Positions 1-64,000 of a stretch of 64,000 nt of DNA are shown piece after piece. Below the pieces are notes generated by a model. That model did not search any database and was not told the origin of the DNA. It saw only the letters and a list, made by a program, of their open reading frames with translations. How positions within the stretch are numbered: position 1 is the first letter of the stretch; each line of letters starts with the position of its first letter. The translations under genes and the position numbers were made by a program. Source of the DNA: Trichosphaerium sp. ATCC 40318. Its lineage: Eukaryota; Protista; Tubulinea. Location of the stretch: assembly GCA_038496445.1 (NCBI GenBank), contig JALMLS010000579.1:186001-250000 (forward strand), in the 5' to 3' direction.

Positions 1-1269
1 TCCAGTTTCTAAACAAAACGTGAGTGAAAACTTCTGAAAGAAAAAAACTTACCAATGTCCCACACTCTAACTGTCTTATCCCCAGATCCAGAAACAAGTG
101 TTTGTCCATCAGGAGATATATCTACACCACGTCAAACTGTTAAAAACGCTCAATAATCTTGACATACCAATCGAATAGATTGGCTTTGTGTGACCCAAAT
201 ATCCTCGACAGAAACTCTTTGTAGTGATGTTCCACAATTTTAACTTCTCTTCACCACCAGAGGCAAGCAGATTAGAATTAGGAACAAATTTTACACCTCT
301 AAAATAAGCATCTCCTTCACCAGATACAACACTCTTATCTCTAAATGAACTAACGAACGATTAGCATTTCAGAAAGTTTTGCTCTTTTTTTTTTTGTAAA
401 CGTGCTGTATGTATTTACCAGTATCCGCATCGATTACATTAGCCACACGGTTACCTTAAGAAACGTTATCGATTGTAATGATCGTATATCCCATTTAATT
501 ACCTCCAGTGACAACCATTTTACCATCATTGGATATATCAACGGCGCACACGACGCTAAACAAACAATTAAAAAAATATATCCATTCAGACCCGATAAAG
601 GTTTTATCTCTTTATCATCACGTGACGCGAAAAAATGAAGTAAAAAATGAAGAGCTAGGGTTTACCTTGCGTGTTCTTGAGTGTGCATCAAATTTATTAT
701 CGGCTCTTTCGTCATAGATGGGTTGTAGCTTGTTTTCAAACATTTAGAATCAACCATACTACAAAAATTGCTTTTTGGTAATTTTTATCTTACCTCACAA
801 CCCACTCCTTCGCATTTGTTTGACTTCTCTCCACAAGCTGCCTATACGTGTGTTAAACCTTATGCGCAAGTATTTATACGCTCTACAAGCAGTCGAGCCT
901 AAAAAAAAGTTTTTCTTCTTCCTGTTATTTACTTTGAATGGTTTCCGTTTCCGAAACGCCTCATTGATAACATAGCTGTTGGCGTAGTCGTTCTCTGCAT
1001 CACGTGATTCGAAGGTGTTGTAATAGTATTTCTGACATTTCTTTCAGGCTGTGGAGCGTCGTTGTTGTTTTTATACAGAGCTTGACGGTATTTAACGATT
1101 TAAAAATAAATAGGCTTAAAAAAGAGCTACCATCTATTATTTCAGCCTGTATATGCGGAATAGAGCGCGTAGCCCCTTGACCATCAGTTACAGATATTAG
1201 CATCGAATTCGCCAAGCCAATAAGCTCATTACCACCAAGCTCAAGCACGGAAACTACTCGTTGTATCAT
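1..1269 (-). CDS. WD40-repeat protein (multi-exon, 3' end runs off the window)
   Basis: Spliced exons give WD-type repeats: EHASVVCAVDISNDGKMVVTG, VKFVPNSNLLASGGEEKLKLWN, GHTKPIYSI..VDISPDGQTLVSGSGDKTVRVWT. The 5' exons (about 780-1269) and the start are less certain. Confidence 0.75.
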
Positions 1270-1353
1270 CAGACTGCTATGACGTCACTACCATATTTTA
1301 AGGAACGCTGGCAGAGAATAACTTAACTCAGAATCATAAATCACATCATCAAC

Positions 1354-2890
1354 ATGGCAGCTGCTCAGCAACAAGGTAACCTAGACGAATTAGATGAAGG
1401 AGAGGAACATATACAGCAAATAGAAAAGCTGCAAAACCTCGGCATAGGCGCAGGTACATTGTCTTTTGAACAAGGACAACGAAGTAGACAGTTTTTGACT
1501 ACGTGCTAAGGTGATATCACAAAACTCAAGAGGGGTGGCATAAACACTGTTGCTGGTGTCCTTATGCAGACGAAGAAGGCAATCATCGTTTGCAATCCAG
1601 ATTCGAAACTGACTTTTCTTAATAGCTTCTCACTTCGATTAAAGGCTTGTCTGATGCTAAGGTTGATAAGATCTTGGAGGCGGCTGCAAAACTTCAGGTT
1701 TGCCAAACAAGTTTTGCGCGTAGACTGTAATACCTTACTCGCTAGACAAACATGTTTAAAACAGGCTTTGAAGTACTTCAGGAGCGTGATACAATTTCAA
1801 AGATAACAACAGGAAGCCCTGCTTTCGATACTCTTCTCGGAGGCGGTATAGAAACAATGAGTATTACCGAAGGTATCCTACGGCTTGGCTTTATTGCGAA
1901 CCACCTAACGGTTGTAATAGCTTTCGGCGAGTTCAGAACTGGCAAAACACAGATTTGTCATACGCTATGCGTAACTGCTCAGTTGCCCTCTTCACAACAA
2001 GGTATTTGAACGTTACTCTAACATCACCCCTTGCTTAGTATTTGTGTAGGCGGTGAAGGAAGAGTTTGCTACATTGACACCGAAGGAACTTTGTACGAAA
2101 AAAAGTCAACGACTTGGTCTAACTGTTAATGCTCAGCCGTCCAGAACGTATAGCACCTATTGCTGGTACTAGTAAGACTCTTAGTTCGCGAAACTCATCG
2201 TTGCGTAGAGAGGTTTGGATTAGAACCTAATGCTGTCCTCGAAAATATCATGTACGGTCGTGCATACACCCACGAGCACCAAGGTACGCTTTTGAGTAGC
2301 CGATCGCGGACTTGCTTCTACGCTTTATATTGACTTAAGTACAGATAGCTTAATAACAGCAGCGGCAGCAAAAATGGTCGAAGAAAAGTTCTCATTGCTA
2401 ATTGTAGACTCAATCACAGCGTTGTTTCGTGTGGATTTTAGTGGAAGAGGAGAATTGGCAGAAAGACAGCAAAAGCTTGCAAAGATGTTAAGCAAACTAA
2501 CGAAAATAAGCATAGAATTCAATGTGGCTGGTAAACAAAACAAAACGAAAAAAATTCTCAGTTTTTTCTCATCAATTCTTTTACGCCAAATACTAATATT
2601 GTAAAAAAAGTGTTCATAACGAACCAAGTTGTATCAGATCCAGGATCAGCTGCTATGTTCGTATCAGACCCAAAGAAACCAGTTGGCGGTCATATTCTAG
2701 CTCATGCCTCTACCACAAGATTATACTTGAGAAAAGGTAGAGGAATGCAACGTGTTTGTAAGATATATGATTCTCCATCTCTCCCAGAAAGCGATGCAGT
2801 ACGAATCATCTTCTTTCAACTTATCTTTTGACACTTTTCTTTCAGGTGTTTGAGATCTCAAATGATGGAATCAAGGATCCAGAGGCATAG
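1354..2890 (+). CDS. DMC1: Meiotic recombinase Dmc1 (multi-exon)
   Basis: [16 protein letters not shown] Walker [51 protein letters not shown] and [16 protein letters not shown] are Dmc1-type rather than Rad51-type. Stop TAG 2888-2890. Confidence 0.95.
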
Positions 2891-3005
2891 TTGTTTAGTT
2901 GTTGTTGTAAATAATAAAAACCACAGTATTGGTAATAGAGGTGTATTTAGCATTGTATCTGTTACTCGGCATAGTACCAAGTTGTTTGTATGTCGGTTGT
3001 CTTTT

Positions 3006-4361
3006 TTATAAACGTTCATCTTTAATTTGCTGTTCAAGCCATTGAAGTTCCTTGATAAATCCTCGATTTGGTTCTATTACCTTCCTTTTATTCTTTGCAA
3101 AAGACAACGCATCTGAAAGTGACATTTTCTTTTGTTTCATTAGATATGCAACAACAATTGACCCAGATCTACTGATACCTGCAGCGCTACAGAAAAGATA
3201 AATTAAAACAACACAGTTAAATTACTCTTCGTACCAGTGAACTAAACAAGCACCGCCGCCATCACGTGACTTATCAATGAATTCTATACACGTTAAAAAA
3301 TGGTCTCGCAGAGACTGATTTTCATCGTCTTGCAATGCAAGCTGTTTGTACTCGAAGGTCTAAAAATATATTTTAAGTTTTTTTCAATTTGATGTACGTT
3401 TAGTATGGTTGTACGTTTGGATATGGCTTTCGCCCTGATATCAGCATGAGTACATGTGTTATACCCTGTTGCTTTAATGCATTAATATTATCAGCAGCGG
3501 AGAAATCGCCAATATAAAGTCCATTAATTACTTTTTCTGGCACTGATGAAAAAAGTTCACATTGAGGTAATTTTTGGTTCAACTCCTCAGGCAGGTTCGT
3601 AAGTGGATTATCTGAAAGATTCAGGTATGTCAATCCACCTTAAATGATCTGTTAATAGCCTGAAACCATTTAGAAGTACTTACGAAGCGATAGTACCCCT
3701 GCAGGGAAGATTGTAATGCAATTACTGCAAAGTGTCAAATCAAGTAAACTTGACAGATTGGCTATGCTCTTTGGTAGAGCTTCTATTTCGTTGGTATCTG
3801 CACTAGAACGCGTATTAGAGATGCCATCAATTTGTACACGTAACTGTAGTACTTGTAGATTAGTACAGGAGCCAATATCGTTTGGAAGCTGCCTAAGCGA
3901 GTTACTACCTATGTATAGCTCTCTCAATTGTTTTAAAGCGCCTAAGTCCGGTAAGTCATAGCGCCAGTGACAAAAGCGCACCGATCCCGTCTGATAATGC
4001 GCAAATGCCGTCATTGTACTTGCAGCGTAACACCTCAAGCTTTTGAAGTTTGTATATAACGTCCGGTAACGAAGTTAGCTTATTTCGGGATAAATCGAGA
4101 TGCGTCAGGTTTTGAAGGTTCGACAGTTGTGTAGGTAAAGTTATCAGTTTGTTTTCAGCCAGAATTAACTTCGTTAGAGAAAATAGTTTGCAAACACTCG
4201 CAGGAACGCTCCTCAAGTCTTCAATGGGCGTAAGAAGGTTAAGTGAACTATCTGGACGCACTAGATTTCCCTAGATGCAATGAACCGTCTGTCAAGGCAG
4301 CTACGGCGTCCACAACTACTCTTTCATCTTCAGAGAGTAATTTAGGCTCCGACCACTCCAT
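3006..4361 (-). CDS. Leucine-rich-repeat dual-specificity (MAP-kinase-type) phosphatase
   Basis: N-terminal LRRs (LTHLDLSRNKLTSLP, LRELYIGSNSLRQLP) followed by a DSP domain: GLYIGD, CLVHCAAGISRSGSIVVAYLM, VIEPNRGF. Architecture resembles amoebozoan MPL proteins. Confidence 0.9.
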
Positions 4362-4567
4362 TGCTGTAGTTTTGTTCGTTTCAGAAAACTTTGACTGATC
4401 ACGTGCTAAAGTAAAAGTGCAAGTAGGCCTTCCAACGCTTTTTGGAATTACTAGTTTGTAGGACCGTACGCTAGTAAGGTAAGTGGGGCTGTTGAGCACA
4501 CTTAAATATCTGTGGGTGTTTTTGTTTCACCGCTTTTTTATTTCTATAATTTTTGTGTGCTAAATGA

Positions 4568-6352
4568 ATGGCACTTTCCAACACAACGCATCTGCTCATT
4601 ATTATTGGGCTTCTTGTATGTTTTAATGCAACAAGCGCCAGTCTTCAATATGGCCAATCATGCAGTTGGGGATCTAATACATACACCCTATACTCTGGCA
4701 CTCTAGATGAAAATTGTGAAGAAGGTGCGCTGCTACCAACATTTTTGAAAAGATTTTCATCTCACTCATCGTTAGGCAATTCTCTTGTTATTGAAAGCCC
4801 TTTGGAGAGTGCCATGATAACCACTATAAGTGTAACGACTAATTAACGTTTATAAGAAGCGACTAAACGTGCTTTTCTAGGACTCTCTTCAATTAAACAT
4901 AGCGAGCACACTTGGAGGAGTCCTTTTGTGGGATAACAATAAGCCAGTATTACATTCGCTGTTGACTCAATGTGTTGCAGGCAATACCAAGTTATCAGGA
5001 CACCCAACGTTGATACAAGGCGTAAGAAGGCGGTACAAATAGCTTTTAACTAAACCAAATCTACAACAGGCAATTCATGACACAATGACACGTGCTTCAG
5101 ACTACATTTGTAAATCCTCTCGTACTAACGTCATTACGCCATGTATACCCTCAGCAGCTCCTTTCTTTTGCAACACTACTGACATTAACATGGCATCTGA
5201 CAGTGGTGCGTGATACTTATGCTGTTATTTAAACAAAAACCAATCCTATTTTGGGATCTGACATTTCTTGATTAACGAGTTGTAGGTAATTGTTACATTG
5301 TAATACCTGAACAAGATGTTCCATGGATGAAAGCGCAAGGTACATCAACATAACGAAATATTTATGATAACCTACAGGGCAGGAAATTGTATGAAACTTG
5401 GTGGGCACCTTGTCAATATCGATTCTGAAGATGAAAACGATATCATCGTTGGCCTTTCTAATAGTGCATCAGTGCCTTCTGTTTATTGGATTGGATTGTT
5501 TAGCGGCATGGGCGATCATTTAAATTATACATGGGTACGTACAAAGCAAAAGTAGTACTTAAAAGCCTTAGTAATAACATTGCTTAGTCGATAACTGGTG
5601 ACCGTCTTGACTATGGGAAAGTATTTCAGCAAGAACCATGGTCAAACAAAGAACCAGGAAATAGTTCTGTTGGAGCTATGACAGAAGACTGTGTCATATT
5701 GTATGTGGAATACTATAACGTTATCAGCTTACATTACTCAATACAGGTGGGGCGTACATTGGGCAGACTTCTATTGTTCCAATATTGGTCAGAACCTAAC
5801 AAGACCTCTGCGAGCTATTTGTGAGATTGTCATACCTCCTCCTTCACCGCCTAGTATGGCTCCTACTTTAACTCCTACAGAAGTACCATCAAGTGGTAAG
5901 TCACATGTTTATTTTTACAACATCCTAAAGTGTTGTCAATCAGGAAATTATGCTCCTGGTAACACCACTATTCAGCTTTATGGACCCTTTATTGTAACAG
6001 GTGCACAAGCCATTCAACGAGCATTATTTTTTCTCAAAAAGTTCTAAAAAAGGAAATGCAACGTTCAGTGACACAATACTTCAAATTAAAAACGAGTCTG
6101 TTCAAATCGAAGTTGAAGGATGTATTGATGGAAGTGTTGTTTGAGTTGAAATACCTTGAAGGGTGCACTCAAGTTTCACCAAAGATCAAGACAACACCTC
6201 AACAATGTGTTGTTTCAGAAGTGCTAAATCGCCAGAAAAAGTTTCAAGTATTCAGACTCACTACTCAGCGTTGCTCTATGGCGATCTCTCACTCAAGTAC
6301 CAAGTTTATTTATATTGTAATAGTGTTATTGTACTTGTTAACTGACTTATAA
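4568..6352 (+). CDS. Secreted C-type-lectin-domain surface protein, copy 1 (3' part frameshifted relative to copy 2)
   Basis: Signal peptide; CTLD motifs WMKAQGNCMKLGGHLVNIDSEDEN, YWIGL, WSNKEPGN..EDCV, WADFYC..RAICE; Pro/Thr linker. With copy-2 splicing it stops at TGA 6142-6144. The hydrophobic tail frame ends at 6352. Confidence 0.8.
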
Positions 6353-6632
6353 TGTAAACATTAAATTCATAGCACGTATAGTATTAAGAACCAAATGCCC
6401 TTGAACCATAGGGTATGGTTTCAGAAATACGGCAAAGATAGTTGCACTCAGGTTATAGGCTAAGAAGCATAGACCTGTAAGAAACGTATTGTGTTTTGAA
6501 AGGAGGTAGTAACTACAATTTTGAATAATAGTCAGTGAGATCGCGAGTAATATGCCCAGTGCGTCTATTGTCACAAATGTACTTTGGGTGTTTCAGTTTC
6601 GCCGCTTAATTTTTGTGCACGTGATAAATGAA

Positions 6633-8499
6633 ATGTCGCATTCCAACACAACTCGTCTCCTTATTATTATTGCGCTTCTCCTCTGTATTTACATCATAAG
6701 CGCAGATTTACAATACGGTGAATCTTGTAGCTGGAAATCCAACACTTACACCCTACACTCTGGTACCCTGGACCAAAATTGTGCGAATGGTATGATGTAA
6801 CCAACATATTGTGCAAAAAAAATTGAGTTAACCCCTTAAATTGTTAGGCAACTCTCTTGTTATTGAAAGCCCTCTAGAGAGTGCTGTGATAACTACTATA
6901 AGCGTAATTACCACTGAGCATTTATAAGACGCGACTAAACGTGATTTTGTAGGACTCTCTTCAATTAAACATCAAAAACGAAGGAGGATTCCTTCTTTGG
7001 GATAATAATGATCCAGTAAAACTTTCACTGTTAACTATTAGTGTCGCAGACGATCAATTCATATCAGGCCACCCAACGTTAGTACAAGGCGTAAGGAGAC
7101 AGTACAACTAACATTTTATCTAAAACCAAAACTACAACAGGCAATTCATGACACAATGACACGTGCTTCAGACTATATTTGTAAATCCCCTCGTACTAAC
7201 GTCATTACGCCGTGTATACCCTCAGCAGCTCCTTTCTTTTGCAACACCACTGACATTAACATGGCATCTGACAATGGTACGTGATAGTAATAAGGACTTC
7301 TATTTGAAGAACCCAAAGCTGTTATGGACTTTTTTGGCCAGTACCGATTTGTTTGTAGGTGTTTGTTACATGGTTATACCTGAACAAAATATTACATGGA
7401 TGAAAGCACAAGGTGCATTAATAAAAATATATTTGTTTGTATTTGATTAACCTAAAGGGTAGGTAACTGTATGAAACTTGGTGGGCACCTTGTCAATATC
7501 GATTCTGAAGATGAAAACGATATCATCGTTGGCCTTTCTAACAACGCATCAGTGCCTTCCATATACTGGATTGGATTGTTTAGTGGCATGGGCGATCATT
7601 TAAATTATACATGGGTACGTACAAAGCAAAAGTAGTACTTAAAAGCCTTAGTAATAACATTGCTTAGTCGATAACTGGTGAGCGTCTTGACTATGGGAAA
7701 GTACTTCAACAAGACCCTTGGTCGTGGAAGGAACCGGGAAACAGTTCTATTGGAGGGATGACAGAAGATTGTATCGTGATGTACGGATATTAAACAATAA
7801 AAGCTCTAACATTTATAATAGGTGGGGCGTACATTGGGCAGATTTTTTCTGTTCTGATGCTAATCAGGTTGTGAGACCTCTTCGAGCCATTTGTGAGATT
7901 GTCATACCTCCTCCTTCACCGCCTAGTATGGCTCCTACTTTAACTCCTACAGAAGTACCATCAAGTGGTAAGTCACACGTTTATTTTTACAACATCCTAA
8001 AGTGTTGTCAATCAGGAAATTATGCTCCTGGTAACGCCACTATTCAGATTTTTGAAAACTTGATTGTAACAGGCACGCAAATAATTACACTGAGTGTTCA
8101 ACATAAAGTGGTCTAAAGTTCTTAAAAAGGAAATGCGACGTTCAGTGATACAATACTTCTACTTCGAACTGAGATTGTTCAAATCGAAGTTACAGGATGT
8201 ATTGATGGTTCTTTTGCAATTGACATCCGTAGCATACAGGTAATGTAAAGTGAAAACGCTGATATTTGATACTAATGCTGTCAAAGGAAGTGTTGTTTGA
8301 GCTGAAATACCTTGAAGGGTGCACTCAAGTTTCACCAAAGATCGAGACAACACCTCAACAATGTGTTGTTTCTGAAAGGGCAACCGCACAACAGTTTCAA
8401 CTTCTCAGACTCAAGACTCAAAGTTGTTCTACTGCATCTACGCACTCAAGTAGAATATTGTTATATTTCGCATTTGTGTTACTGTTGTCTTTTGTGTAA
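6633..8499 (+). CDS. Secreted C-type-lectin-domain surface protein, copy 2 (probably GPI-anchored)
   Basis: Tandem paralog about 2.08 kb downstream with the same exon structure. Intact C-terminus STASTHSSRILLYFAFVLLLSFV* resembles a GPI signal. Confidence 0.85.
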
Positions 8500-8555
8500 A
8501 CCGACATATCAAATTTTTATTGAAAAAATATAGTACATTACTTTGACTAAGCACC

Positions 8556-9158
8556 CTATATCTTTGACTTGATTTCTGTTAACCCGATAGAAAACGTTGT
8601 TACAGGCCCATCTTGGCTAACCTGTTGAAATCCAAGCTTCACAAGCATAGAGAACATTACTGGAAACCGTTCTTTTTGAGTTCTTTCATAGGACATTAAA
8701 TGTCAGATAGAATCTTAAATATTGTAGTAAACGTGGCTGTTACCTTATTGATAATGTTGAATAACTTTTCTGAATAGCTATGTCTACTATGCGCATTCCT
8801 ATTGATTTCATTAAGCCACGCTTACGGAAAGCAGGGAGCGTTCCTACACAATTGGTTACATATTTTTTGGGCTACATACTTTAACCCACGTGCCTCCTAC
8901 CCACAAGTGTAAGGTCCCAGGACATCTCTCGTACACAGAGCAGAAAGCTACTGGTTTAAGATTGTCAAACACGACCAGTGAGAAGCCGTTTTTTTGTAAT
9001 TTCTCCTTCCAAACCTGAGAATTCGAAAACTTTTCTGAAAACCCAAAAATAAGCTCAGAAAGCGCCATTATATCAGCTAGTCTATCTTTAAAGCCGTTAA
9101 TACAATCATGTACACTAATACATCTACCTGTGCCGTCAACCTGCTCAATTTGGTGCAT
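8556..9158 (-). CDS. GNAT-family N-acetyltransferase
   Basis: Spliced LHLWVGGTLPAFRKRGLMK (acetyl-CoA motif A) and MLVKLGF motif; 3 exons. Confidence 0.75.
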
Positions 9159-9353
9159 TGTTTAACCTACAACCGTTTCTTCTGTTAGAGTATCGAAAAA
9201 AAGAAATATTATAACTTAAGTACGGTAGAAATCTCAGTATTTTTCATACTATGGAAAAGCTTACCAAGTCTGACTAACCGACGCCTCAAACAAACTGATA
9301 ATAGGCGAAAATAATGAGAAAGTTTATTGTGCATAGCAAATGTTGTAGCGGCT

Positions 9354-9446
9354 ACATTTCGATCATAAAGCATCAGATAATTACAGCGAAAGGTATAAAC
9401 CTGTTGTTTCGTTATTGCAATAATCTTCATAAAATAAACGAAATGT
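9354..9446 (-). promoter_or_regulatory. SECIS element (selenocysteine insertion sequence)
   Basis: Minus strand: helix I ACATTTCG/CGAAATGT; core ATGAA (9430-9426) paired with TGAT (9375-9372); helix II GATTATTGCA/TGTAATTATC; apical AA plus minihelix CGAA/TTCG. Starts about 35 nt after the deiodinase stop. Confidence 0.85.
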
Positions 9447-9480
9447 CTCCGGCACTGTTAGTGCTTTAGGTAGAATAAAT

Positions 9481-10871
9481 TTACCCAACGAGCTTTTCTA
9501 TGAGCTCATCGATTTGTTCAGGCCATCCGTCGGTCTCTCCTTCATCACCAGACTGAGACTAGATTCAAAACAATAAGCTTTTGACAATAGATCCAACAAC
9601 ACACACAACGTACAATGTAAACGACTTTGCCTTTGTGAACAACATAGAATCGCTCAGGCCAAGGAGCGTAAGCACCTTCGAATGGGTTATGCATAGGGTC
9701 AACATAAAGAGGTATCTAAAGAACATTAGTCCAGGAGCCGAAAAACCTGCAAAAAACAAGCTTCAATCGTCAGGGTCCTGCTTACTCTGTATGTTCTCTC
9801 TTCCATCATTCTTTTTGCTGCAGCAATCCTATCATCTAAACTTTTATGTTGTGGGATATTGTAAACGGTTCCTAGTGGCCTAAGAGTTGTGTGAGGAACG
9901 TTGTTGACAGAAAGAAGCAATTTTTGCAGAGAAGAGAATAAGTAGGAGTTCTCACCATTGATCAGAAGCATGAGCTTCAATGACATACACCGTAACGAAG
10001 TTTGCCTTTGCCTTCCATTTATCATACAAGGCGTGGAGCTTGACAAACTCCGCCTCAAACGGTGGTCACGTGTACGAACCCGCAACTATAATCTACAGTT
10101 AACAACATACAAAAAAAAACCAGTGTTTAGAGCGTACGCAGGACTAGCGGCTTTTCAGACTTGAGAAATTGCACAAGGTGGAACTAAATATGGTTTAGAT
10201 GGTATTGGTATGAAAAGAAACCAAAGAGAAGAACAGAAAAGTTAAAACATTCGATATCGGTCTCAAATTCAATGAAAACAAATACGCACTGGTTCTTTGT
10301 CTAGCGTTAATATTTGAGGGAGTGGTGCAGGGTCACCGAGGCGTAGAGTGGTATCACGACTTATATCATACTTGATATAAAGAATAGCTTCCTTTAGAAA
10401 GAGTTTTAGTTGTTTTGTTACCTGACACTTCTTAGTCGTACACGCATTTCTTCGTCGCCTGGGAAGCGTGCTCTAGTACTTCTGTAGACATCTAAGGCGT
10501 CTTCGCTTGGTTCAAAGCCAAACTCCTAGTTCATCGGTTATATTGCATTACCTATGGTTTTTGTACCGTCAGCACTTGGCGTTGGATTGCCTAGGCTGTG
10601 TTAAGACAGAAGATTTTGACTAATAGACGTACGTCTTCAATGAGGGTGGTAGGTACAATAAACTGATAATAGTGTAAGCTGTCGTCCGTTTTGATTAAAT
10701 CTATGATCATACCTTTTTACGTTCAATATCGTACTTTTTTTGCGTCTTGTGGCTGTTAGAATGCGTGGGTATTACTTTAACGCGTACCTCATCCGAAAGC
10801 CGCAAGGCGTTCTCTCGTTTGAGCATCTTGACCAGAATTTCTCTGGTCATACGCTCCTCAAGCGTTGCCAT
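9481..10871 (-). CDS. Iodothyronine deiodinase-like selenoprotein (about 11 exons; Sec TGA at 10066-10068)
   Basis: Spliced product: ..LGDPAPLPQILTLDKEPFHLVQFLKSEKPLVLLAGSYT-U-PPF..ANFVTVYVIEAHASDQWPLG..IPQHKSLDDRIAAA..PLYVDPMHNPFEGAYAPWPERFYVV.. These are the deiodinase signature motifs. SECIS downstream. The start could lie further upstream. Confidence 0.92.
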
Positions 10872-11084
10872 CTCGTGCGCCTAGGAATACTTATTTTATG
10901 ACTTTCAACGAACTTAATTGCGTGTTACCGATAGAACGACAAAAAAACGAAATGTACGCTCAAAAGGCACATTCTCACTGAACTTTGGAGCTAGAGAGTA
11001 AAGGAAGTGATCTAATTTCTAAGTGACATTTGATAAAGTAACAAGTTTTATTTACATTTCTGGGAATTTGTTCGTGTTATCAAC

Positions 11085-11366
11085 TTATTCTGTAGCGTTG
11101 CCCCAAGTGTTTATAAAGTATTGCGCTTCCTCGAACGTGTTCATACGAGAAAGAACTGGTTTACGTTTCCTTTGCGTTGTTTTGTGGTTTGTACTTCTTG
11201 TCGTTGATTGATAGTTGGTATAAGGGCGTGCGTTGCTGTGATTAGCTCTCATGGCGCTGGCAGCTTTATTTCGTTCTGTGCGTGTAACTCTGCTTGGACC
11301 CATCTGATTAAACCAGGCTGCGTTTTCGCGGAGCATTCTCTCTTCTCTTTGGCCTCTTCTGTTCAT
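11085..11366 (-). CDS. Small basic orphan protein (93 aa, single exon)
   Basis: A-rich leader (CAAAACAAAATG), clean ORF and AATAAA about 35 nt after the stop. No recognisable domain. Confidence 0.5.
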   Translation of the reverse strand: MNRRGQREERMLRENAAWFNQMGPSRVTRTERNKAASAMRANHSNARPYTNYQSTTRSTNHKTTQRKRKPVLSRMNTFEEAQYFINTWGNATE

Positions 11367-11785
11367 TTTGTTTTGTTGCGTTTAGTGTTGTAGTGTTTGT
11401 AACTGATTGCTTGTTTACTTATTGTATGAGCTGCCACTTAACTGCGATTATTAATTGAATCTACAATAAAGTTGATAACTCCTATTTCGAAGAACTCTTG
11501 GTAGCGTTTCAATTACTAACAAAGAATGTGGAAGAGCCAGCGATTGCGAAAGCATTATGCTGAGTTGTAAGAGCCTTTTCATCGTACAGAACTAGCTTTT
11601 TTATGATGGTCGAGCATATACAAGAATCATTTGGGTAGAGAATAAAGTGAGAATGTCGCAGCGTGTTTCTTCAAAAACTCAAAACACTTCCCAACTACTT
11701 TAAAAGAACATAACACTCATGCTATAAGAGTACTATTACAAGTGGCTAAGATCAAAGTATTATATTTATTGTATTCTGGATTCTT

Positions 11786-13978
11786 TTACATGACTATCAA
11801 TGTTAATACTACAAAAAGAGTAAATGCCTAACCTACACAATATAAACCGAACAAATACATACCAGCAGAAACAAACAAGTATGTCACGTGTTGAAAACAA
11901 GCATTAGATGTAACTCCATCTTGAGTTGGAGAGATTGCCACAGCGGTGTTTAATGAAGCAGGAGGAAGTGCACTGGGCTCAGACTAAAGAAAGAAGAATA
12001 TCAGAAAACAGTGTTTAAGGCGGTAACGTACTATAACAGTTATGCCAGCATTTTGAACTTCTGTTGCTGTTGCGGCAAGTTTTTGCTCGTCATTCAAGTA
12101 AGAAGATACAATTTCAGCAACAGGTGTATTGTTATCAGAGGTATTGACAGTAACAATAACTTGAGTTTCAGATTGACGCTTTGACGAAACGGCAGGTTTT
12201 TGAGAGATTGTTCCATCTTCTTGGTTAAGACCCATACCGTTTAGCATTGCCTTACCAACGTCATCTACAACTTTTTGGGGAGCTGGATACGTTTGTGAGA
12301 TTGTAAGACCAACTTCAATGCCTAAAGAGGAACTGGAGTTAGAAACTATTGCCGGAGTTTGCTAAGAACAAAAAACAAACAAACTAGTCATACCTTCTTG
12401 TGGGCAGGTTGTTGCACTGTCACCGCCAACGAAAGTTACAATACCACCCTAAAATAAAGTAAGTACACACGTACTTATCACATGAAAGAACGTACACCGA
12501 GAGTCCAAGTTGTTGAAGATCCATCGAACACAAAAGCAAAGTTAATATTTGGATAATAAGTTGAAGTTCCGTTGAACGTAGTTGGTTGTTCTGGTGTTCC
12601 AGAAGGCGAAATATCGTTATCTTGACCGACAGGTACTGTAATAGAGCTTTCCTATAGAAACTATGTGTAAGCGAAGGTAGCCACATTACGTTAAGAAAAA
12701 AACTGTACTGGTGTAGTCCAACCAAGATATGCAGTATAGGTACCATCTCCATTGTCAGCAACACAGTCACTTCGGGGCATAATCTAAGAGAAAGTTAAAA
12801 TATGGAATTAGTAAGAATTGAAAACGTACATTAGGTAGAATTCTTGCTGTAGGAGCAACTGTTGGGGACAATGTTGTTGGTACATCGGCTACTGTAGGTT
12901 CTGTGGTGAGCGTTTGCGTAGGTACATTTGCTGGGGCTATTGTTGTAGGAGTAGCTGTTGGCGGAGCTGTCGTTGGAGGTGAGGTTGGAGCAGCAGTTGG
13001 AGGCTGTGTTGTTGGAGGAACTGTAGGCACTTGTGTTGTTGGCGGATTTGTTGGCGGAGCTGTCGTAGGTGGAGCTGTAGGCGCTTGTGTTGTTGGTGGA
13101 TCGGTTGTTGGAGGAGTAGTTGTTGGAGGCAGTGTTGTTGGAGGAGGCAAGACTTCTCTTTGGAAGGTGTAGCCTCGAGAAGTACCTTGTATTGTATTGC
13201 ACGGTTCTGTGAAGAACATATTGCATATTGTAGCTCCGTAGGTCGTATAGAACTTGCAACGTGGGTCTGCAAGGCAAGTAGCCCGACAATGGGTATTTGA
13301 AACGCCTTGCGCAGGAAATGTACAGCCACTAGGTTCGTTGTTACAGTTTAGAGTAGCTCCAGGCTTTAGTCCCCCCTGACCACCACAGCCAATGTATCTA
13401 CCCCCAAACCAGTCTCTATAACATCCAGAGCATGTGCTCTTTGAGTCTGAATACAGTGGTGTGAATGTTTCGAAAACTGGGGCTCTGGTTGGTGTTACTG
13501 TTGTAGGAGAAGCTGTTGTTGGAGGTCTTGTTGGAGCTTGTGTTGTTGGAGGAGGAGGAATAGTTCTTTTGTATGTGTTACCATCTATGTCACCTTTGAA
13601 AGGGGTACATACTGTCATGTAGAATAGATTACAAATTTGGCTTCCGTACGTTGTGTAGAACTTGCAACGCGAGTCAGCAAGGCAAGTAGCTTCACAATGG
13701 CTATTTGAAACACCTTGTGAAGGAAAACTACATCCGCTAGGTTCGTTGTTACAATTTAGAGTAGCATTAGGGTGTAGTCCTCCCTGACCGCCACAACCAA
13801 AGTAAGCACCAGCGCTCCAGTCTCGTCGACAACCAGTTGCGCATGTAAACCTTGAGTTTTGGAATAGCGGCAAAAATATTTCGACAAAAGGGGCTTGTGT
13901 TGTTTGAGCAGTCGATTCTATGATCAATATAGATACGACCAACAGTACAGATACTCCGATGAGTTTGTTCAGAAGCAT
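11786..13978 (-). CDS. Cell-surface mucin-like protein with two Cys-rich PAN/apple-like repeats
   Basis: Signal peptide MLLNKLIGVSVLLVVSILIIESTA; two ~100-aa repeats containing CxxxCLADxRCKFYTTYGxxICNxF; long PPTT stalks; hydrophobic C-terminus (GPI-like). Confidence 0.8.
12850..13150 (-). repeat. Pro/Thr-rich coding low-complexity repeat (PPTT units)
   Basis: Repeated GTTGTTGGAGG-type units on the plus strand. These explain the shadow V/G-rich and Q-rich ORFs. Confidence 0.9.
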
Positions 13979-14489
13979 GTTGTATGTTAATTGTTCGGAT
14001 ATTTGTTGGTTTGTTTTTAGGCTATTTTGAGAAAACTCACTTATTTTCCGTTTCAAAAAAAACTCTAAAGACATCCACTATGCTCAATGATTAGATTGAT
14101 ATTAATAGAGACGTTTGTAATTATGCATTAGAGCAAAGTAATGGAGTTTTCAAACTTTCGAATTTGGGTGTAAAAGTCGATAAATGCGTTCACTGAAAAT
14201 GGCAACAAGTTATGCTTTGTGTTGCCAATAAATAACTTCGGTGAAGGGCAATTGTGTTATGTTATTTATTGAAGAAAACAAGACATTCAACAGTCTGATT
14301 CTACTTTTCTTTTTGTTTTGTCCCAACTCGCAAATGAAGCCTACAATCGCTAACAATAGTGAAAGCATCTGACAGTTGTTAAGAAAAGAAGGAGGGATGT
14401 GGATTCGGAGATACGTGAGAAAAAGAGTGTTCCAGCACGGAGTTACTTACAATAGTTGTAAACTTGTCCTATGTTCATAAAAAGAATGC

Positions 14490-15192
14490 TCACGTTTTTT
14501 CCATCTGTGGCGGATAATGTATCACGAAGTTTTTGTGGAAGGTATTGTTATGTAGGCGTACGTTTGGAAGATAATGGGAATGTTGCTTAGCCTACAAGAA
14601 CTAAACAGAGGTCGTACAATATTTTTCTTTGTTGCAATAGTGGGAAAGAAACGATCCTAATTCCGTTTTGTTAGCCAAGTCGTACTTTATACCAATAATC
14701 CGTCATACTACATACGACATTTCCGACCTAAAGAGTACCAGAATTCTGATTGTACGTATGATATTGCTTTGAAGCGAGAGCCACAAAGGTAATGATTGAC
14801 GAAATCTTGGTACATGTTTTTTTTGTAAATGAAAAAGTTCAACATACCTTTCAAATCACCGCAATACTTGATACAAAAAGTAGTTAATCTCAGTCTACTC
14901 TCTTCTATCAACTAACGAAGGGAACTCAACTTTAGACGATGTCGGAGGAAGGCAAATGTCTTGTGGCTCTAGTGCAGCGCCAAGCATTTGTTATCTATTA
15001 TACAAGAAAACATATGGAAAATAAAAGCAAGAGCTTTTTAACACAAATTGAAAAGGAAATTGTTGGGTGAGATGGGTGATTTCTGCTCGCCATGTTCTGT
15101 ATAAGCGTGGTAGGCTGTTTGTAGTTGATTTATGTGCGCCTTAATATGTCTTACCCAAACGTCTGTAACGGATAAACACGTGTTACAGCCAT
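14490..15192 (-). CDS. Putative small multi-exon orphan gene
   Basis: A chain of short exons with GTAAG/GTACG donors can be read in frame (MAVTRVYPLQTFGLPRLYRTW...DFVNHYLCGSRFK...DRFFPTIATKKNI). No domain recognised; boundaries uncertain. Confidence 0.35.
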
Positions 15193-15216
15193 GAAACTAA
15201 GCAACAGTCGTTGGCG

Positions 15217-15364
15217 AAACTTTTTAAGTATTTTTCGGTACAATTAGTTCCTCCGACGCTTCAGTTTCACGAGAAACCATAACTTTAAAAATAACATCTG
15301 AGTGATACAACATATCACGGACGTAAAATAAGTTACAGAACGTGTTCTTGGAGAAGTAACAGGT
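15217..15364 (+). repeat. Inverted degenerate copy of the promoter and first codons of the methyltransferase gene (33750-33900)
   Basis: AATTAGTTCCTCCGACGCT..GAAACCATAACT.TAAAAATAACATCTGAGT..GAACGTGTTCTTGGAGAAGTAACAGGT matches the reverse complement of 33750-33890. Confidence 0.85.
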
Positions 15365-15423
15365 CCATGTAACTGTAATTTTGAAATCAGAAATACATAT
15401 TAATAGTTTGACTTGATTGTTTA

Positions 15424-16552
15424 TTATTGTGAGGCTAGGTTGTTGTTACATATGTTTGACTCTTTTAGCCCATGTTCAGAACATAGCAATTTCAAATGCT
15501 CTGAATGATTATACGAGTAGTTTCCTATCAAAGTATTAATAAAATTTGAAGAGATAAATCTGTCTTTGTTCACATACCTCCAAGCCATGTTGGGATATTG
15601 CTTATCGGAATATGCTTTGAAAGAGAACTGCTAGTTAATACTGATACTCTATCCGAGTTCATAATGAACCATCTTCCGATATTCCACAGAAAACGAATAA
15701 TCCACCTCGGGTTTATGATCAAAACCTTAAATCTTGAAATCGGTAGCGCTTCCTAAATGTGTACAGGTTAGTACAATAATCGTTTTCATAAAAATACCAT
15801 TATCGTAGCAACAACGGATTCGTCTCCCTCCTTTGATTCGGCAGCTTGCTTAAAACGACGCTCGTTAGTAATACCCGTGAAGTCTATAGCGAACATGAGT
15901 CCGTTTTCGATAGTTGCTTTGCTACAAGAGTAAACAAAATGACGGGTTGAAGAATAGTACCTCCTAAACGCTTCTAAACAAGTATACACATAGTGTCTAA
16001 CCATCATGTTCTGTCTTTCCACTACAATTTTGCTACACCAAACTTTAGCTGACTATATGGGAAAGGCTCTACCTTGGGGTTATGCTTATGATTTGTCTTC
16101 CTTCGTTATCACGTGCTCCAGGAAGGATTACCTATTATGACGTTAAAACAATGCTGTTTTGTTGATACTTACAAATGCACCAGTCTCGTAATATGACATA
16201 GTAGATTCAAGAGCAAATGGTCCTTCTTTCTCATCTAGCTTCTAAAGCAAAAAAATAAGCATTCTGAAGAAATATTCAAGCATTTCAAACCTGGAACTTT
16301 TTTAACGTTTCAAGGGCTTTCTCTACATCCCATTTTCTTCCAATGAGAAAAGCAAGAATGAGATCTGGTTGCTTCGTGAAGTATTTGCTATTTTCGAGAT
16401 CATCAACTTTTCTATTAAGCTCCAAAAGAAGCTTTTAAAATAGATTAGTTTTCTTCATTTAAAACGACTTTCTTGTGTACTTTCTGCTGTGATATCGATA
16501 TTTTAGTTTCTTCTGCTTCAGGCAGAAAAGTGAAATGAGTAGATGATGCCAT
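15424..16552 (-). CDS. CRAL-TRIO/Sec14-like lipid-binding protein
   Basis: DLILAFLIGRKWDVEKALETL (CRAL-TRIO N), ILPGARDNEGRQII, GLMFAIDFTG, ALPISRFKVLIINPRWIIRFLWNIGRWF. Confidence 0.8.
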
Positions 16553-16938
16553 TAGTGGAATATTTAGGTTGTTATGATTACGTTTTGTTTTAAAAGTCAA
16601 ACTGTTTCAAATAATTCGTAAAAGTTTGGGTAGATAAACATGTTTTTGTAAACGCTGCATTACTAAATTAATATTGGCGGAACGTAAGCTTGCTAAGTGT
16701 TCCTAGACTTCGCTTTCCTAAAAACTGCTGAGACAGTTTTCAACTAAGCAGTAGATTTCCATAAGGTTTTGGGAATATTATGGTCACATGTTTTAACTGA
16801 ATTTAGTCGCTATTTTGAGAAAAGTGTCCTCAACTGATTACGAAAGATGTAGCTTTACAATTTCGTTAGTTAATACTAACAGACCTGATGGGAAAAACAG
16901 AATTATTTGTCAACAGTGGAGAACGACAACGAGGAAGT

Positions 16939-19358
16939 TTATTGTTTAGGTAACAAATATTTGGCAGCCATTGGAACAAGAGGAGAACCAGTACATTTAC
17001 CTGTGAAAAAAAGCCATAAGTACTATCACAATTGTTGTTTCAAAGACAAAAAAGGCGAGTAGCTGCTTCCGTACCAAACTTGTATTCTGCACCTTCAACT
17101 GCGCTAGCAGCAACGTCCAAGTGTGAGTATCTCAATGGTTTATCAGAATCTACGCAAGAAATCAGCGAAGAGATAAAAAGTAAGAATGAACGAAAACAAA
17201 CTGTACGCATAGTTTTGATACTAACAGACCAAACTAAACGCAAAAGACAACTCTACAAAAAACGGAAAAAAAAACCTTGACCAAACGACTTTTTCGAGCG
17301 TAATTCTTGATCTAACACATACCTCTACCGTGCTTTACTAGACCTGATGCTATTATCATAAAAGCAGCAGGGAAGTGATGACCTCTTGGGGTATTTGAAG
17401 AACCTATTGTGTTGCACTGCAAAACATCAAAATCGGCATTCCTTGGTCGCACAAAGTCGTAATCGTTTACGCGAAGAACAGAAACTAGCAAATGGTAAAT
17501 TAAACGCCTTGTGCAACATGTGAGTAATAATACCTTCAACTGGATCTCCCCAAACATCACCTGCCTCTTGCAAGGTTCTAGAGGCAGAAATCTTCTTTGC
17601 AGGACCATTATCAAGGGAAATAGAATAAAATCCAACAGCACGAACAGCATGACCTGTAAGTGTACCACAAGTAAACAAATGAGGGTTTTTCTCCTTCAAA
17701 GCTACTTCTCTCTATTTTTTTAAACCGTTAGTAAAAGCGATCAATGCAAGCACTCTATGAAGTGAACATTACCATGTGAGAAAGGCAATCAGCCATAACC
17801 TAAGGTAAACAATCAACAAAAAAGAAGGAAAAAACGCGAAATAGCTTTGAGGTGCTTCGTTCGTACCATACGTCCTTCAGCATCAGTATGACCAACCTTG
17901 ACACGTGCACCACCGTGGCTCATGATTACTTCGTCAGCGACATAAGCCTAGAAGCAAGAAATTAGAAAAGAGTTGTCTCGAAAAAAAACTTTTAAAACGT
18001 ACATCAGCTCCAGCAGAGTTACGTACAACACCAAGCTCAGCAATGAGCTTAATGTTTGGTGTACCCAAAATTGCAGCAGTTAAAACAAGACCAGCAACAT
18101 TAGCAGCACCACATTTATCACGAGACATGCCTGTCATGTGTCTAGAACGAAAAAAAATAAGCCGATAAAAAAAGGATACGTCGACAAAACCAAAAGTAAC
18201 AAGTACCCTCCAGCTTTGATATCAGCACCACCAGTATCATAAGTGACACCTTTACCAGCGAATAGGAGAGTTTCTTCAACTTCACCTTCACCAGTGTAGA
18301 TAACTCTAACGACTCTAGGGTTATGGCGCTCTACTGGAATAGAGCAACGAGCAACAGCGCTGAGGAGTGGGTAATCCTTTACTAGCATCTTCACATCGTC
18401 TTTAATACTCACAGTAACGTTTTTAACGCCTTCAAAAGCTTGCTTGACGTAGTCAGCAAATCTACAAAAAAGATTAAATAAAAGGATCAAAGAATAGCTG
18501 AAGACATACTTTGGTGGTGCCATACGCTCAGGATCAGGACCTCCTAGATCACGACCAAGGCATCTACCAGCTTCAACAGCACTTAATGAAGAGGTTAGAG
18601 AACTAGGGACATAAAATGAAGGTTGCTAAAACGTACCTAACGTATTTTGCTATTTTATCGCCGTCCTTTAAATCAAATCCTGTGTTAAAGCCTATCTTTA
18701 CAATTGGGCATTTAACACCATGCTCTCTTCCCTGTAACGGCTAGAGAAAGCTTCAGAAAAAAGTATCCGTAGGTCTGTGGCTTACAACGTAGAGACGTTG
18801 GAATACAGCAAGGAGTGCAACTGACACGAACTCTTTGTACTCAGGGTACTTGTTAAAGTCTGGAGCTGACGGAAAATGAACAAGTGGTGTGGTAGCGCCT
18901 GCTTTCATTACTCTAGATGATGTTAAAAAACAGTTTTTTACTTTTGTGCCCACGTCACAGAAAAGTTTTTCTTTTTCTTGTCAAAACACGAACCTCTCAA
19001 CACCATTAGCAGCGGCGTCTCCGAATCGCCTGACGTCGTCATAGTCTCTAGCAATACTTCCAGTTGGAGAAACACACAATCTACTGCCAGGGGCTTTTGC
19101 GCATTGTAAAAAGCTACAGTAGTGAGTTTAAAGAGTAAATCAGTATTTTCAGTACGTTACACTTGAACATGCTTGTTTGTCTACCTGGTAGGCGTGTCAG
19201 TACAACTCACTTTACAATAACTAAGTGGAAAATACCTTCAATGCTTCTCTGTAGAGCTCATGATTATCAAAAGTGTCAGTAGTTGGTTGATACGTTACAA
19301 CTACCAAGGCGTCGTAGCCCTCGCTCGATTTTGCGTGCTCAAGCTTTGGCACGTACAT
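16939..19358 (-). CDS. M17 family leucyl aminopeptidase
   Basis: GKGVTYDTGGADIK, MSRDKCGAA, HTDAEGR, TLTGH and HLDVA motifs. An alternative in-frame start lies at 19385. Confidence 0.9.
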
Positions 19359-19487
19359 GATAACAAGAACTAGCAAACTTATCATCGTACGCGTTGACTT
19401 AATTACAGAACCAGAAAATCAAAAAATATTCAAAAACAGACAAAAAATACAAAGTTAGAATCTTTGACTAGTTTACAAATAATCAGC

Positions 19488-21068
19488 CTAGTGTCGTCGC
19501 TGACTGTGATTTCCACCATTTTCGGTTATATCAGCTGCAGTAACTTCTTTAGTTGGTTTCCCTGCCTTTTGTTCTTTCAACAACTCACGCATTGCAATAG
19601 GGTCAGGACATTCGCCATAAAGCTACAATAAATATAAGACTTTTTAGAATTTTTGTTAGATTCACTAAACCTCAGCTGTAGCTGTCAGAATGTTTGGCCA
19701 ACCAACTTCTACCATTGATCTTTGTCCAATACGAAACTCCCATATAGGTCTGCCATTATCAGTACGAGGTGTTTTAACTCGAGATAAATACCTGCACTTG
19801 ACGTTAGATTAAATTAAAAAGCTTTTATTTTGAAAAAAACTAATTTGGGACTTTCGGCTTTTACACATACCCTTTTCGGACCAAGTCCGTTTGGATCTTT
19901 TTTTCCCACTCCCCAAAAACAGGATGCGAGCCAGCCCGAAATCCAAGTGGCTTTAAGTGTTGATAAAGAAGCTCTTGATAAAATAAATCAGAAAAAAAAT
20001 ATGGTCAGGTTCAAACAGGCTACATACCTTGCGTAATTGATCTATTATTTGCTAATATAATACACAATATAATCATAGTTAACCCCATATCCTAAAACAC
20101 AATAATGAGTCCGACATAATCGAGCTTATGCAACAACAAAAAAAAAGGAAAAAAATTGCAACGCAAATTGATACCTGCTTGTGACCCAACTCGTGGTCCA
20201 AAGTTTGAACTGATACTGCCTTTATCTCCTTTCTTTTATCTCTATCCCCGGTATGTACACAGTTTTTTAGGATATAAATACCCGTAGACGGAACAACAAC
20301 CTTTTTAGTAGTTGCTCTCTTTTTTGTTGCTTTTGCAATATTATCTTGTTTTTTCTTTTTTTTCAAACCATCCTTTGCTGGTAGCTCAACAAAATCAAAC
20401 CCCATTATTGTACGAAACCTCTTCTTTGCTTCATCTATTATTGTATTTGCTATACCACGAACTTTTTTATAATCTTGTATCACGTGTTGAGAAATATCAC
20501 TTCTTCTTATAGGTTTCTTGTTTATATCATAAAACAGCACCATACGCATTAATTTTGTAATAAGTTTCTCCAGCTCCTAAACAAAGTTATTTAGTTAGTT
20601 GCTGTAGTCATTTTTGCTAGATTTCACATAATTTTTTTGAACATTACTTTTGTTCGTTGCTCACCTCATCTGAAATGCCGCCTTGAGTCACATAGTCTTC
20701 TTCTTCGTCGACACTGGATTTTCCTCGTCTTCTCTTGCGTTGTGAATCTCTGCCATTTGATTGAGAGGAGCGTTGGCTTGATATGTTGGAACGCTGGCTC
20801 ATTCGTTGACTCCCTTGACTAGAAAGTTGGCTACTCATTCTACGTCCTAAACGGACGTGTTAATGATGCCACGGTGCATTTTTCTTGCGTACGTTGGCTT
20901 GGAGGCTCCTCTTCGTCATCACTGTCAATTAGCTAGTAAAAAGCTTAGATCATTGAATTGTTTACTTAATGTACCTGACGACGCCGTTTACGTCCACCAA
21001 ACCGAGCATGCCGTTGCTAAATAATTAAATAATTATGATCAAAATAGCATTATTCTTACCTGAGACAT
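19488..21068 (-). CDS. NSE3: MAGE-domain protein, SMC5/6 subunit Nse3-like
   Basis: SQ-rich N-terminus, then LMRMVLFYDINKKPIRRSDISQHV..EAKKRFRTIMGFDFVEL, YLSRVK..YMEFRIGQRSMVEVG (MAGE winged helices). Confidence 0.8.
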
Positions 21069-21470
21069 ATGTGGGAGCGTAGAGTGTATTTATAACAAAA
21101 TAATACGACAAACTGGAGAACAGACAAATTTACCGCCAATTTTAAGTCAACATTTTTTCGACGCGGAAGAAATACAACATTCAAGAAGTGAAATTTCTGC
21201 TATACAGCACTCTGCAAACCGCTACGCCTCTCCGGTGGAGTACTATAAAGTACGTGACACTCCTGTAATCGTTTGTAGCAGCTTATCGGGCACAGCGCAG
21301 TTGTTTCGTTGCCTAAAGGGATCAGAAGGCAAAGGTACGCGTATACAATTCAAACAAAGCTTATATAACCGCCAAACACCTTAGATTGTTCCTTCCACAC
21401 CGAAAAGCTGGAAAGTGCTGATGCAAGCAGATCAAACGTGGATTACACCAAACCGCGCTCGCTTGTTTAA

Positions 21471-27710
<6,240 letters not shown>

Positions 27711-27753
27711 GATGTATATACATAGTTCAACATAACACCCTTGTAACAATACA

Positions 27754-30700
27754 TTATTTCTGTGGATGAAATGACCAGTTTATTTCTGAACAACAAACTA
27801 CTCTATCATATTTTGTAATATTGCACGCGAGAAACAGCTTTGATGGCAACACAATAGCGATGCCTGGTTTCATAGATTGGTCATCAAAGACTATGAACCT
27901 TTTGTTTCATAGTTTTTTTAATTTTGACAACGCATAACAAAGGCAGGTTTGGGTTATTTAATTGTTGATTTTATTTACAATTCTGGTGGTAGTATCTCAA
28001 AGAATCTATCAATTATCTCTCCTTTTTCGTACTGTAAACCACAATTATTTGCCAATGAAAGGAGGGACCTACAAAAAAACACCCAACATTAACAACGTGG
28101 TTTTGTTTGACAGAAAAGAAAATTATTGCAAAAGAAGGAAAAAAAAAGAAAAAAAAGGCTTCTAGCTAGTTACTGGGTTGGTTTGTATAAAATACGTACT
28201 TCAAATAAGGTTTGCTCATTTCATTGTATTCTTTAAATAAGTACGAGAACATCTACATTAAAAATAAGCAATGAAAAAGAGAGTGAAACAGGGGAAGATA
28301 GAGAAAGCATATGATGAACAATTGTTTACATTTTTTTTTTGTTGAATGGTGCATACCTGAGTAAAAAAATCACCTTTCCTCATATATATCGCTATCTGGC
28401 ATAAATCAAAAAGCATGCACATTGCTATTGGTCCAAAACTCTTCATATATTCATTATCTTTCATAGCCTTAAAGCATTCCTGTGCAACCTATGTAACAAA
28501 GAGTTAAAAAAAAAAAGAGCCAAAAAGATGATATCACTTCTCAGTGTACCATGAAAGAATCGTCATATAGTCCTCCAGCATAATACACAAGCGACTTTAC
28601 AAGCATGACAGTAGTTCCCCATGTTTTGTAAAGTGAGAAATGTTCACCACTAAGTCTATGATTGATAAAAGTTTCTGCTCTATACAACGCATATTCGTAA
28701 TGTACAAAGTCCTGTTGGCTCTTTTAAAAAAAAAATAAAGTTAGCAATCATCAATGACAACTAAAATACAAAAACAAAAGAGTAAATCTATACATGGCTG
28801 GTATTGCGTCACTCCTTTAAAAATCCATCAAGAAAAAAAAAAGGAAAATAAAAAGAAGCGCATTTCCAGTCGAAAGACATATCAGGAAAAGAAGCTTGGT
28901 GACAAGACTAAAAAGAAAATACGGCGTACTATAGCTTGAATAGTATAAGAAGGTAGTATTGTATACTGAAAAAAGAGTTGAGGTGATACTGTTGATATTG
29001 AAAGCCACATCTAATCACAACATCAACAAGAGAAAAAAAACCCAACATTACCTTGACAAGAACACACCATAACGCTATCAAAGAAAAATGAAGAGGCATT
29101 GGTGTATTTTGTGGTTGTAGAATATAAGGATCAGTTTCAGCACCTACATTCCGTATCACTACAAGTTGTGCCTGCCTAAACAAGAATTAAAAATAAGTTG
29201 CGCTGTGCAGCCAAAAAAAAACCAATTTTTACTTCTGAAGGGTTGACGGTTGACGGTTTCACGTGCCTATCCAAGAAGAAATTCGCTGAGAATAGTTCTA
29301 TTCTTCTTGTCATACTTGTGATATATCCATGTTTAGATAATGATTGGCAAGTGTTAAAGTACGGGTCTCGTTTGAGTTTTCCAACCATACCTGGTTTGTA
29401 ATAAAAAATTAGTTCTCCTACAGCAAGAACTCAAGTTGACCCGGAATATAAAAAAAAGAAGATTTTAACATTTTATCACTACTCATCCTAAACCCTCCTT
29501 TTCATGGGCGTTATTCGAACGGTTACTAGCATAAATGACTATTTATTGCTTGCTAAAAAAATAATGCATGGCATGCAGTGAAATAAACAAAACGAGCAAA
29601 AAGTCGTTAATATTTTTTAATTGATAGTCCGGGTCAACTCCCCACCACAACAACGTACCTAAACCTAAGCTATATTTATGCTTGAATGCTTCTAAATCTC
29701 CTATCAGAGCATCATAATCCCCAATCAATATCAATCCAGCTAACCGAGCAACAAAAGTAAACAAAAAAAAAACGAACAAAAAAAAAGAAAAAAAAAGAAA
29801 AAGACTTCGTTATTGTACAGGCTGTCGCTGGATGATAACGGCTGTCTTCACACATTCTAACCGCGGCTGTATGTAAACATCGAGCTTGTTTTTCATAACC
29901 GCTCATTAGCGCGCCAAGGGCTAAGATACCAAGTAGCTCAAGAGAGCATGGTTGTGAAGCCCACGCTGCAGGCAGAAAGGTAAGGGAATTGGGTACAAAA
30001 ATAGACTTTTTTGGTTAAATACAGTACCAGTGTAGTCGGAGAAGGATTCTACAACGGTAGTACCATTCCAGTGCCTTAATGGTACGAGCTCGTAGAAAAT
30101 TAGTTACGACCAAGAATGGGCTTTTTTGCTGCTCTAAGAATGCTTCTAATTCACCGTACATAGTTTTGGTACAGTGTACTGCCATACGTTTGTAACCATC
30201 TCGAAACATCTGAAACATTTGCAAGCTGTGCTGATAATGACCACGCTGTAATCTTTGTAGACGTTAGCGTAAAAAGGGAACAAAAATAGGCTCTCTACAA
30301 TATTTTTTTTCAGCGAGTAGCCAGAAAAAATGTAAAAAAAACCCGTTACTGTATCTTGTTGAGAATGAACGTACCTCCAGTTTTTCGGCGTCGTACACTT
30401 CACCTGCCTCTTCTTCTTTGCTGTTAGCTTGTTGTTGTTCTTGTTCTTTTTGTTTAGTTTGAAAGAATTTCTCTCGCCAATACTCTGCTTCTAGTTCCTT
30501 TTCCGCCAAAGCTGCTTTAAGCGCTTTGTCTGTGAGCTTCGCTACATTTTTTCTCGTCAAAAAAGTATCAAACGATACCGAAGCGACGTACAAGTAGTTT
30601 CAGTTGAATTTATACTTGAATAGGTGCAAACTAGTCCTTTAGAAATACATGTTTCGCATTGAGGTCCGCCAGTGCATCGTACGTGTTTCTTACGGCAGTA

Positions 30701-30760
30701 ATTACACGCCACCTTTGCTATTTTGCGGGTTTTTTTTTTGACGCCATCGTTGGTATACAT
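27754..30760 (-). CDS. Zn(II)2Cys6 binuclear-cluster transcription factor
   Basis: ACNYCRKKHVRCTGGPQCETCISKGLVCTY, then a coiled coil and a long multi-exon helical C-terminal region. Confidence 0.8.
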
Positions 30761-32370
30761 TGCTGTATTTGCTGATTACAGCATTGGTAGTGTTATTATA
30801 GTATTAACAACCAACAAGAAGCGTTCAGCGGAATAAAAGCGTTGTGAGACTCACTATGACTTTTTGGGAACCACGGGGTTAGCTCAATTTAGAAAGCAGA
30901 TACTATTTTCGTTTTTACTAAATCTATAGAGCACGTTTGCACACGTGTGCTATAAATATCTCGGCATACCTAACATCTATAATTTTCTATGACTACAATG
31001 TCCTATTCTCAACCATGGTAGCTCCGCAAGTGCATAAATCAGGTTTTATTGACATGGTTTTTAAAAACACTGATCTCATGACCGCAGGCTGGCGGGTTCA
31101 TAAGAATTTCAACTTTTTTCAACGCAACCATACACACAGCAGTCAACTTTTAATTGTTTGTTTCTTTTTACAGGTATGGGAATCATGCTCAATATTGTAT
31201 ACAAACAGCAAAATCTCATATTGAAGCATTTGATAGGCCGGGACATGACGAAATTCACAGTGTCCACATTTTTCTGTTTTTTTTAGCAGTGTCCATGAAT
31301 TGATCACGCACCACCTGAGATAATACAAAATAACGTGATATGGTTGCTGTATAGGCAAGTGACATAGAGTGTTCAATACAAGACCCCATTGAGAATATCA
31401 ATGTCATTAAAATGAGTGACATACATTTCCCTACGAACTGAAATTTGAGAGTTTAGTAGTAATGCATACACTTGTAGTCATTGTAAGACTCTAAAATGTC
31501 TACAAGATTAGTGCTAGGGCAATAAAATAGATGTGGCTTCAGTTATGGATCTTTGGAGTTGTCACATAATACACACGCAAAATTCAAGCAACCGGGCAGA
31601 CACTTAAATATGTACCCTTTGTGTTGAATCCAACGTTGCGCCTATTGATTGGTCGTTTTTTGAAACTTTCGCTACTAAAATCGTTAGTATGATAAACGAA
31701 GTGTTGTAGAAGATCCTTTATGAATTGTAACGCGTGATAAGTTGTGTACAAGCTTGTTAAACCAGAAAATGTTGTAATGTACACTAAACGACACGCCATG
31801 ACACGCCATGACAAACTACGTACTGTTTTTAAACCATGTGATTGATTCTTATGAATGGGGAGTTCAAAAAGTTAAGTCTTATGAATGGGGATATTAAGTC
31901 GTAAGATCTCGGCAGGTGTAACAATGAGAAAACATAACCATTCACTCCCTGTGACGGAGAGAGAGATAAACAAGTGAACACGTGTTTGGCCTTAATCGGT
32001 ACAAACCAAAGAGACCAACCAATCCAGACGTTCTACCCCCCCTTGTAAAAGAAAGGAGATGGGGAGCGAAGCGGTGGTGGCGGGCTAATCGATTCGATGG
32101 GTTTTATTTATCAATAGTAAGTTTTCAGTAATGCACAACGAGTTGTACACGACGAGAAAGGAGGAATTGATGTACAGTCCATTCTTTTCCTTTTCGCCCG
32201 AAATAAATGCGCACAATTATTTCGCCGGGAAAAAACAAAGAGGAGTGGCACATGTAAGTTAGGTCTATTATACATAAGTTATAGGTCGCTAGAAAGCGTT
32301 ACATCTCGGACTATCACGGAGCCCGTTCAGTCCGATTGCAATATTATTAACTGAATATCATGCTAACAGG

Positions 32371-33798
32371 TTATTGCTCGACACGATAAAATCTCCAAAA
32401 GCTGTTTTGATGTACTACTTTAACCGTACTGAAACCAGCACGTTTTACGATATCCTTCATAGTAGAGGCATGTATACAAGCGCCAATAGCTTCTGAGTTT
32501 TCATAAACCATAGCTTGAGGTAAGCAATGCATGACACTAAAGCTGTAACAAAACCTTCCCATAAAATTCTTGTCGTCTTTCGAAAATGACGTTACTGATC
32601 CATCAACAGCCTTTGGTAACATATCTTCAAGTTTGTCTTCTACACGCTCATCGGCAATAAACACAACACCTTCCAAAAACAAGTAAGTAAGCAGGATTTT
32701 TTTGGTATACTTTTGCCCTTAAAACGTACCTCCCGGCTTTAAGAAAGGCTTGATACTTTTTAGCACTTCAACAGGGTTAGCCATATCATGTAGGCATTCA
32801 AAGAAACTAATAAGGTCACATGACTCCTTTTCAATATTGGCCTCATGTGCAAAACAATTGTGCAAAGTAATACGATTCTAATAGTTATTTTAAGTTGTTG
32901 TACCAACCGTAATGTCACGTACCTTCATTCCAGCTTTTTCAATGTTTATCTTTGCTTTAGCTACTGATATATCATCGCAGTCGAGACAGTCTATTACGGC
33001 ATTTGGGAAAGCTACAAAAGCTCTATTAGCATCACACATAACTAGCTACTTCTTACCTTTTGCAAGAGCGATAGTAGATACCGCTGTACCACAACCAACA
33101 TCTAACAATCTACCGCCTACAAGCTGTTAAGCTAAACATACGAAAGTGTCATACCAGATTTTAGTTTTTTATTGATGTCTGGGATTGCTTCAAACCATTC
33201 CACAAGTTCGTGCGTATACATAGGTAAGTTACCACCGCCAACCTACACATTTAATAAACGGCTATTTATATCACGTGTCTATTTATAAAAACGTACTGCA
33301 GCTATGCACTCTTCGCCATAGTCTCTATACGGTACACCTCCTCCATTCTTAAATGCTTCTAAAAGCTGTGGCATTATACGGAAATTTGGAAGCCTGTTAT
33401 GGTTAGAAACCACCAGGTACTAAAACGGTCTTTGTCATACCATGTTGTAAAAGCTCCAACATAGCTTGGGTTAAGTGTATCACAAAGTGATACGGCATGA
33501 CCTTCGGGAAGTGTGAAAGTCTCAGTCGAAGCATCAAAGGTTATGTATCCGTGCGTAGCGCAACAGTGAAGCCATTCTTTTATGTACCGAGCGTTGAGGT
33601 TACATTGCTTGGCAAAATCCTTAGCTGTAACAGAGCCAGATTTACGAAGCTTTTAAAGTTAGTAACTGTTTGACAACGATGAGACGCTTGTCGTGCCTGA
33701 GGCCATAGTTTTAGGTTATGGCCAATGTACAGCATGAATACGCCAAGACCACCTGTTACTTCTCCAAGAACACGTTCCGTAAATGCTTGTGCTTCCAT
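32371..33798 (-). CDS. Class I SAM-dependent methyltransferase with N-terminal winged helix (Rv2258c-like)
   Basis: YIGHNLKLW, RYIKEWLHCCATHGYI, LLDVGCGTAV, ISFFECLHDMANPV, GRFCYSFSVMHCLP, AIGACI. Confidence 0.85.
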
Positions 33799-35075
33799 GA
33801 TGTATTACTCAGATGTTATTTTTACAGTTATGGTTTCTTAGTGAACCTGGAGCGTCGGAGGAACTAATTATACCGAAAAATACTTTTAAAAAGTTTCTCT
33901 AACATCACTCTGCCATACGCTTGTTCGTGAATACTGTTGTGTCTGGTAGAAGTTAGTTATTATCAACAAGAGTATCACATTCTGCTTGGATCGATACCAT
34001 TGAAGCGTTGAACTGGTTTGTATATAGTATTCGACTCTACAAAAGGTTGTTGCTTTTATAATACTACCAATGTTCTTGCGACTGAGCATTTTGTTTCTCA
34101 AGAATCGGAGGAACTAATTATACCGCAAAAGGTAAAAAAATGTTGTGTCAACCACTGTATCGTATTCTAGGCTCAACTTAGTTTCATTCGAAACAAATAC
34201 CCTTTGTAGTCACGCGCCTTGTGAATTTAGGTACATCTAAAACTCCAAGGGGTGAAACGGCTAGCACGCCCTAATGATTTCAAAATCAGCTGAAAATGAT
34301 GACGTTTCACAACAATCACGTTTTGGTTTTTTCGGGCAATGGAAGTGATTTTCAACTTTTAAAAGTTATCTATATGCAAACACTATAACCTACATATTAT
34401 CTGTTTTAGCTAAATAGAATGCGAAGTGGAATGAATTGGGCCGGAATAAATCGTTTCAAACAACAACAAAGTCTGAATTTTAGTTTAAAGACTCACATGA
34501 AATTTGCGTGAAGGTGACCTAAAGTCGTTAACAAAACATCTGAAAGGATAAGAACCAAAAGGAATTGTTCTCCAGGATGAAAGAACTATATAGTTTACGG
34601 ATTCGTTGGCTTGATTGAGCACTTCTTTGAACTAGATACGCTAGAATAGAAAAGCCAAAGATATCTTCACGTGGTGTGCAGAAGGGGGATTTGTGGATTA
34701 AAGAAAGTGAGGTCTAGAGGGAAGTTCCACACAAAGAAACTCGTAGCATTCACAAAACAACTGACAAGTTAAGCGATTGAAGCAACGTGCAGCCTATCTT
34801 AGCAAAGTCAATACATCTGTGCTACTCCCTTCACAGCAATATCATACGCTCAACTAGCATTCATACTTGCAAGACTTATGTACTGTAACGCTATTATCCG
34901 TCAATCAAGTGAGTATTTAAACAGTGACATCCAAATGCACTGGTAAGAAAACTGATAGATAGTAGGTCGCCTGGTTACATACCAAATAAGATCATCATCA
35001 ATTTACTCGCAGCATGGGTTGTAGTCCATATCTGATATATATTCTCAAACAAACTCGTTAAAAGCTCAGGTGCTA

Positions 35076-35300
35076 ATGAAGGTGATAGTACAAACTCTTA
35101 CTGGGTACACTTTAAATCTTGATATTGATCCAACTTCAAAAATTACAATATTGAAAGAACGGATATTTGACATGGAAGGTATACCTCCAGATGAGCAATG
35201 CCTTATTTTTGGTGGTCGACAGCTTGAAGATGATAGAACAATCCAATCATATTAAATAAGAAACAGGTCTACAATACACCTTGTATGGAATCTCAGATAA
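35076..35300 (+). pseudogene. Ubiquitin-like sequence with in-frame TAA and no C-terminal di-Gly
   Basis: [59 protein letters not shown]. The TAA at 35253-35255 interrupts continuing ubiquitin similarity. Confidence 0.75.
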
Positions 35301-36055
35301 GAAACATCAAAAAAACCTGGTTTGTACTTCTAGAAAATAAAACATCTTTTTTTCGAAAATAGAACTGTTTTTTTTGCAAGTTGCAATCAAATCGTGACTT
35401 GATTTTGAAATAGAGCTACCTCCAAGTCAACATAGGCTTCACAAAGGGTTTTAAGTAGATTCGCGTGTTCATAAGAACAGTTTTCTGAACATCTGTACTG
35501 ACACCAAAGAAACCAATAAGGACGTACCTGCGTCAATAAGATATTAATTTCAAGAAAGAGTATTTTGCGCAAAACAAGAAGCACGTTGTATTTTTTAAAG
35601 GTAATCACACGTTCTAGCAAGTATTTGATAACATAGTTCCGAAACATGGTTTTTAAATCACGTGACCACTAAATTTTGCTAAAGCTAGTGCAACCAAAGA
35701 TCCTTGAACCAGCAATACAACAAAAATTACTGTCAGGCATGCTACGTGAAAACTTTTATACTTGAGACTAGTCTCCAACAACAACTGTCATGAGTGAAGA
35801 TGTTACTTTTCCTGTTTGGTTAACCTTTTTCGTTTTGTGTAGCACTTTTATTTTTCTTTTTATTTTCTTGCCTCTACATTCATGCTAGTGTTACTAAATA
35901 ACCCCGAGTGGCTGCTTCTAGCCACCAATAGCGAGTGCCTTTCCTACTTCACGTCTCGAGCCTTGACCCGTCTTCTGAATTACCAATACCCTAAAAGTCA
36001 TTTTTGGTCAAGGCTAGCAGCTCATACTCAACTTGTTTGAGGTGTAGGGTTCTAC

Positions 36056-38369
36056 ATGAGTGCCATAACGCTTCTTCCTCCCGAAATTTTAGTACATGTA
36101 CTAAATGAGGGTTTTTAAACTAAACTTTGTCTTACATAACGTCTAGGTTCTCAAGTGTTTACCATACGCAATACTATGTTCAAAAACAATGGTATGTTCT
36201 AAATCTGTTTGTATAATAACCGATTATGACTCAAAACCATGTTGAAAGTACTTGGTAAGCTAAACGCTCCCACCCTAGGTTTGTAAGCGATGGCGTGAAT
36301 TAATTAGATTAAAAGAAGTGTGGAAGAAGCCGCTGTGTGTTATGGTAGGATCAACAGTAGAGGATGGTGCGTATAAGAGTCCTTGGTGCTAACAAAACTA
36401 AAAAAGCAAAGGCCAGAAAACCAACAGTTAACCGTTAACTACTTTTTTTGTTTTAGTTGAAAAGTTAATGAAATCACGTGCTGAATGGGTGTGTTTCAAG
36501 CGTGTTGTATTTAACCCAACGATGGCAATACATGAAAGTTATCTATTTATGTACAAGGTAAACTATTTTTGAGGTAGCGTTCTTAATTAAGATTGTTTTG
36601 TGTTAGATACTGTATGATTCTATTCAAAGTGAAGAAGGTATCGAATGGAAAGAACGAAGAATCAAAGAAGGGGTATTATGCTTAAATGACGCACGTGGGT
36701 TCACTGTAGATGGACTTGTTAAACTGATTTCGCATCCTGCAAACATTGCTTGTAAACCAGAATTTACTGTACTCAAACAGTTCTATAGAACTAACCATTA
36801 CAATGTGACAAGTACGCTATCAATAACCAATGCTCTAGTATTTTCTATTCTTGTACAAAAAGCAAGCTAGAAAAAAGGTTATTTATGGAAGTTGTGTTTA
36901 CACGTGGATTTCTAGGTGACGTTTTGTGCCTGATTGTTGGAGGTTTAATGACACATCCCAAGTTTGGTATTACACTTGTAGATGAGCTTATTAGAGTTTA
37001 TGATAAAGATCCATATGGACACAGGGCGTACAAGTATGTTAATCTAACGTAAAAACTTATATCTTATGGAAATAAATGTAGAACTGTTCAGTTTCTAGGG
37101 TTCATGCTATCTAATCTCCCTTTGTCTCTACAGATTGCCTCACTTAACAATAATGAATTTGAACTTACTGATGAGTTCAAAGATCAAATAGATCACCTCA
37201 TGCCTCATCACAAAGATATTATACTAAGAGCATTTAGTGATAGAGTAATACACTGTACAGCCACCAATGTAAGTTGGTTTTTTTTATTCGCAAAATGAGA
37301 TGCTTATCTTACGTTCTAGGAATCACTACAAACGCTTTGCTGTCCACGTGTGAAACGCACAGTGAATTTATTTGCTTGTGTAATAAAATTTAAGACCGAA
37401 CCAAATAGTATTTGGGATATAAAGCCAAGAGAACTTGCGATAGAGCGTACTCTGTGCACGTTTGAAATGTACTTTTTTTTGTAAAGGATGCTTCATTTGA
37501 CAACTGTGTCTTAGGTTTCAAAAAGTGAATATTGGACAGTTTGCATTGTATGAAGAAAATCCTAGAGAAGGAATTGTCAAAGAAATAGTTGATTTGTTCA
37601 ACGAGGTAAAACATAAGGATGGTTTTTATTCTTTCTAAACTCACTTTTTTCCATTTTTTAGTTATCTCTTTACGTACTTTATGCTGTCACCAGTGAAAAA
37701 ACATCTCCACAGAAAAGAGCTGAACGAGTGACATTCTTCATACAGTTTGTTGTTGAGCTTATTAAACTTGGAAATACAAACGATGCAATGGCTGTAATGT
37801 CAGGACTTTTTAGAGTAAAAGAACAGTTAGAGCAGACATGGAATCACGTGCGCCCCAATACTTTTTCACTACTACCTTCTCCTCACCAAAAATCCCATCT
37901 AGCTGTCAGAGTCCATTAAAGCGAAGTACAATTGTGCAAACCAATTAATAGATCCAAGTCGTGGCTTTAATAATCTGAGAAGATTTATTAGCGTGTTATT
38001 GTACTCACAATCTTATTTTTTTCCTTATTTGTTTGATCTTTCTGGCTCTGTTTGAATTTTTGTTTTTTTTTCTCACTCTCTTGCAGGAACAGATTGGAAC
38101 CACAAGTACCTTACCTTGGTTTGTATCTGACAGATCTTTTTTGGGTCAATGAGGGAAATCGTAAAACTTATACAAGCAACTCAAAAGCATACTTCTCTAC
38201 TGTTCTTTGGTTTTTCAAATTGAGACACGCTCTTTCCTTCTACAATTCTCTCCAATCGGAATACCCATATGCATCTACCCCATCCATTAGGAAACTTATA
38301 GAGGGTTTAAAATCTCCTTTAAGTGAAGAAGAAACGACTTTGATGGCAACGAACCTCGAAACAGAATAA
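36056..38369 (+). CDS. F-box + RasGEF (CDC25-like) domain protein
   Basis: N-terminal LLPPEILVHVLKCLPY..VCKRWRELI; C-terminal ELIKLGNTNDAMAVMSGL and PQVPYLGLYLTDLFWVNEGN. Confidence 0.8.
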
Positions 38370-38419
38370 GATGTACATACATATAACTTTCTTTGCCTTG
38401 ATTACAACCAAGTCACTAT

Positions 38420-39704
38420 TTCCATTATTTTTGTAAGCCGTACAGACATATTGTTCGAACGTTGGTTCGTGTCAAACAAAACGTAAACAAAAAAAGAACA
38501 CCTTGCCATCCCAACTTTTATCTTTTTGTCTCACGTTTAACCACAGTGTATCTGAAAAAATTGAAGACAAGGTTTCTGATTTGTGACAGTCAATGTGTTT
38601 AATATTTGTAGGTACAAAATCAGTATGCATAGGTCATAGTAAGAAATTCTTATAGATTTGACACATGCTTTTGCTGGTACTTTTTTACATCTTTAAGAGA
38701 ACATTGTTATCAAAAGCCAACATTGTATCTTGTCTGTTATTCCATACTTTTCTCATTCGCTTGTGAGCCTTTCCAACTGGTTTGAATATCTGTCTATTAC
38801 ATGCACGTGGTTCTTTAAGATTCTCTACATGTTCAACTAAAAAATCCTCGCAGGACAGCCATCTCCTCGTAAAAACATGCTTTTGCCAAATGAAGGAAAC
38901 ACTTTGAGAAGAGATACAAATCTCAGCCTTTTCTGTGATAAGCATACTTGATTAAAGCTGTTAATCGTACCCAAGTCTTTTCTCCAGTGCCCAAGGTGAT
39001 ATCTATAGCATAACGTTGTTGTGAGTGTCCACTGTTTGGACCATGAACATTCAAAGTTCTCCTCTGTCTTTTTTTGTGTTTGCGTCTGTTTCTTTCTCTC
39101 CGCTTCTCGTCAGGAGTTTTTAAGTGATTAACACGGCTGTATGGAAGCGTTTCAAAGAAGCCACTGTTGAAAGGTTTGTAACTGCCCGCTTTGTACCAAT
39201 CCTTAAGTGAACTTTAGCGAAAGACGTTTTTTTGAATTAAATAGTGCTCACCTGTTGAGGTACTGCTTTAATTTCGCCTCTACCAACCTGTAGAATAGTA
39301 GAAGATCCAAGGTAAAAAACAAAGCTACCTCTTTCTGGGTTATCTTCAACGGAGTACACACCTGATATCTAGCACGTGTCAAAACGAGGAAAAAAATTGT
39401 TTTGCCTGTGCTTACAGACTTAAGAATCTCTTCTTTTCTACTCTTCTCCTTCAAATATAGCAATGAATACTGTAGATACTTCGGTTCTACCGCTTTTATG
39501 TTATCTCTGTATTTCTCGAAGACCCATAACCCTTAAAAAGGCGTTAGAGGTACAGACGATAAGCTTGATAAACATACAAAGTGTTCTATGCTGTATGCTT
39601 CTTTTTAAAGAGCCACAAACGCTATTGAGACGTAAAATATCAATTACTGGTAGATAAGAAGCAATAGTATGTATGAGCTCTCGCGGAAGTACTTGTATGC
39701 TCAT
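38420..39704 (-). CDS. F-box protein
   Basis: MSIQVLPRELIHTIASYLPVIDILRLNSVC F-box; multi-exon; 3' end approximate. Confidence 0.7.
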
Positions 39705-40027
39705 GGTTGAGTTGATGTACTACTTATTCCTTGTATGTAGGAAAAAACACGTATTTCTTCAATGAACGACTCTCAAAGTGAGAAATTGTTTTGAATCGTT
39801 TGGTTAATAGCGACTGGAAAGGGTAAGTCGCTGAGACTACCTTTCTAAACGTGGTGAGGCCTTCGTCTTCAAAAAGCCACTTAAACTCTTTTCCTCTAAC
39901 TTAAAGGCATGCGGCGTGTTGGAGCTAATACAATACGAAACCTCTTTAGTTCAATTCGGTTGAAACAAAAAAATACCAAATATTGTTTCAAAAAAACCAT
40001 ATTATTTTGCTATTTTTGTTGTATCTC

Positions 40028-42712
40028 CTATAGCTTGGCTTGGTTTGCTATTTTGAATAATCTCTTTTCTTCAGCACGAAGCAATCTTCTAAGTATCTTA
40101 CCACTTGCAGATTTTGGTACAGAAGGTACAAATGCAAGGTCTTTAATACGTTTGTATTTCGCAACTCTTGATTGAAGCTATTAGCGAAAAAAACTCGCGA
40201 CATTTTGTTTCTTTAGTGTGGCGTACCTGTCCGAAATGAATTTTTCAATATCCTTTCTCATTGTAGGACTTGCTTTGAAGCTTGGTTTCAAAACAACAAA
40301 GGCTTTAGGTACCTCTCCTAGAAATAGCATTAGTAACAAGAAAAAATTGAGAAAAAAGTTTATCAAAAAACAAACCTGATTCGTGGTCAGGTTTAGCTGT
40401 TACAGCACAATCAGCAATCTTTGGATGTTCTAGTAACATTGCTTCTAATTCAGCAGGTGCGACTTGGAATCCTTTAACCTAAAAGGAAAACAGAGAGTAA
40501 GCTATAAACTCCACAGGACATTTAGAGATAAAACAACTACCTTTATCAATTCCTTGATTCTATCAACTATGAAGTAATAGCCTAAATGCCATTTGAGTAT
40601 TATATCTTAATATACTCGTAGTACCATTTTCATCTACATATCCGATATCACCAGTATGAAACCACCCATCACGGACACAATCTACAGAGTTCTTAGAAAA
40701 CAAAAGACAAAAAAAAAGTTGTTTTTTTGTATTCATACGTTTTGTTGCCTCGGGCTTTTTGTAATAGCCTTTCATTACGTTTGGTCCTTTGAAACAAAGT
40801 TCACCAGGCTTATAAAGTGTTAATTACAACAAAGGGTCTGGAAGAAGACTTACTTTGCCAGCTGGAACAATTTTTCCATCGTCATCAACAATCTTACATT
40901 GCTGTACAAAAAATCAACCAAAGAACACAAAAATCATTCGTAATGACGTACTAAGAAAGGTACAAGCATACCAATTGATCCTGAAACGATCAAATGCTCT
41001 TCATTTGGATCTATAAAATTGTTAATTAAGAAGGTACAACGGTCAGTCTTTGACGTGCTTATATGAGTGACTGGGGATGTCTCAGTAAGACCATAACCCT
41101 GTTTGATCAAAGCCCCAGGGAAACGAGTAGCACACTGCTTTTCTACGTTTCCACCAAGCGGTGCAGCACCACTCATGATAATTTCAATACAAGACAAGTC
41201 TATAAGAGAAAAAGAAAGTTAAACATTACCTTCTTTTCAAAAGAAAACCACGACAAATATTGTAGCGTACCGTATTTTGACACCAATGGATTCTTAGCCA
41301 GTAGAAGCACTATTGGTGGTACAATATATAATCTATTGATTCTAATAATATAATTAGAGTCCAAAAATCATTTGAAGAAAACATGTGAAAGGTGACATTT
41401 AGGCAAGAAACTTACTTATATTGTTGAATCGCTTCAAGAAACTGTTTGAAGTCGAAACGAGGCATAATAACCACTGAGCCCTAAGAATATACTTGTCAGG
41501 CGAACGAAAGAGGCATAAAAGGGACCGCTAAAGCTATAAAAAAAAGTAATGCATACCCCTGCTTTAAGCGTTGCGTGAAGAATAACAACTTGACCATAAA
41601 TCTAAACATTAACATTACTGATAAAGTGTTGTTTTGAAGCCGTACATGAAAGAATGGAAGAACAGCGAGAACGACATCTCTTTCTGATACTTTCTCTATA
41701 TTTAACTGTACAAGGTTTGAAACGATATTGTGGTGAGTAAGCATGACACCTTTAGGGAAACCTGTTCGAACAAACCAAATTAGAAACTCGAAAACAAACG
41801 GGAACTCAGATTTTACCGGTTGTTCCTGAAGAGTATGGCAAAGCCTGTAATAACATTAGTTCACGCTCATAATAAGATTAAACTTACAGCAAGATCTTCT
41901 TTGTAATTGTATTTCAAGGTATCTTTGTAACGCATCATTTGTTGTTCTTTTCCTTCACCCATTTGCATCAGCTCATAAAATGCAAACTATAAAAAAATCC
42001 CTTATTCGAGTGTAAAAGAAGATGGTACTTACGTTGTTCATTTGAGAAGGTAATCTAACAGCGCTAGGTGTGAAAGAAATGACATTTACTAACTTGGTAT
42101 CTACAATAATGTCAAACGAGCGGATTAAAAATCATCCGGTTAAAGATGGACGCCAAAGAAGGAACGAGGAAAGATCTTTTGGGATTTGGGTTTTTTTGAA
42201 ATGTTTTAAAAATCACGTGCTCTTGGCTTTTGCTAAACGTGGTACAACATCATCAGCGCATACAATAAACCTAAGCTCACTCATTCAGAGTACCAATTAA
42301 GAGATATAATGTAATGTACCTCGCTCCTGAATCGCCTAGCATGTATTCGAGCTCTTCAACAGTGTAAACAGGGTTTAGTGTCGTCACAGTGCCTCCAAGG
42401 CATAAAACAGCGAAATAGCTTATAACCCACTCTATAGAGTTTGCACTGTTGTTTTAAACGTTAGACATACCTTTAGAAGTGGGAACGAGTTGCGTACCTG
42501 CATATTCCGCAAATATCGCCTTGTGATAAACCAAGAGAACGAAGAGCATACGCAAACTGTAGTACGTATGCCCTTAGTTTACGGTACGTGACTGTTTTAC
42601 CCGTTAACGCATCTACTAGCGCTGTAGTGTCTTGATACTTTGTGTTAAAGATAGCATGGTCATGGAGCGTTTCGAACGGTATAGTATCGTTCGTTTGAAG
42701 TTGTTTTGTCAT
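40028..42712 (-). CDS. 4-coumarate-CoA-ligase-like / luciferase-like acyl-CoA synthetase with PTS1
   Basis: [64 protein letters not shown]; ends ANQAKL*. Confidence 0.92.
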
Positions 42713-42929
42713 CACGGATGAAAATTACAACGTTTTGACTTTTCGATCAAAAAACTTTTTAGCAGCTAAGCTTGACCAAGGAAAAGTCGCAAAAAATTGC
42801 GAGTTTTCAACATCAGAGTACAGTTCGCAATTGCCCTTTTAGCCTTTTAATAAGGTATATTATACATACATAGCATGCAATCAGTGAACATTAGATATGT
42901 TAAGTAAAATAACTCTATTTGACAAATAA

Positions 42930-44008
42930 TTCTTAATTTTTTTTTTTCTTTTACTACGCAAACAGTATACTGTATGCCTGGCGAATATTGAAACCCCTTT
43001 TGTCTATTTGTGTTAAGCAAATAGTGCTTTTATAGCTGAGTCGTTGGTCATATCCGCTGGGGAGATGCCTAAACAAAAAAATTAACGTAATTGCCTTTTT
43101 TGGTTTTGCAGCAAAAAATAAAATTATTCAGTTTTCAGACACATGGCGTGTCAGAATTAGACATATGAGATAAAATTAGTGCGTAGACAATACTTGCACC
43201 CACAAACTAAGCGAATCTCGTAATTTGCATTGCCAATGTGAATGATTTCATTTGCTATTTCCCTTTCTAAAATACCACGTACCTAAACCATCCTTCTTGT
43301 TTTTATCTGCACCCTTTGATATCAGAATATTTACCAAAGCTATATTACCACTCTCTGAAGCGTAATGAAGAGCAGAGCGACCGGATGATGTAGTCTATAG
43401 GTTAATTAAGGGATTATGTCATGCAGTACTCCGTCTGACGTACATCATTCACGCCTGCGCCTCCATCCAATAATGCAGCTGCAGATTCGGCTCTATGTAG
43501 TGTCAACATTGCTGAGTGAAGTGTCATTGACTTACTTGCTCCCCTGACAAGCTAACATCAATGGTGTAAGACCTCTAAACGTCTTAAGGGATGGGTCAGC
43601 GCCTTTGGCTAGAAGTGCCACTATAACTTTTGTGCAACCTGTACTGGCTGCAATATGAAGTGGTGTATTACCACGTTTATCAGGCAGGCTTGTGGAAGCG
43701 CCCAAATTTAACAGTACGTTAATACAACCTCTAACAGCTATTATTCGCTAATTTTGAACTTGAACAATATCGTACGGGTCTGGGTGAATTGCTGCAGCGT
43801 GTAAAGCAGTTTGACCCTAGCTACTATTTCAATTATGTTGTTTTGCGCTAAACGCACGCTTGGATCAACGCCATTGATATCTACGCCGCTCTTTTTCAAG
43901 AAGCCTAAAAAACCGTTAACATTCGCTACAATTCTATAACTTACCCTCAAGCGAGTACTCTTGGCCCATAGCGGCTGCATTGATAAATTGCTGTTGTGGT
44001 GTACCCAT
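42930..44008 (-). CDS. Ankyrin-repeat protein
   Basis: GQTALHAAA, GNTPLHIAASTGCTKVIVALLAKGADP, GRSALHYAS. 3' end approximate. Confidence 0.8.
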
Positions 44009-44110
44009 TTCACTGTACAGCTGAACCACAAACTTAGTCTGATTAAGTTTTCCCACAATTCTACTATCTATTTAACTAAACAAACCGCGATCGTACGAGC
44101 GTAAGTACAA

Positions 44111-46087
44111 ATGGACGAATTTGAAGTGGTTTCTTTACGCACAAGTGCTGAAAAACGGCACGGGCTTTGTTTTATGGTTAATGCAGGTACGTAATGGCGT
44201 AAAAGGCCATCTACGCGATATTATATTTTAACTGTCTGTAGGGTTTTTACACCAACAGATTATGGCGCCACTCATATGGAAACGGCGTTGGGTAGTGTTA
44301 ACAAGCGATGGCATGCTCGTTATTTATAGGCATCAATCTGACGCCCAAACAAAGGTATTTCCCACTTCAATGGCGTTAAAGCAATTAACAGAGCTATAGG
44401 CAGTGGCTCCTAAAAAAAGTTTGAGAGTAGAATTAATAGATGTCACAAATAACGTTAAAACGTCCAAAGCCAATGCGTTTGAGATCGTAAGCCACTTTTA
44501 TTACGTTGGAAAAATGTGACATTTCAGGAGAACATCAAACTTTTTACGCTATTTGGACGTTTAACATTAACGTTATATCTACTCAGATTGGTGCTGGAAG
44601 CTCTCATATATTTCACTCTGATACTCCAGAAGAAAGGATGAAGTGGGCAACTGCGATCAACCTTGTAAAAGCCGGAGAAATGACAAAACCTTCTGATCTC
44701 GCAAAATTAAAGGTATTTTTTTTGAAATACGATTTCTTCTGTTTACAGTGTCTAGCCGCGTAAAGCTAAGGAATCCCCACAACAACCTATACAACGTGAT
44801 AAATCACCCCTTGCAATAAATGATGTAGAAGCGCCGAAAGATGACCAACAGGACGCACCAGTTTCTCCTGTTGTAAAGCCTATAGTTTACACTTGCGAGG
44901 TTTGTTCTTCATGCAGTTTTTTTTGTTTGTCCGTCGGTCACGTGATTTATTTTTAATTCTGTTTTTAGCATCCAGGTACCTTAGAAATATTTTGGATTAT
45001 GTCACGTTGGTAGTACTGATGTATTAATTTGTAGAGATTCGTAAATGCAAAATAGTACGACATCAAGCAGTTCAAACGCAGGTATGCGAGACTTCTTTCC
45101 TTTCTTTTTATTTTTTGGCTGTTTGCTTATTCATGTAATAAGGCTTTCACACGATGGTGTAACTGGAAATTTGCTGGCTTTAATGAAACTGTAAAAGATA
45201 TATATGTAGATTTTAGGTGTGGTACATTGCTTTGTAAATTAGCTAGGGTAAGTGATGTGTACTTTGTTGGAAATTTCTGTTGTTTGTCAAGCAGCTCAAA
45301 ATTTTAGATACTGGCTTGTACAGAGTTCAATCCTATTAAAGAAAACGCAATTAATATGGCAGATAGAATGCAAAATGGTAGGTTTAGTTATGGCTTTTAA
45401 AAAGCTAATGAAGATAAAGTGAATGCAGCAGTTCGGTTTTTAAGACAGAAAAAAATGTTGTTTATAGAAAACTTCTCAGCAAGTGGTACGTTATTCATAT
45501 TATTTTATTGTAATAACGCTGATAAAAAGGGTTTGTGCGAGGAACTAAAAAAGATGTACTCGATCTTTTCTGGGGCATAATTTATGCTGTTGAAATTAAG
45601 GTACTTTAACAAAACTTTCTTGGATACTTCTAATCTGTCACTTAGCCTATCGCTTACAATATGGCGACTGACAGGTTCGCTCTTATTAGTTGGATACAAG
45701 AGAAGCTTTGTGTATACGAAGGAATTACGATAAGAGTATGTGACACACGAGAAAAGCTTAAATTGTAGTACAATAGTTAATCAAAATTTAGGATTTTACA
45801 GAAAGTTTTGCGGATGGATTCGCTCTACTTGCGTTTGTACATTCTATAAATCCGTCTCTTGTTGATCTAGAAGATTTCAAAATGAAGAGTGTTACAGAAA
45901 AGGCGAGAGTGGCTTTCTCACTCGCGCAGATTAATTGGAGTACTCCTTCTATTATTGAGCATCATGGTAAGTGTTATAAACAAAAAAAAAAGTTCTCACT
46001 TCTCTCAAAGACTTCGCCTATGAGCTTGATGAATCATCAATGATAATACAGTTTGCGTTATGGTTCAATAAGCTTCAACGTGGGTAA
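44111..46087 (+). CDS. PH domain + tandem calponin-homology (actin-binding) protein
   Basis: PH: GFLHQQ..WKRRWVVL..ERMKWATAI. CH1: FTRWCNWK..VDFRCGTLLCKL..NVNAAVRFL..LFWGII. CH2: DFTESFADGFALLAFVHSINP..AFSLA. Confidence 0.8.
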
Positions 46088-46268
46088 GGACGATCGTATA
46101 CGATCATGTAAGTTCAACTAAGTAAAAAAGTGTAAAAAAAATCTTCATAAACAAATTTCTCGACCTGCGACTAACATTTTGAAATTGCTGGAAAATAAGT
46201 ACTGTATTATTTTAAATAACTATAAATTGGTTTATAAGATGCGACATAGCAACTGTCATTGAGATAGG

Positions 46269-46703
46269 TTATCCGCCAAATCCCCAGTAGTTCGTGTCAA
46301 AGTCTTGGACAAGTTCTTTGTTAGCGTAGAATCTTCTAACCCATTGATCAGCACCTCCTCGAAGCACCTTAATATCAAAGCCAGTTATTCCTTCATCTTT
46401 GACATGATTGTATAATTTACGAGCACATCTAGGACCTCTGACGGCGCTCTCCATACAATGAAGTACTACCGTATTAGGAGATTGTTTTTCAATTATTTCT
46501 ATGAGGTTTGGTAGTGTTTTTGTGAAATTCGCGTCAGAAAAGTTTATAGAACCCTTCACGCGTCCGCCAGCAATGTCATCATCTCTAACGTCAACGACAA
46601 TTACTTTTCCTTCTTGAATCATTGAAATAAGCTCGGCTTGCTCAATAAACATGCCGTTAGCTTTGACCCAATAGAAAGGATCTTTTAGAAGCTGATTTGC
46701 CAT
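46269..46703 (-). CDS. Rhodanese/Cdc25-like phosphatase (Ych1/Acr2/Ibp1 type)
   Basis: VVDVRDDDIAGGRVKGSIN, HCMESAVRGPRCA (HCX5R), VLRGG; single exon. Confidence 0.88.
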   Translation of the reverse strand: MANQLLKDPFYWVKANGMFIEQAELISMIQEGKVIVVDVRDDDIAGGRVKGSINFSDANFTKTLPNLIEIIEKQSPNTVVLHCMESAVRGPRCARKLYNHVKDEGITGFDIKVLRGGADQWVRRFYANKELVQDFDTNYWGFGG

Positions 46704-46966
46704 TTCTTATTCACCAAAGAACGTGTTTTTGCCACTTAACTACCAGATGTGGTTAAGCGATATATCGCTTCCTATTAAACTACTGCTGTCAGGATGTACA
46801 GAATAAAATCACGTGTAGATGCCTTGAAAGCAAAATTAACGAAGTGGGATAAATAATATACCGCGGAAATAAGTTCAAGTTTCTTTTGATAATTCTTCGG
46901 GTATTTGTTGATCCCTCTACTATTTATGACCTATTTTTATTATCAGATATAGTAAAACACTACGCA

Positions 46967-47728
46967 ATGGGCAAGGTAACGAGAAAATATAGAATAGATG
47001 CTTCTGCAAAGAAGGTGTGGGAGGCTCTGAAGGACTTTGCGAATATATACCGTTTTCATCCAGGAGTAAAGACTTCTTCGTGTCCTACTACCCAGACTGA
47101 AGGTATGATCATAATAAAAACCTTCCAAAGCCCTGAAATGGTTCTTATAATACCGTAGGTATTGGAGCTCAACGCATTTGTAACCTTGGCGGAGGTGATT
47201 CTCTGAGCGAAAAAGTAGTAGAGTGGACCGAAGAAAAGGACATTATGTTCTATACAATTGAAATCTTAGGCAAGTACTGACTGCCACTTGATCGAATGTT
47301 GCGATCTTCACACCCTTTGATCTGACCTAACTGGACGAATTTTAGACTCAACGCTACCAATACAATCTGCTAGAACGACGTTTGGAGTAAAGAGGTAATA
47401 GTCTTTATTTTTTTAACAACCACTTTTAAAACAGCCGTGTAGAATTGGTAAAGGAAAATGTGAGGTTTTCTTCGAGTCTGAATTCGTTCCAAAGTTTGGT
47501 ATTATTGGCAAGGTACGACTTTTGAACTTATCAAACTTGAGTGTAGTATCGAGGCATTGCAAAAGTCTTTTTGTTTTCAAGCAAACATGGATGTTTATTG
47601 TTCTTTAGATTATGGATAAAGTTATGTTCACAGCGAAGTTTCAAAAAGACACCTTGTATATTGTTAAAGGCCTAGAACATTTCGTACTCACTGGCGAAGA
47701 AGTAGGACCAAACACTATTAAAAAGTAG
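46967..47728 (+). CDS. SRPBCC/START (polyketide-cyclase-like) domain protein
   Basis: IDASAKKVWEALKDFANIYRFHPGVKTS..GIGAQRICNL..EKVVEW; multi-exon. Confidence 0.8.
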
Positions 47729-48084
47729 TGGTAGACAACAATAAATATTTCATTCCTATTTTCTATCTTGTTATTTTCTAGAATGTCGAGTATGTGAAGA
47801 GTACATCTACCTTTAAGTTTTCTACGCAGCCTGTCCTTAGCACGAGTACTAGTATTAAGTCCTTGAATGGTAGAAATGTATTGCAAGTACATAAGGCACA
47901 TTGTTTAGTTAAGTACATGTGCTAAGTTGCAAGCGAATTTGACCTTTAGCTATCTATCTGCTAGTATCTGTTTTTGTTTATTCGATCACAATTATGAACG
48001 AGGTACAATTGTACCAGTCTAACAACTTTTGCAACCTAACAACTAAAGAAACAGGGATATACTCTACAAGCGCATAATTGCCTT

Positions 48085-48769
48085 CTATTGCACCTTCCCA
48101 TGGAGATTCAGCTTGATATCATTGATTGGGACCCAGAAATGTATTTACTGTGGCCGCTTCTTTCAAAAAGCGCAGCGACAATGACGAGGTTTGATTGTGA
48201 GATGAAAAGCATGGAAAATGGCAAAAAAGAATCAAAACGCAACTAGTTCAACAAGAGTACTGGAAACACGGTGCACAAGAAGGAGAGTACAAAAGTGGGT
48301 ATCACCACAATGGCAATTTGTGGAAGCAAGGCTTATATGTCAACAACAAAAAAGAAGGAGAATACAAAGAGTGGTATCGCAAGGGTCAATTGAAGGAGCT
48401 GGGTAACTATGTCAATGGTGAAAGAGAGGGACAGTGTTGGAGTTTTATGCCAACGGCTTTGTATGGAACGAGTATAACTATGTCAACGGTGAACTACATG
48501 GAGAGAACAAGGAGTGGTATAACAATGAGCAATTGTGTAGAAAGTGTATGTATGTTAATGATGAAATGGAAGGGGAATACAAAGCGTGGCACCACAACGG
48601 ACAATTGTGGGAGCAAGGCACTTATGCCAATGGTAAGCAAGAAGGAGAGTACAAGGAGTGGTACGACAATGGCCAATTGACAGAGCAGTATACTTTTTTA
48701 AATGGTGAACGAGAAGGAGAATTCAAGAAGTGGGATAGAACTGGCAAATTAAGAGCAAATTATTTGTAG
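48085..48769 (+). pseudogene. Frameshifted intronless F-box-like + MORN-variant (YwqK-like) repeat gene
   Basis: LLHLPMEIQLDIIDW, then ~24-aa repeats EGEYKEWYxNGQLxxxxxYVNG split across frames (shifts near 48235 and 48435). Confidence 0.75.
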
Positions 48770-49180
48770 ATAGATGAATGGAGCTGTAGACATGTAATAA
48801 AACGATGCAAAATATATCAAGTACATGTTGGCTCAAGTGCTGACACCACTTTTGCAAGATTTTTTACTCTCTTTTTCAAGTTTTTTTCACTGGTATGGTG
48901 AAGAGATTCTCGAGATCTACAGGATCTGACGTCATTTCTTTCAAGTTATATAAGTATCAGGTTCCTACTCATCTATAATTTCGTGGATGAGGATAGCCTC
49001 AGTTTGTTTGTTTAGTTTATTTGACTTAAGCAAAAATCCCGTTTCGCGTTGCTGATGTAGTACAACACAAGCTTTCCATAAGCCTGGGGTATACCCCTAG
49101 ATAGCTTCAGTTGTTCAAAAGTTCTAGTCAACGTATTTAGTATGCTTAAAAAAAGCTTCTTTTTGCTAAAGTATGTCGGC

Positions 49181-51216
49181 ATGAAACTCAGGAAACGATA
49201 CTCTATTGTTCTCAAATCCGATTCTAAATATGCGCCAAGCCTTAGAAGTGTATTAATATCAATATCCCTCGTATATCTCCCTGCTGCGTTGCTTATTCTA
49301 TCAATATTCGCTTACGCACGTGCGTGCCTCTAAAATACAGAAAAACAACTCAATAATTTTCATACTTCCTTAAATCTTATCTATTTGAAGAAAGTGGCGC
49401 CGTACATACAATAGAGCTGTCTGCAGACGAAAAGAGCTCTGTTAATGAACCAACAACCGGTAATTCCATAACCACGACGCCCGTCAAAGACAGTTTAACA
49501 ATCAAGCCGGAAAAACCAACGAATAAAGTTAAAACAGCTGCAAGTACAGAGATACCAATCGATACTACTGTTTGTGAAGATGCATTGAGTCGAGGAAAGA
49601 CTATACTAGATACAAGGCTTACTACTATAGATGCAAATAACATATTGGGCACTAATCTCACTTTGTACAATTTTTTTGATAATGCGCAGACACAGTTACA
49701 CGTGCCTTACAAGTGAGTTCTCATGTTTTGCAAAACCCCTTTTAATCCATTAGTATTGTTTTTTATCTCTCGGTTCTAACCTATGTACAAAGGTCTAATT
49801 GTGTTACCTTGCATGTTAATTCTTGTTTTTTTCTGACACATTTATAAGGTTGTTATCTACTTGTGGACTCGATATTCAAAATTACAAACCGCGAGACTCA
49901 GCTGCTGGCGAGCGCGCCTTAAACGTATTTTTCTCAACATCGATTGATAGACTGAGTAATGTGCAACACACTCTTAAATCATTGAATATTGCTTCAAAGT
50001 ACGATACTCTTTTATTCTTTTTGCTATTGACACTACTATTTTAGACAGTTGAATCATGAAACCAACAAGTCAGTTAATGTAGTCTTTGTAGAATATTCAG
50101 CATCTCCTTCGCTGAAACTTAAGAATCTTGCAAAAGCTTTCTCTTACACGTACATTTACATTCCAGGTACGAAAACCCACTACTTAAGGGCGTTCAAACC
50201 AAATCACTTACATGATTTACAATAGATAAAATAGGCATTTTATACGGGTGTGACATGTTTCCTAAATCGTTACTCTATAATGCAATGTTCCTACTAACTC
50301 CAGAAGCGCCTCTATCTGTTTTCCATGATGCTGACATTCCTGTGCCTAAAAATTTCTTTACACTGTTAATGAAGCAAACACAGTTACAAGTACAACCTTA
50401 GATTTAAAAATATCACGTGATCTTGACTCCGTTACTAACTGACATTACTAAAAGAAAACTATGGGGTACTATCAAGGCATGTCATATGCCAAGTACCTAA
50501 AGGGCAAGGAAGCAACTGAAGCAAAGACAATTTTCAAGAAAACAGGAGAATATACGTCACTTAATCATCGAACGAAAAAACAAGCTTTGGGTGGTTCAAT
50601 CATCATAGAGAGTGATCTTTTTAAGCGTATAGGAGGGTACTACTTTTAAAAAAAATCAAGCAAGCAAAGGCATAATTTTAGTGTTGTTTCTAAACATAGA
50701 CCTTTGTTTATATAGTTACGATCCTGAGTTTTATTGTGGATGGGGAGCTGAAGATAAGATGCTCATAGCTAAGATGAATAGTATACTAGCAAAGGATCGT
50801 AATATGAGTAAAAAACCTACATTGGCATGCAAAGATTATCCGGCTAATAGGTATCCTGTTTTTTTCGTACTTTTTTAATGACCGTTTTTACTTATTCTAA
50901 TCATCACGTAGATGCACTTGGCATGTCCCTATATTCGGTGGGACATTACCATTTACTATGCTACATCTTCCTCATAAAAAAGCGCCTCGAGTAAGGTATG
51001 GTACTCAAGAAGTAACGTGCCAAACGCCTTGTCACTCTTAGTAACACTTGAAACAGTTTAGTTTTTTTTTGGTAGCCTGCCTGATTTGAAGCTTACTGTA
51101 CATCATTTAGAGCGCTTGTAAGACAAATGGAAAACCTAGTATACGATTTTCAGAAAATGGATTGGGAACAGCAATTAAAATTCATGGAAAGAAAGAGTAA
51201 TGAATTAAAATTATAG
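49181..51216 (+). CDS. Type II membrane glycosyltransferase (GT2/GT7 galactosyltransferase-like)
   Basis: N-terminal TM helix; SVFHDADI (DxD); GGSIII..FKRIGGYDPEFYCGWGAEDK. Confidence 0.8.
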
Positions 51217-51404
51217 AGTGCTCTTTATACATAGATTCTGTATTCCAAAGATGTTAGCTGGTTCAACTATGTAGGCATGTATAAGCCTTGACCTACCAAA
51301 TAAAAAGTTGTTAGCTACTAAAAAGATTAACATTGCACCAATACTCTAGATATTGTTTTGAAAAACACTGTATTCTATTGACTTGTTCACAAGTGCACCT
51401 ATTA

Positions 51405-52524
51405 CTAGGTTCGAGGCGGAATAATACCTTGAAGGGCAATAATGTAGTTTACACCAAGAGAAGGTTGATGGTTCGCAAAAGACTGACCGACTCCTGCAGA
51501 TGTTGTGTCTCCAGTGACATCAACAGTTGCTTCAACAGTTGTTGTTGCACTTAAAGTACCTTAAAGAAACAATAAGAGCCCTATAAGTTCCAACTTTGCT
51601 GTTTGGAATGAACTGAAACACACCTTTGTCAACTGTCAACCCTGATGTATCCACTCCAAGAGAAAGGTTCACATTACCCGATGTACTTCCTATCACTCTA
51701 TTCTGCTCCACTTTTATTGGACAACGTGCATCCAACGATTGACAAGTGTCTACAACACGCAACAAGTTAAATAGACTACCAGATGTACAAGGCGGTGCTT
51801 CTCCTGGAAGCCCTCTTGAGAGTGTGACATCAGCTGTGACATCTAAATTCAGGTCGACATTCGGATCACCAGTGATTGAAGCGCTTCCTGATATTGTAGG
51901 TTGACCTTCAATGGTTGTCGTAGATGTAGTGAAATCGACTGTTTGGTCCATTAATGATACTGAGTGTGCATGAGAAGGCATATTCGCCTCTGCTAGAGTT
52001 GTAGTTTCTGCTCCAAACCGTTGTCCTTGTCTCACGGTTTGTAAAGCTGATCTTATTAGGTATTATTTTGACTGTACAACCATATGTACCGTTTCCCTGC
52101 CCAGAATGTACAGGAACTCTTCCGCGAAGATCGGGTAGCCTACTTTAAATATTAACATCCCTATTCCACAGGTATGCTGGTTGGCAGGTAGTCACAATAA
52201 GCGAACGTACGCAAAAGTACTTCTACCATCTCCGCCATATGTGGTCCCAATTAAACTGAACAACACCATATTACCACTAATGCCTTTAAGCAATAAGTGA
52301 AAATAAGAATCTCAATACTTACTTTGTATCTGACCGTCGCAAAACGCCCAACCTCGCGGAGCAAAAGTGCCCGCAAATATTCTTATCTCTCCAATAAATG
52401 GCTCCGATGCGTATGAAACAATTAACAAGCTCAATAATACCGATGTAATCTTGTTTTTAAAACATAAGCTTTGCACATGTGATATCATAAAAATTAGACT
52501 ACATACTGCGATGAGATGGCACAT
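51405..52524 (-). CDS. Secreted phage tail-collar domain protein (microcystin-dependent protein MdpB-like)
   Basis: Spliced: MCHLIAITSVLLSLLIVSYA|SEPFIGEIRIFAGTFAPRGWAFCDGQ..LFSLIGTTYGGDGRSTFALPDLRGRVPVHSGQG..GAETTTLAEANMPSHAH...GQSFANHQPSLGVNYIIALQGIIPPRT*. Confidence 0.88.
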
Positions 52525-52991
52525 AATATACTTTACCTTTTGGCTAACGCTTCATGAATAAAAAAAAGAGTTAAGTTAGAACAGTTTCGGGCACTGTTTT
52601 TCACAAGCTTGATTTTACTACATTCGTAGCGCTTTAGTAGGGGTTAAACATATTTGTTTAAGAAATTTAAACTCCGCCAATTCCCACGATTTGTACAGAT
52701 GAACTCCGTTGATTCCTGCTGTATGTTTAATGTATCAATAGATTTCACCTTTGATAGAACCGAAAAGATAACGTGGATTTGATTGAAAGTATCATCACCA
52801 CTTGGCTTAAAAAAAGTCTGTGCGGCCACAGCAGCGAATACATAGTGAAGTCTTTAATACAACCTGTGCATGTGAATCTGAGATTTAGATACAAGCAAGA
52901 ATATATTAACAAAGGGTATAGAAAGAAAACAGCAAGAAAAATAACATGTTAGGTTTATTTCGGTTGGACGGTGGGCTATAGAATAACAATT

Positions 52992-55900
52992 TTAAAGAGG
53001 AACTATAGTACACTTTAAACCATCATTCCATTGCCTGTATTCTGGTGTGTAATATAAAAATGCACACGATGAAGGACCTGTATAAGTACCAGGAACAGCA
53101 GCCTAAAAATCATCGTAAATAAAGCACCAGCTTAAAAGAATCTTGGTCGTGCCTTAACATCAATTTGAATTGTTGATTTTTGTTTTGGATCCATACCACG
53201 CCAATACAGTACAACTTTTCTACCGATCACTTCATAGAAATCGATAGCTTCACTCTTGACAAGCTCCTATCAAGTACATCAGTAAAAATCACGTGATTTT
53301 TTGGTAACAATAAGGTACCTTTAATTTCTCATGACGAGGCTCAAGGCCTCCTGGAAGTCCTATGATTGCGATGACCATAGGCAAGTCAGTATCTTTTTTA
53401 TTTTCAATATCGACTTGGATTTCACCAGTCTCTCCTTCCTTGATTGACTCTGGCTTCATTTGAGTTGCAATTGATATTGAGCATTCATCAGAAGAAGGTC
53501 CTTTCAATGTAAAATAATTGATATTCACATTGTATGGTATGTTTCCTGATCCCTTGGCCATGGTTATTTTGAATTCATGTTTACCAGGCTTGAGTTTTTG
53601 TGCAGCTTCTTTGAAATCTACGAACCAGTTAACAATAGGTTGTTAAACATCTCAACAATTGTCTCGTACCAAGATTTATAGGTTCTACGCTTGTAGCGGA
53701 TATTGTCTTAGTGATCTTTAAGCCACCAATAGTCTAAAGAGCCCAGGTAAGGTTATAGTTTAATCAGAAACAGCAAAAACAGTAATTGAGAGTTTTTCAG
53801 TGTAAAGTCGTACAGCAACTAGGTCAATATCCCCGTTTTCTTTTGGACTCTTATTCATTTGACCATATGTGAATACAGCACGCAGAGCTTGCACAGTTGA
53901 TTGTGAAGTACTCCAAGATCCATTTGATACTTGAGATTGAAGGTACTTCAATCCTGCTTGGATGTTCGATGAGAACTTGTTTGGATCATCACGCAACCAT
54001 CCAGTAACTGCAAGACCAGTTGTTTCAACCAATAGAGATTGTCCATATGATCTTACAATAGATGAGGTGCCTCCCTCTACCTTACCATCTAAATATCAGG
54101 TCAGGCAATGACAAGGTCTTTTGAGAAGGGACTGAGCTTACCTTTCGCTTGTTTTGAAGCTAGATATTCACCAGCTTGACGTGCGGCTTTTTTGTTCTTG
54201 GCGTTGTTGAACGCCATGTACATACATGCCCACACGTATGAGTTTTTGTTATCAGGCAGCGCTTTACCTTGGATATCAAGTTCCTTTGTAACATCATTAG
54301 CAGCTCCAAGTTCGGTGAGGCCATAAAGACAATATGCTGTAAACAAATGTAAGAAAAGTACTTTTTAATGGTGGATTGTACATACCGTTGTTGACGTCTT
54401 TTGGAGGCGAAGAGAAAGCATAACGACCGCGGCCAAGGTGGAATCCTCCTTTACCATCTTTACGTGATAAAAGCCAACTCTTGGCTCGATTAACAAGTGA
54501 CTTGTCAACTATGAAACAAAGTTAATGTTTTAGCTTTTACAGCTTCTTAGCACGTACCTTCCATTGATTTACCAAGATCTTTGAGCATCATTAATCCGTA
54601 TGAAGTCAATGATTCATGAGCTGGTGATCCGCCATACCTTAACACAAAACATGAGCAACAAGGTAATAGGTTACAGCACAGAATGTTTTTTGGAGATGGT
54701 GTTACTTGCCATTCGAATCCTGATGTTATCTTCGTTTCGTATCCAACAATTTTCTTATATCCGACCATCATTTTACTGTGCATGTCTGAAATCAATGATG
54801 GATCTACTCCAATTGTACTGTCATTGAAGAACATTCCAGCCATAGCCATTGGATATAGAGTTGACCCAACTTGTTCAAAACATCCACAAGGTGTACGGAT
54901 CATACCCTTTAGAGCTTTTTGGAATTTGGCTGCATTAGTTGGTAGGATAGACACTTCAATATTTAGCGTGTTTGGAACTAAACATAACGGACGTTAGATT
55001 CATCGTTTCGAAACACGTGAAGAGTAAAGTGAAACCTCTGAAATTACAACTTACCATAATCAGGCAATACGTTGAAAGTATGCTTTTCTGTTTTACTCTT
55101 ACTGATTGTACCACTTGCAGATGCTTCCAATGGAAAGCCCTAGATATATTTTTAAGATACTCGTAACACTCAATAATTTATAAATTGGTACCTTTGGTTG
55201 AATACGAACACTGCGAACAATATTATCTTCACGCTCACTTGAAGTGCCGACAACCTTTAGCTCACTTGTGAGTGGTACGTTTTGTATATCGATTGGAATG
55301 ACAGCGCGTTCTACAAACATGTTAGGTTCCTGTTTATTAGCAGTAGAGGATCAAATGAGGTTGGAACATACGTCTTTGTTCTGGCCCAAGAGTGACACCT
55401 TTTCCTTTGTTTGTTTCTGGATCCAAAAGAAAACCGTCTCCGCCCCACACTTCGAATCCAACATCTGTGATTTTATGTCCAGTGTTGTTGACCATGAGTA
55501 CAGGTAATTGCACTTTATCACCGCAAGACACTTCGATAGGTACTTTAAGATCAACAGAGAAAGGTTCCTTGCAAGGAACAAGCCTATTCGAACATTAGGT
55601 AAACAAAACTATTGTATGAACAAAAAAAAAACAATAACGTACAACTCATTGTAGCCTAGCAGATGCGCGTGATGTATAGAATCGCACATAACATTGAAGC
55701 TTGTGATACTATCGTTCATATCAAACTCAAAAGAGGCGAAACCTGTACATGTTCAGTGAGTAAAGGAAGAACTTTACAAGAAAGAAAAAAAAGGTACATA
55801 CCAAACTTATCAGTGACTAATCCTGCATTCCAGTACAAAGTCTCCTTGAACTCAGTTCTACAAAGGAAGAAAAGTAAACATACAATACATAAAAAAGGTA

Positions 55901-58900
55901 AGTAATTGGTACCTATCACCATCTACAGTAGGAGGTCTGAAAGTGAAATCAGAAAAGTCAGTTGAACTCAGGAAGGTTAAAAAAAAATTATACGTACGCG
56001 GTGAATGAGAATACTCTTAGCATCTTAGGTACAATTTTTACTTTTTTAGAGTTAAACTGAGAGCGACTGGATGGCATAAATCTACTTTTCATCATTTTAG
56101 GAGACTCTGACCGACTTGATATCTTTGAAACCTTCTTCTTCGGTGCTGCTTCTCTTTTTTTAGACATAACTTTCTCCTCTTTTGCTCTAGCTGAAGGCTG
56201 TGCTCTCTTAGATTTTGATTCCTTTGGTTTACGAGCTACTGGCATAGCCTTCTTCTTAGACTTAAATGCTGGCTTTGATTCTTTCTTTTTTGTCGGCCTT
56301 GGAGCAGATTCCACTGATCTTATTGACTCACTCTCAAGCATTATGCTGTTTTCTGGAATGGCACTATACTGTACTTCGCTACTGCAGTAGTCTAATTCTT
56401 CCAGTAAATAATCCTATAAAAACAAGAAAAGTTACATTAACATTAACCGGGTTGTCGACATACAGCTGGTATTGGTCTCTCTAGTTTCTGCAACGAATAA
56501 AACGTCAGTAACAGCATGAAAAAAAAGGTCTCATGGGGTTTGTTTGACTTACGCTAGCAATGTTCAATCCAGGCGCACAAGCTACAACTTGTTGTGCTTT
56601 AGATCCATGTTCTTTCATAAAAGCTTCAAGATCCACTTTGTTTTTTACAAAGACAAGTTTTCTCCAGCCCTAAGTTCTCATGTTATTATTTTTTTTGGAA
56701 AGAAACTACATGATGTTTGCGTACTTGAGTGCCGAGTAGTAAATCAATTGCAGTGTTTCCTTTTTCATCATGTTTAAGGTACACGTGGGCATCGAATAGT
56801 TCTTTGACTTCACCTTCCAAGTAAGCCATTTCTTGCAATCTAGGTGCCTTTTTTCGATTCTAAGGAAAACATTGGTCTTATAGTTCTTAATTCTCAATCC
56901 GAGCTATTGGGAATATTAGCTAATAAACGTACTTCTACCATCTCTAATACTGAGTTGTCAACAACTGTAGTTCCAATAGTTGCATCTCTATATTTGTACA
57001 CGTTAATCTTGGCAATGAGAAAACAAATAACGAAAATAACATACGCAAGAGGTTGTCCGTTTTCTCCTGTTGCATACAACAGAACACGAACTTTGTTCCT
57101 TGGTGCATATACACCTCTTTCAGGCATTATCGAAACATTTACATGTTTGGATGGTTGTCTAGAACACGTGATTAGAAAAGAAACTAAATGGCATCAACAA
57201 ACCTGTATACAAGTCTTTCAGCAACAGCAAGTCCAGTCCTCATCTCGTAAGCAGTGGCTCTTAGTACGCCCGCCGTTGATGTAGGAGGTGTGAAGAAAAG
57301 CTTAGCTGCCTTCTTGCCTGTGATATCAACTTTGACAGATAGAATCTCAGTGTCACGTTTAAACAAACCAACATAATAAGCCCCAGGTCCTAGACAAGCT
57401 TTAGTAAAACTAGAAATTAGCTAACACTCAAACTCACGTGTTGTCTGAAGTGTCATCTCGATAGATGTATCAGTAGTAACAAAAGCGCCTTTCTTTGTGT
57501 TCAATACAGCTCCTGAAGATTCGAACAAGCTCTACAATAAATTAGACACGTGTTTGAATTGGGTTGACAATCGTACTGGTTCAAGATAGATAAGTTGATC
57601 AACACCAGCTGGTTTCAAAATACGTAAAGCATATTTTGATCCTTTTTTGGGTTTAAATGTTAGTTTACCACGTCCTTCATGTTCAGTCTTGAAAGCAGTA
57701 ACTACTTTACTATAAAACAAGTTAGGTGGTTTACTCTACTAACAAAATAAACACGTGCCCGCTTCTTGCTCTCACTAACTCTCCTTCAATATCTCCTGGA
57801 TCTCCAGAAGGCGTAAAGCATTGCAAGTATAACCCACATTGCAATCCATGGATAAGAGAACCTGACTCTGGATACATACGAATATCGAGTTTCTAAAACA
57901 ACGTTTAGAAAAATCACTTCGATTGACACTCCATACCTTTAGAAGAATAGGAATAGTTTTAGCAGTAGACTCTACACTACCTCCATCTTCAACAATGAAC
58001 GTTAAACTGCCTTCACCAACCTCAATCTTGGCAGGAAGGTCAAAACTAACCATACAGTTTCCATCAGCGCCAACAGTTGTGTCACCTCTATCATCATAGT
58101 CAGATATATCGTTGCTGTGAGATCTAATACCTGTAAACTTCAGAGCCATCCACACGTGCAACTGCATTCACTTTTGCACCAACTGGAATGCCACCCTCAA
58201 CACGTGAAACCTGGAAAGAAGGTTAGCTTGAAGATAAAAGTAGTTGAGACATACAGTGAGTGAAGCTGAAGCTTTGTCTCCTGGTCCAAGTCCTTTACGT
58301 AAGAATTCAGCTTGTAAGTTAAGCTTTGGTGGTTGGTATTCTCTTATATCAAATTTTCTTTCTTGGGTTACAAGCACGCAGTCATTTGCCCTAAAGAACG
58401 TGTTAAGTTGCTTTTTCGAAAGACAAATCAACGCACATTCCAGCATCAAACTGTATAGTATACTCTCCGCCGGCCTTTCCTTTTGGAATCTTCCACTGAT
58501 GAGCAATGCAAGTAACGCCTTTGTTCTGGTTTTCGCCCTTGAGAGTAAATTCGTTGGAGCCTGTTCGAAAGAGCAAACATAGTGAGTATGATGTCAACTA
58601 TTTTAGACAAAAAACAAACGTTACCTGAAGGTCCTGTAATCTTTCCTTTAATCTGAGAAAGGTTCATTACATCTCCTCTGAGGGGTTCAAACGTATGAGC
58701 ATCAAGGTATGTGACTGTCAACAGATAATTAGTCACAAAACTTGATTGGTTTCAAGCATATTTAAGACATTACCTCTGATCCAAACTGTTTCCTCTGGTT
58801 TGTACAAAGGTTTATCTGTAGATACGTATCCAATGTATCTCTTCTTAGCATCTATGTTATAACTGGAAAATGAAGGAGTGACACCAAGAGTAAGAGAAGG

Positions 58901-60541
58901 TAGTGAAGTTTCAGCTATTGAAAAAACATTATTAATTTAAAGTTTTGTACGAATACAAAACAACTTCAGCTTACCTTCAGCATACTTAAACGGTGTGTAA
59001 ATACCACCTGTTGTATTGATGGTAACAACAGCATAGTGGTCAAAACCGATAGTTGGATAAACTGCCTTCTTAGGCAAAACAAAGTTGCTTGTTACAACCT
59101 TGACACCATTTTTGGTCCAGAACAATTTGTTGCCATAGATTCCGCAACCAATCACGTCACCCACGCCAAATGTATTCTTTAGAGATTGAGGTTTCTGCTC
59201 TCCATTGTAAAAGACTAAACCGAAGAATCAATTGAAATACGACTCAAAGGAACGGAAAAGAAGAAGAAAAGAAATCGATCGGAACGTACCATCTCCATCG
59301 TCGCTGTGGTATCCATAACTACCTTTCACCCATCCAGGGAATTTAGTGTCTGTAGGGAATGACTGTAAAGCATATCCAACACCAACAACACTATAAAAAA
59401 GTGAGATAATAGACTAGAGAAAATCCATAAAAACTATACCCAGAATCTCCTACACGTTTCATACTGACAATGGACACTTCGAAGTACTTCAACGAGTTTA
59501 GGAACTGTACTGCGTGTTCACCTCCGCGACCTGTCTTAGTAGGTCTAGAGCGTATAATAGATCCATTGACTATTGCACTATCACTATGACGTGTTCCTAA
59601 GCACACGGTAAACAAAAAAAAAAAGCCAAAGAAAAGTTAAAAAAAACTCACGTTCATTGTAAATCAGAGGTATCTGAAGCGTCCCTGTTGTCATGGTGAG
59701 TACAGCTTTGTTGTCAACACCAATACAAGGGAACAACTGAGGTCTAACAGATGGAGGTACTTTCTCAGGTGATTTACCAACACGTTCTCCGTTTAATGTC
59801 CTTTTAAACGCTTAGAAGACCTTCAGACGTTGAAATAGTGACTGTACCAGAACACAGTGCCATCTTTCTCTATACCACAGCCTACAACTGAACCCTCACC
59901 GTACTTTGTAGATAAATCAGAAGCAATGTCATTAAAATAGCTCTTTCCACTTTCACCATGGTAACCCCATGAACTAATGGCGTATAAATGTATGCTTGTC
60001 AAAAGATATTGTTTTTGAACGGTTTACTCAAATATAACGTTAAAACGCACTTTTTGGCCCAACCTGGGAAGTCATCAGTTAGCTCAATGTCCTTTGTAGC
60101 GTATCCAATGGCACAACCGCTATCTTATAGTCAAACAACTATTTTAGTCTAAAACTCGTATGTACCCTTCTCCTTTATCTCCTACGTGGAGTGACTTTAT
60201 GTTTACCTCATAATACGCGATATCCGCATTACAGAGTTGGAATACCTTTATTTATCAACAAAACTACCTTAAAACACTTCTAAAGTTGCTTACTTGCTCA
60301 GTTCCAGCTTCTTTAACATTTACAGATAGTTCAACGGCTTTTCCGCTTTCAAGCTTTTTAACAGAGTACGCCGAGCTTTGACGTGTACCCATCGCTATTA
60401 GTAGCTTCTTTTTATGGCTGGTTTTGTAAAACCACTTTGGAACCGAAAACCAAAGACCTTCAGGCGGATTCACTAAACGTTACATTAGTACGCGGTTCTC
60501 GTCGAAGCCTTCTGTTAACCAACAGCTGACTGTTTTTTCAT
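52992..60541 (-). CDS. SPRY-SPRY-alpha-2-macroglobulin/thioester-containing protein (many exons)
   Basis: Two SPRY domains (YYEV..GCAIGY..FPGWAKNSWGYHGESG..VVGCGI; YFEV..GVGY..FPGWVKGSYGYHSDDG..FGVGDVIGCG..FWTKNG..YPTIG); then YVSTDKPLYKPEETV (MG domain), RTEFKETLYWNA, thioester TPCGCFEQ (54871-54894), VETTGLAV, SWSTSQSTVQAL, PMVIAIIGLPGGLEP. Confidence 0.9.
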
Positions 60542-60838
60542 GCGTCATTTTCTGGTTTACATTAGCTTGTCTGAAATTATATCACGTGCACAAAACAAAA
60601 ACCATTATTAAGAAAATGCTATTCGCTTACGTTTAATTACATTAGTGACTTGAGAGATAACTAGCTCGAGTTTGCTGTAAACTCTTGGCAGTGCCACTCT
60701 ACCGTGATAATAACACAAGAAAGATAAGACACTTTTTTTAAAAGGTTAAAACGCTTTACAGTGTTTGAAACATAGATTGCTACTATGAAAATCGGACAGT
60801 ATACTTCAACCAATCCAACAAAAAAAACGATGGGCAGT

Positions 60839-61791
60839 TTACTCAGGTTCTTCTTCATCTTTTTTTGATTGCCATAATGACATGCTGTCTCTTAGCAGTC
60901 CTAGAATCATAGTCGTTTCTTTATAGTCATCATCATTTAATTCGTCTAGGTAATCTATTGAACCATCAAAGGCCTTCTTGGCAATAACATAAGCCTCATC
61001 TAAATTATTTAAAATCTCACCTTGAAACACACAAAAGCTATAAGTGAGTTCAAGGAGTATATGATTACTTGGTCTCATGTTACTTCTAGCCATCTTGAGC
61101 GCTTGCTTGTAAACTTCAAGTGCATTGTTTGTAGCATATGTACGCTCATCACCAATACTAATTTCGGCAATATAACGAAGATGATCACCCTTCATTTTCA
61201 TGTAAACTACTTTTGACTCAATGCTAGTTGACTTGGGTATAAGCTCTGTTGTTAGAATGTCTACAACCTCGTTGCAAATGTCTTTGAGCTCTCCTTCAAT
61301 CAGTTCACGGTATGCGTTTATCTTAGCTATCTTATAAGCACTTCCATCACTAGAGAAGTAACAAACGGAGTGAGCAATAAGAAAAGAAGTATGTCAAGCT
61401 TGTAGAAAAGTGAAAACAAAAAAGTGTAAAGGAACGCACGTCTCCACTTCTTTTACTTGCATGGACGATACTTTATGCCATGATGAACGTCTTAGCCTAA
61501 CGGTGTATTTGTACGCAATCAAGAACATCGTACGCTCGTCTCTTGATAACTCTAAACCAGCCAAAACCACTTTTTTCATTGCTTCAAGCATCTCTGGGTA
61601 ACGTTCCGCCTATTTTTTGTTTGTTGACAACGTTTGTAATCGTTTTTTTGGATTGATGCTGTTTTTGCGCTCTCTACGCCAAAGGGGTACTAACAGAGCC
61701 ATATACAACGACAAATAATAAAAAGCTTAATTTGAGCGCGTACTTGTTCAGCTAGGTATGCCATATACACGTTTTCTTCCCTTGGATCCAT
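60839..61791 (-). CDS. Divergent 14-3-3 protein
   Basis: REENVYMAYLAEQAERYPEM, AYK..RRSSW, ELKDICNEV, KMKGDHLRYIAE, AKKAFDGSI, YKETTMILGLLRDSMSLW. Confidence 0.9.
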
Positions 61792-62058
61792 TTAATTGGA
61801 TTGATTGGTTAATTCAGGTTAAAAATTTTCTGGCATGTGTTTCATTGAAAAACAACTTGTGGTTTTTGTTGTGTGACAACAGAAAACTCGCAATTTTCAC
61901 TACAATAGGCACATGATACAACAGCTTGGGAAAACAGTAGTTGAGGAGATTTTGACACCGCAAGCAATAGCGGAGAGATTCGATCAAACTGAGAAAACGT
62001 CGAAAGTTTGTTTACAACTCACAAAGTTTATTGAAAACTGTATTATTTTTATCTACCC

Positions 62059-63986
62059 TTAGAGTTTATACATACTCGTAATTTTGGCATATCTGGCCTT
62101 TTTTTTATAATAGCATACCATGGAGCAACCACCGAGTAAAAACAATAAGACTATCAAGAACCCAGCTTAAAAGAAAAAAAATTTAGCTTGTATTCTTTTT
62201 TGAGACACTTGTGACTTTCTACGCACTCGCGATTTGCCATGAAACTACGTCACGATGTATGGATTCAGGTGTCAATGGAGGGGCAGGTTTTTTCGTCGGC
62301 CCATTCCAACAATCTTCAATAACGTTGTTGCCATAATCATCAATTTTATCTAGTAACAAATGAGATATTTTAAGAAGTTTTTTGAGGATTACCTGCTGTA
62401 AAGAGTGTTGTATTGCAAACCAGTTTTGAGATGTACATAACTGCTAAATCGGCTTTACGTCCTAAGTTGTCAGAATCTAAAGAAACCAAAGTTAAAACAG
62501 CTTCAAAAAGAAAATGAAAACTTTACATGATAAGCCGTCGCATAATCTAGCGTTTGCTCCATTTCCCAAGTATATAACTGAAGTATCTTGTGAGAAGAAA
62601 GAATCATACAGTTTCTATAGCATACCTCCACCACTGCCCATTGCACTATTCTTTACAAAAGAAGTATGCTCTACAGTCTACAACGCAAATGAGATGTAAA
62701 GGCTTCACTGAGGCTTTTAGCATGGTTTCTAAACTTACCGCTGTTACGTTATATAAGCATAAAGCTCCTCCCTGATCAGCTCTACGATTGGGTAAGACTT
62801 GAGAATTATAGAACCAAACTACTTACAGATTCCTTTCGAAATGAGAATTTGTTATTTTTAAGGTTCCATACGCTTCCATTGCATTGAAGTAAATTGCAGC
62901 GCCACGATTAGTACTACCATCCTATGTATCGAAATATTAGATGTTTGCAAATGGCACAATATGGACAGTGCACGTGATTTAAATTAAGATAATCGTAAAA
63001 AACTAAGAAAGCAAGGAAATACCTTTGTATTGAAGTTGGTGTTGCCAATGAACGTGCAGTTGTCTATGTTAGCTTCCATTCCAATTGTATGTCCAGTTTG
63101 AATTGATACACCACTTCCATCGAGATATCTACCCATTCCCTTATTGTAAGAGAAGACACTACCAGTTATGTTGACTCTACCACCGTTCCACACATTTATT
63201 GGGTTTCCTAAAGACCTAAATACATAAACTCAGTGAACAGTGATGTTTCTTACTTTGTGAATATGCAATTATGAACGCTGAGATTAACTTTGAAAGCATA
63301 AACACTGAGAACACCAGTCTGGTAAGGACGACACTTGTCAAATATAAGTCCAGATAGTGTTATTTGTGAGTTGTCTAACACATTTAGTTAAAAATGTTGG
63401 GCTTTATTTTGAGGTTGTACGCGATGATCTGAATCCACCAATATTGTATGCGCAAGATATATTAGCCTGCACATTTGTAAATAAGTTTTCGAAAAAACAA
63501 CAAAACTGTGCGTGCTTTTGGTTCCAAATTCACGTTTTCGGGTGTACCGCCAATAATACGAAAATCTTTTGCGATAGAGTAATAAGGGCCGTTTGGACAC
63601 CCGCCACAGGTTCCAGACATTTCCACACCATAATTTTTAGCTCCTATTGGAGTGTTTACATAGTGTTGGTAAAAACGCGATTTATACCTGAATAAACTCC
63701 ATCCAAAGCGTATATGGTCGTTACGTTAATTGGTTCGGTTGGATTTACTTTATGGCAAGTGGCAACACATGTAGCATCAAGTAATGACCCGCAAGGCCTT
63801 TAACAATAACAGTTGGCACAAAAAACCCATAGTAGTAAATTAATGGTCGCACGTTTCTTTGGAGCCACAATCTGGTGCTGTAGCGCTACTGGATGGCGAC
63901 AGGTATATTATTTCTAGTGCTGTGATATTTACAATGCCTAATGACAACAGTAATAGTACAATAACTGTTAATGAGTTGCTTCTCAT
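62059..63986 (-). CDS. Type I membrane protein with pectin-lyase-like/Pmp-like beta-helix repeats
   Basis: Signal peptide MRSNSLTVIVLLLLSLGIV; FxxN and GGA/GAAI motifs (NCTFIGN, RGAAIYF, QGGALCL, GGGML); C-terminal TM helix plus basic tail. 3' end approximate. Confidence 0.7.
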
Positions 63987-64000
63987 TTGTTATTTTTCTA

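Follow-up and report, generated by a model that had tools for sequence, protein, structure and literature searches.

The systems closest to the gene described here are the vertebrate iodothyronine deiodinases Dio1-3, of which mouse Dio3 (4TR3 and 4TR4) and mouse Dio2 (9H48) have solved structures. These enzymes match the Pfam family T4_deiodinase and carry selenocysteine (Sec) in the motif S-x-T-U-P-P-F, where it is inserted at a UGA codon in a SECIS-dependent manner. They also possess the Tyr, Glu, and His of a YxxEAH motif, a Trp, the His of IPQH, a family loop, and the Glu of (F/P)ER. All of these features are shared by the gene. However, the gene lacks the N-terminal transmembrane anchor of Dio1-3 and has in its place a charged N-terminal extension of about 100 residues. 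It also has Tyr for Cys168, Ile for Cys239, and SGDEGETDGW where the vertebrate C-terminus has GGxGPxGY, and an equivalent of Arg275/Lys241 was not found.

In 2007, Dictyostelium discoideum was reported to have a deiodinase homologue that contains Sec and carries a type II SECIS element, which was termed unexpected at that time (PMC2375036). This homologue (DI, didA, dio3) resembles the gene in coming from an amoeboid protist, in containing Sec, and in having a type II SECIS element with unpaired A's (PMC2375036). This likeness is drawn from published descriptions. The Dictyostelium gene is single copy within a five-member selenoproteome whereas about 12 family loci are present here. Knockout of didA leaves DIF dechlorinase activity, the sole dehalogenase activity assayed there, unaffected, so the homologue is not responsible for that activity (PMC3205185). 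A developmental role has been ascribed to it (Singh et al. 2014, as cited in PMC6592521). Deiodinase gene families are found in marine invertebrates, with 11 genes in Trichoplax, 12 in Capitella, and 9 in amphioxus (PMC3473315). In algae, DIO is one of the selenoprotein families, and Sec is present in about 80% of the DIO members (PMC7539508). Like the family described below, the invertebrate (PMC3473315) and algal (PMC7539508) families are multi-copy, mostly Sec-containing, and found in aquatic organisms that lack a thyroid. Unlike them, the present family belongs to another lineage and includes a subfamily with its own conserved soluble N-terminal extension.

The gene is located on the minus strand of the window, that is, the whole stretch of 64,000 nucleotides of Trichosphaerium sp. 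DNA that was analysed. With high probability, it is an intact nuclear gene of nine exons whose product, soluble and about 247 residues long, belongs to the iodothyronine deiodinase family (thioredoxin fold) and would have Sec decoded from the UGA at codon 120. Judged from its sequence, the gene is a real selenoprotein gene and a new member of the deiodinase family. The original prediction of a deiodinase-homologous selenoprotein is supported by homology on both sides of the TGA, by the placement of the TGA at the catalytic Sec position, by a SECIS element after the stop codon, and by the presence of Sec machinery in the genome.

Structure of the gene

Nine frame-consistent exons bounded by GT..AG extend from 10871 to 9484 on the minus strand and comprise 741 nt (247 codons), followed by a TAA stop at 9483-9481. 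The sole internal in-frame stop codon of this reading is the TGA at 10068-10066 (codon 120). The introns are 41-197 nt in length, and several use a GTACG donor that is also used by introns of the paralogues (loci L029-L039, described below).

10788-10871, minus strand: exon 1, ATG at 10871-10869, 28 codons (MATLEERMTREILVKMLKRENALRLSDE), donor GTACGC
10567-10590, minus strand: exon 2, 8 codons (AIQRQVLT), homologous to KIQLKVLK, which lies directly 5' of EFGF in paralogue L030
10442-10525, minus strand: exon 3, 28 codons (EFGFEPSEDALDVYRSTRARFPGDEEMR), donor GTACGA
10290-10391, minus strand: exon 4, 34 codons (EAILYIKYDISRDTTLRLGDPAPLPQILTLDKEP), donor GTGCGT
10138-10183, minus strand: exon 5, 46 nt, FHLVQFLKSEKPLVL and the first base of a Leu codon
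9956-10085, minus strand: exon 6, 130 nt, active site (L)AGSYT-U-PPF...EAHASDQ(W), containing the TGA
10066-10068, minus strand: UGA codon 120, read as Sec; TGA at the same position in 8/8 readable paralogues
9786-9879, minus strand: exon 7, 94 nt, (W)PLGTVYNIPQHKSLDDRIAAAKRMMEERTYR
9614-9715, minus strand: exon 8, 102 nt, IPLYVDPMHNPFEGAYAPWPERFYVVHKGKVVYI, with Pfam and Dio3 matches
9481-9558, minus strand: exon 9, 75 nt (SQSGDEGETDGWPEQIDELIEKLVG), then the TAA stop at 9483-9481

The TGA was predicted to lie within LLAGSYT-U-PPF, and it is present there, the minus strand reading ...AGSYT*PPFEAEFVKLHALYDKWKAKANFVTVYVIEAHASDQW. The string LLAGSYT is formed only by splicing, its second Leu codon being split C|TT between exon 5 (end 10138) and exon 6 (start 10085). 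The strings quoted as homology beyond the TGA were all found as well: HKSLDDRIAAA in exon 7, PERFYVV in exon 8, and VYVIEAHASDQW, whose W codon is interrupted by an intron (TG|G). As had been claimed, the gene is missed by the mechanical list of open reading frames, which holds fragments of it. Ordinary annotation pipelines would likely truncate a gene of this kind, and an exact gene model is now on hand for annotators of the locus. All searches, alignments, and folds were run exon by exon.

Several junctions are supported by the paralogues. The helix KMLK..E..LR.S.E of exon 1 is common to them. Paralogue homology of exon 3 ends precisely at residue 28, and the junction with exon 4 (..EEMR|EAILYIKYD) corresponds to ..NDVK|EAALYIKYD and ..DDVR|EASIYIKYD. 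An end of exon 3 at 10427 was considered and was replaced by 10442 (donor GTACG) on the basis of this homology. Exon 4 shows 42-48% identity with paralogue exons and has its GTGCG donor in common with L039, and the exon 6/7 junction DQW|PLG reads as an uninterrupted DEWPLG in the paralogues. Exon 9 has the G(W/Y)..E(Q/H)IDxL of the paralogue last exons, and its acceptor is uncertain since an alternative at 9553|9552 would remove the first two residues (SQ). Inclusion of exon 2 is also uncertain because its length is a multiple of three, which leaves homology to argue for it.

An in-frame TAG is found four codons upstream of the exon 1 ATG. Since a TAG just 5' of the ATG could act as an acceptor, a further 5' exon is possible. 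The stop-free segments of the upstream region (10872-12770) gave no convincing Pfam match. The paralogue N-termini (MF..SGK.GFDL) directly follow stop codons, and an upstream F-box or ubiquitin-like exon was therefore rejected for the soluble subfamily.

Deiodinase family membership and active site

Exon pieces 6b, 7, and 8 match Pfam T4_deiodinase (PF00837) collinearly at profile positions 115-151, 157-178, and 184-215 of 237, with scores of 26.3, 18.7, and 19.8 bits (E = 5.5e-6, 1.2e-3, and 5.4e-4, respectively). In the whole-genome scan, the read-through stretch across the TGA (9952-10143) scored 31 bits at profile positions 88-152 (the curated cut-off for the family is 27 bits). When exon 6b, which begins right after the TGA, was compared with all solved structures, the only matches were mouse Dio3 (4tr3) and mouse Dio2 (9h48). 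Both alignments are gapless from the residue right after the Sec of these enzymes and have PPF at their start. Dio3 is also the best match of exon 8 among solved structures.

At the start of helix 1, the gene has AGSYT-TGA-PPF for the active-site motif S-x-T-U-P-P-F. The residues of the deiodinase proton relay (as listed in PMC11592359) are kept: the gapless alignment places equivalents of Dio2 Ser127, Thr129, Tyr157, Glu160, His162, and His182, together with Trp167, at Ser-3, Thr-1, Tyr, Glu, the His of EAH, the His of IPQH, and Trp of the gene. Loop D, an insertion specific to the family that separates EAHxSDxW from IPQH, is present as well (EAHASDQW-PLGTVYN-IPQH), having 7 residues versus 8 in Dio3.

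Other residues of the vertebrate enzymes are replaced. There is no basic residue at the position of the clamp formed by Dio3 Arg275 or Dio2 Lys241 in the last-exon alignment, which is loose. The position of the resolving Cys239 is occupied by Ile and that of Cys168 by Tyr. Exons 1-4 encode a charged sequence that contains no hydrophobic stretch; the vertebrate N-terminal membrane anchor is therefore absent. Vertebrate-type thyronine deiodination is unlikely because equivalents of Arg275 and Cys239 are not conserved and the anchor is missing. Likewise, the substrate is unlikely to be a thyronine bound as in the vertebrate enzymes.

Proposed mechanism and chemistry

Decoding of the UGA would follow the standard eukaryotic route, in which the type II SECIS element, located in the 3'UTR some 430 nt further along the mRNA, would recruit the Sec-specific elongation factor carrying Sec-tRNA(UCA). 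In the protein, the Sec selenolate would attack a halogen on an aromatic ring while the Ser/Thr/Tyr/Glu/His/His relay would protonate the ring carbon. The selenenyl halide product would then be reduced by thiols. The gene product presumably works like a deiodinase, and dehalogenation is, on balance, the more likely chemistry. The original prediction of a dehalogenase or redox enzyme is retained here as a putative activity. The sequence keeps the proton relay but has neither the thyronine-clamp Arg nor a membrane anchor.

The same selenoprotein could have another chemistry, that of a selenol oxidoreductase of the peroxiredoxin or thioredoxin type that reduces peroxides or disulfides or senses redox state, which is conceivable but rather unlikely. 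The deiodinase fold is itself peroxiredoxin-like, and the absence of equivalents of the Arg275 clamp and Cys239 would suit such an enzyme. To our knowledge, a thyroid hormone system is not to be expected in this protist, which also points in that direction. The normal DIF dechlorinase activity of the Dictyostelium didA null mutant is consistent with it too (PMC3205185). However, the gene keeps in full the proton relay specific to deiodinases and the loop that runs from EAH..W to IPQH, and generic peroxiredoxins have neither. Dehalogenation by a deiodinase-like selenolate is the preferred reading.

The SECIS element and 3'UTR

The hairpin that had been predicted downstream of the stop codon folds as claimed.

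9354-9446, minus strand: type II SECIS element in the 3'UTR (core 9438-9362), AUGA at 9430-9427, GA at 9374-9373
9322-9327, minus strand: AATAAA, about 30 nt past the SECIS element, a candidate polyadenylation signal read from the sequence

The folding energy of 9446-9354 is -31.3 kcal/mol (z = -3.96), and none of 200 shuffled sequences folds as well. Helix I has 12 bp and leads to an internal loop in which AUGA (9430-9427) lies opposite UGAU (GA at 9374-9373). Helix II has 11 positions with one U-U mismatch, and the apex consists of an unpaired AUAA bulge and then a mini-stem, which makes the element type II. All of the canonical features (AUGA quartet, helix II, unpaired AA, GA, and helix I) are thus found. 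The element begins 43 nt past the TAA stop and lies, in the mRNA, about 430 nt beyond the UGA.

A rule-based scanner run over all 64 kb of the window gave a single element of this quality, namely the one at 9446-9354. First-order Markov simulations gave a chance rate of 0.3 per 128 kb for this quality level, and the chance of one lying at most 300 nt behind the stop on the same strand is therefore <1e-3. Rfam SECIS_1 aligned to the element at all 64 model positions with 19.5 bits, which is under the gathering score of 35. A covariance model built from four paralogue SECIS elements did not recover the element of this gene; the same model recovered further elements in L034, L035, and, weakly, L039. 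The miss says nothing about the element of this gene because the model is dominated by subfamily sequence. An Rfam search of the pooled paralogue loci gave no SECIS match, the filters being stricter on larger input.

At a loose setting, the scanner also marked SECIS-like hairpins at 34431-34491 and 28055-28110 on the plus strand and at 44013-43947 on the minus strand. These are probably chance occurrences since they have no Rfam support (20 kb search).

Paralogues and the in-frame UGA

A search of the genome with the PF00837 profile revealed about 12 deiodinase-family loci.

Contigs C1, C3, C4, C16, C26, C35, C44, C54 (two loci), C176, and C490: deiodinase paralogue loci L029-L039

TGA is found at the Sec position in 9/9 readable sites (this gene and eight paralogues). 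The active-site motif of the eight readable paralogues is G-[SN]-[YH]-T-U-P-P, which is uninterrupted as G-S-Y-T-U-P-P in L033, L034, and L036. The eight paralogues are only 35-50% identical to this gene over aligned exons; therefore, the UGA has been retained through long divergence. SECIS-like elements directly follow the stop codons in several paralogues, and intron positions near the active site vary among the copies.

The family splits into two groups, one animal-like (FG[SN]YTUPPW ... YKGGEGPFGY) and one soluble. The soluble group consists of this gene and L029, L030, L033, L038, and L039, which have in common the N-terminal extension MF..SGK.GFDL...KMLK.E..R.S.E...EFGF.

These observations bear on whether the TGA is read at all. 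It could be a plain stop codon, owing to a pseudogene, an assembly error, or a product that ends at residue 119, and the score of the SECIS element under the Rfam threshold could be taken as a sign of this. Such an explanation is nevertheless very improbable given 127 codons of homology past the TGA with no further stop, the same TGA in eight diverged paralogues, and a SECIS element that is properly placed on the correct strand.

It is more improbable still that the exon model is wrong near the TGA, such that the codon is spliced out of the mRNA or another frame is used. The junctions were deduced from the sequence and the paralogues only, the introns have a very short length of 41-197 nt, and there is uncertainty about exon 2 and the acceptor of exon 9. 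The TGA, however, lies 17 nt into exon 6, in a motif that L033, L034, and L036 contain without interruption, and the Pfam match crosses it.

Apart from these questions, L030, L034, and L036 have both an internal TGA at the Sec position and a TGA stop, which amounts to dual use of UGA in one mRNA. L035 (C54:224000-229000, minus strand, about 2335-2800) resembles a 5'-decayed or truncated duplicate of L034 (the copy at C54:69k). It keeps the last exons and a SECIS element (36 bits with the paralogue-trained model R1), and no readable upstream active-site exon was found.

Selenocysteine machinery in the genome

The original prediction implied that the organism has Sec machinery, and tRNA-Sec, SepSecS, SelD/SPS, and eEFSec were all found in the 70 Mb assembly.

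Contig C5, 742868-742954: tRNA-Sec (Infernal with Rfam RF01852, 61.7 bits, cut-off 47), anticodon UCA, loop CUUCAAA
Contig C99: SepSecS, five collinear exons
Contig C102: SelD/SPS, three exons, selD being the top NCBIfam family for the pieces
Contig C36: eEFSec fourth domain, 79 bits

ARAGORN found nothing at the tRNA-Sec locus, where Infernal with RF01852 does find tRNA-Sec. A search of the genome for PSTK with TIGR03575 gave no match, and a KTI12-family search for the same enzyme gave one ambiguous locus.

L030, L034, L035, and L036 have an ordinary TGA stop at the normal C-terminus of the family. Because these four paralogues terminate at TGA, the codon has not been reassigned and is still a stop. 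Reassignment or misreading of UGA as Cys or Trp, which would make the protein selenium-free, is a formal possibility with nothing specific in its favour and is the least credible explanation, set against these four stops and the tRNA-Sec, SepSecS, SelD, and eEFSec of the genome.

Deiodinase homologues outside thyroid signalling

Since such genes are known in amoebae, algae, and invertebrates, the find is correct but fairly ordinary, and the gene alone reveals no new mechanism. It does provide, for a marine protist, a Sec-containing deiodinase homologue with a secure gene model, as one of about a dozen family members with UGA-Sec at all readable sites. The gene supports the views that large selenoproteomes accompany aquatic life and that the deiodinase fold is older than thyroid signalling. 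Its soluble, anchor-free form would make it a convenient protein for expression and for assays on the substrates of non-animal deiodinases.

The members of the soluble subfamily (at least six loci) have the N-terminal extension. They are not anchored in the membrane and have neither the clamp for thyronines nor a resolving Cys. It is a doubtful proposal that they form a protist-specific, Sec-dependent branch of the deiodinase fold, perhaps acting on non-thyronine substrates, whose expansion marks halogen handling. If this were true, the substrates could be halotyrosines or bromophenols from marine prey, or halogenated or oxidised protein residues, and the roughly 12-fold expansion would mark a halogen-handling physiology so far undescribed in amoebae.

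Other observations in the window and genome

The F-box family is very large genome-wide, with 1,809 (PF12937) and 1,398 (PF00646) first-look candidates, and the 150 that were scored were all significant. These searches saturate at 150 scored out of over 1,300 candidates and are uninformative on fusion of an F-box to the deiodinase genes.

Two ORF segments on the plus strand of the window (5691-6047 and 7718-8116) share an almost identical run of about 75 residues (RWGVHWADF...PLRAICEIVIPPPSPPSMAPTLTPTEVPSSGKSHVYFYNILKCCQSGNYAPGN), which points to a gene or exon duplicated locally in tandem. On the minus strand, a 435-aa open frame at 12767-14074 encodes two Cys-rich modules (..CNNEPSGC.FP.QGVSN.HC.ATCLAD.RCKFYTTYG..) with Pro/Thr-rich, mucin-like linkers between and after them. 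Its product is probably a secreted or surface protein.

Follow-up and report, generated by a model that had tools for sequence, protein, structure and literature searches.

The needle of phage T4 gp37 is built on successive HxH metal sites, and few natural binders of bacterial surfaces are better than the receptor-binding tips of phages. Ahead of its receptor-binding tip, gp37 has a tail-collar domain (PF07484) (PMC12724248). In T4 gp12, a single zinc sits on the threefold axis of a knitted trimer, where His445 and His447 from all three chains bind it, and the C-terminal domain beyond the collar binds the receptor (PMC3004832). Sets of three adjacent PF07484 tail genes are widespread in virophages, and a trimer of three stand-alone virophage collar proteins has been reported to bind cyanobacterial LPS (PMC12724248). 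In a literature search, we encountered no tail-collar gene described from an amoeba or any other eukaryote. Here we analyze such a gene in a 64-kb stretch of DNA from the amoeba Trichosphaerium (the whole stretch is called the window). On balance, we favor the view that it is an old bacterial acquisition and a working eukaryotic gene whose product is probably a secreted, trimeric, fiber-tip-like binder of a surface ligand.

The gene is on the minus strand of the window, at 51405..52524, running from an ATG at 52524 to a TAG at 51407-51405. It has six exons and five introns, and all introns are AT-rich and bounded by GT..AG. Summed exons amount to 846 nt, and in a frame check these gave 281 codons plus the terminal TAG with zero internal stops. 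Exon 1 (52507..52524; MCHLIA) is the start of a predicted signal peptide and falls outside transcript-contig coverage, as does intron 1 (52450..52506; 57 nt, GTATGT..AAG), a prediction that is itself in frame and stop-free. Exon 2 (52323..52449) holds the remaining part of the leader, which is hydrophobic (ITSVLLSLLIVSYA), followed by SEPFIGEIRIFAGTFAPRGWAFCDGQ, the first part of the Pfam Collar domain. Intron 2 (52284..52322; 39 nt, GTAAGT..AAG) has no read support and is placed by the frame and the continuity of the Collar profile; it is required because read-through reaches a stop after three codons and because exon 3 resumes the profile where exon 2 leaves off. Exon 3 (52211..52283) is the middle of the Collar domain (..LFSLIGTTYGGDGRSTF) as defined by Pfam. 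It is followed by intron 3 (52140..52210; 71 nt, GTACGT..TAG) and by exon 4 (52090..52139; LPDLRGRVPVHSGQGN), which ends the Collar domain and was recognized by similarity to bacterial genes. After intron 4 (52047..52089; 43 nt, GTACAT..CAG), exon 5 (51624..52046) encodes a conserved stem (GQRFGAETTTLAEANMPSHAHS) and then 113 residues of tip, as seen in its translation and PHROG matches. Intron 5 (51560..51623; 64 nt, GTGTGT..AAG) separates it from exon 6 (51405..51559), which PHROG and the alignment with bacterial genes identify as the end of the tip, the C-terminal family motif QPSLGVNYIIALQGIIPPRT, and the stop codon. The 3' untranslated region is at least 68 nt (51337..51404) and is covered by a contig at 51337-51465 from run X4, described below, with zero differences.

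The original prediction had placed a tail-collar gene at 51405-52524, and both these coordinates and the motifs it quoted agree exactly with the minus-strand gene. The motif EPFIGEIRIFAG..WAFCDGQ is in exon 2; SHAHS, APPCTSG, and DTCQSLDARCP are all in exon 5; and QPSLGVNYIIALQG is in exon 6. Upstream, a three-codon ORF (ATG AAG CGT TAG) is present on the same strand at 52544-52555, 20-31 nt before the start codon. A palindromic promoter element noted elsewhere in the genome is absent upstream of the collar gene.

Evidence for transcription and splicing comes from assembled contigs, rather than raw reads, of four runs (X1-X4) that were compared with positions 50800-53000. An X4 contig of 594 nt is 100% identical to the window and has joints from 52046 to 52090 and from 51557 to 51622 that correspond to introns 4 and 5. 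For the intron-5 joint, moving the cut by +2 gives CT..AC on the plus strand, which is GT..AG on the strand of the gene. This contig is identical and spliced, and spliced RNA is therefore produced in the source strain. Runs X1 and X3 are labeled as other organisms, with a likeness of 95-97% to the window. Intron 5 is also spliced out in contigs of this relative (including X1) and of run X2, and X1 and X3 share the position of the intron-4 junction and have 11 diverged letters. Contigs of X1 and X3 depart from the window at 52140 into the exon-3 sequence of the relative, and these loose ends mark the acceptor side of intron 3. Across 52206-53000, contig coverage consists of short conserved pieces only and introns 1 and 2 are without read support. 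The predicted eukaryotic setting with spliceosomal introns is therefore upheld, since three of the five introns are removed in transcripts. The predicted number, about five, stands for introns 4 and 5, for intron 3 on its acceptor side, and for intron 2 as required by the frame; intron 1 is a prediction only.

The collar gene is under purifying selection. Relative to the X1 contigs, there are seven synonymous and six nonsynonymous codon changes in 204 codons (pN/pS ∼0.30; binomial P = 0.03). Its composition also resembles that of its surroundings, with a GC3 of 0.22-0.38 compared to 0.29-0.48 for neighboring host ORFs and 0.56-0.69 for bacterial genes. The host controls for composition were two ordinary eukaryotic neighbors, a single-exon ORF of 144 aa with a Rhodanese domain (46269-46703, minus strand) and a MORN-repeat ORF (48218-48769, plus strand). 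Closer still is a convergent gene on the plus strand (50800-51293), two introns of which, at 50848-50908 (61 nt) and 50994-51108 (115 nt), are both GT..AG and removed in contigs. Its contig reaches 51293, ∼43 nt from the end of the 3' untranslated region contig of the collar gene (51337), and its ORF pieces have no Pfam match.

These data bear on whether the locus could be contaminating bacterial DNA in the assembly or a relic in decay, an idea that has only the very high N-terminal similarity to bacterial proteins in its favor. In our judgment, the removal of introns in transcripts, including in the 100% identical contig, and the intact frame of 281 codons rule this out. The host-like GC3, an excess of synonymous changes over expectation relative to the relative's gene, and the spliced eukaryotic flanks argue in the same direction, and we consider its probability negligible.

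Membership in the tail-collar family, with an HxH and a matching C-terminal motif, had been claimed and is borne out by profile scores, collinearity, and conservation of invariant columns. The Pfam Collar profile (PF07484; gathering score of 24) matches exon 2 with 35.2 bits over profile positions 1-22 and exon 3 with 31.0 bits over positions 25-47. PHROG tail-fiber families match exon 2, exon 5 at residues 7-58 only, and exon 6. The five coding exons 2-6 are collinear with whole small bacterial proteins annotated as "tail fiber/microcystin-dependent." The amoeba exons were introduced singly, as separate fragments, into an alignment of 70 bacterial genes, and the amoeba pieces retain all 24 invariant columns and 27 of the 36 near-invariant ones. 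The invariant residues that are kept include both histidines of the HxH and the P, G, and P of the C-terminus. The HxH (H-A-H; 51964..51972), invariant in the bacterial homologs, is predicted from the role of its counterpart in T4 gp12 to be a metal site on a threefold axis. It is also the sole HxH over all exons, and on this point the word "needle" in the original prediction is not supported, as it implied repeated sites like those of T4 gp37, yet there is one only, as in gp12 and the small bacterial proteins.

Other searches with family members and exons returned less. A canonical family member (P0015), with which the amoeba exons are collinear, matches the receptor-binding domain of T4 gp12 (1OCY) by sequence (E = 9e-5), exon 2 has one weak tail-fiber match among PDB sequences (9QGO), and a search of NCBIfam yielded nothing useful for the amoeba exons. 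At the C-terminus, a histidine that is near-invariant in bacteria (GGSQ.H.N.QP) is a phenylalanine in exon 6 of the amoeba gene (∼51468-51485, minus strand), and a histidine is present two residues after the phenylalanine (SFANHQP).

Bacterial relatives of the amoeba gene have a characteristic organization. On the megaplasmid of Ruegeria sp. TM1040, three adjacent genes (WP_011536903 to WP_011536905; locus L001) encode proteins of 168, 172, and 175 residues, and all coding exons (2-6) of the amoeba gene align in order to the three. Across 83 bacterial loci from many phyla (L006-L085 and L001), 75 have three collar genes in a row. In bacteria, the source family is a strikingly uniform three-gene cassette, and we found no described function for it. 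The member of the triplet closest to the amoeba gene is not clear (36, 27, and 16 loci), and sampling was biased by the centering of loci. A monomer fold of a bacterial homolog, based on the alignment of 70 sequences, has a pLDDT of 58, and Foldseek with the homolog recovered only weak, sequence-driven matches to tail fibers (8KEC and 1OCY). The family also includes smaller forms. A metagenomic protein of 105 aa (P0019) is a miniature version that has a signal peptide of the bacterial type but neither the HxH stem nor the tip; its collar runs almost directly into the C-terminal motif (..ARYIIALDGTYPPRH).

The origin of the gene was addressed by ranking similarities exon by exon. Identity between the collar N-terminus and cellular bacterial genes of many phyla is 85-92%. 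For the mature N-terminus, it is 86-90% over 22 residues when compared with genes annotated as "tail fiber protein" on bacterial replicons, where each record matches in three places. Exons 3 and 4 are up to 86% and 87% identical, respectively, to bacterial genes. In contrast, identity of the collar N-terminus peaks at 62% with tail fibers across 50,697 phage records and at 74% with IMG/VR contigs, the latter by a scan with exact 8-residue words that is a weak test. The higher identity to cellular bacterial genes than to phage and viral ones suggests that the source was the cellular MdpB-like branch and not a phage fiber, and the per-exon ranks support the earlier statement that MdpB-like cellular bacterial proteins are the closest relatives.

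Exact 8-residue words identified more than 449 bacterial relatives (one genome per species). The best 80 of these >449 loci are distributed among Gammaproteobacteria, Acidobacteriota, Bacteroidota, Verrucomicrobiota, Planctomycetota, Chloroflexota, Actinomycetota, and others. No donor lineage stands out, and summed exon scores are flat, at 195-209 bits, across Acidobacteriota, Gammaproteobacteria, Chloroflexia, and Bacteroidota. A word search, exhaustive phmmer, and a search of short first-exon ORF fragments retrieved no eukaryotic relatives. Fifty-six ORF matches of the first-exon type were rejected as eukaryotic relatives, as they look bacterial and start with M(S)(E/D)PF or have bacterial-type leaders. 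The gene's own product is absent from the protein databases that were searched, and its genome is evidently not in them.

Five introns and a GC3 that is host-like, unlike that of the bacterial genes, suggest that the transfer is old. The age proposed in the original prediction agrees with these two features and with the pN/pS of ∼0.3 relative to the X1 gene. As read from sequence, the transfer is clear: the collar gene is one that was acquired horizontally from bacteria long ago.

The route of acquisition deserves consideration. Virophage-like elements integrate into protist genomes, and the gene could have arrived via a eukaryotic virus (virophage, polinton-like element, or giant virus) and be the domesticated remnant of an integrated element. 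The three consecutive PF07484 tail genes that virophages widely carry (PMC12724248) are reminiscent of such a source, and one IMG/VR match is on a viral contig of 188 kb. However, the best viral matches are 62-74% identical, compared to 85-92% for cellular bacterial genes, although the viral scan used exact 8-residue patterns and is weak as a test. Furthermore, the neighbors are ordinary eukaryotic genes (Rhodanese, MORN, and the intron-bearing convergent gene), and a second collar copy is absent from within the 64 kb of the window. We therefore regard a viral route as improbable and direct acquisition from cellular bacteria as the preferred reading.

Relative to the bacterial genes, what is new in the amoeba copy, as far as sequence comparison can reveal, is a predicted leader and an orphan, enlarged tip. 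The leader consists of MCHLIA from exon 1 and ITSVLLSLLIVSYA from exon 2, is ∼20 residues long and hydrophobic, and directly precedes SEPFIGEIR. It has a short n-region, a hydrophobic core of 14 residues (mean hydropathy of 1.95), and S-Y-A before SEPF, such that small residues occupy positions -3 and -1. Read by eye, it looks like a signal peptide, and the intron inside it (intron 1) is predicted. Bacterial proteins begin with M-SEPF, implying that the leader was placed immediately ahead of the ancestral N-terminus.

The second difference is in length. From the first histidine of the HxH to the glutamine of QPSL, the amoeba gene has 147 residues, whereas in 209 bacterial genes the median is 57 (5-95% range of 55-61; maximum of 67). 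The amoeba protein is correspondingly long, 281 aa versus 136-217 aa (median of 172) for the bacterial proteins, and the tip has gained ∼90 residues over its bacterial counterparts. The enlarged segment between the HxH and the C-terminal motif spans 51468..51963, intron 5 included. T, S, V, G, D, and N make up 62% of the tip, which has 16 acidic and 6 basic residues as well as three cysteines within 23 residues (exon 5 residues 86, 101, and 108; 51721..51789). The sole N-x-S/T sequon (NLS; exon 5 residue 126) is at 51661..51669. The long insertion after the HxH was anticipated by the original prediction and is present and an orphan, with 147 residues against 55-61 in bacteria; its label as "beta-strand-rich" describes composition alone.

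Searches with exon 5 support its description as an orphan. A word-index search gave zero matches at E ≤ 0.001, tblastn against plasmids gave nothing, and exhaustive phmmer against 1.84 billion representative proteins found no relative of the extra ∼90 residues. The phmmer search had 15 matches (best E = 8e-7), all through the first ∼50 residues except for two (P0004 and P0007) that were discarded as spurious matches to low-complexity or TPR sequence. Beyond the conserved stem, exon 5 has no Pfam or PDB match, and the PDB sequence search yielded a chance match only. Repeats within the tip do not reach significance, as 40 and 22 of 500 shuffles attain the observed score. An AlphaFold model of exon 5 alone has a pLDDT of 36 and is unusable. 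ESM Atlas features of exon 5 are all <0.9, and its matches there are clusters of phage tails, a lead only.

We propose the following scenario for how the collar gene came to its present form and what its product may do. The ancestor would have belonged to the branch of PF07484 that is made up of small "tail fiber / microcystin-dependent protein" genes from bacterial cells. After transfer, it would have gained five spliceosomal introns, a host-like codon composition, the leader, and ∼90 additional residues. The leader would route the protein into the secretory pathway, where three chains, alike or mixed with paralogs, may intertwine as in T4 gp12. Six histidines of the three HxH motifs would then hold one metal ion on the threefold axis, and the acidic, Thr/Ser/Val-rich tip with its three cysteines may bind a surface glycan or protein. 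The predicted class of ligand is drawn by analogy from the phage and virophage relatives. As the amoeba is bacterivorous, the likeliest target would be on bacteria, with roles in prey capture, agglutination, or defense.

A protein of the same origin and fold could instead act on the amoeba's own surfaces, in adhesion, self-recognition, the wall of cysts or spores, or a matrix. The founder of the bacterial subfamily is named microcystin-dependent protein, which has been discussed in the context of cell-cell contact, and a tip that is Thr/Ser-rich, acidic, and supplied with three cysteines is like that of many matrix or wall glycoproteins. However, the characterized collar-family tips that can be cited (gp12, gp37, and the virophage trimer) bind components of bacterial envelopes, and the C-terminus of the amoeba protein is without a membrane anchor or wall-linking motif and ends in the canonical family motif. 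We suggest that action on the amoeba's own surfaces is unlikely. The consequences differ between these possibilities. If the product is an ordinary component of a wall or matrix, the gene is one more transfer into an amoeba. If the protein binds bacterial surfaces, a bacterivorous eukaryote would have taken over the means by which phages themselves recognize bacteria. The gene also offers a clean, datable example of a bacterial gene becoming eukaryotic, in which a leader and introns were added and codon usage was reset.

There are signs that the collar gene may have relatives in the transcript data. Contigs of ∼1.1 kb from runs X2 and X3 match only the DNA of the conserved C-terminal motif (51427-51451) and N-terminal motif (52334-52366), over 25-33 nt, with 957 other letters between them. 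Their word depths of 38 and 219 are far above those of the contigs of the collar gene. These contigs look like a paralog or an ortholog with a different, longer middle. A more speculative extension, to which we assign a low probability, is that the gene belongs to a repertoire of secreted collar/HxH paralogs, each with a lineage-specific tip, that form homotrimers or mixed trimers, a notion prompted by the bacterial and virophage triplets, and provide combinatorial recognition of bacterial surfaces during feeding or defense. Were this so, a receptor-binding module of phages would have been turned into a eukaryotic family of pattern-recognition proteins.

Comparisons to known systems place the amoeba gene closest to the MdpB-like bacterial genes, with some features recalling phage and virophage proteins. 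Like the amoeba protein, virophage DSLV2 tail proteins are short stand-alone collar proteins that are associated with eukaryotes and found outside of tailed phages. They differ in being encoded by three adjacent, intron-free viral genes and in being modeled as a heterotrimer, and the likeness is drawn here by description only. T4 gp37 (PDB 2XGF) shares a PF07484 collar before a receptor-binding tip, but its needle has a series of HxH motifs whereas the amoeba gene has one, and the Foldseek match between 2XGF and a family member was not significant. In the MdpB-like bacterial genes, the amoeba gene has its counterparts over its full conserved length: an N-terminus of SEPF.GEIR.FAG.FAPRGWAFCDGQ followed by the collar, a G.E..TL....P.H.H stem, and a C-terminal motif of QP.L..N(Y/F)II.L.G..P.R. 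These genes are compact and usually three in tandem, and most of those sampled are without a leader. In contrast, the amoeba gene encodes 281 aa, has five introns, a predicted leader, and a tip of 147 residues, and is single copy in the 64-kb window. T4 gp12 (PDB 1OCY) has, like the amoeba gene, a collar and then one HxH. The likeness in sequence of gp12 to the family is limited to the collar, and the trimer and metal site are predicted for the amoeba protein. Whereas gp12 is the end of a long fiber shaft on a baseplate, the amoeba protein has no shaft. Its enlarged segment is in the position of the distal head of gp12, and the amoeba protein may thus be read as a shaftless, secreted, trimeric fiber tip.

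Follow-up and report, generated by a model that had tools for sequence, protein, structure and literature searches.

Thioester macroglobulins (A2M, TEPs and complement) are textbook extracellular or periplasmic proteins. E. coli YfhM (ECAM) and Salmonella A2M are monomeric thioester traps that are anchored at the N-terminus; they have about 1,650 residues, extra MG domains, a lipobox and a CLEQ thioester. Among SPRY proteins, RanBP9/RanBP10, SPRYD3 and yeast Vid30/Gid1 reside in the cytosol or nucleus; RanBP9/RanBP10 and Vid30 act as scaffolds of the CTLH/GID ubiquitin ligase. Secreted SPRY domains exist as well, in the SPRYSEC effectors of nematodes. Here, we analysed a gene in a 64,000-nucleotide stretch of DNA (the window) from the amoeba Trichosphaerium sp. 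ATCC 40318, in which a SPRY pair and a thioester macroglobulin chain appear to be joined in one protein.

One expressed, selectively constrained amoeba gene

On the minus strand, positions 60541-52992 hold 40 exons that join into a single open reading frame across 39 short introns (43-80 nt), and the span is identical to that of the one continuous gene, with the same start, that an earlier note had read from the sequence. The coding sequence (52992..60541, minus strand) runs from the ATG at 60541 to the stop codon at 52992-52994 with the frame unbroken in a script check, and the predicted protein has about 1,790 residues (~196 kDa, pI about 9.1). The model was built by hand and checked by script, by comparison with relatives and by RNA joints. 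It replaced the output of automatic splicing for maximum coding length, which had retained intron sequence and taken wrong frames. A GC-AG intron (54638..54709, minus strand; TG/GCAAGT ... TTAAG/G) is stop-free and in frame when retained; the conserved GFEW-YGG was recovered solely by splicing it, and read-through cost 28 bits against the family profile. The donor of intron 16 (57710..57758, minus strand), which lies outside RNA coverage, sets the spread of protein length (1,783-1,795 residues): the candidates are a GC donor (GG/GCACGT, profile score 1357.7) and two GTTAGT donors (1352.1 and 1343.3). An RNA contig loose end at 56413 runs on into the letters of the 24-nt microexon KLERPIPA (56464..56487, minus strand), and one at 55859 resembles the 24-nt microexon PPTVDGD (55913..55936, minus strand), which was included because it is required to hold the frame into TEFKETLYW.

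The locus is one expressed, selectively constrained amoeba gene. RNA evidence came from spliced contigs of a close relative (run X1), and no contig of run X2 mapped onto the stretch. The relative's contigs matched 18 of the 39 introns, 15 directly and 3 via loose ends, in both the SPRY and the A2M parts: introns 2-5 in SPRY1, 6-8 in SPRY2, 10, 11 and 18-22 from MG1 to the first half of MG6 (in contigs or loose ends), and 27 and 28 in the second half of MG6 and MG7. Codon changes relative to this organism were mostly synonymous (30 of 36, with 6 non-synonymous): the SPRY part has 13 synonymous and 4 non-synonymous changes, the A2M part 17 and 2.

The two parts meet at intron 9 (58915..58974, minus strand), read from the sequence as 60 nt with GTAAGC...AATAG borders; its retention leads to a stop 17 codons on. 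None of the relative's contigs crossed this SPRY2/MG1 intron, 58912-59162 being uncovered, and nothing extended past about 60390 toward the 5' end. As to whether SPRY and A2M exons share one mRNA, the RNA evidence answers in part, with matched introns in both halves and no contig over the junction. Because the junction and the 5' end are without an RNA contig, the fusion is argued from sequence logic, namely the 60-nt intron and the lack of a usable MG1 start: an in-frame ATG was looked for between the SPRY2 exon and the conserved MG1 motif, and none was found. An adjoining SPRY gene and A2M gene with separate transcripts, joined by the gene model as an artefact, would fit the unbridged interval. 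However, just 60 nt with consensus GTAAGC and YAG borders separate the parts, the MG1 exon has no in-frame ATG before RY..STDKP, the next in-frame Met would remove the conserved MG1 start, and intron density is equal in both halves; we consider such an artefact highly improbable. On these grounds, the prediction that the SPRY pair and the macroglobulin chain are encoded as a single fusion gene holds.

The SPRY pair and the macroglobulin chain

SPRY domain 1 (residues about 25-208, exons 2-6; 59653..60422, minus strand) matched Pfam SPRY on exon 5 with E 5.7e-5, and SPRY domain 2 (residues about 209-374, exons 7-9; 58976..59652, minus strand) with E 6.4e-6. Against the Pfam SPRY (PF00622) cut-off of 26.3 bits, the SPRY2 exon scored 26.7 bits and the SPRY1 exon 23.6 bits, with an extra weak match on exon 8. 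The two domains align with each other at 39% identity (E 8e-28), and together with the matches on separate exons this supports the earlier reading of two tandem SPRY domains. An Atlas feature search with SPRY2 returned SPRY clusters. The nearest solved PDB chains to the SPRY2 exon were RanBP9, RanBP10, SPRYD3 and Vid30 (E 0.001-0.13), no TRIM being among them, and Pfam gave no match to PRY, RING or B-box on any exon piece. By sequence, the SPRY pair belongs to the RanBP9/RanBP10/SPRYD3/Vid30 kind rather than to TRIM-type PRY-SPRY, so the TRIM analogy for pathogen recognition, which the earlier note had drawn, is weak.

The architecture, which the earlier note did not recognise, stayed without a match: no SPRY+A2M fusion was present among the ~300 distinct relatives listed, nor was one found in the literature. 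The best 120 relatives each from the profile search and the Anaeramoeba-protein search, which are bacteria-dominated lists, all carried A2M-type Pfam domains and none PF00622, an absence that applies to the matches listed. The large Atlas clusters held no SPRY+A2M set, a scan of metagenome loci with the SPRY2 and TED exons gave no match, and the SPRY2 exon found none among proteins either. The CAGE complex, described in a preprint (10.1101/2025.09.22.677704), was considered because of its similar distribution, in Planctomycetes with signal peptides and in eukaryotes without; it was rejected as a different protein of ~2,300 residues with no thioester.

The macroglobulin part is a complete monomer-sized A2M/TEP-like chain, with an MG array, a bait-equivalent region, CUB, a TED with CGCFEQ, and MG8, in line with the complete chain claimed earlier. 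Its ~1,415 residues align end to end with relatives of ~1,400 residues and score 1,358 bits against the family profile; profile relatives carry Pfam MG2, A2M_BRD, A2M, TED_complement and A2M_recep. Exon 10 (58774..58914, minus strand; Pfam MG2, E 2.4e-4) holds a 24-residue linker and the conserved MG1 start (RYIGYVSTDKPLYKPEE), and aligns with the RY..STDKP.Y.PGE start common to all relatives. MG1 to the first half of MG6 (residues about 399-899; 56725..58843, minus strand) ends in LLLGTQ and was delimited by alignment with the bacterial proteins P0008 and P0037 and with P0010. After the bait-equivalent region, the second half of MG6 and MG7 (TEFKETLYW...; 55373..55914, minus strand) were assigned by alignment and by a Pfam A2M match on exon 29 (E 1.2e-3). 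The thioester domain (residues about 1296-1590; 53835..54942, minus strand) matched Pfam TED_complement with its N-part on exon 32 and its C-part on exon 36, a family that matches the relatives at 1e-24 to 3e-29. The motif CGCFEQ (residues 1314-1319; 54871..54888, minus strand) was read directly, and PCGCFEQ occupies 54871-54891; for the His that tunes thioester reactivity in C3, the chain gave no assignable counterpart. The second CUB half and a C-terminal MG8/receptor-binding-like domain (52995..53834, minus strand) align through the relatives' ends; the relatives' C-termini match A2M_recep or bMG10, and window exon 38 has a weak bMG10 match. The family has almost no conserved cysteines beyond the thioester Cys, and it therefore shows no dependence on disulfides.

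The bait-equivalent region (residues about 900-1092; 55915..56669, minus strand) is a low-complexity segment of 192 residues predicted by its alignment position, where relatives have 131-290 low-complexity residues. The region is basic (K+R 45, D+E 22, pI about 10) and includes a Lys/Ser-rich low-complexity exon (55998-56413), and a Pfam search on the exon pieces found no domain. With its PKKK-type motifs, the Lys-rich segment could instead be a nuclear-localisation or nucleic-acid-binding segment.

Relatives of the macroglobulin part form a ~1,400-residue GCFEQ family (GCFEQ in 149 of the 150 best relatives) that is abundant in Planctomycetota, with signal peptides, and has members in free-living protists, there without them. 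The closest full-length relatives are bacterial, at 41% identity over about 1,210 columns (phmmer: P0008, 571 bits; P0037, 548 bits), and NCBIfam has no name for them. A representative search meant to find the window protein itself or a near orthologue gave, at best, 50% identity over the thioester exon, and no match with SPRY. Trees put the window protein in a mixed protist/Planctomycetota group, weakly supported, and gave it no firm placement with protists or with a Planctomycetota row. Nearest in the tree, all 8 eukaryotic or eukaryotic-looking rows lack a hydrophobic N-terminus (6 complete, 2 N-terminally truncated). Three protist relatives, from Anaeramoeba and Gefionella, start with a myristoylation-like MGxxxS/T (MGQKPT, MGQKHS and MGNEHS). 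At the bait position, Anaeramoeba ignava P0050 carries ubiquitin repeats (x5), and Namystynia P0027, which bears a secretion signal, carries Hsp70.

The N-terminus and the probable place of action

The predicted protein begins MKKQSAVVNPPEG, a start that depends on the removal of a 47-nt intron at 60473-60519, in which TACTAAT resembles a branch site; the proposed exon 1 (MKKQSAV and a split codon; 60520..60541, minus strand) is outside the RNA contigs. Splicing from the ATG at 60548, which overlaps it upstream, could give an alternative start, MTHEKTVSL.., and neither start is hydrophobic. Within the first 70 residues, hydropathy over 12 residues peaks at 0.58, versus 2.0-3.3 in 20 of 23 bacterial relatives, as expected from the earlier claim that a hydrophobic leader is absent. 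Scanning the whole protein for a membrane segment, we found no 19-residue stretch above a hydropathy of 1.06. The secretion signal or lipoprotein anchor usual in the A2M superfamily is absent from the model, whose 5' end is outside RNA coverage; an upstream signal-peptide exon was also looked for, and the ~300 nt between the ATG and the stop codon of the upstream 14-3-3 gene held no credible one. Since no secretion signal is present, a trap that is normally extracellular is probably intracellular here.

A secreted or phagosome-lumenal protein, which an overlooked upstream exon or unconventional export would bring about and which would work as an ordinary extracellular or lumenal protease inhibitor, would be compatible with RNA contigs that stop short of the 5' end and with the export of the nearest bacterial relatives, and a hydrophobic ORF (MKKNLSKLPIVFFVGLV...) from 60858 could in principle be spliced to exon 2. 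That ORF, however, overlaps the final codons of the 14-3-3 gene and needs weak donors (GTCCGA, GTTTTA, GTGTTA) and introns of 244-370 nt, against 43-80 nt in this gene, and the protist-clade relatives, 6 complete and 2 N-terminally truncated, are leaderless too. We therefore judge secretion quite unlikely; if it were true, the protein would be merely an unusual domain fusion within a known inhibitor family. Translation might alternatively start at the internal Met35 (MGTRQSS, 60392-60372); the product would then be a trap tethered to the membrane by N-myristoylation, its first SPRY shortened. MGTRQSS fits MGxxxS, resembling the MGxxxS/T starts of the relatives named above, and the relative's RNA contigs end close by, at about 60390 as estimated from depth bins. 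Against this, low-coverage contigs often miss 5' ends, and residues 25-40 correspond in alignment to the region of the first strand in SPRY2 (TSH..LLIAMGTRQS vs TRH..AIVNGSIIRS), so that Met35 looks domain-internal, and such a start is very unlikely.

The best reading of the protein, which we advance tentatively and which falls somewhat short of probable, is a covalent trap inside the cell, triggered through its bait and docked via the SPRY modules, as reconstructed from the workings of the family. The protein would remain in the cytosol or nucleus. An endopeptidase would cleave the exposed, ~190-residue Lys/Ser-rich segment (the putative bait), the cleaved chain would rearrange and expose the buried Cys-Gln thioester, and this would react with an amine or hydroxyl close by on the attacker. 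The SPRY pair may serve as the address or docking module, tethering the trap to a partner protein or passing the sprung complex downstream. It occupies the very position of the relatives' putative localising devices: Planctomycetota have a signal peptide there, some other bacterial members an anti-sigma-like N-terminus, and Anaeramoeba and Gefionella a myristoylation-like MGxxxS/T start. The intracellular trap proposed in the earlier note thus gains from the leaderless protist relatives, their MGxxxS/T starts and the ubiquitin and Hsp70 baits, and loses its likeness to TRIM and complement; that escaped bacteria, viruses or injected proteases are its targets is purely conjectural.

Alternatively, the SPRY pair could recognise a foreign surface or protein and the thioester tag the target, in the opsonin-like manner of C3 and TEP1, for autophagy or degradation. 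In its favour stand the intact thioester motif, the matches of the family profile to C3 and TEP1 as well, and the protein-binding nature of SPRY domains; in mammals, a cytosolic C3 made from an alternative start codon is reported to detect cytoinvasive bacteria (PMC9095555). We hold this unlikely. The SPRY type is of the RanBP9/SPRYD3/Vid30-like scaffold-protein kind and not a TRIM-sensor PRY-SPRY, and a long disordered segment stands at the A2M bait position. The complement-like character claimed for the chain was not borne out either: by Pfam, neither the window exon pieces nor the relatives carry the anaphylatoxin or C345C marks of C3/C4/C5, no convertase-like partner was found, and the chain stops at MG8.

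Beyond the single gene, the favoured covalent-trap reading might extend to a leaderless, protist-wide intracellular thioester macroglobulin system that senses intruder proteases or deubiquitinases and captures them covalently. Such a system would combine exchangeable baits (ubiquitin repeats or a Lys/Ser-rich disordered segment) with N-terminal address modules (a myristoyl glycine or tandem SPRY), and would be the A2M/complement equivalent within the cell, either held in common with Planctomycetota-like bacteria or acquired from them. Taken together, these propositions are doubtful. If a leaderless amoeba trap with a cytosolic-type docking module is real, it moves thioester chemistry into the cytoplasm and offers a testable model of how phagotrophs detect proteases and deubiquitinases from intracellular bacteria and viruses. 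The finding also bears on the origin of the animal A2M/complement scaffold.

Comparison with known systems

The SPRY2 exon is closest, at low identity, to the solved sequences of RanBP9/RanBP10, SPRYD3 and Vid30/Gid1; unlike RanBP9/RanBP10/Vid30-type proteins, the window protein has no LisH/CTLH/CRA domains. The macroglobulin part is similar in size (~1,400 residues) to the monomeric animal A2M/TEP proteins A2ML1, CD109 and insect TEP1. It shares with them the order of an MG array, a bait position between the MG6 halves, CUB-TED-CUB and a C-terminal MG8, together with the CxEQ thioester motif, and the family profile matches human A2M (2e-63), CD109 (2e-55), A2ML1 (9e-55) and TEP1 (3e-46), as well as C3. 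In contrast to A2ML1, CD109 and TEP1, the window protein has GCFEQ and not GCGEQ, no signal peptide, an additional 375-residue N-terminal SPRY-SPRY module, a strongly basic, low-complexity bait-equivalent, and no sign of disulfide dependence.

Proteins of Planctomycetota and other bacteria annotated 'MG2 domain-containing / A-macroglobulin complement component' (for example P0008, P0037, P0150) have the identical domain order and share STDKP, LLLGTQGWR, ETLYWNA, GCFEQ and GLPGGLEPRH with the window protein. They differ in having signal peptides, ordinary bacterial neighbourhoods, no SPRY and no introns, and in a Gly/Ala/Pro-rich, near-neutral bait region where the window's is Lys/Ser-rich and basic. 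The Anaeramoeba 'macroglobulin / complement', Gefionella, Cantina and Andalucia proteins are leaderless like the window protein, with intact GCFEQ and a basic or low-complexity bait, and fall with it into the weakly supported mixed group of the tree, but are without SPRY and start directly at MG1, three of them after MGxxxS/T.

Cytosolic C3, as reported (PMC9095555), is a precedent for a signal-less thioester protein in the cytosol; it is a minor form of an animal protein that is otherwise secreted, whereas the sole predicted form of the window protein, which is not a C3 orthologue, is leaderless. The family profile matches YfhM (ECAM) at 2.6e-25 over the MG7-TED stretch only (about 300 positions), compared with 2e-63 for human A2M, and with its ~1,415 residues and no lipobox the window macroglobulin part falls outside the YfhM/ECAM type. 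YfhM and Salmonella A2M do set a precedent for tethering through the N-terminus.

Exon structure and expression of the fusion gene

Read directly, the minus strand of 52992-60541 consists of many short open frames with stop-rich spacers of 40-80 nt between them. We set splice sites by GT/AG consensus (mostly GTA.GT ... YAG), by reading frame and by alignment to relatives. The result was a single reading frame that comprises 40 exons, interrupted by 39 introns of 43-80 nt, and runs from the ATG at 60541 to the stop at 52992-52994, exactly the span that an earlier note on this DNA had assigned to one gene. Two minus-strand microexons of 24 nt each (56464-56487 and 55913-55936) were needed to keep the frame. 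The minus-strand intron at 54638-54709 is of the GC-AG type (donor TG/GCAAGT); no other splice restored the conserved GFEW-YGG, and read-through cost 28 bits against the family profile. For intron 16 (57710-57758, minus strand) the donor is ambiguous: a second GC donor gave the top score (1357.7 bits against the family profile, compared with 1352.1 and 1343.3 for the alternatives), with which the protein has 1,790 residues (range 1,783-1,795). If the genome has few GC donors, one well-supported and one possible GC-AG intron in the same gene would be unusual.

The SPRY exons lie 60 nt from the first exon of the macroglobulin chain, and the two halves do not differ in intron size and density. 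The SPRY2 exon ends at 58975 (GAAG/GTAAGC), and the next exon starts from 58914, preceded by ..TTCAATAG, and encodes a 24-residue linker followed by RYIGYVSTDKPLYKPEE. In the alignment all relatives have this motif as their conserved MG1 start, after the signal peptide or initiator region. Reading of the sequence showed that the stretch from the SPRY2 exon to RYIGYVSTDKPLYKPEE lacks an in-frame ATG, so the macroglobulin chain requires an upstream coding exon; translation from the first downstream Met would lose the MG1 start. It is thus highly probable that the two SPRY domains and the macroglobulin chain belong to a single gene.

Among sequencing runs none recorded as RNA matched, and expression was examined with run X1, whose contigs contain 10% of the sampled words. 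On 55000-60950, 12 contigs aligned at 90-99% identity and skipped model introns with GT..AG ends, indicating that X1 consists of spliced RNA from a close relative, in which both gene halves are therefore expressed. The 15 joints listed were introns 2-8, 10, 11, 19-22, 27 and 28, and three loose ends ran on into the letters of the next exon, both microexons included. With regard to whether SPRY and A2M exons share one mRNA, the contigs confirm introns in both halves, but no contig crossed 58912-59162, where depth bins and the listed contig pieces show no cover and the SPRY2/MG1 junction is unbridged. The 40 listed base differences between X1 and the model fell in 36 codons, 30 changed synonymously and 6 non-synonymously (13 and 4 in the SPRY part, 17 and 2 in the macroglobulin part). 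This excess of synonymous changes supports the reading frames and shows that both parts are under purifying selection.

Leaderless N-terminus and the SPRY pair

The predicted protein begins MKKQSAV, and its first intron (47 nt) includes a TACTAAT sequence resembling a branch site. A further ATG lies upstream at 60548 and overlaps the start codon of the model (60542-60548). With the same intron region this ATG opens a short upstream ORF, or, via a GTTGGT donor at 60523, it could give the alternative N-terminus MTHEKTVSL..; neither start is hydrophobic. In the model, whose 5' end lies beyond the X1 cover (ending at about 60390 by depth bins and listed contig pieces), the 12-residue hydropathy maximum was 0.58 in the first 70 residues, and every 19-residue stretch of the whole fusion protein was at or below 1.06. 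The absence of a leader peptide reported in the earlier note therefore holds for the model. Directly upstream, on the same minus strand, lies a 14-3-3 gene (60839-61201 and beyond), whose stop at about 60839 leaves a gap of only about 300 nt to the fusion gene ATG. A minus-strand hydrophobic ORF of 65 residues (60661-60858) starts inside the 14-3-3 coding region and overlaps its stop. To act as a leader it would have to use weak donors and be spliced over introns of 244-370 nt; although signal- or membrane-like, the frame probably arose by chance in AT-rich 3' sequence. Met35, in frame within MGTRQSS (60372-60392), resembles a myristoylation start, but in alignment it falls on an internal strand of SPRY2. 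The X1 contigs end at about this motif, as estimated from depth bins.

Pfam SPRY matched exon 5 (E 5.7e-5), the exon-9 frame (26.7 bits vs a cut-off of 26.3) and, weakly, exon 8, in agreement with the two tandem SPRY domains described before. SPRY1 and SPRY2 share 39% identity across 149 residues (E 8e-28) and so form a tandem duplication. Of the solved sequences, those of RanBP9, RanBP10, SPRYD3 and Vid30 came closest to the SPRY2 exon, and a feature search of the Atlas protein clusters returned SPRY clusters. Judged by sequence, these SPRY domains are not of the TRIM-type PRY-SPRY kind.

The macroglobulin chain and its relatives

When the thioester frame was searched against 1.8 billion representative proteins, 928 matches were obtained, the best 50% identical, and GCFEQ was present in 149 of the 150 best. 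The full-length relatives, of about 1,400 residues, match the Pfam families MG2, A2M_BRD, A2M, TED_complement, and A2M_recep or bMG10. The macroglobulin part of the model aligned with them from MG1 through the last residues with its thioester motif intact, and is thus the complete chain that had been claimed. The closest relatives among the matches listed by phmmer were P0008 (571 bits, 41% identical), whose gene is flanked by flagellin and alanine racemase genes on a contig of 191 kb, and P0037 (548 bits). A further match, P0150, and many others are labelled Planctomycetota (Brocadiia, Phycisphaerales, Tepidisphaerales, Pirellulales). The family profile matched human A2M at 2e-63 as well as CD109, A2ML1, C3 and TEP1, whereas E. 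coli YfhM was matched far below these, at only 2.6e-25; the family is therefore A2M/TEP-like in size and layout rather than YfhM-like. Pfam found no anaphylatoxin or C345C domain in the window's exon pieces or the relatives searched, and the chain has the layout of A2M rather than of complement. Besides the thioester cysteine, only three cysteine columns of the family are semi-conserved, two of them lost in the fusion protein, and with so few conserved cysteines disulfide-free folding is plausible.

The bait position, bounded by LLLGTQGW and ETLYW, is Lys/Ser-rich in the fusion protein (192 residues, 16% Lys, 14% Ser, pI about 10, no domain match), whereas that of bacterial relatives is Gly/Ala/Pro-rich and near-neutral. 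Family members also occur in Anaeramoeba ignava, A. flamelloides, Gefionella, Cantina, Andalucia and Namystynia. Between the same landmarks, P0050 of A. ignava (1,935 aa) bears five ubiquitin repeats and P0027, a Namystynia karyoxenos transcript (2,216 aa), an Hsp70 domain, which suggests baits made from whole cytosolic proteins. A hydrophobic leader was present in 20 of 23 bacterial rows vs none of the 8 protist-clade rows, two of which are N-terminally truncated. The start of P0027 is signal-like, unlike those of other protist relatives. The leaderless P0010, P0017 and P0022, from Anaeramoeba and Gefionella, begin with MGQKPT, MGQKHS and MGNEHS; these starts appear myristoylation-like and stand where bacterial relatives bear signal peptides. 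In the tree, the fusion protein grouped with a mixture of protist rows and three bacterial rows, with support of 91-94, which is not decisive. FastTree paired it with Gefionella and others, and a mixture model weakly with a Planctomycetota row.

Some relatives are longer. P0116 (1,788 aa) and P0137 (1,763 aa) have long N-terminal extensions and a trypsin-inhibitor-like cysteine-rich (TIL) domain after the thioester domain. P0144, P0108, P0047 and other long bacterial rows have conserved acidic, non-hydrophobic N-terminal extensions, that of P0144 matching the anti-sigma-type zinc finger zf-HC2. If these proteins are transmembrane and anti-sigma-like, the extensions would be another N-terminal address module. 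Directly downstream of the fusion gene, an intron-containing phage tail-collar-like gene (51405-52524, minus strand) is a second bacterial-type gene beside the macroglobulin gene.

Possible mode of action and comparison with known systems

By the established A2M mechanism, cleavage of the bait would trigger a conformational change that uncovers the thioester, which would then link covalently to the attacking enzyme. The N-terminal SPRY pair may serve as a protein-docking address, or as a module handing the complex over to downstream handling. Because the N-terminus of relatives bears an address (a signal peptide, an anti-sigma-like N-terminus or a myristoyl-type start), docking or hand-over is the simplest reading of the pair. 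SPRY recognition followed by opsonin-like tagging, as first suggested, is a possible but less well supported reading: the SPRY domains resemble those of scaffold proteins, and the layout of the chain is that of A2M rather than complement.

The combination of SPRY and A2M, which the earlier note did not recognise, was indeed absent among the matches listed: SPRY occurred neither in the best 150 of the 928 representative matches (local phmmer) nor in the Pfam columns of two lists of the best 120 matches each, mostly bacterial, and large Atlas clusters showed no SPRY + A2M set. Our literature search turned up no account of a SPRY-macroglobulin fusion or of protist macroglobulins that lack a leader. 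The CAGE complex, described in a preprint, has a similar distribution, with a leader in bacteria and none in eukaryotes, but is a different, thioester-less protein. The closest conceptual precedent is the cytosolic form of C3 that arises from an alternative start (PMC9095555).
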